From the human T2T-CHM13v2.0 reference genome, Homo sapiens: 64,000 bases of DNA. The notes beneath the pieces were generated by a model, which saw only the letters and a list, made by a program, of their open reading frames with translations, searched no databases and was not told the DNA's origin. Positions 1-64,000 of this stretch are shown here, piece after piece. Every line of letters starts with the position of its first letter. Position 1 is the first letter of the stretch. Position numbers and translations under genes: made by a program. Location of the stretch: NCBI RefSeq assembly GCF_009914755.1, contig NC_060946.1; one strand, 5' to 3'.

Positions 1-954
1 TTGCCACAGAATCCCATCTTGAAGGGGATGTGATGGAGTCACTTGGTTGGTCCCGTGTTTGACCCTGCACTGTGATGCTTTCCACTGTATTTCACCCATT
101 GATGATCTCCCACTTCCTGTGTGGTCATTTTTTTTTTTTTTTTTTTTTCCTGAGAAGTGTCTAACAGAGCACTGGGTAGCACATTGCTCCCTTATTTCAG
201 TCCTGGGGCCATTGCTACAGGGTTTTCACATAAACAAGCACCCACTGGAGAGACATCCAAGGGCCGGCTCAACCTGGCTGGATGAGAACATGAGGCACTT
301 CCTGCAGGCCACAGCAGCTGCCCTTGCCAGAGACTAGTGCCTGCAGACTCATCCCCTCTCACTGGCCCCTGAGGTCAGGCAAGAAGAGACTTTGGCTTCC
401 CTGCTATCAATCCAGGACCACAGAGAGGAGGGATCAGAGACCTGGGCTGCTCAGAGCAGCTCTGTGGGCTTGCACATGCAGGCTTCTCTCTAGCTTCCAG
501 CCCAGAGTTCTGGAATCAGGGGTCATGAATTTGGCTGGCAGCTGACCAGTATTGGAAAGTAGTGCCTCTTAAAAGGTGACCCTCTTTTCCTTCCTTCCTA
601 GCTAGCTGTTTCCTTCCTTCAGGCTGTGAGAGGGTGGCTGGAGGTGCTTGCTGCAAATGCAGACTCCCAGTCAGTGGCTCTTAAGTGGGGCTCAGGAATT
701 TGCCCTTCTACAAGTACTCCACATCTGTCTTAAAGAGCACAGAGGAGATGGTGGGAAGTCCTCTTGTACCCCAGGGGTACACACCCTCTCCTGTGCAGTG
801 GAACTGGGTGCTAAATACATGCCCTCTTCAGTGCCGTAGGGCTGGGTGCTGAGTGTTAGTAAATGTCCTCTCCAGTGCTGTGGAGCAGGGTGCTAGGTGA
901 ATCTGCATTAGATGCTGCAGGGGGAAAGCAGAAAAAAGTACCCTGGTTGACATG

Positions 955-1125
955 GGGTGACCTGAGTTTAAGTCCTGCTCTATGCCTTGCTTGGTGGGCG
1001 CTTTTGAGAAACCCCTAGGCCTTTCTACACTTCGGTGTCACCAGCTGTGAAATGGTGAGGGCATTTCTGTGTCTTGGTTGTTAAGAGGAGTATAAACTTG
1101 CAAATAGGTCGGCAGAGCTTTGTAC
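955..1125 (+). mobile_element. MIR SINE fragment
   Basis: Degenerate match to the MIR core (gacctgagtttaagtcctgctct...ctgtgaaatgg). Confidence 0.55.
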
Positions 1126-1192
1126 AGGAAAAAGTCTGATCCCTGGGCAGGTTCAGGCGTAAGGCCAGCCCAGTCTCATGATCTTCTTACAG

Positions 1193-1453
1193 ATGGAGGG
1201 CCGGCGCGACAGCATGCTAGAGACAGCCAAGCACTGTTTCACATCAGCAGCCCGCTGCGAGGGTGATGGTGACGAGGAGGAGTGGCTCATCCACTACATG
1301 CTGGGCAAGGTGGCTGAGAAGCAGCAGCAGCCACCCACCGTTTACTTGCTGCACTACAGGCAGGCTGGCCACTACCTGCACGAGGAGGCTGCCCGCTACC
1401 CCAAGAAGATCCACTACCACAACCCACCTGAGCTGGCCATGGAGGCCCTGGAG
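1193..1453 (+). CDS. CABIN1: CABIN1 internal coding exon (261 nt, phase 0-0): [16 protein letters not shown]...[12 protein letters not shown]
   Basis: Acceptor tcttcttacAG (1191-92), donor GAG|GTGACA (1454). The 87 codons are recognised as CABIN1 TPR-like region sequence and join the next exon in frame. Confidence 0.96.
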
Positions 1454-2295
1454 GTGACACCATGCTGGCCCAGGGCGGGGAAGCAGGGCAGGGGCAGGCT
1501 GGTTTCTTTATCTCCCTGGGCATGTGGCTCAAGGTTCCAGTGACCGTCCTTCAACCTGCCGCAAACTTATCTGTGTTGAGCAGCTTCATGTGCAATTGAA
1601 TTAAAACATCATTTCCTCTCTTTTCCCAAGGGGTGTTTATCATCCTTTCTGGGAGAGTGACCATTTTGTTCTTATCTCTCAGAAGAAAATTGTCTTTCCT
1701 CACTAACACAGGTTCTAAGAACCTGACCTTGGTGATGACAGTCAGTGCTACATAGCATCTCCCAGGCCCAGGACATTCACACCCTGTAGCCTGGCAGGAG
1801 GGAGGGCAGGCACCATTGCCTCCAGGGTGCAAATGAGACATCCAAAGCCCAGCCTGTGCCCAGGCTACCCAGGTTGGCAGGGGCTGAGCTAGGGTGAGCA
1901 GCCTGCTCTCTTGACCCCCAGTTTGGAGTCTTCTGATTGTTGTTCAAGAAAAGAGCAGTTCTTTACTCCCTGGATTTTCTCTCATGGTTTCCAGAGTGTT
2001 TCTGATGAATGCTGTCACTGTTGCTTATAGCAGTCTTGTGAGGCAGGCTGGGCAGCCACGATTGTCAATTTTGTAGGCAGGAAAACCAAGGACATTGGTA
2101 GAGATCCAGATGTCCACCATTTGGTTCAGCCCAGGACTTGAAGCTTCTGAAGGCCCTGTGCACGTTGGCTTTGCCCTTTCTGAGGCTATGTGCCCAGTCT
2201 CTACCAGTCTCACGTGCCCAGCAAGCCTCTTGGAGTGTGGACAGAATCTGCTGCTTGCTTTTTTCTGCCTTTGTGATTTTTTTTCCTGATTATAA

Positions 2296-2297
<2 letters not shown>

Positions 2298-2335
<38 letters not shown>
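2298..2335. repeat. (TG)n microsatellite, ~19 units
   Basis: Read directly. Confidence 0.97.
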
Positions 2336-2338
<3 letters not shown>

Positions 2339-2339
2339 A

Positions 2340-2878
2340 AAGAGATTCAAACAACTCAGAAGTGTACAGTGTGAATGTGAAGGCCCCTAGTGATTCCAGT
2401 ATGCCCCTCCATAATCCCTAAGAGTTTGCTATGTCCCTGTATGTCCGAATTTTTTCCTATTAACATATAAACATATAGTAACATTTTCTTATGATTTTGC
2501 AGCTTGTCTTTTCGCTGGACAAAATTTAATGGAAGGTGTGGTGAGCTTCCCTGCCTGCCCTAGTGCCCTGTAGTTTAGCAGGGCGTTTGTTTATCTGCAC
2601 GGACCCTTGATAGGTTTGGTTTCCTCTCCACTTCTTGCTATGACAAGGCACAGGCAGTGCATGTCTTTGTACTTGAAGCAGGGAGCACATCATGAGTATT
2701 TCCAAGGACTAGAGTCCAAAGGTGGAATTGCCAGGTTGTTTAGCATTCTGATCAACAATGGCTACTTGCCCCAAGGTCGTACTGACTGATGAGAGTGTTT
2801 GCTTTCCCTCAGCCATATTGATGAGGTTCTCTTTTTAATATTTGCTAATTTTGTGAGCAAACAAAAATGTCTCATTTT
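2340..2878 (-). mobile_element. Old L1M(E)-like fragment
   Basis: Degenerate L1 3'-region phrases in antisense (gtggaattgcc, tttttaatatttgctaatt). Confidence 0.5.
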
Positions 2879-3175
<297 letters not shown>

Positions 3176-3196
3176 TCATTTAAAAAAAAATGTTTG

Positions 3197-3501
3197 GGCC
3201 AGGCATGGTGGCTCACACCTATAATCCCACTGCTTTGGGAGGATTGCTTGAGTCCAGGAGTTTGAGATATAGAGCTGGGGATCTCAGAGACTAGCGGGCA
3301 ACATGATGAGACCCCCCCATCTCTACAAAAAATAAAAGATTAACAAGGCCTGGTGGCACGCACCTGTAGTCTCAGAAACTTGGGAGGCCGAGGTGGGAGG
3401 ATTGCTTGAGCCCAGGAGGTCGAGGCTGTAGTGAGCTGTGATCACACCACTGCACTCACAGCCTGGGAGACAGAGTGAGACCTTGTCTAAAAAAAAAAAA
3501 A
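3197..3501 (+). mobile_element. AluJ-like element
   Basis: Alu consensus with J-type ggattgcttgag in both arms; short non-Alu insert at ~3267-3290; poly-A tail. Confidence 0.92.
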
Positions 3502-4145
3502 TTAAATTTGCCTGTTTTGGGGCCATATTCACTGGGCTCATGGAGAAGTGTGGAAACACAGCTTCCTGTTGAACGCTATCTCAGGAGCAGCAGCTTGGCT
3601 GCGCTCATTCGCGGCGTTGGATCTCCGTCCTTCCCTGTCATAGTGCTCATACTGTCCACCTGGGGGCAGGTGCCTTGGAAGAACTCCACTTTGGGGGTGA
3701 GAAGGGTAAGGCCCAGAGGAGTGATGTGATGACTTGCCTTAAGTCACCTGCAGGAACAGAGAGGAGCTGGGCCAGATGCCCACTGAGCCCAGCATTCTCA
3801 TATGGCACCTCTGGGAAGCCACTGAACCTACGTGTGGCCCTCAGGAAGATGATGTCAACTCTGTTTTTCCTCCATGTTTTTTTCTTCAAGATTTGGCCTC
3901 TACTACTGCCTGATAGAGCAGATGAGCAGGCAGGATGGTAGCCCCAGGGGTACCAGCAGCTTCCATATGAGGAACCAAGGCCTTAGATGTGTGGCCTACC
4001 CTCTCCCAGCACACAGTGCTGGCTCCAAGGAGAGCAAGCACACATAGTTAATTTGGGGGGCAACCCATTCCATGCAACCATTGTAGCTATGTAACTTTGA
4101 GTCAGCTGGTAAATATGTATATCTTGTGTTAAAAATGACATTTCT

Positions 4146-4460
<315 letters not shown>

Positions 4461-5540
4461 AAAAATGACATTTCTCTGAAGATTTTTAACTCTGTCCTGA
4501 CAAAAATTCTCCTCTGCTATTGTGCCTTCATTCAAGAATCTTTACTCGCCACTTGGATGAACTTTACCAGTTGAATGCTTTGCCCTCCCCCAAGTTTGGC
4601 CACCTGATTGTGCATGGGTGCCTCGAGTGGTTTCCTACATCTAAAAATGGAGTTGCTGGGCCAATTTCTCTGGGCTCCATAGGTGGGCTAGAGGTGGAGG
4701 GGCTCTGGATGTGAGACCCCTCTGTCTGGGATGCCTCCTTGAGAGTGCTGCCAGCAGGTTCTCACCTGGGTGAGGGGGGCCACTTAGCCAGGGCCTGCAA
4801 TGGCAGTTCTCAGCCCTCATACCACCCACTGTGCCCTCCAAGTGGGAGCCTGCCTCACACCCACTCCTGCATGAGAAGATCAGGGCAGACCTGGTTTTAA
4901 CCTGGCCCTGGGCATTCCCGGCTGTGGGGCCTTGGGCAGCTCTTCACCCATTTTAAATTGAGGAATGTGGTAAGGACTTGAGGAAATGGAGGAAAGCACA
5001 GGGCCCAATGGATGCAATGAGCTGCCTGCCCACCCACCCCCCCACCACACCCACGGGGAAGACGTTTTCGAGGCCTGTGGGTGCCTGGCTTTGCCTGGGG
5101 GCTGGGCTATAAACAGAAATCCAACCTAGTCCTTGTTTCAGGGAGTCCAGAGTTCAGTGGGGAGACAGATGTAGAAACTCACTTTCTATGGGTGCCCACT
5201 GAAGGGCACAAAGAGAACAGCAGCACTGTGGCGGGAGGCAGTGCCCAGTGAACGGAGCTGAAGGGTTATCATAATGAGTGGTTATTACTCTCATCTCACT
5301 ACCATGTGCCTGAGTTACTGCGTGAACGTTTAAGCTGGAATGCTGACAGTATACATTTTAATTTTCACAGCTTGTTTTAAATTAGTTGTAGGATGGTTGG
5401 TTTAAAAGCTAACAAAAACAAGCAGTGTGTGGCAGCCTGTTGCCCTGGTCATGGGCCCATTTCCAGTGTGGCTGACTGGCCTGTGGAACAAATCTTAGCA
5501 ACTGGGAAGGCTGCTCACACTAGAGGTGTCGTTCTCCTAG

Positions 5541-5692
5541 GTGTACTTTCGGCTCCATGCTTCCATCCTGAAGCTCCTGGGGAAGCCCGATTCTGGGGTT
5601 GGTGCAGAGGTCCTGGTCAACTTTATGAAGGAGGCTGCAGAAGGACCCTTTGCCAGGGGCGAGGAGAAGAACACACCCAAAGCTTCAGAAAA
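5541..5692 (+). CDS. CABIN1: CABIN1 internal coding exon (152 nt, phase 0-2): [50 protein letters not shown](K)
   Basis: Acceptor gttctcctAG (5539-40), donor AA|GTGAGT (5693). Translated by hand because it is not in the ORF track in this frame. The frame continues from the upstream exon. Confidence 0.95.
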
Positions 5693-6303
5693 GTGAGTAG
5701 CACCCTTCAGGCGACCCCTAGCAGCTTACCCCATCTGCATCCCAGATGGCTCGTTTACTGCAATGTGTTGTTCAGAGGGTTGCTACACAGTAAACAGTAA
5801 ACTAGAACTCATGGAGTCCCTAGGACCCATCTGGAAACTCCCATTTGCTGGGCCAAGGTATTTCTGTTGAGTCTGAGAAGGAGAGGGTGAGTGTGAGTCC
5901 CCTTACCCTGTGGTCATGTGTGGTGCTACCCCACCCTAAGGGGAAGTCCTGGGGAGAAGCTGATGCCCTCCTGCCCTCTCCACTGGGGCACAGCTCTGTT
6001 CTGTGCAGAACACTGTAGAAAGTCAGTTTTTGCTTTGCAGACTCTCACCCCTGGGTCCTTTGCCAAGGCCTTGTCTGCTGCCCATTCTCCTGAGAAGCAG
6101 TGGGAAGTGTGGGAAGTGTGGGCTTCTCATGTGGTGCCAGAGAGCTCGGAGAGACTGGGGCTCAGGTGTGGTCCTCTCAGTGGGCCTGGACTGACCCCAG
6201 TCTCCCTGTGGTTGTAAGTCATCTCCACAGCCCAGACTTCTTTCACTCCAGGCCCAGGTCCTGGTGCCGCCCCATCCTCAGGGGCAAGTCCTAGGGAGAA
6301 AGA

Positions 6304-6433
6304 TGGGTTTGGGGTGACATGGGGAATGTTGCAGCTGCCCATTAACCTGATGGACTCATGCTGATTCTTGTGCTTCTGAGACATGCTCAGGGTCACCACC
6401 TGCCAGCTTGCCCACATGGGAGCCAGGGGAGGG
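6304..6433 (+). repeat. 130-bp direct duplication, copy A (copy B at 7907-8036)
   Basis: Gap-free hand alignment with ~13 mismatches (~90% identity). Confidence 0.93.
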
Positions 6434-6759
6434 CTCAGCTCACCCCATCTCTGAGTCCGCTGCCTAGCTGGGCACTGTGCGAAATTCAGCTGACCCCTGC
6501 CTGACTGGGCACTGTGCGGGGTTCAGCTGAGTGCCAGAGAGGCCTGCACCCAGGCCCTGTGCTTGAGGGCTGTCTGCTTCTGACCACAGATAGCCTGTGT
6601 GATGTTCACCACAGGTGAGCCAGCTCCACAGTCGGTGTGCCCCTCAGGTTATGGGGAGGTTCACGTCCATGCATGGCAGGCCACTCAGGTGGGCAGCCGC
6701 TGTGCTCAGAATTTATAGCTACCCATTTTTTTAGTCACAAAGGGCCCCCAACATACAAT

Positions 6760-7260
6760 GATACTTTCTTTCATTGGTTATAATTCTGTTAAATTTTTTT
6801 TAATTATACAAATAATACATGAATACTTTCTTGTTATAGAACATTCAGGTAGTATATAAACATGTAGACTAAAATGTGACAGATCTCCTTCCAAGAGTTA
6901 GCTACTATTCACAGTTTAATTTCCTAAATCATTTTCTGTATATTTATAACACTTAAATGCACACATACAATTGTAAGGTTTCATTTATTTTATAAAAATG
7001 AACTACAGAAGGTATTGTTTTAGAGTTTGCTTTTTCCCCTGACAGTGGGTCTGGGCAACAGTCCATGGAGATAGTACCCCAGTCACTTCATTCTTTCTAG
7101 TGGCTACTTACTATACCATAGTATGGATGTACCATGTTTTATGTAACCACTCCAATGGACATTTAGAGTGTTTCTAATGTTTCTGCTCAACTATGTTGCA
7201 GCACATATCCTTGTACATGTGTGAGCATGCAGTAAATGCAGATGTGTTTCTGTCTGCCCA
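6760..7260 (-). mobile_element. Old L1ME-like fragment
   Basis: AT-rich block with antisense L1 3'-end phrases (ttcattctttc...ccatagtatggatgtacca...tggacatttag). Confidence 0.65.
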
Positions 7261-7623
7261 TTTGTCAGGTCTTAAGTTTGTCAGGCTGTCACACAGAAGG
7301 CATAGACTTTGCATGGAGAGATGCAAGGGTGCTTCTGAAGAAAGACTCTTTGGCTCCTCTATAGAGCCTCTTGGGGCCTGAAATTCAGAGATGCAGGTCG
7401 CGCCCTGCCAGAAAGATTAGGCAGTGTCCAGTTAGGAGCCAGAGCCTGTGTGGGTGCTGTAGGGGCAACTATGGGCTCTGTGACACCAGGCAGATGGGGT
7501 GGGGGCCACCAGAGGTGCATGGGAGCAGTGGGCCCTGGGAAGGGCATTCACCCTTACCAGTACACATCTGTTTCAATGTGAGGTGGAGACTCTGACCTGT
7601 GCCCCAAACCTCTGTTCCCACAG

Positions 7624-7802
7624 GGAGAAGGCCTGCCTGGTGGACGAGGACTCCCACTCTTCAGCTGGGACACTGCCGGGCCCCGGAGCCTCCCTCCCCT
7701 CCTCCTCTGGCCCAGGTCTGACATCCCCACCTTACACAGCCACTCCGATTGACCACGATTACGTCAAATGTAAAAAACCCCACCAGCAGGCAACGCCGGA
7801 CG
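7624..7802 (+). CDS. CABIN1: CABIN1 internal coding exon (179 nt, phase 2-1): [15 protein letters not shown]...[10 protein letters not shown]
   Basis: Acceptor ctgttcccacAG (7622-23), weak donor ACG|GTACAG (7803). AA+G completes Lys from the previous exon. Matches part of ORF 7499..7948. Confidence 0.94.
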
Positions 7803-7892
7803 GTACAGTCCCTGTTCTCCCTACTGCCAGCCCAGGGCGGCACATCAATCACGGGGGGGTGCTCGGACGACTCATTTTGTCGCTTCGTTTTG
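7803..7892 (+). CDS. CABIN1: Candidate in-frame 90-nt alternative extension of the 7624 exon (+[30 protein letters not shown])
   Basis: Open frame up to a second phase-1 donor TTG|GTGAGG exactly 90 nt downstream. CpG-rich for intronic sequence. Confidence 0.55.
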
Positions 7893-7906
7893 GTGAGGGG
7901 GGGTGC

Positions 7907-8036
7907 TGGGTCTGGGGTGACACGGGCAATGTTGCGGCTGCTCATTAACCTCATGGATTCACAGTGATTCTTGTGCTTCCGAGACATGCTCAGGGTCGCC
8001 ACCTGCCAGCTTGCCCACCTGGGAGCCAGGGGAGGG
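7907..8036 (+). repeat. 130-bp direct duplication, copy B
   Basis: Partner of 6304-6433; retains 4 CpGs. Confidence 0.93.
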
Positions 8037-11000
8037 GGCAGGCCAGGCTATGGCATCTCACATCTTTGAGCCTTCTTTTTCTCGCCTGCAAAATGGGGAC
8101 ATGACATCTACTTTGAAAGGAAGTTAGAAGAGTGTGGCCTCCTGGAGGGGCTCCTGGTGCAGTCAGCTTAGTGATGCCTGCATTGTTCAGCAGCACATTG
8201 TTACTGCTCTGTCCTTCTGAAGGTTGAGGGAAGGCCGTGACTAGTTCTAAGTCTGTCACCCCTGAGAATCCAGATAAGTTGTTAATGGGGGTCACCTGGG
8301 ACCATATGTGTGGCCATGCCATGTGGGATGGGGCAGGTGGCGACTGTTCAACCACATTCCTTACTAACATTAGGAGGCTTGCATGCTGGCCTGTAGCTCG
8401 ATTTCTTCATGTTCTCTCATTTTTATAGTGATAAGCTAGTGACAAAGTACTTGCTGGGATAAGCCAAATTGGTGATTTAAGAGGACCACTAAAGTGGAGT
8501 CCTGGGAGGTAGTGACAATGCTGAAAGACACCTGGGCCCTCACTCCTATGTCACTCATCTCATCTGGGCTTGGGGAAACAGGCCTTGCTCTGCATTCCCC
8601 AAGGCATGGGGATGCTAGTAGGTGGGTAGAATTGGTCCCAGGGCTCTGCTTCCTGCCAGATAGTCTTTATAGAGTGGCTCCTTGGAGTAAGAATGGGCAC
8701 TCTAGGGCACCATGGTAGCCTTGAAGTTCAGTCCCAGTACAGGTCTGGGGGGGGCCACCACCTTCGCTCTAGTGCCCTGCTGAGGCCCTTGCCCAGTGCT
8801 CGGGTTCCTGGATATAGCATGGGCATCTGCCTCCAACTTTCTGAACTAAGTGGGTAGGGCTTGAGAGCAGGTTTAAAGAAGTGCTGGAGAAGGATGACAA
8901 GGGGGCCAATGCTCCATTTCTCTGGGGGCAGGATTTGCTATTCTCAAGAAAGGAAAGGAGACCTGCAGTGTCCCCTCCTGGGTTTGGTTTGGATCTACAG
9001 CATGCGTGTTGAGAGAGGCTGAGGATCTGAGTGTGTGCTGTGTCTCTTACCTCCTGGAAGGTTCATGTCATTACTCCCAGTCTCAGCACTGACACCTCGC
9101 TGCCCACCCCAGAGTGTTAAGCAGAGATGGGAAGAACTGACCCACCTGCTCCTCCAATCTTCAGTTCTGCAGACTTTCCCTGTTAAGATCCTCTCTCCCC
9201 TTCTTAGTTAAGTTAATCACCCTGTTCCCAAACTTTTACTCTTGAGAATATTGAGAAAACATACTAGCAGCAAACCCCTTCTCAGGGAATTAGTTTTTGC
9301 CAGCTGCTTCCTGGGAGGAAGCACTATGCCAAAGTTTTCAGGAGAGGAATGCCTTTCCTGGTTGTCCACATGCCATGTGGCCGTGCTCACATGCACCTGG
9401 GCTAGGGAACCCAAGCACTGTCCTCTGCAGCTCTGCAGGCTCCCACTGAGGTCACGCCACATGCGCCACTGTGCTTGGATGTCAGCCCATTAGGGTTGAG
9501 TATGCCTCTAGAAGCAGGAAAGGAGGGAGGCAGGAGCGCCTCAGAAAGGGGGCCATGATGCCAGCTGTCCCATGTTGGCACATATGTGTGCATGAAGCTG
9601 TTGGTGAGCCACTGCAGATCACTCAGGCATGACAACTGGGCATGACAGGTCCTGGGTGCCAACATGCTAGTTATTTGTTCTGGAAGTTTGCAGAGGGAGC
9701 CATACAAATAAGTTCAAATATGGTTTCAGTGGTTGCACAGTTTTGAACATTTGTTTAAAAAAAATGTCTTCAAAGTGATTCCTGTCAAAGACACAAAGCC
9801 ATCAGGATCCCATGGCCCATCTTTGCCCAGTCCCAGCCCTGCACTGGCCACCTGTGTGCTCTGCCCAGGCCTGGCTGCATAATGCTTTCAGAACTCAGCT
9901 GCCTCACCTCTGAGAGAAAGCAGTGTCTGCAACATGAAAATGTTTGGGGTCCTAAAATAGCTGTGATCTTAGAATGTTAAAGTGGCCCTTTCAGCAGCTA
10001 TACTAGTTCCTAGGGGAAGGCCCAGGTTCCAGGGAGAAGCAGCAGATTGCTGGTGTCAGGGGATGTGCTGGTGGCCTCAAGGGGCCACACTGCCCACCTC
10101 TGTTCCTGCTTCTCCTTCCTGGGAGGAGAACATGTAGTTCCTAGTTTCCACTCAGCTTCTTGGCCTGAGACCAGCCTTGGGTCTACTGTGAGAGGAGAGG
10201 GGCGTCAGCACTGATTGCAGGCCACCACTGAGCCCTTATACTACCAGGAGGGTGATGGGTGCTTCTAGCCCTGGTACAGCTGAGGAGAAGCAGTCACGGG
10301 GAGGTCAGATGGGGAGGTCAGACAGGGAGGCAAGTGCACAGCAGGCCCTGGTCAAAGGATCTGATTTCCAGTCCCAGCTCCATTGCATATGTGCTCTGCA
10401 ACCTTGGACAAAGGACTTCACTTCTCAATTTCCTCACCTGTTGAATGGGGTAATGTCTTCGTTATGGGTATTAAACAAAAGTGCTTGTACATTGCAGCCA
10501 CCTCCTGGATGGAGTTCTCCAAGTCATTGGTGGAACTAGGGTAAGACCTAGGTAGCACTGCATAGAGGGAAGAGCCTGGGCTCTGGGGCCAGTCCCCCTC
10601 AGTTTGCACCCCACCTCTCTCCAGCTAGTGGCATGGCCTCACAAGAGGTGGAGGTAGTGTCCTCTGAAGCAGCAGCTCCTGAGTGGGCTTGGGCATGGGG
10701 CTTTCTGGATCCTGGTTTCCTACCCCCACAGAACAATTAACTTTCCAGCAGTGGGAGAGGGAGCCAGGCGTCAGGACTTTCCTTGGGCATGGTTAGGAGA
10801 CCTTGCATTGGAGCTGCCTTCCCACATTGGTATGCCTTTGCTTCAAAACCAGAAATCAGCTAGGATCAATTCTGATTTGGTTTAAGATTTAGAAAAGATT
10901 TAGAAAAATAGCTCCAGGTACATGTGGGTTGTTTGACATTTGATAATAGCTGCTTCATAGGACCCAAATTTGTTCTCTGAACCACCCTCACCTGCAACCT

Positions 11001-11475
11001 TGTGTCACCTGCATTAGGGTGGGGAGCATCCTGCAGCCTGTGCATAACTCTGGTTAAAAGCCTTTGGAATCAGCCCCTCAGGTCACTCTGACTCTACCGC
11101 AGCCTGGTGTCAAAGCCAGCCCTTCACGGAACAGCCAGGAGGGCATCACAGCTGACCTCTGGCCAAGCTGAGAAAGAGAGCAAGAGAGAGAACAACAGAG
11201 AGAGAAGCTTTGTCCTCTGCTGTGCTGCTGGCAGCTCTGGCTGGTTGTGCTCCCCATCTGCCTAACTTCTGCCTTCCGTCAATCTCTTGGAATTTGCCCA
11301 CAGGGCTGAAATCCCTAATGTTGAAGCTTCCTGACCAGGAAAACGAGGTGACCCGAGGAGCACATTGTGACCTTCAGGGGGTTCCCAGTGATTACTCTTT
11401 ATACATATTCAAGCAACATAAGGAGATCTTTGAACAAGACCTCTACCCCTACCCTGTGTACAGTATGCGTGTATG

Positions 11476-11504
11476 TATGTGTGTGTGTGTGTGTGCCCGT
11501 GTGT
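11476..11504. repeat. Imperfect (TG)n microsatellite
   Basis: Read directly. Confidence 0.85.
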
Positions 11505-12646
11505 AATTACGCCCTACCACTCAATGCTGTGTGCTTGCTCTGTGCTGGGCTCTGGGCAGGTGCCTGCAGGGTAGTAGCATGTCTCCATCTTCATAACTGC
11601 CCTGCAGGCTCGGTCATGCCCTTGTTTCCCCAAGAGGAACCTGAGCTGAGGGCAGGTAGGCACTCATCCAAAACTGCCTGCTGTAGTCAGGGTATAGCCA
11701 AGAGATACTGGGTCTGAATCTCCCTCCACCCCTAGCCAGAGGTGAGACTGACACTAGGAAGGCCCTGTGGTTGGCCAGCCTGGCAGAGACTGAATCTGTG
11801 TGTGTTTCCCTTGTCCTTCAGCAGAGGGCCCAGAGAGCTTAGCCATTACAGAATGGCTTGGTTCGTCACTTGGCCTGGCTCAGCCCTGCTTTGGGATGTG
11901 TTGATAGTGCCTTTCTTGGACTAAAATCCTTGCTCTCTGCCTGTCGTGCTCCATGTCACTTCAGAATGCCAGAGCCAGAAAAGGCCTCAGAGCTCGGAGG
12001 CCTTGTGCTGTGGTAAGTCTGGGGCTGAGCCTCTCTATGGTCTTTGGCCAACCTGTAGCCATGCCCATCCAGGTGGTTCCATCAGTGCTGTGCCAGGTGC
12101 ATAGAACAGCACTGGTCCCTGCTGTAGAGGAGGTTGGTGCAAATCAGTCAGTTACATAGCTGAGGGTTGGGGGTCAACTGATGCCAGCACCAGAGAGGTG
12201 GGGTTTGTTCATCCCAGAGAAACCTGGGCCTGTTGGTGGGGTAAGAGGCCTTTCCGAGGAGGCAAAGTTTAGCCAAGATCCGAGGGGTGTGTCGGTGTTT
12301 CTCTTGAGGGGTTGGGGAGAGGGAGCAGCCAGGGTCAGAAGAGTGGGAGCCTTGGAGGCTGGTATCCACCAAGGGTGGTGATGCCTACCTAGTCCCACTG
12401 ACAGCATGCACAGAGCCGCTGAGGAGTCTCAGGCTACCTTGAGCCCCAGGTTGTAGGGTGTGGGCCTCACTGGAGAGCCCAGGGTGCCCTGTGCCAAACC
12501 CCCATTGTGGCCATCCATCCTCAACCTCCATGCTGTCACCGTCTGTGTCGTGTGCCGTCTGTGCTCATCTTCGCCTGTTCGCCCCATGCTGCCTCCACCA
12601 ATATTGCCCGTGCTGCCCCTAACCCTGACCACACTCTGTTCTCCAG

Positions 12647-12813
12647 GCTTTGTCTTTCTGCTTGCACCTGTCACGGCTCGCTTCAGGGAACAGCGCAGAC
12701 CCGCATGCTCAGCTCTCAGTCCGGCTCCCTGCTACCCCTGTGACCAGGAGCACCTTCATGTCTGCTCGCCCTGTGATTTGGAGAGTGTGTTTGATGCGCT
12801 TGGCTTCTGCTGA
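12647..12813 (+). CDS. Candidate alternative terminal coding exon: (G)FVFLLAPVTARFREQRRPACSALSPAPCYPCDQEHLHVCSPCDLESVFDALGFC*
   Basis: AG-free zone 12483-12644; branch-like CCTAAC/CCCTGAC at 12618-12629; acceptor ctgttctccAG (12645-46); AATAAA at 12942 and 14997. Confidence 0.45.
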
Positions 12814-14996
12814 TGGCCTATCCTCCCAGTTCTGGCCAGAGGCAGATGCGGTGGGGGCCTCTTCTCCACTGCCCCCCTGCCTGCACCTCCAGCAGGTGGC
12901 CCAGTCCTATATTTCCATTGCTTTGCTCTTTCTTGCTTTAAAATAAACAACAAAGGCAACAGACTCTAACATACCAAATTATCTTTACAAGGACAAAGGT
13001 GTAAAAATGCAAATTGTGCACAGTAGCCTTGATGCTCTGAGGTGGGTCCTGTGTCTTCAGCCCACCAGGGCCAGGCTATGTAGGACGGGGAGCTGTGAAT
13101 GCCAGTCAGTCCTAAAGGGCAGGCCCACCCTGGCCTCTGCTCAGTGACCTCCCCTCCTAGGGCTAAGGGGAGGTCAGTTTCTGGTTGGAGTGCCATTCCT
13201 AAACAGACCTTCTCAAAGTGGGAGAGACTGTAAGTGGAGCTCAGTTTGTTCTGCTTGTTCCTGACGGGCAGGGGACAGGGGAGGCTGTCAGCGAAGAGCC
13301 ACTCACCTCTTTTGTTCTCTTCTTTCATTCTTAGCTTTTTGAAAACCTTTAGGAGTTAGCTGGTCACGGCATTTATTGAACATCTGTTGTGTGCCAGGCA
13401 TGGAAAAGGGTGCCATGGGGAAAGTCAAGATGATGGTGCCTTGATTCCTGCTCCCAGGTTGGATCTGATGTCCCATGGTATCATGGGACAGTAGTTGGTG
13501 CCAAGGAGGAGTGCCATGAGCTGGCAGACGGGAGCAAGTTCTGGGGTTTGGTGGGTTGGGAAGAATTCCTGGAGAAGGTGAGTCTCTAGAGAGGCCTGCA
13601 GGCCCATTTAGACATGGAGCTTGGAGAGTCCTACAGCTTTTGGATACTGAGGTGACTGGGGTGGATGAAAAAGAGACTTTGAGGGGAGAGAGCTTGGGAA
13701 AGCAGCTGGGCTCTGAGGGTTGGGCTCTTTCCTGTGGGCAGTAGGGAGAGTGATGTGGTCACAGGATCTCTCTCTCTCTGGGCTCTAAGGAAGGCACAAT
13801 TTTCCCCCCATCATCCTTTGAAGAGCCTTCCTGGGAAGCTCACTAGATGGCTGGGGGATGCCAGCCTCACACCTTACAGAACTGCTTCGCTTCTTCTGGC
13901 ATTTGTATCAAGAGGGGCTGTTCACCTGCCTTTGGTCAGGAAAATGTTTAAAGCCTCCCGAGGCCTCCCTGGTCAGTGCCTTTCCTGGCTCAGAGGGCAG
14001 GATGAGAGATGCATGATGAGGCCTCCGAGCATCAGGCCCCTTCAGGGCAGCACCATGGTGTCTACACATATCAGGCTTCTGATATGTCTGCCAGGCTTCG
14101 AGGTGCCTGGCAGTGCTCAGTTGGCCCTCACCTGTGAGCACTGGCAAAGAATGGACAAGTGGTGCAGCCTGGCCCTCACACAATGCCGTCATGCCCACCT
14201 GCTGCCTGCTGTGTATCTTCCTCTCTCTCAGGGGCCCCCAGGTTTCTGGTACCACTTTTCTTTGGCATCCATCCAGTCTTCTCAGCCTGACAATGGGCAC
14301 CCCGATTTCCCGGGCCAGCCTTGCTTCTGGTGGACGTGTTCTTTTCCTGTGGTTGGCCAGGATTGACTGAGGCAGCTTTTATCTAGTCAGAAAATTTCTC
14401 AAAATACTAATTCCACCCAAGTTTACGGTTCTTAGAAACCTGTTGTTTCCTGGTCGGCAGGACATTTGTGGTCTTTTCTGGGGCACTAGTCAGAGCTGTT
14501 GCAGTAGCACAAGCATACATCTTCTTCCTCAGGCTTTCACTGCCCCAGGCTGATGGAACAAATGGCCGTGAGCTGTTTCTGGTCTTACTGCTGGAGCAAA
14601 TGGAGGAAACACACTTAAAGAGACACTGGAAAGTTGCATCTTGTAACTAAAGAGCTCTTTTAGGCTGGCCTGAGAATCCTGGGATTGTCCAAGGGATCTG
14701 AGCTGAGTCAGACCTGAACAAGGAGGACTCAGAACACAGAGTCTTTTCTCACACTGAGTGGGGACAGGCAGCCTTTCTGTCACTGAGCCAGGTCTCTTTC
14801 CCTCTGCGTTGCCAGCTGTCATTCCTTTACAGTTGATCCTGCAAATCCCACCCTGGAAGTAGAAGGTTCTGGAGCTTAGAGGGAGGCAGTTTAATAAGCA
14901 CTTGGCTGGCAGACGCACATCCCCCTAAGGATTCAGAGGGAAGGCTGGCGTGGCCCAGATGCATAGACACGAAACATTCCAGTAATTAACAGTAAC

Positions 14997-15054
14997 AATA
15001 AAATATTTATAATCTTGCCACAAATATTAATTAGTATGAGCAGGTTTTGTGTGG
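14997..15054 (+). terminator. Candidate intronic polyadenylation site
   Basis: AATAAA 14997-15002 in an AT-rich patch, CA dinucleotides at ~15019-15022, then GU/U-rich ggttttgtgtgg at 15043-15054. Confidence 0.4.
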
Positions 15055-18000
15055 GCAGATTTTTAAAAGAACATTCTGAAAAAAAGAGCAAGGCCAACCT
15101 ATAGCCTGCTTGCTAGTGCCATTCTTCTTTCCTGTTGGCCTCCAAGTAGCTCCCTAAAGAAATCAGCTCTCAGCTCCTGAGTCTCAAGGCTAGATACCTG
15201 GACTGTGGACAGTCCCTGGAGGTTCCATCCAGGGTGCCTGTTTCCCTGGAAGGCTCTCTCCACCCAGCCCCATAGGAAGTTTAGGCTAAGTCTGGCTCTC
15301 CTACATCAAAGAGGCTTTCCATCTGTCTCTTGCTCTGCCTCAGAACCAGGGGGCCCAGAACCCCCTCCTCACCCAAAAGCCCCTCCACAGAAAAACAGCT
15401 TGACTCTGACTTCTTCCATCTGGCCTTGCTCTATTAGGCGAGGCAGGAGAACAAAATGCCTCTGCCACCAGGCTTGGCAGCTTTTGTCTATAGAGCACAG
15501 GCAGACCCAGCCGGTCCTCTGAGGGCTCAGCACAGGCCATTAGCACACAAAGTTGCATGTCAGCCCATTTGAACCTAGGGCCACAGGATCCCAAAGATCC
15601 TGTGGAGGAGGTAGGACTGGAGCCAGGCCTGTAGGCTGTTCCTGAGGCCAGAATTCCCTCTCCACACATACTCAAAGACTCCCCAGTTCACTTGGGCAGC
15701 ATGAGAGTGGTGCATTATGGTGCTAGGCTGCGTTCAGCTGTCTGGGAAGCGGGTGGAGTATGGCTCAGGGAGTGGTCCTTGCCCAAAGGTACATGGCTGA
15801 TGGATGGGGGTCCTACCCCAGAGAAGAAGCCTTTGACCTGTGACCTCTTCTCCCAGAAGCCTTCCCTGTGCACACTGGCCCTTCCTTGGCTGCAGGTCTG
15901 GTAACCTGAGAGATGACCTTGCAGAGGGGCCTGCTGGGAGTAGAGAGATGACAGTAGTCAGCGGCATCCTTCCTTTTCCTCCTGCCCCTCTTCAGGGGCC
16001 TCCCAGAGCAGGGGCTTCCTGCTTCAGGAATGGGGGTGGCTCTGGGTTACACACCACAGTCCAAACAACCCTCCCTGCTGCCTGCCCTGCCAGCTTATCC
16101 AACTGCAGGGGTCCTGTTCTCCAAGAGCTTTTTCCCAGCACTGTGGCACATTGTCCTCCCTACCTTGACTCACCCAGCCCCTGGGCTGTCCCATCCACAG
16201 CAGCCCAGCTGGTGGCAGGATGAGGGTCCTTTTCACATGCTCTGCGATGTTCCTGGCAAACTTACCCCACTGTTCATGTCTGTCTGTCTGTCTTTCTGTC
16301 TGTCTGTGGCCTCTCTGAGGTCTTCAGTCAGCTGTACCAGAGAAAGTTTGCTTCCCCAGAAGAGGAGGAATGGAGGCTGGGGCACTGTCTGCCCAGGTAG
16401 ATAGAGCCATTCTTTAAGAGCTTTTTCATTCATCCCTTTTGCCCTATTGACGTGAAAGAATTGAAACTTGGTGTTCTTTCAGTCTGACTGGCTTGAAACT
16501 TGGTATGAAACCTTGGGTTGACTTTTAGTATTTGAAATCAGGGTCATTTTAAATAGGCTGTGCCAACCCTTTCAGACACACAAGATCTGAAAGGAGCAGA
16601 AAATGGGCCTTGGGCCTTGAGTCCCTTTTGGTGGCTCTCATTTGAAGAGATAACACATCCCTGGACTCCTTCCTGTGGTGCTGCCCCCTTGGTAGTGGGC
16701 GGGAACCTTGGCAAGCACCTCCCCCACCTGCTTGCTTCACAGGCCAGTTGGGCATCTCATCTCTGTGTACATAGCCCCTGCCTCTCCAGCTCTGCCACAG
16801 CAGCCCACCCCAGCATCATGACCTGCAGGTGGCACCCAAGACTGTGGTGAGCCCCATTAGCAGAGCCTTCCTCAGGGCCACTTAGGTACCTTGATTACCC
16901 CTTAAACAAGGGTTTGTCTAGAATCACCACAATGCCCCCCAGGGCCAGTACCAATCTCTGCTCTCTGGTTTTTTAGATGGTTGGCAGTTCCAGATTCTCA
17001 CATCTGTGTCTGAGAGGCTCAGGAAGGGCCTGGCAAAGTGTAGTCAGCAGCCTTTTGTCCCTGCCAGGTCCCTTGGCTTGTGCTTGCCCTGTTCCACTGC
17101 TGTGGATGTTATTTTAAGAGTCTCAGCAGAGTCCCCACTCAATTGGTGGTCGTTCTTCAGGGAGCAGAAGCCCCTGCACAGCATGCCGTCCTTTCTTGCC
17201 CACACAGTTCCTGGTGAGGTCTGGCCACCTTCACTGCCTGCTGGATGGATCCTGGTTCCTTCACATTGCAGCATCAAGAGGGTGTTAGCACTTTGAGAGT
17301 AAATATCTACTTGCCTAAACCAATCCTTAGTTTTCATAATGATCACAGCTGGGATTCCACCAAATTGGCAATTCCTTTAGGCCCAGAGCCCAAAAGAGCC
17401 TGTGAGCCGGTGAGCTCGTGGGGCAGCTTGCCAGTCGGTGAAATCATCCTAGCAAGGCTTGCTTCCTGGAGCTTGCCGCAGGATGTGCTGCTGAGCTGTG
17501 CAGTGACTTCAGCTAGTCTCAGGCTGGCTGAGGAGACCCAGCCCTAGCTTGTCTTTCAGGGAGACTTCAACTGCGGGGCATGGCCTGCTGTCTTTCAGAG
17601 ACTCTGAGGCCTCACGAGCATTGTCTAAGCCATCGGTGTTCTCACTGTCAGGGCCAGAGTGAATGCTGCAGGGCTGTCACTTGTGTGCAGGGCACTAGCC
17701 ACGCCTTTGTGGGATCCCATGTATGTGTCAGGGACAGAGGTAGGAAGACAATGGCAATCGTGTTAAAAAACCTGAAGTGGGGGCCTAGAGCAGCAAAATC
17801 ATTTGGCCAAGATCACCCAACCCCTAAGTGGCAGATCTGGGATGGGAATGTGGGTCTGGGAGCCCAACCCTTAAGCTCCTACAATGACCCTGCGTGGCCT
17901 CTAGAGGGTCCCCATTGCTAATCCTCCCTTTACACACAGCCAGCAAATGGGCTGCCCCACCTCTTCTTGATCCCCTCATGCTGGGGACTCAAGTTTGGGA

Positions 18001-18554
18001 CATTTTGTGAGGGCTGCAGGCCTGCTCATAACTGCCATTCAGTGCTCATGGAGCCTTGTATTCTGGCTTTGTAAGTCAGGGAAGAGCCTTTCACAAGCGT
18101 GAGAGAGAGGTTCTGGTCAGGTCTGTGCTCCTCCACTCAGGGGTCTTATACACGTCCCAAGTCCTCATTTCTCATTGTTCTGTCAGCCCAGCTGATACTG
18201 ATGATCCATCAGTTCCTGGGCAGTGGACATGGCAAAGGCAGCTATGAAGGAAGGGCTATGGCAGGGATGCCTACAAGGTCACTGTCCCCAAACCCTGGTA
18301 TATGATGAGACATGGGTAAAGAGGCCAGAGCAGCAGGGCACCCTTTGGAGCACAGACCTGATCCTCAGTATCCTCTGTGCAGGCCATCCCACTTTGACAG
18401 GCCTGTTGTGTCAATGTTGCCCCCCCATCTACATGGTGCTGCTTAGGTATTGGCTCCAATATGGCATCAGCAAAACCCTCTGCTCATTCAGACCTAAAGC
18501 TGTAATGGCACATTTGAGACATAAGAGATAAAACATGCTCAGGTTCTCTGAAAT

Positions 18555-18810
18555 AATAGTATTGATAAACTGACATTTTGTGAACCTTTACTGTTTGTTA
18601 GGCACTGATTCAAACACTTTATGTGTATTAACCTAGTTAATCATAACAGTTCTGTGAAGTGGGTGCTTATGTTATCACAGTTTTACATGCATGGAAACTG
18701 AAGTATAAATAATTATGGCATTTACAGAGGCTCTCAGAGATAGTAGGTGACAGAGCAGAATTTCAGTTCTATCAGCCTGGATCTTCCAGAGTCCAGGCTT
18801 TCAACTTTTT
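18555..18810 (-). mobile_element. MIR SINE
   Basis: Antisense MIR core (ggcactgat...cactttatgtgtatta...ttttaca...gaaactgaag). Confidence 0.65.
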
Positions 18811-18831
18811 TGAAACAACTTTATATTTTGC

Positions 18832-19120
18832 TTTTTTTTTTTTTTTTAGACAGGGTCTCGCTCTGTTTTTCCAGGCTAGAGTGGAGTGCAGTGGCACTAT
18901 CACTGCTCAGTGCAGCCTCAACCTCCTGGGCTCAAGTGATCCTCCCACCTCAGCCTCCCAAGTAACTGCCACGCCTGCCTAATTTTTTTTTTTTTTTAAT
19001 TTTTTGTACAGACGGGCATCTCCGTATGTTGCCCAGGCTGGTCTTGAACTGCTGGGCTCAAGCAATCCTCCCTCCTTGGCCTCCCAAAGTGCTAGGACTA
19101 CAGGCATGAGCCACCCAGCC
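18832..19120 (-). mobile_element. AluJ-like element
   Basis: Poly-T followed by reverse-complement Alu. Confidence 0.93.
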
Positions 19121-19481
19121 AAAACAAGTTTATATGTTGTTTCAAGTTTGCTTACCAGGCAGCTCATGCCTACCCTACCAGTAGGACCCAGCTGATTAGC
19201 ACTAAAACATGGACCAATACCAGGCTTTTAAGGTAGCTGAGCAAAGGGTTGGTGGACCCTAGGGGACTGTGTCTGCCTTTCTCCTTGTGTTCCCCAAGAG
19301 GCCAGTGTGGCATGGACCTCTGTGAGATGATATGTGGTTGCAGTTTTTAGGTGCGAAAGGGACTTAACTTGCTCATGGTCTCAGCTAGTAAATGGCACAA
19401 GAGGAACTTGAACTTAGCTCTCTTGGTTGCTAGTTTATTGAGCTTCACCTTGAGGTATGTAAAGTTCAAGACAAAGTTTTA

Positions 19482-19798
<317 letters not shown>

Positions 19799-20719
19799 CT
19801 ATTTTATCTCTACTATTGGTTTATTATAGTATCATTTTTTTAAAAAAATGTAGTTGTTGCCTTAGGGTTAACAAAATACACCTTTAATTCATTGCAGTCT
19901 GCCTTCAGGTGATACTGTACTACTTCGTAGGCAGTGGAAGAGCTGCTCATCTTTTGCACTCGTTTTCATTCATTTCACTTTTACATATGCTCTAAGCCCA
20001 CAATACATTGCTACTATTTTTGCTTTAGAAAGTAAACAATAATGTTTTAGAAAAATCGAACATAAAAAGATCTTTTATATTTACCATAACTTTAACCATT
20101 TCTGGGAAACTCCATTTCTTTATGTAGATCCAAGTTTTATCTGGCTTCATATTCATTCTACCTGAAAAATTACCTTTAACATTTCTTGTAACTCAGATCT
20201 GCTGGTAATGAATTCTCTCAGTTTTTGTTTGCCTGGAAAAAAACAAACCTTTTTTTTTTCCTGCAATTTTTAGATATTTTCACTGAGTATAGAATCTTGA
20301 GTTGATTATTTTATTCTTTCAGCACTTTAAAGATATTGTCAGATATGTGTAATTTCTAATGAGAAGTCTGCTGTAATTCTTAACTTTGTCCCTCTGTATC
20401 TGATGTATCTTTCTCTGACTGCCTTCAACATTTTGTATCTTTGGGTTTCAGCAGTTTCAAAATGGCCCACCTAGGTGTGATTTTTTTTTTTTTTTAAATG
20501 TGTGTGGAGGGATCTTTCCCTTGCTTGGTGTTTTCTGAGAATCTTGGTGATTTGATGTCTTTTATTATTTTTGGGAAATTCTTAGTTATTATGTCTTTAA
20601 ATATTTCTACTGTCCTGTTTCACCCTCATCTCCTTTTGTGACTCCGATTAGCATGTTGGATCATTTGGATGCTCTGTTCTGATTCCTCCTGTCCACTCTT
20701 TTTCTCTGGGTTTGGATTA

Positions 20720-21421
20720 CAGATGCTCCTCAACTTACAATGGGGTTATTTCCTGATAAAACAAAAGTAGGTTGAAATTAAGTCAGAAATGCATTTAATA
20801 TACCTGACCTACCAACATCATAGTTTAGCCCAGCCTCATCTAAACATGCTCAGAACACTTGCGTTAGCCTACAGTTGGGCAAAATCATCTAACACGGGGG
20901 TCCCCAACCCCCAGGTCACAGACTGGTACCAGTCCGTGGCCTGTTAGGAACTGGGCTGCACAGCAGGAGGTGAGCAGCAGGCAGGCGAGCACTACCACCT
21001 GAGCCCTGGCTCCTGTCCAATCAGTGGCAGGCATCCTTAGATTCTTATAGGAGCGTGAACCCTATTGTGAACTGCACATGTGAGGGATCTAGGTTGTGCG
21101 CTCCTCGTGAGAATCTAATGCCAGAGAATAGTTTCATCCTGAAACTATCCCCTCCAGCCCCCACAGTCTGTGGAAAATTGTCTTCCATGAAACTGGCCCC
21201 TGGTGCCAAAAAGGTTGGGGACTGCTGATTTAACACAAAGCCTATTTTATGATAAAGTGTTGAATATCTCATGCAAGAATATTGTACTGCATATCACTAG
21301 CTCAGGAAAAGATCAAAATTCAAAATTTGAAGTGTAGTTTCTACTGAATGCATATCACTTTTGCATCATTGTAAAGTCAAAAAAATTTTAAGTTGAACCA
21401 TTGTAAGTTGGAGATTGTCGG
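20720..21421 (+). mobile_element. MER47/Tigger5-family TcMar DNA transposon
   Basis: Starts TA|CAGATGCTCCTCAACTTACAATGG, ends ccattgtaagttggagattgtcgg|TA: terminal inverted repeats plus TA target duplication. Confidence 0.85.
20895..21227 (+). mobile_element. MER1B-like hAT-Charlie element nested in MER47
   Basis: Termini cgggggtccccaacc ... ggttggggactgctg; 8-bp TSD atctaaca (20887-94) / atttaaca (21228-35). Confidence 0.88.
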
Positions 21422-22744
21422 TATGTCTAGTGACCTGTTTTCAAGTTTTGATTTCCTTTTGCTCCTCAGCTGTGTCAGGTTGGCTGCAATGTCTGGGAAA
21501 GGCATTCGTCATCTCTGTTACTGTGTTTTTTATTTCTAGCCTTTGCATTTGACTCTTGCTTTTTTTTATCTCACTGCTGAAATTTCCTGTCTCTTCATGC
21601 ATATTGTTCAGCTTTTCCACTACAGCCTTTGACATACTAATCATATTTATGAATCATATTAATCTTAGTTATTTTAAATTCCCTGACATGTAGTACCAAT
21701 ATCTGGGTTATCTGTGAGTCTGGTTCTGCTGATTGATTTGTCTCTTGACGATGTACTTTTTTCTTTCTTTCTTTGTGTGTCTTACAATTTTTACATTGAA
21801 TACCAGATATCACGTGTAGGACAGAAGAAACTGAAATAAGTAATATTTATGCCTGGAATAGGCTTCCCTCTTTTGTTTCTAGGCTTTTAGTAGGGAAAGT
21901 TGAGTTAGGCTAGTCAGAAATTGAGCTGGCTTGGGTTTTGTTGTTGCTATGGTTACCTTTAGTGCCCCAGTGGTGCAATCATAGCTCACTGCAGCCTTAA
22001 CCTCCCAAGCTCAAATTCCTTTCATGTTACCTTGTGCTTAGTAGGGGAGCTGGTTTGCCACAAGGTTTTTCTCAACATTCCAGTTCCACCTTCAGCCTTA
22101 GGCCTTTGGGAGTACCTCAGGGAGGGTACTCCTCCATGTTCTTGCCTTCTCCCTGCAGTAGACTCCCTTGCTTGTTACTCAGTGCATGCCAGCCTAGGGT
22201 TGGGGACATGGGGTAGTTCTCTGTTGTCTTGGTCCCAGCCTCAGACTTAGGTGGGCTCTGTGTTCCTGCATCTCAGGGGTGGTGCTTTCTCAGTGATTCT
22301 GCCCGTCCTTCAGTGGTAGGAGACCTCTAATGTTTGGACCCTAGATGATTTCCTGCCCCTCCCTTAGAATAGAAGGTTTTTCCTTTTCCCTTCCCCAGCT
22401 GCAGTGGGTCTTCACCTGTACCCTGAAAGCAACAAGGTTTCCTCCCCCACCTCCATGCCTGAAGGCTTCTGTTCCTCCAGGTAGGCTTTGTACCTTTTCC
22501 ATAGCATCAACTACTCCTCCCCTCCAGATCTGCACTACTCCCAGGAAGGTTTCCTCAACTTCCCTCTTTGCCCCGCCCCTTTTCTTTCTCATGAGCACCT
22601 GTGAAGGTCCGAAGAAGGCAGCCAGTGAGTGAGTACAAACTCCTTTTACATCTGTGGCTCCCAGAGATCTAGAGTTCTTCCAGATCACACCTGGCTTTTA
22701 CTAACAGGTTAAAAATGTTTCCTGAATTCTTTCCCACTTCATTT

Positions 22745-22951
22745 GTTTCTGTTATATTTATATGGTAGAAAAACTACATAGTGGTGGCTACTGTGCATCT
22801 CTTCCTAACTCCACATTTGACAACAGCACGTTGGTAACTTGAAAATTGCCATGGTGGGAATATTTACACTCCAGAAATCAGTAAGTGCTATTAATCAGGG
22901 CTTTCTTTTTCCCTGAGAGCCAGTTGTTAAACATTTACCAGAATACCACTG
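22745..22951 (-). mobile_element. MER63-like hAT-Blackjack fragment
   Basis: Ends gagccagttgttaaacatttaccagaataccactg, the reverse complement of the MER63 terminus as recalled. Confidence 0.7.
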
Positions 22952-23179
22952 TTTGGGGGAACCCCAGGAGGGTTGACCATGGAGATTGGTGCATTTGGTG
23001 AGTTGCTCCGTGGCCTCTGGGATGGGTTGGGCCCAGCAGTGTCGAATGGCTGTGTTCAGGCCATCTCCTGCAAAGCAGTCCCCAGGCCACCGGCAGGGAG
23101 ACTCACCATAGGAAGGCCCCCTGTGTTGGAGGTGGTGTAGGTTAATGCTCTCGCCCTCTCTTCCTCCTTCTCCCCTCAG

Positions 23180-23362
23180 ACCGAAGCCAGGACAGCACAG
23201 CCGTAGCACTCTCAGACTCTAGCTCAACGCAGGACTTCTTTAATGAGCCCACCAGCTTACTGGAAGGCTCCAGGAAATCCTACACAGAGAAGAGGCTGCC
23301 CATTCTCAGTTCCCAAGCAGGAGCGACGGGTAAAGATCTTCAGGGGGCCACAGAAGAAAGAG
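23180..23362 (+). CDS. CABIN1: CABIN1 internal coding exon (183 nt, phase 1-1): (D)[60 protein letters not shown](G)
   Basis: Long pyrimidine tract ending cccctcAG (23178-79), donor GAG|GTATGA (23363). G+AC completes Asp; open frame throughout. Confidence 0.93.
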
Positions 23363-23439
23363 GTATGAAGCCCTAACTCGGTGAATTAGAACCACTTTGA
23401 TGTCCTGTGGCAATCTGGGCAAAGCCGAAGGCTTCGTGG

Positions 23440-23615
23440 CCCAGGGACCTTGGCTGGGCAAGTCACTTACTCCCTGGGCCTCCATTTTTCTCCCTGTAGG
23501 ATGAGAATGGTCCCAGTGCCCGCCCTGGGGTTGTGAGGGTTGAGTGAGGCAGCTCCTGAGGGTGCACACAGAGCCCAGCACCACATGTGCTCAGGGATGC
23601 TGCCTGTTGTTGTTA
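23440..23615 (+). mobile_element. MIR SINE
   Basis: ctgggcaagtcacttac...gcctccattttt...ctgtag...gggttgtgaggg core. Confidence 0.6.
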
Positions 23616-23672
23616 TGACCCTCACAACCCAGCCCGGGAAAGCCATGTCTGTGATATCAGTGTGCTCTGTTT

Positions 23673-23704
<32 letters not shown>

Positions 23705-23705
23705 G
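23673..23705. repeat. (GTT)n trinucleotide repeat, ~11 units
   Basis: Read directly. Confidence 0.95.
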
Positions 23706-26700
23706 GTAAATGGTTATTTTAAAAGTCTTTGGATCCTAAATGTCACAAATGTGTTTTCCTTTTAGTTTGAATCATATGAGGTCTTCAGGAAAAATCTCTC
23801 TTTTTTGGGGAGGGGGGCAGAGAGCCCTGATTTAAGCCTGGGGGTGTGCCCAACTCTCCTGGGGGGTCCAGGCCCCCTTTATAGAAATCAGTTGGCAGAG
23901 CCCCACATCTGGGCTTACTGGGAGATCACAGGCAGGCTGGGGCTTTCCTGGCCCCACTCTGAGGTGTGGCTGGTCAGCTATAGATTTGAGAGCTTTCCCA
24001 CTCTGGCCAGGGCCAGGGCTTACACGTGTTCCTCAAACAGTAATAACAACAACCCAGCCCCGTACTCTTTTCTGTGCTGGGCACTGTGTTAATTCATTTG
24101 GTTCTCCCAAGCACCCTAGAAAAAAAGCACAATGACTATTCCCATTTTATAGCTGAAGAATATGAGATTCAGAGAAGGTCTGGAATTTGCCCTGTCAGTG
24201 TACACCCTTAACCATTACCCCACGCTACCTCTCCGGGTGGGATGGATGGATGGATGGGGAAAAACGCTGGTGATAAACTGCCTCCCTGAGGGACCCAGGC
24301 CTTGTCCCAGGAAGTCTCAGAGCAAGCCCTGGATGGGAGCTCACACATAGGTGTGGCAGTGGGGCCAGAGCCATTTACACTAAGAAGACCTCTCCTAGCT
24401 CTCTGCTCCCTGCCAGCCTCCCCTGGCTGGACTTAGAAGGGCATGAGACCACATCTCCAGTAGATTGGAAGTATCCCCATTAGGGGACACCTGATAGAGA
24501 CACTAGAGAAGAGGGCACAGAATGGAGGACTTACTATGTGGATTTACTTGTATCTGGTCCTCATCAAGAGATGAGGCCACCACCCCACTCTCTAACCAGG
24601 CAGTCACTATGCAGTCGCCAGCCAGTGTTGACATTCTGTAACTGACATAAACACACTGTAGGAAGTTTGGAATGGGAAGGAAAAAGGTAACTTACACTCT
24701 TAACACTATAATACAGCATTTCTGTTTTTAAAAATAAGATTTTTAAAACTTATCAGACAAGTAAGACCTACCATGTGTGCTCTGTGGCCTGTCAAGCCGT
24801 GACTGCTGTAGGTGCCATTGTGTCATCATGAGCTTCTTTCCCACTTAAATGGGGAAGGGGACATGGGTGTTGGGGGAACGAAGCAGAGAGTGAGTTGGCT
24901 TTGGTCTGGCACAGCCTATACAGGCCCTTCTAGACTCATGAAGAGTGTCCTGCCTCTTCCCTCCTTCCATTAGAGCCAGTGGTTTAAGCAGACAGTTTGT
25001 GGGGCTGGCCATTGGTGAAGAAAGTTAGGGTAGGACCAAAGGTCACCACAATAGCTGATAAGCATGAAATGAAACCTCTTGCTTCCATGGCCATGTTGCT
25101 CCTCTCTAAGCCCAGCTTTTCTTGGTAACCATGGTGGTGAAGTTGATCAACTTCCTGTTGTAAGAGCAGGTATGGCAGGGAATGCTTCCCAAGCCCACAG
25201 CCAGCAGATAGTTCTGGGAGCAGAGCACTCATCCAGGCCTAGTCTTGGTCAGTGGTGGTCTCTAACACGCACTCCCCTGATCTCCCATTGGGTAGCAGCC
25301 TGGCCATCACAGTCTGCAGTACTTGAGCAGCCTTTGGCCTCCCTGCAGAAAGCTGGGACAGCAGTGCCTAGGCAGTGTTGAGTGCGGGCCCCAAGTGTGC
25401 TCCACACCACTTGCCTTCCCAGCACACCCTCATGGAGAGTCCTACCACCAGCCTGCTGCTTCCTCCATCATTAATGTTGTGGGGTACAGGCCCTCACTCA
25501 CGCGTATTTGTTATCAAGCAGCAGGGCACAACAGGTCCAGATCTGCACCATGCACTGGGTACCGAGGGAAAGCAGAAACAGATCTGACTGCCACATCCTG
25601 CCTGGCATGAGATGCGCTCCCTCCCACCGTGTCTAGCAGGCACAAGCTGTCACACTGCCCGAGGACCAGCCTCCTTCCTTTAATTCTCCAGAAGCTGTCT
25701 TTCTCCACTCTGGCCTTGACCGAGGTGCCTTGAGGAAAGAGCCTTTCCCAGAAGTGACTGTTGCAGCTAGCGGAAGCTCACCTTTGCAGGGGGCAGAGCT
25801 TCAAAAAAAAAAGTCTAAAATATGAAGGTCGCAAGAGTAGAGATTTATTTATTTGATCTAGGGAGAAAGTTGTCCACAGTTTCATCACTTAAACACAAGC
25901 CCACTCTATCATATCGTTCTGAGGGCAAGAGGGTAAAACCCAAAGCAGAGTTGACAAGCACCTGTTGTGATCCAGGCAGTGGACACAAGGACATGCCAGA
26001 GTGGCCACATCTGCCCCTTCCTGGTCAACTAGAGGCCTAGTGACAATGCCCATGCACCACATGCAGGATAGGGTGATAAATGGTTGTCGGTGGGGGGAGG
26101 CCACCCTGGGGGCAGTTGACCTGCCAATGCCCAGCTTCCTTCCCATCTTGCCTGCCCACCCTTTGTGGAAAGCATCCTCACTGGGCTCTTTTCTCAGGCC
26201 AGTAGAGTTTGAGTAAGACGATCTCAGAAGTCAAAAGAGACAGACTTGAGGTCCTTGCTGGGGCATATTTTGGTCTGGGCCTCTCAGCTGTTGGTGTCTT
26301 GCCAAGATGTGTAGCCACCTGAGGGCCAGGCTTTTCCATAATGAGGCCCCCTGAGTTCACTAGGCCATCAGTACACATCAGTCCAGAGGCTCAGCTGGGG
26401 GCATGTCTGTGCCTTATTCTTCTTAGGACCTCCATGGGCTGATGTGGATCAGATGGCTCCTGTGCTCTGTTGGCCTTGGCATATGCACCACAGGCATTCC
26501 AAGCCAGTCTTCCCTGCCTGCGGCAGGCACCAGCCTAGGCTAGAGCAGCCAGAACACACATTTTACTTGCTTTTTCTTGGTAGAAGGAAGTTTTCTCATC
26601 TTCACGCAGCTAGGGTTAGAATTGGACATCCTGGCCGGGAAACGTGGTGTAGTCCTGTTGGCATTTCTGACCCTCTTTCTTCCAGTAAGGAAATGGAGGG

Positions 26701-26809
26701 CTCTAGTGACCTGTGAGGCCTGTTCAGCAGTGGGAGTGGATGCTGTGTGTAAGGCAGCTCGCCCCATCTCTCCGGGGCCCCTTAGGCCACCCAGACCCCT
26801 AGGCAACTG

Positions 26810-27113
26810 ATTGTTGTTGTTGTTGTTGTTTCTGAGACAGGGTCTTGTCCTTGTTACCCATGCTGGAATGCAGTGATGCAATCATGGCTCACTATAGCCT
26901 CAACCTCCTGAGCTCAAGGATCCTCCTGCCTCAGCCTCCCGAGTAGCTGGAACTACAGGTGCCACCACACCTGCCTAATTTTTTAATTTTTTTGTAGAAA
27001 TGAGATCTTGCTGTGTTGCCCCAGGCTAGTCTCAAACTCTTGGCCTCAAGCAATCCTCTCACCTTAGCCTCCCAAAGTGCTGGGATTACAGGCGTGAGCC
27101 ACCACGCCCAGCC
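26810..27113 (-). mobile_element. AluJ-like element with (TTG)n tail
   Basis: Reverse-complement Alu preceded by (ttg)n. Confidence 0.93.
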
Positions 27114-28980
27114 TAAAACTGGGTTCTTGTTTCTCAGGGGTTTTTTTGTTTGTTTTTTTGGGGGGGGGGTTAGGTTTAATAGGCAAAAGAAATAGAAAAG
27201 AGAATAGCTGTCTCTCTGAGAGAGGGGCGGCTGAGCGGGTCTTCCCTGAAGCTGGGTTTCTGACTCAGTCTAGGATTGCTGTTTTCTTCCTCTTTATGTG
27301 TTCTAAGGACTCTGGCTGAATTCTTGACCCTCTGCCTGCTTTCCATAAAAATTGTGCTCTGTGTGTCTTTGTGTCCAAGCTCTCAGTGCCTGATGTGAAC
27401 CGCTGAGAGGCCTGCATCATCATCTGATTCCTCTGTCTCCCCCGTGCCTAGCACAGGGCTGATCCCAGCATTATGGCTTACCCTGTTTGGTGAGCCACAT
27501 TTTGAACACATTAGAAACCTGGCACATTTTTTAATAAAGTGATGGTATCCCCTGTAAGATGGGTGCCAGCCCTAAGCTGTGGGACGCAGGCAACTTCTTG
27601 AGCTCACATGAGAAGACAGTGTAGTGTGGAAGGAGCTAGGACCTCCTGGCATTCAGTCATTAGGGCCACCTCAAAGGGTAGGGGGAGGGGGCAGCCCATG
27701 GTAGGCTCTGGGCCTGGGGGAGGGGAGATGCTCTTATGGCTTTTCTTTGCCAACACCACTGGGGGCAGCGATGCAGGGGAGGGAGAAGGGCAATGGCTCC
27801 AGGAGAAGGAGTGATGGTGGAGAGGCAAGGACACTGAGGGAGAGCAGTGGGGTGGGCTGCAGGGGAGCAGGGAGGGAAGGTCAGACTAATAGCAGGTGGC
27901 TGAGGGGAACATAGGGAGTGAATGCTCAGATTCTTTCCTCAACGAGAATAGTGATGGTGGGCAACCTGGCCACACACCTGATGTCTGCAGATAGGCTTCG
28001 ACTTAGCATGCGGAGAACTGGGGGCCTTGGTTGTTGCTGACTCGGCCCTGCCCCAGCAGGCCCCAGCTATCTCCAGGCTGCTACTACAGTAGGGAGAGGG
28101 CTCAGCCATCGCATACCACCTCAGAGCTGGTGCTGCTGGCTGCTTCTCTGGCCTCCTCCAGGCAGGCTGTGCAGGGCGTGCCGTGCTCCTGAGTGCCTAA
28201 GGAGCCACAGACCACAGGACCCCTTGCCTTTATCCCTTGCTCCCCAGCCCTTTCCATCTGTCCCACCCTCCCGGGCCAGATAGCTTTCTTCTTCTGTAGC
28301 CAAGGAGCCTGCACCTCAGGGTCTAGCCCAAGGTCATCCAGGCCACTGTCATCATCCTGGGGCCAGCCGTGCAGCACCACCACCCAGCCTGGGCTATCCT
28401 GATGTGAACTGCTGCCCCATGGCCCCTGGTGGAGCAAGGCTGGGTGTTCAGGAGCTGGGCTCATGTCACATGAGGGCCCATGTGGGAGCACTTGGCTCAC
28501 ATATAGCAGCGGCAACCCTGGAGAGGGAGTTGGGGCAGGCAGTGGGCTGAGCACTGAGCAGGGGAGCAGGTATGATACTTCGTGAACCCTGGCTGTGTTT
28601 TATGCGATGCTGGTGGTGGCAACACCTGCCCTTTGTGGGCTGCTTCCCCATACCCCAGCCCCAGAGGTGGGACAGCCTGTGCCACCGTTCAGAGGGGAAG
28701 ACCCAGAGCCCAGCCCATAACTTCCCCTCTCTGTAGCCTCTGGGTCCCTCACTGCATGCCAGCTGGGACAGCCTGTTTCATGGAGCGGGAGACCTCGGTT
28801 GGGGCAGAGCCAGCACTGGGCCCTGTGCCTCCTGCTGCTGGGTCCAGCATCCACTCAGCAAGGGCATTGATCCAGCCGTGCTGATCACTTCACCAAGGCG
28901 CCTCCGTTACTGGTGGTAGACCACTGCATGGACAGGGCCTAAAACCAGGGTGACTTTCTTTCCCTTCTTCTCAACTGTAG

Positions 28981-29312
28981 GAAAAAACGAGGAGTCATTG
29001 GAGAGTACAGAAGGCTTCCGGGCTGCAGAGCAAGGTGTCCAGAAGCCTGCTGCAGAAACCCCAGCCTCTGCTTGCATCCCTGGCAAGCCCTCAGCATCCA
29101 CACCCACCCTGTGGGATGGGAAGAAGAGAGGGGACCTCCCAGGGGAGCCAGTGGCCTTCCCCCAGGGGCTGCCGGCTGGTGCTGAGGAGCAGCGGCAGTT
29201 TCTCACAGAGCAGTGCATCGCCTCCTTCCGCCTGTGCCTGAGCCGCTTCCCCCAGCACTATAAGAGTCTCTACCGTCTGGCCTTCCTCTACACCTACAGC
29301 AAGACCCACCGG
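28981..29312 (+). CDS. CABIN1: CABIN1 internal coding exon (332 nt, phase 1-0): [12 protein letters not shown]...[20 protein letters not shown]
   Basis: Acceptor ttctcaactgtAG (28979-80), donor CGG|GTGAGT (29313). Lies within ORF 28950..29414. Confidence 0.96.
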
Positions 29313-30140
29313 GTGAGTGGCTGCCGGGCCAAGGGGGCTTGGATCTTCCCAGGGCAGCTGGGCATCTTTGAAGGTTGGTGGGCAGAGCTAAGACAGATTG
29401 GAGCTTCACGGTAGCAGCACATGGGAGGGATGGGCGAGGAGAGCTGCAGGAGGCAGGGCCAGCCCCAGGAGTGGGCCAGCTTGCCAGGGAACCTGGTGGT
29501 GAGGGCCCAGGGTCACAGCCAGGAATGGAGGGAGGAGTGTAGGGGGTCTCACAGTCTCAGGGATAGGCTATGGGGTGAGGGATAAGGGTCCATAGGCTCA
29601 ACTACTCTTTCCTGTGAGGGCTGTGCAGCAACTCAAACTCTGATGTCGTGCTCCCTCACCCCTGCCATTCACCCATCGTCTCAGTGACAGCAAGCCCGTC
29701 TTCCAGGTGCCCTAGGGGCCCTGCTTACTCTCTGTTCTGGCCTTGCTTGCCCTAGGCCCCATCTCTCCAGCTGCATATTGCAGGGGCCTCCTCACCATAC
29801 CCTGCCCCTGGGCTCTTGTCGCTGGTGCAGCTGCCAAAACCATCTTCACAGCCTCTGCTTCATGGGGGTTGGGTGCTGACAGCCTCCTCCAGCTCTTTTT
29901 GGAAAGCGGATGATGTAGCGATCCTTAACAGCTGTGCCCCAGGCTTAAGTGCTTCCAGGGGCTTCCCAGCCAGACCTCTTCTGCTGGCGTTTAGATTTGG
30001 GGAGGTAATGTGGCCTGGGCAGGACGTAAATAATAGGGGTGACTTTATTTTCCTTTAGTCTCTCACCCAGGAGGTGTTGGGGAGTGTCCTGGTCGTTGTC
30101 CTGCACCATGTAGCTACATTCTAAGGGGGAGGCAGACTTA

Positions 30141-30479
<339 letters not shown>

Positions 30480-31896
30480 TCATTTGAACAATACCACAGA
30501 GAAAATAACGGGGGGCATAGAGGGGTGAGGGTGCTGTTGTGCCTCTGCAAAGACACCTTTTGTGCTGAGACCTGTATTGTAGGGGACAGCATTGGTCTGG
30601 AAGGAAGGGAGAGCACCCAGACAGAGCAAGCAGCCCAGGAAGGTGGCCATTCTGGGCTGGCATTGGTGTAGGCGAGGGCCAGAGAGGGCCAGGTATGCTG
30701 GGCAAGCAGGGGTGACCTTTAGGGCCTAGCTGTGAGGACTCAGTCAGGTCCTCCTCCTAGAGGTCTCCTGCTGGCTCCCCCCAGCATCCTCAGTGGAATG
30801 TTTGAAGAACCAGAATGGACAGTTGGCCAAGAGATGGGCCCTGGCTTGGCACTGGCTATGTGCAGGAAGTGGCACTTCACAGAATTCTGTTTGGGGGACT
30901 AGATACAGGGGTCCAAGAAGGTAAGTGCTGTGTCCCCACAGTGACCGGTATGCTCATGTGACTTGGTTGATTTCCTCAGGGCACAGCAGGTGACACAGGT
31001 CTGGGAGGGAGGGAGTCTCATCATCTGGGGCTTTGGTCTGTAGTTCAAGGTGCAGTGCATGCTAGCAAACGATGGCCAGCTCCGGCTTCCCTGGCTGTTG
31101 GTGCCACACTGGAGCCTGGCTTGCTCACTGCTCAGCCTCCACTTGGCAGTGGACCTTACCTCTGTATCCCAGGCCTTCTGCACCCAGGTGGACCTGGGTC
31201 TTAATAAACCCCAACCAGCATGTCCTCACTGCTGAAGCCGTCTTTGGGCCTGAGGGGCAATGGCTGATATGAACTCTGTTGGGCTCACCATTGCTTTGGG
31301 AACTTTCCCCTTTCCCTCTTTTGGGAGCAGCAGAGCCCACTGCAAGAGCCCACACACACATCAGTGGAACGGACACTAGTAACCATTGTCCTGTCCTCCC
31401 CCACCTCTGGTGTCCTTCTGTTCAAGTGCCTCCTCAGGCAGCCATGCAGCCCCCTCCAGCTGTGGTCAGCTCTGACCAGGATCTGGTGTTCCCTAGTAGT
31501 GAGCTCAGACCCTTCCTCATCCTGTTACAGGGTACCTTCTCAAGAGGCAGATGTCGAGATGGAATTTCGGGTACAAAATATGTATTAGGAATTGGCACCT
31601 GTGCAAGGGAAGTGGGGAAGGACAGCAGGTTTGGGTGGGAGGAGAGTTGAGTAGCGATACGGGCCCCACCCACCCACCCTCCACTTCCCTGCTAAATGGC
31701 TTTATGTTGAATTTGAAGGAGCCAGTGCATATAAAGTGCTTAGCTCAGCACTAGACACAAAATGCTGTTATTACAGCCTGCCCCTTCTCTTGATGATTTT
31801 TTTAGAAGTAGAAAACAGTATTTATGTCAAAATTAAAAGTTGGAGGGAGGTAACCACAATTCTGCCACCCTAAAACTAGCTCTCTTGGGTCTAGTA

Positions 31897-32438
31897 CAGG
31901 TTGAATATCCTTTATACAAAATGCTTGGGACCAGAAGAGTTTTGGATTTTGGCTTTTTTCAGATCTTAGAATATTTGCATTATACTTCTGGCTGAGCCAT
32001 CGCTAAGCCAAAAATCTGAAATCCAAAATGCTCCAATGAGGCTGGGCACGGTGGTTCACGCCTGTAATCCTAGCACTTTGGGAGGCTGAGGCGGGTGAAT
32101 CACCTGAGGTCAGGAGTTCAAGACCACCTTGGCCAACATGGCGAAATCTTGTCTATACTAAAAATACAAAAATTATCCAGGCGTGATGGTGCACACCTGT
32201 AATCCCAGTTAATCAGGAGGTTGAGGCAGGAGAATCGCTTGAACTGGGGAGGCGGAGGTTGCAGTGAGCCGAGATCACGTCATTTCACTCCAGCCTGGGC
32301 GAAAGACCAAAACTCCCTCTAAAAAAAAACAAAAACAAAAAACCAAAATGCTCCAATGAGCATTTCGTTTAAGCACCAAAGTTTCAGATTTTGGAACAAT
32401 TTGGATTTTAGATATTCAGACTTAGGATGCCCTACCTG
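31897..32438 (+). mobile_element. Tigger4a/MER46-like TcMar DNA transposon interrupted by an Alu
   Basis: TA|CAGGTTGAATATCC ... ttaggatgccctacctg|TA termini. Confidence 0.85.
32040..32342 (+). mobile_element. AluS element nested in Tigger4a
   Basis: Alu consensus; TSD ccaaaatgctccaatga at 32023 and 32343. Confidence 0.95.
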
Positions 32439-34504
32439 TATTTCTTCTCAACTCCAATACACATGCCCTGTTGATTGTGTGCTTTCGAGACACCAGGTAC
32501 ACCAGGTCCCAGAGGTGGGATCATACCCCTTCTACTTTGCATCTGGGAACCTGTTCTGAGGGTCACACAGAGCTGAGTGACAGAGCCAGACATCAGCCCC
32601 AGGCAATCTCATGCTGGCCCAGTTGCTGCACCATTCCCCACACCCTGTCCACACTCATAGTTTGCCATTTTGCTCTTACCATGAATGCCCCCTCGCCAGG
32701 TCATTTTGGTCATCTGTGATGGTCCAGGGTAGGCGGGCCAGTTGACCCAGCCATCCCCACCCAGTAGCAGGGATGGAGGCTGCCTTGGGCTGTCTGCACC
32801 ATTGATGTCAGTATCCCCAGACAACCCCCAGTAGCCATTAGCCTCAGTTTCTGCCAGCTTTTCTGTTCGTTGCATTCCCAGGCTGAGTTCCTTGGTTCTC
32901 AGAAATGGAATGCTATCTTGAATCTTAGACCCCTTAAGCAGCAGACACTCCCTACCCACAGCCACACTGCCTACCCACAGATCTGCTTCCAGGAGGCAGC
33001 TCTGCAGGTGCCAAGTGTGCCTCAGGTAGCCTCGGGCCACTGAGCTCATTCTAGACCTTGCATATGCTGGGTCTAGGGTGGTTCCCATTGGCTTCTGTGT
33101 TTGCTTCACCCAGAAACCTTTGCTGAGCACCAGTTACCACCACCAAATTGAATGCAGGTTGTTAACACCTAGCTCCCCTGAGAGCCTGAGTTAAGACCTT
33201 CCTGCTGCTCTGGGGCATGCCATCCTGGGGGCTGCATGTGGCTCTGCCCAGACCTGGGGTGTCAGCTCTGCTGGCAGCAGCTTGTTCACAGATCTGGGGG
33301 ACACAACTCCATGTTGTCACTGACTAATGTGGAACCATTAACTGGGAAGTAGTTACCACTTTCCAAACACAGCTGTTTGTTAACAAACACTTCCCGCTGT
33401 GTATATTTGACAGCAGCACATTTCTTCATAAAATCCTGCCTGTGGGCTTGGCAGTGCCTTTTTCTTGTTGCCATCTCACAGCTCACTGGTGGACTGGAGC
33501 ATCCGATGTCTGCCTCTTCAAAGGGGCCCACAAGCAGAGCCTGCCTGGAGCTGTGTGGTTGACTCCTGAACCCTCAGGTCTTTCACAGACACCTCCAGGT
33601 GAGGCTCTGCCTGCCCAGGCCTTGGAAAGAAACCGCCTTCAGGGCACAGTGTGCCACTTGCTTAGTTGCTGACAGCAGGGCTTTTGGGGGAGGAGGAGAG
33701 AATGTGGGCTCTGAAGCTGGCCTCACCTGGGTTCAGATCCTCGCTCCGCATGGGAACTCTTGGAGGTCCAGGGCTCTTCTTTCCTCGATGAGAATGATAG
33801 TGATATGAAAGCAGAATTATTGTGTTAATGAGGTGAGGGATGCAGTGCTGGGGCAATGTCCAACATACCCTGCACTGCCCTCAGCCAACAATCCTTCTCA
33901 CCCATATAGTGAGACCCATTTCTTCAGTGTCAGCATCTCCCATGGCTCCTTACTCCTCTGCCAGGCCCTCTGAGGGCTCCCTGCCTGGGGCATAGTGGCC
34001 AAGGGCTAGGTCTGTCCTGAGAGACCTTTGTTGCCTGCCTGAGGCTGCCCTCCCTCCCAAGGTTGGCACTGCTGCACACAGGCTGCCCCTGGACCCCCCA
34101 AGGCAGTCCACCTGTTGCCCTGCACACTGTGCACACCTTAGATGGGGATGATCATTTATGCTGATAGCCATAAGGGCCCTAATTCTAGCTACCGTATCAC
34201 TTACTCTCTGGATCACAATCTTCACCAAGATTTTGAGGCCTGAGTCTACACTCATAGAAACCTGGCTCTTTGAGCCCATATAGGCACCCCAGGAGAGAGA
34301 GCACATGGCATCAGACACCTCTTGTCATGAAGGTTCTGGCCTTTACTGATGGGTGTCCAGGAAAAAGGCCAAGGCATAGACACCCCTGCCCTGCTCTCCC
34401 AGTTGCCTCCTGCTCAGCTGGGAGCTGAGCCCCTTCACCTCCTGCTACTTCTGCTGCAAGGGGTTCAAGGCAGAGGGGGTTGGTTATAAGATGTTCCCTG
34501 GAGC

Positions 34505-34735
34505 CAATAATCTTGAATGAAAACAAAGCTGGAGGACTCATACTTCCCAGTTTCAAAACATACTACAAATCTATAATATACTAATCAAAACAGTATGGAA
34601 TATTAGCCTTAAAAAGGGGGGAAATTCGGTCACATCAGACAGCATGGGAAACCTAGAGGACATAATGCTAAGTGAAATAGCCAGTCACAAAAGACAAATA
34701 CTGGATGATTCCACTCAGATGAGGTATGAGGAGTA
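34505..34735 (+). mobile_element. L1M fragment (ORF2 piece joined to a 3'-end piece)
   Basis: aacaaagctggaggactcatacttcc...tactacaaa (ORF2-type) followed by cataatgctaagtgaaatagccagtcacaaaagacaaatact (3'-end type). Confidence 0.8.
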
Positions 34736-34780
34736 GCAGCCTGGCAGCGCTAGCCCAATCAGACCCCATTTCTTTGGCCC
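34634..34780 (+). repeat. 147-bp direct duplication, copy 1 (copy 2 at 37141-37287)
   Basis: Gap-free alignment with 6 mismatches (~96% identity). Confidence 0.95.
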
Positions 34781-35767
34781 GGTACCTATATGGGATGAGC
34801 CCAGGCCCAGGGTTTGGTTAGAGACAGACTCCTGCCAGGGGGGCCCCACAGGGGTGCTGTGTGCTCAGCTGAAGGATCACCAGGGAATCTGCTGACTTTT
34901 GACTTCAGGGTCAGCTGGTGCTCTGGTGTGAGCCTGGGTAAAGGACAGGTCAGCTGGGTGTGAACCCCCACCCCTTGCCCCCCTGTTGTGAGTACAGTAT
35001 CCCCACCTGCCTGTGCTGCTGGCTCATGTGGGGGACCCGTAGAAGCCAGGACTATCGTGCAGGTTAAACGAGAGGGCCTCTGAAGTGGGCCCTGCACCAT
35101 TAGACTGGAGCAGGTGTGAGGGCCTGCTGTTGAGACCCTGCTTTTTGCTCACAGGCAAGTGTTCGGGGGGAGCTGGTGAGCTTTGAGTTGACACTGACTG
35201 AGCCAGGACCACACAGATAGTAGAACCAGGCATCAGGAGGGCATGCTGGCCACAAAGCAGGGTGTTCGCCTGCCTTTAACCTTTGCTCCCTTTCTGTGGA
35301 CATAAAAGTGGCCCCTTCCACAAAATGGTGGTGTGCCCTGCATCCTCACATGGATGTCCTAGGCTGCTGCAGCTCCCAACCAGCCAGGTTCTTGTCAAGC
35401 TTTAGTTTGTATAGTTTGCAAAAGGAGAACTTGATATTTTTCTGAACTTAGGAATCTTGATTTTGTATTTCAGTCTGTCTGCCTCATGGTTTGAAGATTC
35501 TACTGGGCCCTTAGGTGCCAGAGGAGGTGGGACAGGTTGCCCCCATACTGGCTGCTGCTTTCCTGGTCCTCTCTCCTGCAAAGAAATGCAGATTCCAGCA
35601 GTTTGAATAGGTTTGAGCACTCTGCCAGCAGCTTTTATTACCAATAATATTGTTTAAGCTTGGAAAAGAGAATGAAACTACCCACAACTGTCCCACAAGC
35701 CATGACATGGCAGAAGTGTTTGTGTTTCGTGTGCTCCCCCCAGTGTGTTTTCTGTGCATCTCTGCAG

Positions 35768-36330
35768 GTTCACTCATTCAGCAGCTGTCTACTGAGTGGT
35801 TGTCACGCAGGAGGTTCCTGTTTGAGGTGCTGGGGATATAGCATTGTGTACTCACTGGGAGAATAGTGTGGGCAGCTAGTGATGAGTAGGAAGAAAAACA
35901 AAGCTTGGTAAGGGGTTCGAGGTGTGATTGTGACTATTTAGACAGGGAGATTGGGAAGACCTGTCTAAGCAAGGACCTGAATCAAGTGAGGGAGCCCTGA
36001 TGGCCACGAGGATATTGGGGAAGAGGCTTCCAGATGGACACACACCCAAAACACATGCCTAGAGACAGAAACAGTCTTGGTGTGACTAGAATCTGCTGGA
36101 AGCTGGTGTGACTAGAATCTGCTGGAAGCTGGTGTGACTAGAATCTGCTGGAAGCTGGTGTGACTAGAATCTGCTGGAAGCTGGTGTGACTAGAATCTGC
36201 TGGAAGCTGGTGTGACTAGATGGGCAAGGAGGAGAGAGGAAGAAGATGAGGTCAGAGGCTTTCAGGGCAAGTTTTGGCAGGGGAGGATTTGAGGGGACAT
36301 CATCCTGAATTAGGTTAAAGCTGTCGCAAG
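35768..36330 (-). mobile_element. L2 LINE fragment (continues patchily to ~37330)
   Basis: Begins ttcactcattcagc...tactgagtg (antisense L2 3' end), followed by a G-rich antisense L2 body. Confidence 0.65.
36078..36220. repeat. Perfect 26-bp minisatellite (TGGTGTGACTAGAATCTGCTGGAAGC) x5.5
   Basis: Identical units start at 36078, 36104, 36130, 36156 and 36182, with a 13-bp partial unit at 36208. Confidence 0.97.
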
Positions 36331-37095
<765 letters not shown>

Positions 37096-37140
37096 TAGTC
37101 TGATTCTAGATGGATTCAGACAGAAGAGCTGAATCAATGG

Positions 37141-37287
37141 ATCAGACAACATGGGAAACCTAGAGGACATAATACTAAGTGAAATAGCCAGTCACAAAAG
37201 GCAAATACTGAATGATTCCACTTAGATGAGGTATGACGAGTAGCAGCCTGGCAGCGCTAGCCCAATCAGACCCCATTTCTTTGGCCC
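37141..37287 (+). repeat. 147-bp direct duplication, copy 2
   Basis: Partner of 34634-34780. Confidence 0.95.
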
Positions 37288-37502
37288 AGGACCTGTGGGG
37301 TGTGAAGGAAAGAGAAAAGTCAAGGTCAATCCACAGATAGTCATTCATCCTGCTTCTGTTCTGATTCTCTAATGTTGTGAATCAGGTGAGAAAGTTTGCA
37401 CATCTATCATCTTCAACAACTGTATTTAACTTTTCATATATATATATATATGAGTGATCTAGAACAGTTGTATATATATGAGTATATATGAATAACGTAG
37501 AA

Positions 37503-37716
37503 CAGAGTTCCCTCCTGAGGCACTATTGACATTTGGGACCAAATAATTCTCTGTTGTGGGGATGTTGTGTGTGCACTGCAGGACTTTCAGCAATATCCCT
37601 GGTCTCTACCCACTAGATACCAGTAGCCTTCCTCTAGCTGTGATGACCAAAGATGTTTCCAGATATTGCCAGATGCCTCCTTGGGGACAGACCCCCACCC
37701 CCATTGAGAACTATTG
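37503..37716 (-). mobile_element. MER20 hAT-Charlie element
   Basis: ggcactattgacatttgg...ctctacccactagataccagtagc...ccagatattgccagatg...ttgagaactattg is reverse-complement MER20. Confidence 0.85.
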
Positions 37717-40700
37717 CCATGAGTCTCCCTCCCCAGGCAACTCTCAGGAATGTTGGGTGCATTTCCTTTCCATCTTCTGCCTACTTTCTTTACACACAAA
37801 CAGACACACACTCACAGAAATGTATGCAAATGTGGTTCTGCTTTTTTTTGCTTCTCGTGTACTCATAAACTCTTTGATTGCATGACTTCTAATGCCTACA
37901 CAGGATTCTCGGGGCGGGGGGAGGGTGGGCACAGCTTTTACACTAACTCCTTAATATTTGGCTTTATCCAAACAGACATTCTAATTATAATTTTTCATGA
38001 TTAGAAGTATCAGGAATGGTTGGCTTTAAGTCTACCAGGTCTAGCTATGGGGATATTCATGTCCTAGGTTGCTGGGGTGAGTTTGCAGTAGGTATGTGCC
38101 CGCAGCTTATGGGTGTCCCCAGCAGCCCACTGAGTCTCCCATCAGCAGGTAGCCACACACTCCTCTTCCTCTGGCCTATAGAACACTACTCCAAGGGCTC
38201 CCAGCCAATTCCCCTTCACACAGGGCAAGAGGTCCTGGGTGGCTCCAAAGGCTGCAGAAGGTCTTCCCTGGCCAAGCCCTCCACCACTCCTGTTTCCTCC
38301 ATTTGTCATGGAACCCGTGAGCACCATCTGTGCCCCCGTGCCAATGCCTGAGGTATGGCTAGGTGAAGGGCTGAACACAGCTGAGGTCCATAGCCACCTT
38401 CCTGGCAGCCCTGTGGAGCCCTACTGGTCTTGCAGATAGGCTGGCACTGCTCCAGGATCCCCACCAGACAGTTTGCACACCTGGAGTCACCATGTAGGAG
38501 TTGTAGAGCCTGACCTCTCTGAGCCCCACCATCTGTCCCTTGTGGATTCGTGAGGCAGGAGGTAGTTAAGTGGTGAGTGGATCATCATCATTGGTTGTGG
38601 CAGGGAGACAGCCCCTGGGGGCAGAGACCCTGGGTGACACAGGCAGAGCACATCCTCCAGGCCACCATACAATAGTGACAGATGGCACCTGGGATCAGGT
38701 CTGCCTTACGGCTTTGCACATCTTGGGACAGCAGGTGTCCCCAGAGGGTAGTAGTTGTTTTCCCATCTCCAGCTGTCAACAGGCTTTGCCAAGCCCCCAC
38801 TACATGCAGGGCCCATGGAAGGCTACAGGTAGGGATGCAAGCCACCTCACCCCAAGCTTTTGCTTCCTGTGTGAAGAGAAAGGGAGCGTGGGGAGTTCCA
38901 GGAGCTATGACAGTCAGCCCAATGTGTGCTGTAGTGAAACGATTGCTGGCAGAGTAGTGCGAGTTAGTGGGCGGGGGCTGGCATTGAAATTTAGCCTCAA
39001 GGGCATGGACTGTTGCTTAGCTGGCCCCAGGGAGCATAGTGCTGGCACCCTGGCCTTGGGAAGGACCCAAGCAGCCCCACTCACGCCCCATGGCTGTTGC
39101 CCTCCTCCCTCAACCTGACATACGCTTCCTTCCCATTTTATGAAAGGTCAGACTGCTCAGCTTCTTTTCATTCTTCCTGTGGGCAACTATTGCACCCTTT
39201 TCTGTGAGCTTCAAACTAGACTTGTCCTGGAGGAGCCATCAGTGAAGTCAGACTGTGTCCCTGCCCTTATAGGGCTGATAGAGAAGTAGGGGCAGACAGC
39301 AGACCCATCTGCGAGTCAGTGGAAAGGCTATTTAAGGTGGCCATGGGGCTGTGGGAATAGTATTCCAGGGGAGCATCAGGGGGAAAGGTGAGGTGGCACC
39401 AGGTAGAGAGACCTCCAGGGACCAAGGTGGGAACAAGTGTGGCTGGAGGGCTGTTCACAAAGAGGGGTTGGAGGGTATGGGGGAGATGAGCCAGCGGGTA
39501 GGCAGGTAGACTGAGGCATGGAGCTGACTCTTGCCCTGAGGCAGGTGCAGCCCAAAGGCCTTTAAGCAGAGGAGTTAGATGTCCCCTCTGCCTTCTGCTG
39601 TGAAGCAGGGATGGTCCAGATAGTAGGCAAGGGAGGACATAAGGTGCCTGTATGCTTCTACGATTCTTTGCCCTACTTCTCTTCAGGACCTTACAGCCCT
39701 CCATCTGCCCTCTGTCACAGGAGGGTCTATGTGCACAAGCCTCAGGGCCAATGCAGCCAAGGAAAATGTGCCGTTATCTGGCAAGTGGCTCCATGGGCCT
39801 CCTCCCATTCTCAGAGGTGCCTATGAGCCAGCAGTGTGACAGGTTGCATGAGGCCTGAGAGAGGGCTGGCCATGATGGCTGGCTCAGTGTTCAGCACACA
39901 GCACATGCCCAGGCGGATTTGTAAAGTAACTTGCCCACCTATAGTGGATAGGTCAGGGGGCAGGGGAAGAGCCCAGGCCTCAGAGTCCTTGCAGCCTGGA
40001 CCAGAGTCCAGGGATGGTTCTGCCACTTCCTGGCTCTGGGACCTTGGGCAAGCTCTTGAATTTCTCTGAGCCTCTATTTCCTCATTGGTAATTCTGTGAG
40101 GTGAGGGGTTATGGCACTGTGCTCAACCCAGGAGGCATCATGTTGCCTTACCTCACTACACCACGAAGCTACAGGGCAGGTTCTATGCTGCAGGTGCACC
40201 GTGCAAGTCAGATCCCCTTCCCCCTTGCAGAGGTTCAGCAAGGGCCCAATACAGTCTCTGCCCCCTCCCCTACCCCACCAGCCTGGCACCCATGATTCCC
40301 CAGACAGGTCTCAGCCCTCCCTGTCAGCACCTATCTGGGGCCTCAGGCATGAATCAGCTAAGGGCCCCCATAAGCTGTCTGGACACTTTGTGCCTTAGCA
40401 TTGATCAGCTCTCTTTCTCTGGTGGGCCTGGGAGACAGCTGGAGAAACACACTCTCCACCAGTACACAGTAGCCAGGTCTGCAGGAAGCTAATTTATAAT
40501 CCAGGTTGGGTTTGACAGGCTAGTGCTTTCTGCACCCTTTGCCCCAGAAACCTCTCCCACTGCCTTCTCCCTTTCTGCTCCAATCTGGGGGACAAACTGG
40601 CTTGGTGCAGGTGGAGTGGTGGAAAACAAACCAGAGAGGAATGTCCATTCCCGTCCCATGGCCACAGGGCCTGCAACAAGGCAGCTGGGCAGGGAAGCAG

Positions 40701-41396
40701 AGTCTATGTGACTCCATCCTGGCCTCTGTGCTTTCTCTTGTGTCCCCAGCCAGAAGGAAGTCTTTGTCGAGGCTTTACTTTCTTGGTATTCTTAGGAAAA
40801 TGATGGCTACTGGAGATGCTTCTTCAAGTCAGGGTCTCACATCTCCTCCTGCTGGCCTCAAGTGCTGCCACTTAAAGAGGTCTTCCGGACACTTTTCCAA
40901 GTTCCGGAGGAGCCCCAGAAGCAGCTCTGGGGTCATGACTCTTGGGTAACTTTTCTCAGGCCAGGCCTGTGCCCTGGGTCATGAAGTCACAGCTGGAGGA
41001 GTGGTCTGCCACAGCATTGAGGCCAGGGCCATAGAGGAGAGCAAGGGTATACACAGGCTCAGTCCCCTAGGCAGCCTGCCTCTGCTCTGGGCCCTGCAGC
41101 CCATGGTCTTAGCACTTACTCCCTGCCTCATAGCACCCTGGCTCCCCACTGGCCTTATGGGCAGCCACATCTGATCCCCTCCACCTCCTTGGCTAGGCCC
41201 TGACTGCCCCAGGTGTCTGGGCACTTGCTTCAGTGAGTCCCTTATCCCCATAACAGCTTTGTGCAAACCACAGCCCAGGTATCACCTTCTCCCAGAGCCT
41301 CCCTGACCTTCTCAGACTGGGTAAAAGGGAGGTCCCCTTTGCAGCCTACCTCCATGGTCAGATGTGCTCAACTGTGGTATTAGAAGTGCAGGTGAT

Positions 41397-41694
41397 GGAC
41401 CAGGCACGGTGGCTCGCGCCTGTAATTCCAACACTTTGGGAGGCCAAGGCGGGCAGATCACTTGACGTCAGGAGTTCGAGACCAGCCTGGGCAACGTGGT
41501 GAAACCCCATCTCTACTAAAAATACAAAAATTAGCCAGGCATGGTGGCAGGCACCTGTAGTCCCAGCTACTCAGGAGGCTGAAGCAGGAGAATCACTTGA
41601 ATCACTTGGAGGTTTCAGTGAGCTGAGAGCACACCACTATACTCCACCCTGGGTTACGGAGTGACACTCTGTCTCCAAAAAAAAAAAAAAAAAA
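41397..41694 (+). mobile_element. AluS element
   Basis: Alu consensus with A tail. Confidence 0.94.
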
Positions 41695-42091
41695 TACAGT
41701 GTCCTACATCACCTTCTTGAGTCCACCTATGGCTGATTAGACCAGGATGGACACCTGCCTGGGCTGAGCCTCTCAGATCTCCTTTGGGAAATACTTTGAA
41801 CCAAGTGTCGCAGTGGGTCATGGCTGAGCACTGATGCAGGTTGTGAGCCCCTTTCTTGGGCTTCCTGAGACCTGAGTCTTCCTCTTGGAGCCCTGCTCTA
41901 CTCACTAATCTTTGAGCTAATCTTTGGTTTTATTCCTTTTAATGAAGCATACCTGAAGCCCCACCCCTTTCTCCCCACCCTGTACTCAGTTTCTCTGCAG
42001 CTGACCCTCCCTCCTTGGACCTGCTGTGGAGCAGGGGCATGTGGCCTGGGATAGGGTGGGGTGGAGTGCAGAGGTGGGAAGCATTATGTGA

Positions 42092-42500
<409 letters not shown>

Positions 42501-43915
42501 TGCTGGGGACACTTGAAAGTAAACTACAGGTTGTTCCTCCTAGGGTGCTAGAGCTCAGAAGTTGAAGGTCAGGACTGGGTATTTTACTGTTTTCTGTGAG
42601 TTTGAGCAAAGTGGCCTCTGTTCTCAGTTGGGAGCCTGCCTCCAGGGTCTGAGGACCCTTTTGCTGCCCAGGTTGTTCCCTCCTCTGCCTGTCTCTCCTT
42701 CCCCTCAGGGTGGGGCAGGCAGGGGGTCCCTCAGCAGACGGGAAGCTCACAGTGAATGGAGCCTCCTACATACAGCCACAGGGCCCTCCCTGCCCAGTGT
42801 TCAGGAGCAGCCCTCAGTCCCTACAGCATCCCGGTGGGGGCAGAAGGGTAGCCCTCATAGGAGCAAAGGCTTAGAGGCAGGCTAGCATGGGCCCCACAGC
42901 CAGCGAGTCAGGGAGCTGGAGTTGCACTTTTGCCTCATGATGATTAGGGGAATGGTTCAGTATGCTCAGCCTGGCCAGCAGTGGGCAGAATGGGACCAGG
43001 TGGGACAAGCTTGCAGGCCAAGAAGTGAGAGGGCTTTCGGAGCAGCTGGAGTGCAAGGTGATGAAGGCCTGCGCCCAGCGCTGGGAAAGGCGAGCAAGGG
43101 ACCTGAGCGGGAGGGGAGGACAGATTGGCTGGGACAGTGGGTGCCGTGGAAAGGGTAGAGGGTCTGGCATTGTGCAGTCCCAGGTGCCAAGCCCAGCTCT
43201 GCCCATTGCCAGCCCTTTTCCTTTAGGACAGCATGGTCCTGAGGTGGAGTGAGATGGCCAGTGCAAGGTGCTTGGCTGCTGTGGTGAAGACCAGAGAGGG
43301 AGGAGTGGCTGGCCAGGCAGCTGGTGGGAAGGCCTGCTCTATGGGCCAGTGAGAAGGCCCCAGAGAAGGCAGAGGCAGCCAGGCCCACACTCACCCTCTT
43401 ACCCTACACCATTCTCCCCTGGGCCTGGATTCCACCAAGAGGCTCTTTGCCCAGAGATCACTGACCTAAGCACTGTGGCCAGAGTCCAGCCCTCCGAGCC
43501 TAAAGCAGCTGTACCACTGGCCGTGAATAAGGAACGCTACTGATTCCTGACAAATAAGTCAGGGCTGCTATTTGGGCTTGTGGGGGCCCCCTGACAGAAG
43601 GCGGGTACTGGGTACATGTGGCAGGTTTGTAGGGTTGGTCAGGCCAGGGGTCTGTCAGTCTCCACCTTGAGGAGTCAAAGACTACACTCCTAAACCAGTG
43701 GTGCTGGGCCAGAGATCAGTTCTGAAAATGCATCCCACAGCCTGATGATCAAAGCCCATGGCCAGAGCAGCCTGGAGCTGTGGAATCGATGTCTGCAGGA
43801 ACTGCTGCTCATCGTGGTTTGCCATGCAGCCAGGAAGGAGGGGACCGCCTGCCTTCCCTGTGGGCGCCCTGAGCAGCCCACACACTCACTTTCAACCTAC
43901 TTCTTGTTTCCCCAG

Positions 43916-44029
43916 AACCTCCAGTGGGCCCGCGACGTGTTGCTAGGCAGCAGTATCCCGTGGCAACAACTGCAGCACATGCCGGCACAGGGGCTCTTCT
44001 GCGAGAGGAACAAGACCAATTTCTTCAAC
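43916..44029 (+). CDS. CABIN1: CABIN1 internal coding exon (114 nt, phase 0-0): [38 protein letters not shown]
   Basis: Acceptor ttcttgtttccccAG (43914-15), donor AAC|GTGAGT (44030). Lies at the end of ORF 43745..44050. Confidence 0.95.
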
Positions 44030-44396
44030 GTGAGTACTTTGCCTTGTTGATTTCCAAGGCTGTTTGTTGCCACTGCTTTTCACTGAAGGCGCATGAATTG
44101 ACCCCCTAGGTGGGTGTTCCCAGGGCCTCAAGTTTGCGGCATCCTCAGAGGGCAGGCAGGGTGGTACAGTCGAGAGTGAGCCAGACTCCGGTGTGGGGCT
44201 GTGATTGCTGAGCGACTTCTGGCAAGTCACTGCCCCCTCCTGTGGGGAGATGCATGGATGAGCTTGGTATGTTCTCCAAAGCCCCAGGTATTCTGGGGCC
44301 ACACAGGCAGTGATGACAGGGGTACAGGCCCAGGTTTCCTCCTCCTGCTGGAGCAGCTCCTGTGGTCTCAAGCACGTAGGAGATTCTGACTGCTTA

Positions 44397-45065
<669 letters not shown>

Positions 45066-45961
45066 TCAGGTGGAGACTTACTCCTTGAGCAGGGCAGGGC
45101 CAATCACCTAGGCCTGCCTGCCTCTCATCCCAAAGGCCTACATATGCTCCTCTTGATACCCCACCTGGATCTACCCTCCCCCATTTCCTCTGTCCTGCAT
45201 GGAGACAGCTGGCCCCTCACTCCCCTCTACCTCCAAGTCCTTACCTATCCACCGCCCCTCCCAGCATGGCCAGCTCCCAGCTGGATGACTTTGGCAGGTC
45301 ATACACCCCCTCTGAGCTTTGGTTTCTTCTGTATTTTCCTTGATTCCCTCTTACTCATGGAGAAACTGAAGGGCAGAGGTGGCCTGAACAGGAGCTGAGG
45401 AGAGCAGGTTTCAGGTCTGGAGGGGTGTAACAGGCCAATTCTCAGGGTACGTGGGCAGGCAGGTCCCCGCTGAGAGCCAGCCAGCTGGTGGGAGTGTCTG
45501 GATCCATGGCTCCTCCTCTCCCAGGGTGTGGTCTTCTGGGGTCAGAGTAGGAGCTTGAGATCCTGAAAGCCCTGCATCTGCCCACCCTCTCTGTTTTGGT
45601 ATTTTATAGACAAGTAGGGGTGTTATTGGTAATCAATCTACATGATACCAAGGGATTTGCTGCAAAAGAGAGGTGCTCTCTTATCTGCATGCCCAGGCCA
45701 CAGCCACCTCCCCACAGCAGAAACTGTTTCTTGTCTCATGTGTGTCCTTCTAGAGGGCATCTGCCCATTTACAAGCTAGTGCACATAGATGCGCATAAAA
45801 GGCAAAAGTGCACACACTTCTGCCCCTTGTATTTTTTCGCTAAACAATATCTCTAACAGTATCTCTTGGAGATACTGTTAGAACCCACCCATTCTTTTTG
45901 ATAGCTACTGCATAGTAGTCCCAACATAGGGATGTCCCACAGTTTACCTAGCCATCCCTCC

Positions 45962-46291
<330 letters not shown>

Positions 46292-46338
46292 TGATGGACA
46301 CTTAGATTAGTTTGTCTTTTTTACTACAAACAATACAT

Positions 46339-46347
46339 CACACACAC

Positions 46348-46380
<33 letters not shown>
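46339..46380. repeat. (CA)n microsatellite with one interruption
   Basis: Read directly. Confidence 0.96.
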
Positions 46381-46385
<5 letters not shown>

Positions 46386-47784
46386 GCTCAGTGCTTCACC
46401 TATGAAGCACTGCCTTGACTGTGACATTACGTTAATTTTAACTTCTATGCAAATTTCTTGTCCTTCATGTTCATTTTCTAGTGGATTATTGGTCCTTTTC
46501 CTATTGATTAATAAGAACTCTTTATATATCAATGAAGTGAGCCCTTTGTCAGTGTTTTGAAAATCTGTTTTTCTGCAGTTGATAGGCGAGTTGGAGCTAG
46601 ACAAGTTGCTTAATTTCCCTGTCCTGGGTTCCTCACCTTGAAAGTGGGCTTCTATTACCTGGCTTGAAGAGTAACTGTAGGAATCAAGTTAGATACCGGG
46701 GTAATATTTCTAACACAGGATCTGGCACATGGCAGGTACTTAAGAAAATAGTTTCCCTCCCTCCCTCTCTTCCTCTCTCCTTTTGGTGCTTTGCCCTTAA
46801 AGCCTGTGCAGTGATATTGGAAGGAAGGAGCCAACCTCCATGTCTTCCTCACAGGGGAAGACCTCAGCCTTTCTAATGATAAAGCTGGGGAAGCCGGCCC
46901 CTCAGATGCCTGCCCCGCAGAGCACATCCAAGTTGGCAGCCACATGCTCCAGGCCCCTTTCCCACTGGGCTCACTCCCTGCACCTCCTCCTTAGTTTCTG
47001 GGACCTTCCAAAATGAGTCTTGCAGAAAAGCAGTCTGAGGTTGTGTGCCTGTGGGAGGGAAGGCTGGTACAGCCTCATGTAGGCCTGGCACATAGGCAAT
47101 GCCATCCCTGCACCTGGAAGCCCCTGAAGATCAGGGCCACCCCAGCCCAGACTGGGTGTTTTGGTGGTTTTGCCACTTCCAGGACAGTTGTTTGTTCCTC
47201 CATGCTTCCCAGTGACCTGCTGCTTTTACCATCGTTTGGGGCCTCTGTCCTCCTCTGCTTTCTTACCTCTTCTCTTTAGAGATAGGTTTGGGCTACTTGT
47301 GCTCCTTGAGCTATGCCTAGTGTCCAGTATGTCAAGAAATGCTGGGCAGTTCCTGAATGCTTTCAGCAAATGAGTCTATCTGGCATATTCCCAAGTCTGG
47401 GGAAACTGCATACTAACGTGTTTATGAAGGAGCATTTAGGGCAGCCCTTGGCTGACTCTGCTGGGATGGGGCCATGTCTCTGGTAGATAGCCTTTAGGCT
47501 GGGATGAGCAGACTGGCTCACCTCTCTTCTAGCCTGCACTGGGGTTTACTGCTTAGTCTAGTGGGAAGCAAAGGCAGTAGGTGGGTGCTGGCCCTTGAGA
47601 GGAGATAAAGGGAGGTTGAGACTGGGGACATCAGCACCCTAATCCCTATCCCTCTCAACCCACTGTCCTGGGCCATCCACACTGCCCAGCCTTTGTGTTG
47701 CTCAGCCTGTCATCCTTAGAGCTTGGGTGGGGGGCACGTGCCTTCTGTTATTTTTTAATGATAATTTTTGAAAATTGTGAGAGT

Positions 47785-49268
<1,484 letters not shown>

Positions 49269-52200
49269 TCAGGTCATTTTGCTCTCTGCAGCTGCTGCCC
49301 AGTCTCCTTGGGTGGACACATGTATGGGCCCAGTGTCTGCTCTCACAGTCTCCTGGTTTGTGCGTCTTTGTGCTGTTGCTGTGTTCCTAAGTCCCCTGGC
49401 CTGGCCCAGAGGAGATGCCCACATGAATATTTGTGGATTAATTTCATTCATCCCTTTCCCCTCAGCAGTTGGTCTCCAAGCTCATTCTCCTGGATCAGCC
49501 AGTGCTGGATGTTGTAGGAGTCAGGCAAAGCCTTGGCCCTGGCCACAGGATGCTCAAGGCTGACAGTAGAGCACTGCCTGCATGTCTCCATGCGGGGCCT
49601 TCATAACGTGCTACAGGGCATGTAGGAGGGACAGGGAGCTGGGCTCTCCCATGCAGGGTGGGGTGCTGCTCAGCCAGAAAGGGGGCAGGAGAGGAAGGCT
49701 AGGATTAGAGGCACCCTCGGGGGAACTCCTTAGGCTGGGCTGCTGACAGAACCTTCCTGGGGAGTTTAAGGGACCAGAGAATGGGATGGGTGCTAAGGAT
49801 CGAGTGAGTGGGACCTTGGGTTCCTATGTCAGCTTTGCTGACAGGAACTCCTTGCAAATGGGAACTGCCCCATGACTGGCTGGCCCCCACAGCAGCACAG
49901 ATGGACGTGTAGCAGGGCTCAGCACTGTGGTTGAACATGAGGAGGAGTGAAGATGGCATGTCTTGGGTCCCACTGTTCCACACACCGTCCTCCCTGAGCA
50001 GAGGGGACCAGGAAAGCAGGCACCAAGCTAGGTGGTAGGTGCTGCTGGGGTGGCTACCCACACCATGGAGGCTGAGGGTTTGTGTCTGGGTGCCCAGAAG
50101 CTTCTGGGGCTCCCCCCGCAGGCATACACACCTCTGGCAGGCAAGCCTGCATGGGCCAGAGCCAGGCTGCTTTGTCCAGGGTGAACTTCTCTCCCTGTCT
50201 TGTAGTTGATTCAGAAACGTTCCCATAGTAACCAAACCAGACAGAGATGGTTCTCCTTCCTTCCCCAAAATGTTTGCTTATTTTAGCAGGCAGGGTTTTT
50301 TCTTGTTTCAACCCAGTTTCCAGCCTCTGAAAGAAGCAAAGGGAGCTCAGGGCCAGGCTGGTACTGCCTCCTGCTTCTGAGGCCGTGTGGGGCAGGCAGC
50401 AATGGTGGCCTGAGTGTGAGTGGAAGGGAGGTGCCGGCCTACTGTGGCCTCCCTGAGTGTGGTGTCTCCCCTAAAGCTGCTCCTGCCGCTGCTCAGGTGG
50501 GCAGCCCCCAGGTCCCAAGATCACTGAGAAGAGCACAGATTTTGGGCACAGGCAGGCACAGCTCCCAGCCACTCTACCCCTTACTCAGCTTGGGCTACCC
50601 GTAAGCAGAGTGGTCCCGACAGGTGGATGAAAGCTATCATCACACACTTGGCATGCCACACAAATCACCCTTAGGTCTGGAGATGGGCCTGCATGGAGGC
50701 CTTGGGGCTTATCTGTGGATCCTAGAGGCCAGTGCTAGGATGTGACTGAAGCACGGAGCAGGAGGAGCTCCAACTCACACCTGGCTGGGGCCTCCATAAG
50801 CTCAAGGCCCTGCCCTGGCTTGAATGGAGCAGCCTGAGATGTGGATGGTGGCCTTAGCCGTCACACCCACCACACAGGTCTCTTTCTGTGAGGCCTGGCC
50901 CAGTCTTTGGTGCCTGTGGATGGTGGTCAAACTTCCTGTTCTTGGTCACTGCTGCATAGCACTCCACTGTCTGGTTGTCCTGGTGGTCTACCTCCCCTCT
51001 TCCTAGCGGATAGGTGGCTTTTGGTTTTCCACTATTAGAAAAAGAATGCTGCTATCTCTGATCTCCTTTCTCACCTGTGCCGGGGTCTCCAGGACAAATG
51101 CCTGGAAGTTGGAGGCCAGGACACAGGTCCCCACAGCCAAGCGCTTCCACACCTTGCCAGGTGTTTTGGCAGAGCCAGGCCAGATGCCCTCCCACCAGCC
51201 CTTGCCCCACCCCCTCCCAGGACTCAGAACCACAGATGACTTTCATTTTGGCCTATCTGTGGAGTGTGCCAAAAAACCCCAGGTGGTTTCAGTGTGTGTC
51301 TCCCATGTGAGTGGGGAGGCTGAGCCTCTTCCCACACCGGTAGCCAGTCCCCTTTGTCTACCCAGGGTCTGCCATGTTCTCTCCTACTTGGCGGCTGCCA
51401 CAGGTGGTTCTGTTTGTCCTGACTGTGTTGCTTAAACTGATGGGAGGTACAGTCATCATGAGCTGTCTTTGTTTCTTGAAAACATTTATGCCCTGTGCTG
51501 TCCCAGCCCTGGAGCCTGAGTGCTCACTGAAGGCCTTGATGTGGTCTGGTAGGGAGGAAGGGCCTCCCCACCCAATTTCTGGTACCCCATACCTGCCAGA
51601 GTTGGGGGGAAGGAGAGAAAGTCTCCAAAGCCCAGGGTACTGTCCTTCTCAGCAAGAATCAGTCATGCCCATTGTACTTTAATTCGCCACCAGTTGGTTG
51701 TGTAACCTTGGAGGAACCCCCTCCCTGCACCCAGTGAGCAGATGTGAGGTATATGTTAGGGGTGGGTACAGTGGACCCACCTTCCAGAGCAGGTCTCAGC
51801 CAGTGCCTCTCTCCTCAGAGAGAGCCAGTAGTCCAGAAGGAGGCTGTTGGAGCCCAGCAGACCTGGACACCCCAAGGCAGGGACCTCATCTAGGACAGCA
51901 TTGCCATTGCCCTCCCAAAACCTCTCCTAGCTCAGCAGGCAGGGAGTGCCTAGTGACTGAATTCCTCTCATCCTCAAGAATTCCCTAGGACGAATGACTG
52001 GGAATTAGCAGCCCCAGAGCAAGGGGAACAGGTATATCCTGACTCAGTCACCCAGGAACCCAGCTGTGGCCAGGCCCCAAGGTCTGTGCCTGAGACATCT
52101 GTCTCCTGTTGCAGGGCCAGACCTGACATCACCTCCCTGACCAGCCCCAGCCTGACTTGCCCCTTCTCTCTCTCCATCCCTCTGGCTTGTAAGAGAGGTA

Positions 52201-55200
52201 CCTTCCCTGGTGGGCCTGTGGTCAGCCCCTGCCCCCAGGCGCCAGCCCCAGGTTCAGAGCCTGTTGCAGGCAGACATCAGTGAAGACCAAAGCACAACCT
52301 AGGGAAGAAGTGTTGGTCTCCACTCAATTCCTGGTGCCCCACACCACTCCAGGCTGCAAGCAGATCTGAGTTGCCTCCCAGCAGGTAAACAAGCCCCAGG
52401 ACTGTCCACACAGGGTGTTCCTGCCTACCTTCTCTCATCAGGGCCAGGGAACATGGGGATAGGAAGAGCTGGTTTGTAATAGCCTCACTCCTTCCCCCAA
52501 GTCAGTCCCATATCACCTTCTCCCCTCTCAGGACCAGTTGTGACCAATTTTCATGCCACCGCTGCTTGTCCCTTTGCTCACACTTCAAGGAGCATAATAC
52601 CTGCTGTGTGCCAGGCCCTGGGCCAGCTGTGTGGTCCAAAAGGGCTCAGGTCCACAGGCCAGCCTGCAAGCCTGGATTAGTAGTCACCTTTCAAAGAGGT
52701 GCTAGGAAGTAAAGTGACTTGGCCATGGTCCTATCACTAGTCTGTGCTGGAGGAGGGGTGTGTACTTCACTATGTATAGTGTGGAAGCCCATGCGTTGTG
52801 ACTGGTAGCCTCAAGTCAGGGGCCCCCTGGTTCCTACACCGGGATTGGCCCAGCTGTCCTAGACAGGAGTGTTATCTGAATGGCCCATTGGCTGGATGGG
52901 GAGGATGGAATTAGGTAGCAGTGGGCAGGGGGATGTGGGCATCTAGCCCTACCATAGGAGGTGAGGCTGGGATTCCAGACTGAGAGGGAACCAGTGCTAG
53001 GCTGTGGCATCAAGCAGGGATTCCCTTGGGTTGCGGGACTACACTGTCTGCTAGCCTGAGCCCCCACCCCCTTTTGGTGTGGCTCCAACTGGCTGGCTAG
53101 CTGGGTTGTACCATTTTTCCTTGGTAGCCTACAGGCGTGTCCTGGGCTGGGGCTCTTGAGGCTGAGAGCAGTGACAATGGAGGATGCTACCCTGCCTGCA
53201 GTGCCACAGCAGCTGGGCCTGGCTGTGCCTGGCCTTGTTGGGGGCCTGGCAGAGAGTAGCGGCCCATAGTAGCAGTGGCAGGACCAGCACTTATTGGGGG
53301 CTTGATCGGGGGGTGCCTCCTTAGGTGACATAGCATGTCCGTGAGGCTTAGGTACTATTATCATCCTCATTGTACAGACGGGGAAGTTGTTACCAATAGG
53401 CTCTGCAGGCTGGGAAAACCAAAGCCCTTTTCTACCCTCTGCCCCCTGGGCCATCAGAGGCCTCGCTCTTCCCCTTGGACAGCAGTGCTTATGGCTGTTT
53501 TCAGGCCCTGGGCCAGCTGTGTGGTCAAAAGGGGCTCAGGTCAGTGCCACTCCCCAACTGGTTGGCTGCTCTGGGTGCCGGGAGAGAATGCTGCCAAAGG
53601 GATGCTTGTCAAGTGCTTGTCTTCTGCAGCAGCAATTGCCAGTATTCCTGACACAGTGGGCCAGGGCCCCATGGGAGCCTGGTGCTATTGTGTCCCTTTG
53701 AACAAGGTGCAGAAGCCTAGGGAATAATGGCCCAAGATCACAAGCTAGCAAGTGGCCAGGCTACCATTCAAGGTCTGTCTGAATCCAAGGCCTGCACTCT
53801 CAGCCACTATGTCGTTGGAAATTCAGAGGTCACATCTAAGCTCTCTGTTCCAGCAGTGATGTCTGCTGTGGACATGTGATGGGGAGGGACAGCAAGAGTG
53901 TCAGACTGTGTCCTTGCTCCTCCTTGCCTCTCCAGGAGGTGGACTCTCTTGTCCCTCCCTTGCTTTCACCATCAGAGAGCAGGGCTGAGACCTCCTGGTG
54001 GTGAAGCATTCTGCCCAGCCCTTGGTCACCTGATGGTGCATGTCATCTTCCACTAAGCCATTAGAGAGGCCCACTCTCAAGGGGTGCCCAGGTCCCTAGG
54101 GGAGATGATCAGGTAAACAGAGCACATGATCCAGCAGCCATGGAACCCAGAGCTCACAGTGTCTTTTGAGAAGGCCTGTGGTAGATGGGAAGATCATGGG
54201 CACAGGGGCAGCTGGGCTGCACTGGCCCCAATTTGTAGAAACCACAAGTAAATCTCCTCCACATTTGACTTCCCTCTTTGGGGCCTCACCTGGCACTCTG
54301 TTGCCCCTCCTGCCCACCTCTCCCTCAAGGCCATCCTAGGCCTGTTCAGACTGTTGGTGGAGGCCATTTCCAGTCAGGGCTTTCCTGCCAGGTGTTGCTG
54401 TGCTCCGTGTTGCTGTGCTCAATGTGACTGCACAGCCCAGCCTTCCCCAAGCTTATCTCCAGCCCTGCCCAGGCTAGTGTTGGATCCTGCCTGAGCCCCT
54501 ATGGGAGTCACTTTTGCACATGTGCTTTTGGAGACAGGCCTGCCCCTCCTGGAGCACAGGCCCCATCACCTAAGTGAGCAGACAGTGTGAGAATGACAGG
54601 AGAGTGACGTTAGAGGACATGCCTGTGAAGGACAGAACAGGGCCAGGCTTCTGAGCAGAAGATGCAGCATGAGGCACAGTGTGGGGCACAGACAGTGCCA
54701 CATGCACATCAGGGAGGGCCTCGCAGAGTTGCATGCTATACGCAGTGGTGGGTGGCCAGCTGGCCACCACTGGACCCTGTTTTCCTGGGCCAGGTGCAGT
54801 TTGGTCTTTCTCACAAAGAAAGGGGGACTGAATTGAGGAGCGTCTTCCAGGTGTTGCACTAGCTGCCCTGAATGCACTGGAGGGGCTGGGCTGGGGCTGG
54901 GGCTGGGGCAGAGGCAGCAGGAGCACTGTCAACCCACCATTCCTCAGGGCTCCAAAGTGCTGTGTTTGGCACTTCTACATACAATGGCTTGTTGAATTCT
55001 CATAATTCATGAGATGTAGGTAGTGCCATTGTCCCTGCCTCGCAAATTAAGAAAACGAGACAGGCACACAGCAAGTTTGCACCTGAGCCAGGATTTAGGT
55101 GTTCTGAGCCAGGACCCAGACTGCCTGTGGACTGATGGGATGAGGGGAAGCGGAGTACAAGAGGGCCGAGGAGGTGGGCTTGGGGGACCTGGTGCTCAGC

Positions 55201-56840
55201 CCTGGCACTCTGATGCTCAGATCTGTCGTCCCGTGTGTCTCTGCCTGGTGTGCCAGGCATGTGGCCCTGGGTCTGCGTGCATGCATATGTCTGTCCTCCA
55301 ATGGACAGGGCGCTAGGATGCCTCTGAGGGCAAGCAGTGTCCTCAGTGGAGGATGGACGCAACACAGTAGAGATGCCACTCAAGGCCGTGCTAGGATGGA
55401 AGGGTGCTGCTTATTATCCCACTCTTTCCCCAAGGGTAGTCTCAGCTCCTAATGCGCAATGTCATCTGGTTTTCAGAAGAAATTGGGATTGATTGTGGCT
55501 TTTCCTGGGGTATCCCCATGATAACAAGTCACCAGTGGCTGTAGACATCCCACCCTGGCTGGTGAGGAAATGGGCTGGGCTTCTGCCTCTGGCTCTGCCC
55601 TTGGCTGTGACCTAGGCAGGTCATCTGGCCTCTCTGAGTACCTCCTCTATCACTAAGATTAACTGAGGTATGCAGCAGCCCTTAGGACTGTCAGGGGATC
55701 AAAGGAAACCCAGTCACATAACAGTGGGAATCATAGGACAGAAAAGAAAGAAAAAAGTTTAAATTGAGGAAATAAGAGCTACTTGGCTGTAGTAGGAATT
55801 GCTGCACTAGCACTATTTTTAGCATTGCTGAGATGATCTATGGGCCAGTTGCACAAGCAGAGTAAACAAAAGAAACACTTCAAGTTCTCCAGGGAAAAAA
55901 GGTCCTGTTTTTAAGAGTCTTAAAAGAGTTAGCAAACTTGTGTGGATTCTAAATGTATCCCCGAGCTCTCCTTCCTTCCCACATCCTGGGCTCTGCAAGC
56001 TTTGTGGAACTTCACAGCTTCCGGCTTGCACAGCCCCCGTGTTCAGCCTGGAGCAGGTCTGAAGGCCGCCCTGTCTGGGGAGGGGCAAGCCTGAGAGGCA
56101 GCAGGTGGAGAGGGGGTGCTTCCTGCCTGAGAAGCTACAGTGTGTCCTCACCAGTAGGAGAGGTCAGTAGGAGGAAGTACACACAGAGGAGTGGCAGGGA
56201 CAAGGCCACAGGTTACCCAGGCCCCTGCCCTGACAGGACCACAGCAAAAGCCAGGCCACCTGCATTCACAGTTAGAATTTTTAAAAAAATAATTAAATAA
56301 ATAAAATGTAAGCAGCCTTTAGACCATCGTTCCTGGTATAAATTATTTTCTGGCTATCCGGAGACAGTTTTCATCTCCAGATGTGGATTCAAAATTCTGG
56401 CAAAGCCAGGATGCTTGGGCAGAGGAAGATGATCTTGTTAAGCCCTTAGCATTCATGATCCCATGGAATCCCCATGACCATCCTGCTAGGAGGTGCAGAA
56501 TCTCTGCAGACAGCGCACTCATGACTTGCCTAAGGTCATATAGCCAGTAAGTGGCAGAGCCCAGACTGGGAACCCATGTCCCTTGGGCCAGCCTCCATGC
56601 CGGAGTTTCTGCCCAGCCTATCAGAAGCAGCTGCTATTTTTTCCCTAGTGGGATGCCAGTGTTTGTATATACATCCACCACCTCAGCCCACAGCCCCCTC
56701 TGCCCCCAGCTGCCCTGGGTATTCAGTCAGGAGCTCGCTGTTTAACATTCCTGAATAGAGGAGCATTTTTCAGCATGAACTTCATTTCCCACCACAAGTT
56801 ATTTTTCAGAGGTTTGTTCTTGGAATGTATCCCAGCAGCA

Positions 56841-57066
56841 CCTCCCTCCCTCCCTCTCTCCCTGCCTCCCTCCCTCCGTCCCTGCCTCCCTCCCTCCCTC
56901 CCTGCCTCCCTGCCTCTCTGCCTCCCTCCCTCCCTCCCTCCTCTCCTCCCTCCCTCCCTGCCTCCCTCCCTCCCTGCTTCCCTGCCTCCCTCCCTCCGTT
57001 CCTCCCTTCCTTCCTTCCCTCCACCTCTCCTTCCCTCCTCTTTCTTTTCTTTTCTTTCTTTCTTTC
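56841..57066. repeat. (CCCT)n/(CCTT)n/(CTTT)n polypyrimidine tract
   Basis: About 225 nt, almost purely C/T, abutting an antisense Alu tail. Confidence 0.95.
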
Positions 57067-57356
57067 TTTTTTTTTTGAGACAGGGCTTCACTGTGTCATC
57101 CAGGCTGAAGTGCAGTGGCTTGCGTGATCACAGCTCACTAAATCTCGACCTCCCATGCTCAAGTGATCCTGCTGCCCTAGCCTCCCAAGTAGCTGGGGCT
57201 GCAGATGTGCCCCACCACACCCAGCGCACATCTTTTTTTGAGGGACAGGTCTCATTATGTTGCCCAGGATGGTGTCAAACTCCTGGGCTCAAGCAATACT
57301 TCTTCCTTAGCCTCCCAAAGTGCTGGGATTACAGGCATGAGCCAGTGTGCCTGGCC
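57067..57356 (-). mobile_element. AluJ-like element
   Basis: Reverse-complement Alu. Confidence 0.92.
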
Positions 57357-60300
57357 CTAGCTGCATCTTTCTCAGGCCTGTGTGTGGCGGTCTCAGCTTG
57401 GGCAGAGCTTCCTGTTCTACATGCTTTGTCCTCGTAGGACACTGCTCTGGGCCCAGGTGCACTGTCTGCAGGGGGAGGTACACTTGCAAGCGGAGGTGTG
57501 GGACCTTCAGCAAGGCTTTGGAAAGTAGACTGAGCAGGTGGCCCACTCACATTCAGGAAAGCCTGGGCAAAGGCAGAGTCTGGGTGTGAGCAGGCAGGAA
57601 GAGGCTGAGGGAGGGCTGTGGCCACAAGAAGCTGCAGGACCTGGCAGGGGCAGGGACTACAAGCACCCCATCTTGGGACCAAAAGGAGGAGGGGGTTGCT
57701 GTTAGAAGTTTCCCTCTTGAGAGAAGACTTGGCAGTGCCACCACTACACTGTCCTCTCAGCCCACAGAGCACTGGGTGCTCACTCCACATGGGTATTGCC
57801 CGTGGAAGTCCAAGCAAGGGGCCCAGGTGGTACCTCCCATGGCCCAGAGATGGACAATGTTTGAGCTGTTCCAATAGAAGAGTGTGTCTTTATGGCAGGG
57901 CCATATGGATTCATTCTCATGGCAGCCAAGAGCCTGGGGCTACCCCAGACTCTCTAAGGGCCCTGGCTGACTTTTGAGCCCCAGAGTTAAAGGGCACAAG
58001 CAGTCCTGAGGGCTCCCATCCTTTGCTGTGCATGTCATTAGGGTTGCCCTCTGTGGCAGGAGCCTCAGTAGGTGTGGCTGGGACTTGTAGACAGCAGGAG
58101 GGGCTCTGAAGACCATAGCACCTGGTCGAAGTCCAGCATAATCCTCTGATCTTCCCTGTTTGCCTGCTCCCAGTGTGGACACTGCCCTGTCCTCAGAATT
58201 TAGTCCTGCTGTGACTTCCTGGTCTTGGCCCCTTTTACCTTAGTTTCTCCATTTCCAAAGGTGGGCCAGTTGGATGATATCAGTGGTTTTCCAGTCCTTT
58301 TTCCAAAAGAAGCCTTTCTGTCATGCCCAAATGGAAAACAGATGAAAGGGCAGCTGTTCCAGCAGAGGCAGGAAGGGCCAGGCCCCACCCGCTCAGGCTG
58401 CACCCCCCTGCAGCCTAGGCTCCTGAGCAGGCCGGGTGTGAGCCCAGCGGAGGCTGTGGGCTCTCCTCTGCCCTGCCACCAGCGGCCATCCCAGAGAAGT
58501 CAACCCTTAGGTCAGTGGCCAGCCTCCTTTCTGGGGTGGCTTCAGTCTGGAAATTTGCCCTCTTTCCCTTTCTCTTCCCTTTTTCCTCCCTCTGCTTTCC
58601 CCCAACCCCACACACAACTTTTTTCCTATTTGGCAAGTTTGACCAAGTTGCATCTGAGAGAGCTGCATTGGGATTGAAATCCAAAAGCAGAGCTTGGTGC
58701 CTGATTACCATGATGACAGGCTGCAGCTGACAAGTGCTCCTGGGGACCAAGAGGAACAGACCAAGGACTCCCTCACACATGGGCCTCTGTGATGGGTGTC
58801 CTATACCCACCTGTGAGCCCGGTGAGGATCACCCCAGCCAGCCTCAGGCTCCAATCCTGACCTGAGTGGCTTTGAGCAAGCTGGTCAGTGTTTGTCAGCC
58901 TCAGTTTCTTTATCTGCAAAGTGGGGTTGACCAGACCCACCTCTTAGAGTTATGGGGAGGGTCACGTGAGAACACTCTGGGAAAGCATGTTACTACCATG
59001 GGCCCCCAGGGCCTGCCCGGCACACAACACTGCCATTGTGTCCAGGGGACTTGTGATAGGGAAAAGGACCATGGATAAAGGCAGACATGCTACAGATAGG
59101 CTCACTGAGGTCAGTGGGGGAGAAGGTGAGATGGATCAGGGCCAATTGAGAAGGCCACATGAAGGAATCGTAGGAATTTGATTTATTCAAAATACAAGTT
59201 TTGAAATGCTGATCTCTAAATATGAGTAAATAGTCTAGAATTAAGTTAGGTCAGAGCAGGTAGAGCCTCATGGCTCTTCCCCGTGGACTCCACCCCATCA
59301 CTGGGCACATCACTGGAGAACTATAGAGTTCTCCAAACTCCCTTGCTGCATAGGGATATTGAGTCATTTGTTTAGACTGCTCAGAGCCTGCTATTGGGAA
59401 CCCCAGGCTGGAGAAAGCACACAGCAAGAACTGGCCACCATAGGTCCAGCTCTGAGCTTTATTTCCAGGGAGGAGCCTACCTGGCTATATTCAGAGGAGG
59501 GGTGGAGGAGCCTTGGACTCCAGGCCATGCCTCGGCTTAGGCCCAGACTCCATACAGCCCAGCCAGGCAGGCACATGAGGCCTCGGCCTGATGGGGAAGG
59601 AACCTGGCCCTGCCTCACGGGTGTGGGGCACCAAAAGAGGCTGCGTTGTGGAGGCCTTTGACATGGAAGGCTGGCTCCCAAGGGCTACAGATGAGGAGCT
59701 CCTCTCCTGGGAGACAGGAGATAACTGTGCTTCGGGAAACAGTGGTAAGAGGGAGGGCTCCAACTGCTGGGAGCCCACCGCCCTTAGCTTTACTTTTTGT
59801 GAGGCTGGTTATGAGCACCACTTCCAGCTCTTAGCAGGTGCCCTGAGTGTACTACTGTGTGAGTCTCAGGGCGCTGCAGGTACAGGAAAGAGGTGGCTGC
59901 CAGTCCTCAGCAAGTGTGCTTGGGAGCTCTCCTGGAGGCCTGCGCTGACCTTGCAGTTGGCCAGATTGTCAGACAGACTCAGTAGAAGGCATTCCAGGAG
60001 GGAAAACCAAGAGAGGCAGTTTGCAGCGTGAGGGTCCCTCATGGGGTGGAGGGAGGCAGCAGTGGGGAGGGCAGACTAGGCCAGTCCTGAAGGGCTGCCT
60101 GCCACCACCATCAGCAGGCCGGCTCTGTTCTAGGCAGTGAAACCACCTCGGGGTGTGGAGGCCCGAGTGCTGTGGCTGCTGGAGGGAGCTCTGAGAGCAG
60201 CGGACTGCATAGCTTAGAGTGCAAGCCTAGGACAGGACAGGGGGCTAGAGAGACCAAGAGAGTGCTGAGGTGGGATTGAGAAGACCCCAAACCCTGGTGG

Positions 60301-62097
60301 CTGAGAGAGTACGTTTTGGCCACAGATAATCAGAGGCACTTCTGGCTCCGCTGGTGGAAGAGTGCTGGGTTTGGAGTTAGACCTAGGCTAAATTCTGCTA
60401 TTCTCCAGTGGGAGCATCTTGTCAGTGTGGGAGCTGGTCCGAACCAGTGACCCTCTTCCTGGCAGATGGACCCTGTCCCATTCCCTCACATAAGGGGTGG
60501 GAGGCCTTGGTGCCGTAATGGAGGGTGCTATGCTTGGGTCAAGTCTTTCTGGTCACATCTCAAATTTGTCCCTCTAGTTTGGGGGTGACTCTGTAGGGCA
60601 AGCATGGGCAAGTTTGTTCCCTTTCTGAGGCAACACAGGGGATTGAAGGATTTCTCCCTAGAGCTGTCATGAGGCAGTAAGAGGTAGTGGGATGTGAGCC
60701 TACTTGGGAACCCGAACGCCCTTGGAGGTACCAGCTCTGCCTAGGACCTCACCTCTGGCTCGTGGTCAGGCTAACCCATGCTACCAGAGTGCCTGTTCCC
60801 GCTACCTGTTCAGCTTGGCCCCCTCCCTGCACAAAGGGGGTCTATCTGACAAAGATCCTGTGCAGGCCGTCCAGGGAGGACACCTGGCACAGACCATGGC
60901 AACTGCCACCATTCATGGCCTGAAACCACAGTTTGGTTCCAAGGAATTCTCCCTGCCCCCATTGCTTCCCCATGACCTTCCCTACCTTGCAGCCTAGCCA
61001 GAGGAGCCAGATCCCCACAAGCCCACAAAAGCCATTTTTTAGGGACCAGGGGTCAGAAGATGGATCGACTGCCCTACTTTTCTCCATGTGAATGTCAGAT
61101 GTGGCTTTTCTAAGATCCGGGCTCCCCTCCTGAGATGAAACAGAAGCAGCTCAGCAGTCTTCCAAAGAGTGGGCTATTCTAGAAGCCTGGGCAGCAAGGT
61201 GGGGGTGGGGCTCAGAGGGGCCCAGTATAAGCATCCTATTGCCTCAGGGAGGCTCTTGATTCCATCAGATCACACTTCAGGCCTCAGCTCACACCAAGAG
61301 GCCTTGGAGCCTGCTGGCCAGTCTTCTCTGCCCAATCTGTTCCCCAGATTCCCTGCAACCCCTCTCTCTCCACAAAGGTCCTCACCCAGATATGGTACCC
61401 ACTGCCACACGCACCCCCTTTGCATGCACTGCCTACCCACCTCTTGCCCTCCTCATTCTCCTGTCTGTCCTAGGCCCCTGCCATCCTCACCTTCCTCCAG
61501 TGGCCCATCCTTCCTCCACTCAGTCCTCCAGGCTGTGGCTGGGTCACTGCCCATCCACAAGAGCCCTGGTATTGGTGACTAAGATCCCAGTTCTGCCTCC
61601 TGGTGATGGAGAACTGTGGGGACAGCCATCTTGGGGCATCTTTTCCCCTTCAGTAGGGCACTGGTAGCAACAACAGCCCTGTGCACACCAGGTGCCGCAT
61701 GTGCCGTCCCCGTGGATGTGCACGTGATCCAGGCACAGCTGTCCACTGAGATGGAGGCAGCCCCAGACTGAGGGACAGGGATCCTTGAGTCGATCCCTGC
61801 TGTGGCTGACCCAGGAAGGTCATTTCTGTCTTCCTCATCTCTGCGTCCTCACTCATGGCTCACACAGAGCATTTGGACTCAGTGACATCTAAAGTTCAGC
61901 ACAGGCTGGACAATTTCTGAGTAGCAGAAGCTCTAGCCTGCAAGAATCAAGTGGAGCTGTGGGCATCTGGACAGGATGGTTTTTGGGGGTCTGTGGGTCT
62001 AGGGAGGAGAAACGCACTTCACTCTGTCTCGACCGTTGGGGAAAGGAGAGGAAACTGGCTGACTCGGAACTGTAAGGCTCAGCAGTCTCTGCTGTCA

Positions 62098-62970
<873 letters not shown>

Positions 62971-64000
62971 TCAGAGGCTTGTGTCCTGGACATCCAGGTG
63001 CTTTGTGGGTAATTAGGTCCCACAGGGTTTTCCTGCATAGGGTGCTGACAGTGCCAGTAAGCGCAGCTCTTTGAGCCCAGAGAATCCTCAAGGATCAGGG
63101 CAGGCAGTCTCACCAGCCTCTGATTGTCATAGCACTATCACATGACGCTCCAGGGACCTCTTGGTATGTACACAAGCACTTCCTGGGGGGTTGGGGGGTG
63201 ACAGGGTAAGGCTCAGCTTAGTGAGGAACCTCCATGCTCAGGGCCTGAGTGTTTTTACCTGTCAGACATGGCAGTATCCATCTGATGGGGCTTTGGAGAG
63301 GGCTGGCACAGATACAGGCACAGAGTGCAGGACATCGTGTGGTGCTGGGAGGGGGACCAAGGAAGCTGGAACCCACAAGGCCTCGGAGCCCAGCTGGGAG
63401 CAACATTCTCCCAGGGAAGTCTCCCCAGAGGCTTTACTCAGCAGAGGCTTAGCACAGAAGCCCTGAGCTCCCCTCTTCCACCACAGGACTCCCTCCTGCT
63501 GTGATAGCCAGGCACTGGGACCCCAAGCTGCCCAGCCCATTCTGAGCCTCAGTGTGTTCATCTGTGCTGGTAGGTGGAGTGGTGCCTGCAGATCCCTTCT
63601 TTGGCAATGTGTCTGAGAGAGCACCTATCCACTCTACTCTTTCTGTGGGAAGGCATGCGCGCTGGGGAGAGCTAGGTGCTGCCCGTGATGGACCTGGAGG
63701 CCTCTGGGATGCAGGGGACTAGTTTCCAGAGAGCCACACACTCACCACAGACAACACACAGTTTCTTCCTGGCCTGGGTGTGATGAGCAGATGTTCTCAG
63801 CTTCCTTTGGTCCAACTTGATCTTACAGGAAGTAGATAAGGTATGAAGTAAGGTCATGAGCTGTGCAAGGTGTGAGTGTCGCTTTGGTCCTCGTGTCTGC
63901 TACAGCCCTGTGGACAGCCGGGAAGAGTGGCCCAACTAGCTCTGGAGCTAGTCGGGCCTTGGGGACAGGTCCCAGCCATAGTGGCCTTATTGCTGTGTGA

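What the first reader, a model, noticed from the sequence alone, without database searches (positions are those of the whole stretch)
7803..7898. In-frame 30-aa exon extension via a stronger downstream 5' splice site
Seen: the exon's donor ACG|GTACAG is poor at +4 to +6. Exactly 90 nt downstream, TTG|GTGAGG is closer to consensus and in the same phase (1). The intervening sequence is stop-free ([30 protein letters not shown]) and keeps 6 CpGs, unusual for methylated intron. Inference: competing donors give a +30-aa CABIN1 isoform with a basic/hydrophobic tail ([11 protein letters not shown]) inserted into a low-complexity linker.
Basis: partly seen in the sequence, partly recalled or inferred. 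Interest (0 to 1): 0.7.

Follow-up and report, generated by a model that had tools for sequence, protein, structure and literature searches.

The report
Annotated, non-conserved CABIN1 alternative donor
A stronger-looking splice donor 90 bases inside a CABIN1 intron would add 30 in-frame amino acids in humans, but it is already annotated, other mammals do not keep it, and the CpG-rich sequence around it looks like a conserved non-coding intron element, not hidden coding sequence.

Summary
The donor at 7802 is ACG|GTACAG. A second donor, TTG|GTGAGG, lies exactly 90 nt downstream in the same phase. The stretch between them is stop-free, reads [30 protein letters not shown], and holds 6 CpGs.

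The hub's RefSeq table already lists an exon 7624-7892, so the extended exon is known at annotation level.

I had no vertebrate DNA or RNA-seq. Instead I used 42 gene models and ORFs from other vertebrates that read through the canonical donor. Sixteen mammal-type sequences reach the second donor's position:
- 8 cannot have GT there.
- 3 have GT but out of frame.
- 4 are unresolved.
- 1 (Sorex) is modelled with a 27-aa extension.

The flanking sequence is nevertheless conserved in whichever frame it is read, into birds, and the first ~30 nt into fish-like ORFs. This is non-coding conservation, and it explains the CpG retention.

The canonical donor is weak only in the standard U1 register. With C+4 bulged it pairs as GUA-AGU.

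Verdict: a real, in-frame, probably minor and lineage-restricted alternative 5' splice site. It is not a conserved coding isoform. Interest is low.

The parts
7624..7802 (+). CABIN1 coding exon of NM_012295.4 (179 nt). It encodes ...[59 protein letters not shown].
   Evidence: Hub annotation. Sequence and translation. The peptide is 100% identical in many mammals.
7800..7810 (+). Canonical 5' splice site ACG|GTACAGTC. It is weak in the standard U1 register and is predicted to pair with U1 with C+4 bulged out (G-1, G+1, U+2, A+3, then A+5, G+6, U+7).
   Evidence: PWM 2.74 bits, the lowest of 6 donors. duplexfold finds the bulged pairing. Bulged -5.5 against canonical -4.3 kcal/mol. 40 of 42 read-through ORFs start G-T/I-V.
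7803..7892 (+). The 90-nt optional exon extension. It is in frame, stop-free, holds 6 CpGs, and is annotated as part of exon 7624-7892 in other RefSeq transcripts.
   Evidence: hub annotation.
7890..7898 (+). Alternative 5' splice site TTG|GTGAGG, followed directly by a run of G.
   Evidence: PWM 6.98 bits, top 3.2% of GTs. Six contiguous U1 pairs, -8.6 kcal/mol. GT is excluded in 8 of 16 mammal-type orthologous ORFs.
7803..7850 (+). Conserved intron block A, directly after the canonical donor.
   Evidence: [14 protein letters not shown] is kept in most mammal-type ORFs. GTVPVL(N)T is kept in bird-type ORFs. DGTVPVLDTAS is kept in fish-like ORFs (E 4e-6 to 2e-4).
7853..7859 (+). G7 run between the two donors, where most reading-frame changes between species occur. 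It is a candidate hnRNP H/F site: intronic for donor 7802 and exonic for donor 7892.
   Evidence: Frame switches at or near this run in P0001, P0161 and P0165 (and P0002, P0003 diverge there). The protein binding is inference.
7897..7961 (+). Conserved intron block B, downstream of the alternative donor (G-runs, then ...GTGACACGGGCAATGTTGCGGCTGCTCATTAACCTCATGGATTC). In mammals the similarity continues to about 8049.
   Evidence: The human frame-1 reading [21 protein letters not shown] is 93-95% identical in P0161 and P0167 and 85% in P0004. VTRAIL..LIN is kept in P0007, P0008, P0009 and P0174. P0171 and P0004 match on to 8031/8049.
7713..7721 (+). A third annotated donor, CAG|GTCTGA, at 7715. 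It shortens the exon by 87 nt (29 codons, also in frame).
   Evidence: Hub annotation (exon 7624-7715). Sequence. PWM 4.10.
7947..7949 (+). First in-frame stop (TAA) if the intron is read through.
23180..23362 (+). Next coding exon, whose acceptor is shared by all three donors. It begins ACCGAAGC, so either G|AC junction gives Asp.
   Evidence: hub annotation. 12 models in other mammals skip this exon (PDGK.EE junction).

Best explanation
7803-7892 is the optional part of a CABIN1 exon that has competing 5' splice sites. The standard donor at 7802 is old, being kept across bony vertebrates. It looks poor only in the usual U1 register. With C+4 bulged out it pairs as G|GUA-AGU, and it probably also relies on the conserved intron sequence and G-runs that follow it. 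The donor at 7892 is a consensus-like GT that lies inside this conserved intronic element. In humans it is in frame and is annotated as an alternative exon end, adding 30 residues to a region that lies between the Pfam domains. It is not conserved as a donor or as a reading frame in other mammals. It is therefore most likely a minor, lineage-restricted isoform with no shown function. The retained CpGs reflect purifying selection on a non-coding, probably splicing-regulatory, element and not on coding sequence.

Shown: the sequence features, the annotation, the lack of frame and GT conservation, and conservation that is independent of frame.

Inferred: the bulged U1 register, the role of the G-runs, the low usage, and the splicing role of the element.
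For: - Anatomy.
- Annotation: exon 7624-7892 is listed in the hub table.
- Donor strengths: PWM 2.74 against 6.98 bits. U1 duplex -5.5 kcal/mol (bulge at +4) against -8.6. The bulged register beats the canonical one by 1.2 kcal/mol and +5 is A. The passages and Table 3 of PMC4856993 that I read list single-nucleotide bulges at +4 as a register class (1118 predicted, 652 after removal of +5G sites) and use ddG <= -1 as 'substantial'.
- Conservation of the donor core: 34 of 42 read-through ORFs begin GTV and 6 begin GIV. This fixes A+3, G+6 and U+7. Position +4 varies (Thr ACN against Ile ATH), as expected for a bulged base.
- No coding constraint: of 16 mammal-type sequences that reach the 7892 site, 8 exclude GT. 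These are P0005, P0171, P0006, P0170 and P0165 (Ala), P0161 and P0172 (Leu), and P0167 (Asp). Three imply GT but out of frame (P0001, P0160, P0162; extensions of 91, 86 and 86 nt by my count). Four are unresolved (Gly GGN: P0159, P0004, P0163, P0164). One (Sorex X2, P0049) is modelled with a 27-aa extension.
- Frame-independent conservation: tblastn places successive pieces of single ORFs in different human frames.
- Isoform models: none of the 158 proteins held after joins a human-type 30-aa extension to the next exon, although more than 20 Macaca mulatta isoforms are among them.
- CpG-rich zone: it extends to about 8000, past the second donor.
- G-runs: 6 runs of G>=3 lie in +1..+130, a count reached by 5.2% of 4746 background windows.
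Against: - I saw no RNA-seq junction counts, so 'minor' rests on the choice of NM_012295.4 as the selected transcript and on the absence of the form from other species' models.
- 9 of the 16 mammal-type sequences are in frame 0 at the site (27-30 codons), more than the one third expected. The rows are related to each other, and homopolymer sequencing errors could shift frames either way.
- GT presence or absence is read from amino acids of gene models and unnamed ORFs, not from DNA.
- The PWM uses recalled frequencies. MaxEntScan was not run.
- The bulged-register advantage is modest (1.2 kcal/mol) and untested.
- No significant RNA structure (z = +1.31) and no Rfam family gives the conserved element a mechanism.
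- G-run enrichment is not specific to this intron: two other introns in the window have 5 and 8 runs.
Confidence: 0.7

Rival explanations
1. One reading: the 90 nt are a conserved, functional coding extension, and the +30-aa CABIN1 isoform is under selection. The open frame and the retained CpGs are its signature.
For: In frame and stop-free in human. Annotated exon end (hub table). A hominid-like ORF, P0159, is identical over the extension. 9 of 16 mammal-type sequences are in frame 0 at the site with 27-30 codons, and Sorex X2 (P0049) is modelled with an in-frame 27-aa extension. The first 14 residues, [14 protein letters not shown], are widely kept.
Against: GT is excluded in 8 of 16 sequences and out of frame in 3 of 16. 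The second half of the peptide differs completely between species and partly matches other human frames. Conservation continues past the donor in another frame and into birds, where the aligned position reads E or Q (by eye). An open frame of this length occurs in 31.5% of intronic 90-mers. No such isoform appears among 158 proteins that include many primate isoform sets.
Confidence: 0.1
2. The conserved CpG-rich block (7803 to about 8050) is a DNA-level element, such as an intronic transcriptional enhancer or a locally unmethylated region, that merely abuts the exon. The second donor is then an accidental GT with no link to the conservation.
For: Conservation reaches birds and perhaps fish for block B, as is typical of vertebrate conserved non-coding elements. 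No RNA structure signal. CpG retention could also come from hypomethylation.
Against: Conservation starts at the first intron base and is strongest in the first ~30 nt next to an unusually weak donor, which points to RNA-level use. The hub table lists no RefSeq functional element at 7803-8050. The fish match to block B is weak: E 2e-4 and 0.024, while 13 hits at E<=0.01 arose from 220 shuffled control queries.
Confidence: 0.15
3. The 7624-7892 exon end is only a model artefact, built for example from unspliced or partly spliced reads, and the 7892 donor is essentially never used.
For: Gene models in many species read through the weak canonical donor and end in the intron (P0001, P0003, P0006, P0007, P0029). 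This shows that the junction confuses annotation pipelines. I could not see which accession carries the exon or what supports it.
Against: An exact exon end at a consensus-like GT (top 3.2% of GTs) with a preserved frame is what a real junction would give. An independent RefSeq model in Sorex uses an equivalent extension (P0049).
Confidence: 0.05

Closest known systems
Alternative 5' splice site (A5SS) events with in-frame competing donors
   Same: Two (in fact three: 7715, 7802, 7892) GT donors share one acceptor. All three preserve the frame, and all are listed in RefSeq (hub table).
   Different: The predominant donor is the one furthest from consensus. The stronger distal donor is not kept in other mammals.
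5' splice sites recognised by U1 through a single-nucleotide bulge at +4 (PMC4856993, passages and Table 3 read)
   Same: ACG|GUACAGUC pairs best with C+4 bulged (7 pairs). ddG is -1.2 kcal/mol against the canonical register, and there is no G at +5.
   Different: This is only predicted here. I did not check whether this site is in that paper's lists, because its supplements were not opened.
Intronic G-run (hnRNP H/F) enhancers downstream of weak 5' splice sites, and G-runs in donor choice (for example the REST N exon, PMC3390395, and TP53 G-runs, bioRxiv 10.1101/2024.10.07.617118; only the starts of their abstracts were seen in the listing)
   Same: Six G>=3 runs lie within 130 nt of the weak donor, two of them G7. 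One lies between the donors and one directly after the distal donor.
   Different: No binding or functional data. G-run length varies between species. The enrichment is modest (5.2% of background windows reach it).
Conserved intronic sequence flanking regulated exons (general knowledge, recalled, no paper read)
   Same: About 150-250 nt of intron next to the exon is conserved in mammals and partly in birds and fish, in a frame-independent way.
   Different: I had no nucleotide alignment. Conservation is inferred from translated read-through models only.

Membership tests
Alternative 5' splice site (annotated A5SS) | A second GT with donor-like context downstream of the main donor, sharing the same acceptor | tested here: met
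   TTG|GTGAGG at 7892/7893. PWM 6.98 bits, top 3.2% of 3598 GTs. U1 duplex -8.6 kcal/mol.
Alternative 5' splice site (annotated A5SS) | Transcript evidence for the junction | not testable with these tools
   Only the hub's RefSeq table (exon 7624-7892 in other transcripts). No RNA-seq, EST or accession details were available. Literature searches found nothing on this event.
Conserved protein-coding exon extension | Reading frame preserved across species (indels in multiples of 3, no stops) | tested here: not met
   7 of 16 mammal-type sequences are out of frame at the site. Single ORFs switch between human frames 0, 1 and 2. This is a protein-level proxy, not a DNA alignment.
Conserved protein-coding exon extension | Splice donor GT conserved | tested here: not met
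   GT is excluded by the residue at the site in 8 of 16, implied in 3, unresolved in 4, and 1 is spliced in a model.
Conserved protein-coding exon extension | Conservation confined to the coding part and stronger at the amino-acid than at the nucleotide level | tested here: not met
   Conservation continues to at least 7961 (8049 in rodent-like ORFs) in a different frame. The CpG-rich zone runs to about 8000.
Bulge +4 U1-register 5' splice site | Bulged register more stable than the canonical one by at least 1 kcal/mol, and no G at +5 | tested here: met
   -5.5 against -4.3 kcal/mol with ViennaRNA. +5 is A. Criteria are as in PMC4856993.
Bulge +4 U1-register 5' splice site | Rescue by bulge-register, but not canonical-register, suppressor U1 snRNAs | not testable with these tools
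   Needs a minigene experiment.
U12-type intron | 5' splice site consensus of the /RTATCCTT type (recalled) | tested here: not met
   The intron starts GTACAGTCC. The acceptor has a long pyrimidine tract and AG.
Known structured RNA (Rfam) | Match to an Rfam covariance model, or a fold more stable than shuffles | tested here: not met
   Only one sub-threshold hit on the opposite strand (15.9 bits against 40, E 0.79). Fold z-score +1.31.

The most novel reading that the evidence does not exclude
An ancient intronic module sets donor choice at this CABIN1 exon: a non-consensus, bulge-register 5' splice site followed by about 150-250 nt of non-coding sequence conserved across bony vertebrates. 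A consensus GT that arose within this module, in frame, on the lineage leading to humans (and independently or patchily elsewhere, for example Sorex) has created a young isoform. That isoform carries a 30-aa insert upstream of the MEF2-binding domain. Its usage could be tuned by factors that bind the G-runs on either side of the new donor.
Probability: 0.25. Interest if true: 0.4.

Novelty: already known. Interest (0 to 1): 0.2.

Why it matters
The result matters mainly as a caution. An open frame plus retained CpGs next to an exon can come from a conserved non-coding splicing element and not from hidden coding sequence.

CABIN1 is a subunit of the HIRA histone-chaperone complex (abstract of PMC6171237, listing) and a repressor of MEF2 (passage of PMC9293871). 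If the +30-aa form were abundant in some tissue, it would alter the region between the TPR-containing part of CABIN1 and the MEF2-binding domain. In the orang-utan orthologue P0114 the TPR matches lie at residues 92-134, the junction is at residue 1371, and the MEF2_binding domain is at 2153-2187.

The weak but deeply conserved donor is a good natural test case for the bulged U1 register. It also appears to explain why many automated gene models in other species end inside this intron.

Tried and rejected
- MaxEntScan and SpliceAI are not installed. I used a PWM from recalled frequencies and ViennaRNA U1 duplex energies instead.
- No vertebrate genome or RNA-seq collection is on hand. Scans of genome contigs and viral contigs for a relative of the 89-aa exon-plus-extension peptide found none (600 and 63 pattern matches, none confirmed by tblastn). 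A nucleotide alignment of the 90 nt was therefore impossible.
- Rfam search of 7400-8400: one sub-threshold hit only.
- Single-strand fold of 7780-8000: less stable than the shuffles (z = +1.31). I dropped the idea of a structure that masks the distal donor.
- Scan for Rbfox (UGCAUG/GCAUG) and UGUGU motifs in 7803-8000: none. There are five YCAY and eight YGCY, which I did not evaluate further.
- Literature: 'CABIN1' with 'alternative 5' gave 1 paper, with 'splice' 139 papers (25 listed), and with 'A5SS' 2 papers. Passages read in PMC3722564, PMC9293871 and PMC12204229 do not mention this event. PMC12204229 only names the isoforms CABIN1-201 and CABIN1-202 as differentially used. I found no description in print of the 7892 donor in these searches. 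Supplementary tables were not opened and might list it.
- U12-type intron: rejected on sequence.
- No structure or complex prediction was run. A 30-residue insert outside the Pfam domains did not justify one.

Full report
**1. What is in the sequence**

The CABIN1 exon 7624-7802 ends ...CCG GAC G|GTACAGTCC. Exactly 90 nt further on lies TTG|GTGAGGGGGGG, with its GT at 7893-7894.

Codons run from 7625. Both donors therefore split a codon after its first base, and the next exon (23180, ACCGAAGC...) completes G|AC = Asp in either case.

Translation of 7625-7951 gives ...[55 protein letters not shown].

The 90 nt hold 6 CpGs (o/e 0.77).

The hub's RefSeq table already lists two further exon forms, 7624-7715 and 7624-7892. 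The first uses CAG|GTCTGA and removes 87 nt, which is also in frame. The exon therefore has three annotated, frame-preserving donors.

**2. Is it more than chance?**

- **Open frame: no.** 31.5% of 20717 intronic 90-mers of this window are stop-free in a fixed frame. So are 43.9% of 5000 shuffles of the 90 nt itself.
- **Donor strength: moderately.** MaxEntScan is not installed. With a log-odds matrix from donor frequencies that I recalled, 7892 scores 6.98 bits, and 115 of 3598 + strand GTs (3.2%) reach that score. 7802 scores 2.74, the weakest of the six NM_012295 donors in the window (the others score 6.08-9.45). 7715 scores 4.10.
- **CpG density: yes.** Only 0.56% of 61956 intronic 90-mers hold 6 or more CpGs. 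They lie in seven stretches, several of them inside stretches the hub table lists as repeat-masked.
- **The CpG-rich zone is wider than the 90 nt.** 7803-8002 holds 10 CpGs, against 2-5 in the first 200 nt of the other five introns and 0 in the 200 nt upstream of this exon.

**3. Cross-species evidence**

No vertebrate DNA collection was available, and scans of the prokaryotic and viral collections found nothing. The protein databases, however, hold many gene models and short ORFs that run through the canonical donor into the intron. These give a translated view of the orthologous sequence.

Searches with the 89-aa exon-plus-extension peptide and with a rhinoceros model returned:

| Length range searched | Result |
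|---|---|
| 157-2000 aa | 43 proteins |
| 745-2373 aa | 429 proteins, best 120 listed |
| 48-156 aa | 19 proteins |
| every representative protein read | 21 proteins, 11 of them new |

Of the 188 proteins in hand, 42 are of the read-through type.

Of the 158 proteins held:
- 120 have the canonical junction PD[D/E]RSQDS.
- 12 skip the next exon (PDGK.EE).
- None joins a human-type 30-aa extension to the next exon, although more than 20 Macaca mulatta isoforms are listed.
- The Sorex araneus X2 model (P0049) has an in-frame 27-aa extension, GTVPVPLCSPGGTPPREGASGSQALCF|ERSQDS.

No entry named Homo sapiens appeared in these lists, so I could not inspect the human isoform proteins themselves.

**4. 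Frame and donor conservation**

I ran tblastn of the read-through tails against human 7601-8300. Single ORFs match successive human segments in different frames:
- Marmoset P0001 is in frame 0 up to 7855 and then in frame 2. It ends ...FW, where the human reads TGG TGA across the distal donor.
- P0005 goes through frames 0, 2 and 1.
- P0161, P0165 and P0167 move from frame 0 to frame 1.

Most switches lie at or near the G7 run 7853-7859.

Sixteen mammal-type sequences reach the position of the distal donor. The residue at that position gives the following:

| State of GT at the site | Sequences | Count |
|---|---|---|
| Excluded | Ala in P0005, P0171, P0006, P0170, P0165; Leu in P0161, P0172; Asp in P0167 | 8 |
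| Implied, but extension not a multiple of 3 | P0160 and P0162 (86 nt), P0001 (91 nt), by my count | 3 |
| Unresolved (Gly codon GGN) | P0159 (identical to human), P0004, P0163, P0164 | 4 |
| Spliced in the model | Sorex P0049 | 1 |

P0004's close relative P0005 shows GCG at the site, so P0004 probably also has GC. This is an inference.

Nine of the 16 are in frame 0 at the site, with 27-30 codons. That is more than one third. However, the rows are related to each other, two are the same rat-type sequence, and homopolymer errors are possible. I read this as inconclusive and not as evidence of coding constraint.

In bird-type and unnamed sauropsid-like ORFs (P0007, P0008, P0009, P0174) the position reads E or Q. 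That alignment is by eye.

**5. What is conserved instead**

- **Block A (7803 to about 7850).[14 protein letters not shown] is kept in most mammal-type ORFs, GTVPVLNT in bird-type ORFs, and DGTVPVLDTAS in fish-like ORFs (E 4e-6 to 2e-4).
- **Block B (about 7897-7961).** Read in human frame 1 as [21 protein letters not shown], it is 93-95% identical in P0161 and P0167 and 85% in P0004. It is recognisable as VTRAIL..LIN in the bird-type and sauropsid-like ORFs.
- **Further downstream.** Rodent-like ORFs keep matching to 8031-8049.
- **Fish.** A fish-like match LRLLITMLN / LRLLINLMD (E 2e-4 and 0.024) is only suggestive, because 220 shuffled control queries gave 13 hits at E<=0.01.

Conservation that ignores the reading frame and passes straight through the distal donor marks a non-coding element. 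It accounts for the retained CpGs.

The element has no Rfam match. It folds no better than shuffles (z = +1.31).

**6. How the weak donor may work**

ViennaRNA's best duplex between ACGGUACAGUC and the U1 5' end bulges C+4. It pairs G-1, G+1, U+2 and A+3, and then A+5, G+6 and U+7. The energy is -5.5 kcal/mol, against -4.3 in the canonical register.

This is close to two other constitutive donors in the window (-5.8 and -6.7). It is weaker than the distal donor's -8.6.

The passages and Table 3 of PMC4856993 that I read list single-nucleotide bulges at +4 as a register class, use ddG <= -1 kcal/mol as 'substantial', and remove sites with G at +5. This site has A at +5.

Consistent with this, 34 of 42 read-through ORFs start GTV and 6 start GIV. 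A+3, G+6 and U+7 are thus fixed across bony vertebrates. The base at +4 varies: C in Thr ACN, T in Ile ATH. The two shark-type ORFs differ (GIF, GII).

Six runs of G>=3 lie within 130 nt of the donor, a count reached by 5.2% of 4746 background windows. One G7 run lies between the donors and one directly follows the distal GT.

From general knowledge (recalled; only abstract starts were seen), intronic G-runs bound by hnRNP H/F favour an upstream weak donor, and the same runs tend to repress when they are exonic. That would favour 7802 over 7892. This step is inference.

**7. Verdict**

The competing-donor reading is right, and the exon form is already annotated.

The inference that the stretch is constrained coding sequence is not supported. 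The distal donor and its frame are not kept in other mammals, and the constraint belongs to a non-coding element next to an unusual, deeply conserved donor.

The insert would fall between the TPR-containing part of CABIN1 and the MEF2-binding domain. In the orang-utan orthologue P0114 the TPR matches are at residues 92-134, the junction is at residue 1371, and the MEF2_binding domain is at 2153-2187. No Pfam family covers the site.

I rate it already known and of low interest. The side observation has modest interest: a bulge-register donor followed by an ancient intronic element.

**8. What remains open**

- Usage of the 7892 junction in human tissues.
- The accession type behind the annotation.
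- Nucleotide-level alignments.
- Any experimental test of the U1 register and of the G-runs.

Noticed in passing
window 7803-8049: About 150-250 nt of intron directly after the exon is conserved regardless of reading frame in mammal-type ORFs. Block 7917-7949 ([11 protein letters not shown] in human frame 1) is also kept in bird-type and unnamed sauropsid-like ORFs, and the first ~30 nt in fish-like ORFs. The function is unknown. There is no Rfam hit and no stable fold.
   Followed up: partly
window 7713-7721: A third annotated donor, CAG|GTCTGA, at 7715 shortens the exon by 87 nt (29 codons, in frame). Salmonid models (P0039, P0041, P0043) also use an upstream junction in this exon (KRKTLR|SQDS).
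   Followed up: no
window 23180-23362: 12 of the 158 proteins held after (primates, carnivores, a mole, a rodent) join PD|GK(N/I/T)EE. They skip this 183-nt (61-codon, in-frame) exon, so the donor at 7802 also takes part in an exon-skipping event.
   Followed up: no
P0001, P0003, P0006, P0007, P0029: Named gene models in marmoset, black rhinoceros, rat, a manakin and goat run through the weak canonical donor and end inside the intron ('cabin-1-like', 'partial', 'hypothetical protein'). They look like annotation artefacts caused by the non-consensus donor.
   Followed up: partly
P0177 and P0037 (Coregonus models): Two whitefish models insert different 22-24-residue stretches between ...QQAD and (E)CSQDS. 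One of them starts GTVPVLD, which is an extension from the same donor. They are probably ab initio choices of a downstream donor.
   Followed up: no
window 7803-7967: Frame 1 (not the exon's frame) is also open for 55 codons across the whole region. This shows how easily this GC-rich stretch stays stop-free.
   Followed up: yes
P0050 (Mustela lutreola X1): This model carries a 9-residue insert (GRTTWMTLS) between PD and ERSQDS. The insert does not match the intron start, so it may come from an alternative acceptor or a micro-exon.
   Followed up: no
P0178: A 767-aa protein made of tandem ~60-residue repeats hit the query weakly (12 stretches on residues 56-78). It looks like a chance low-complexity match, unrelated to CABIN1.
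   Followed up: no
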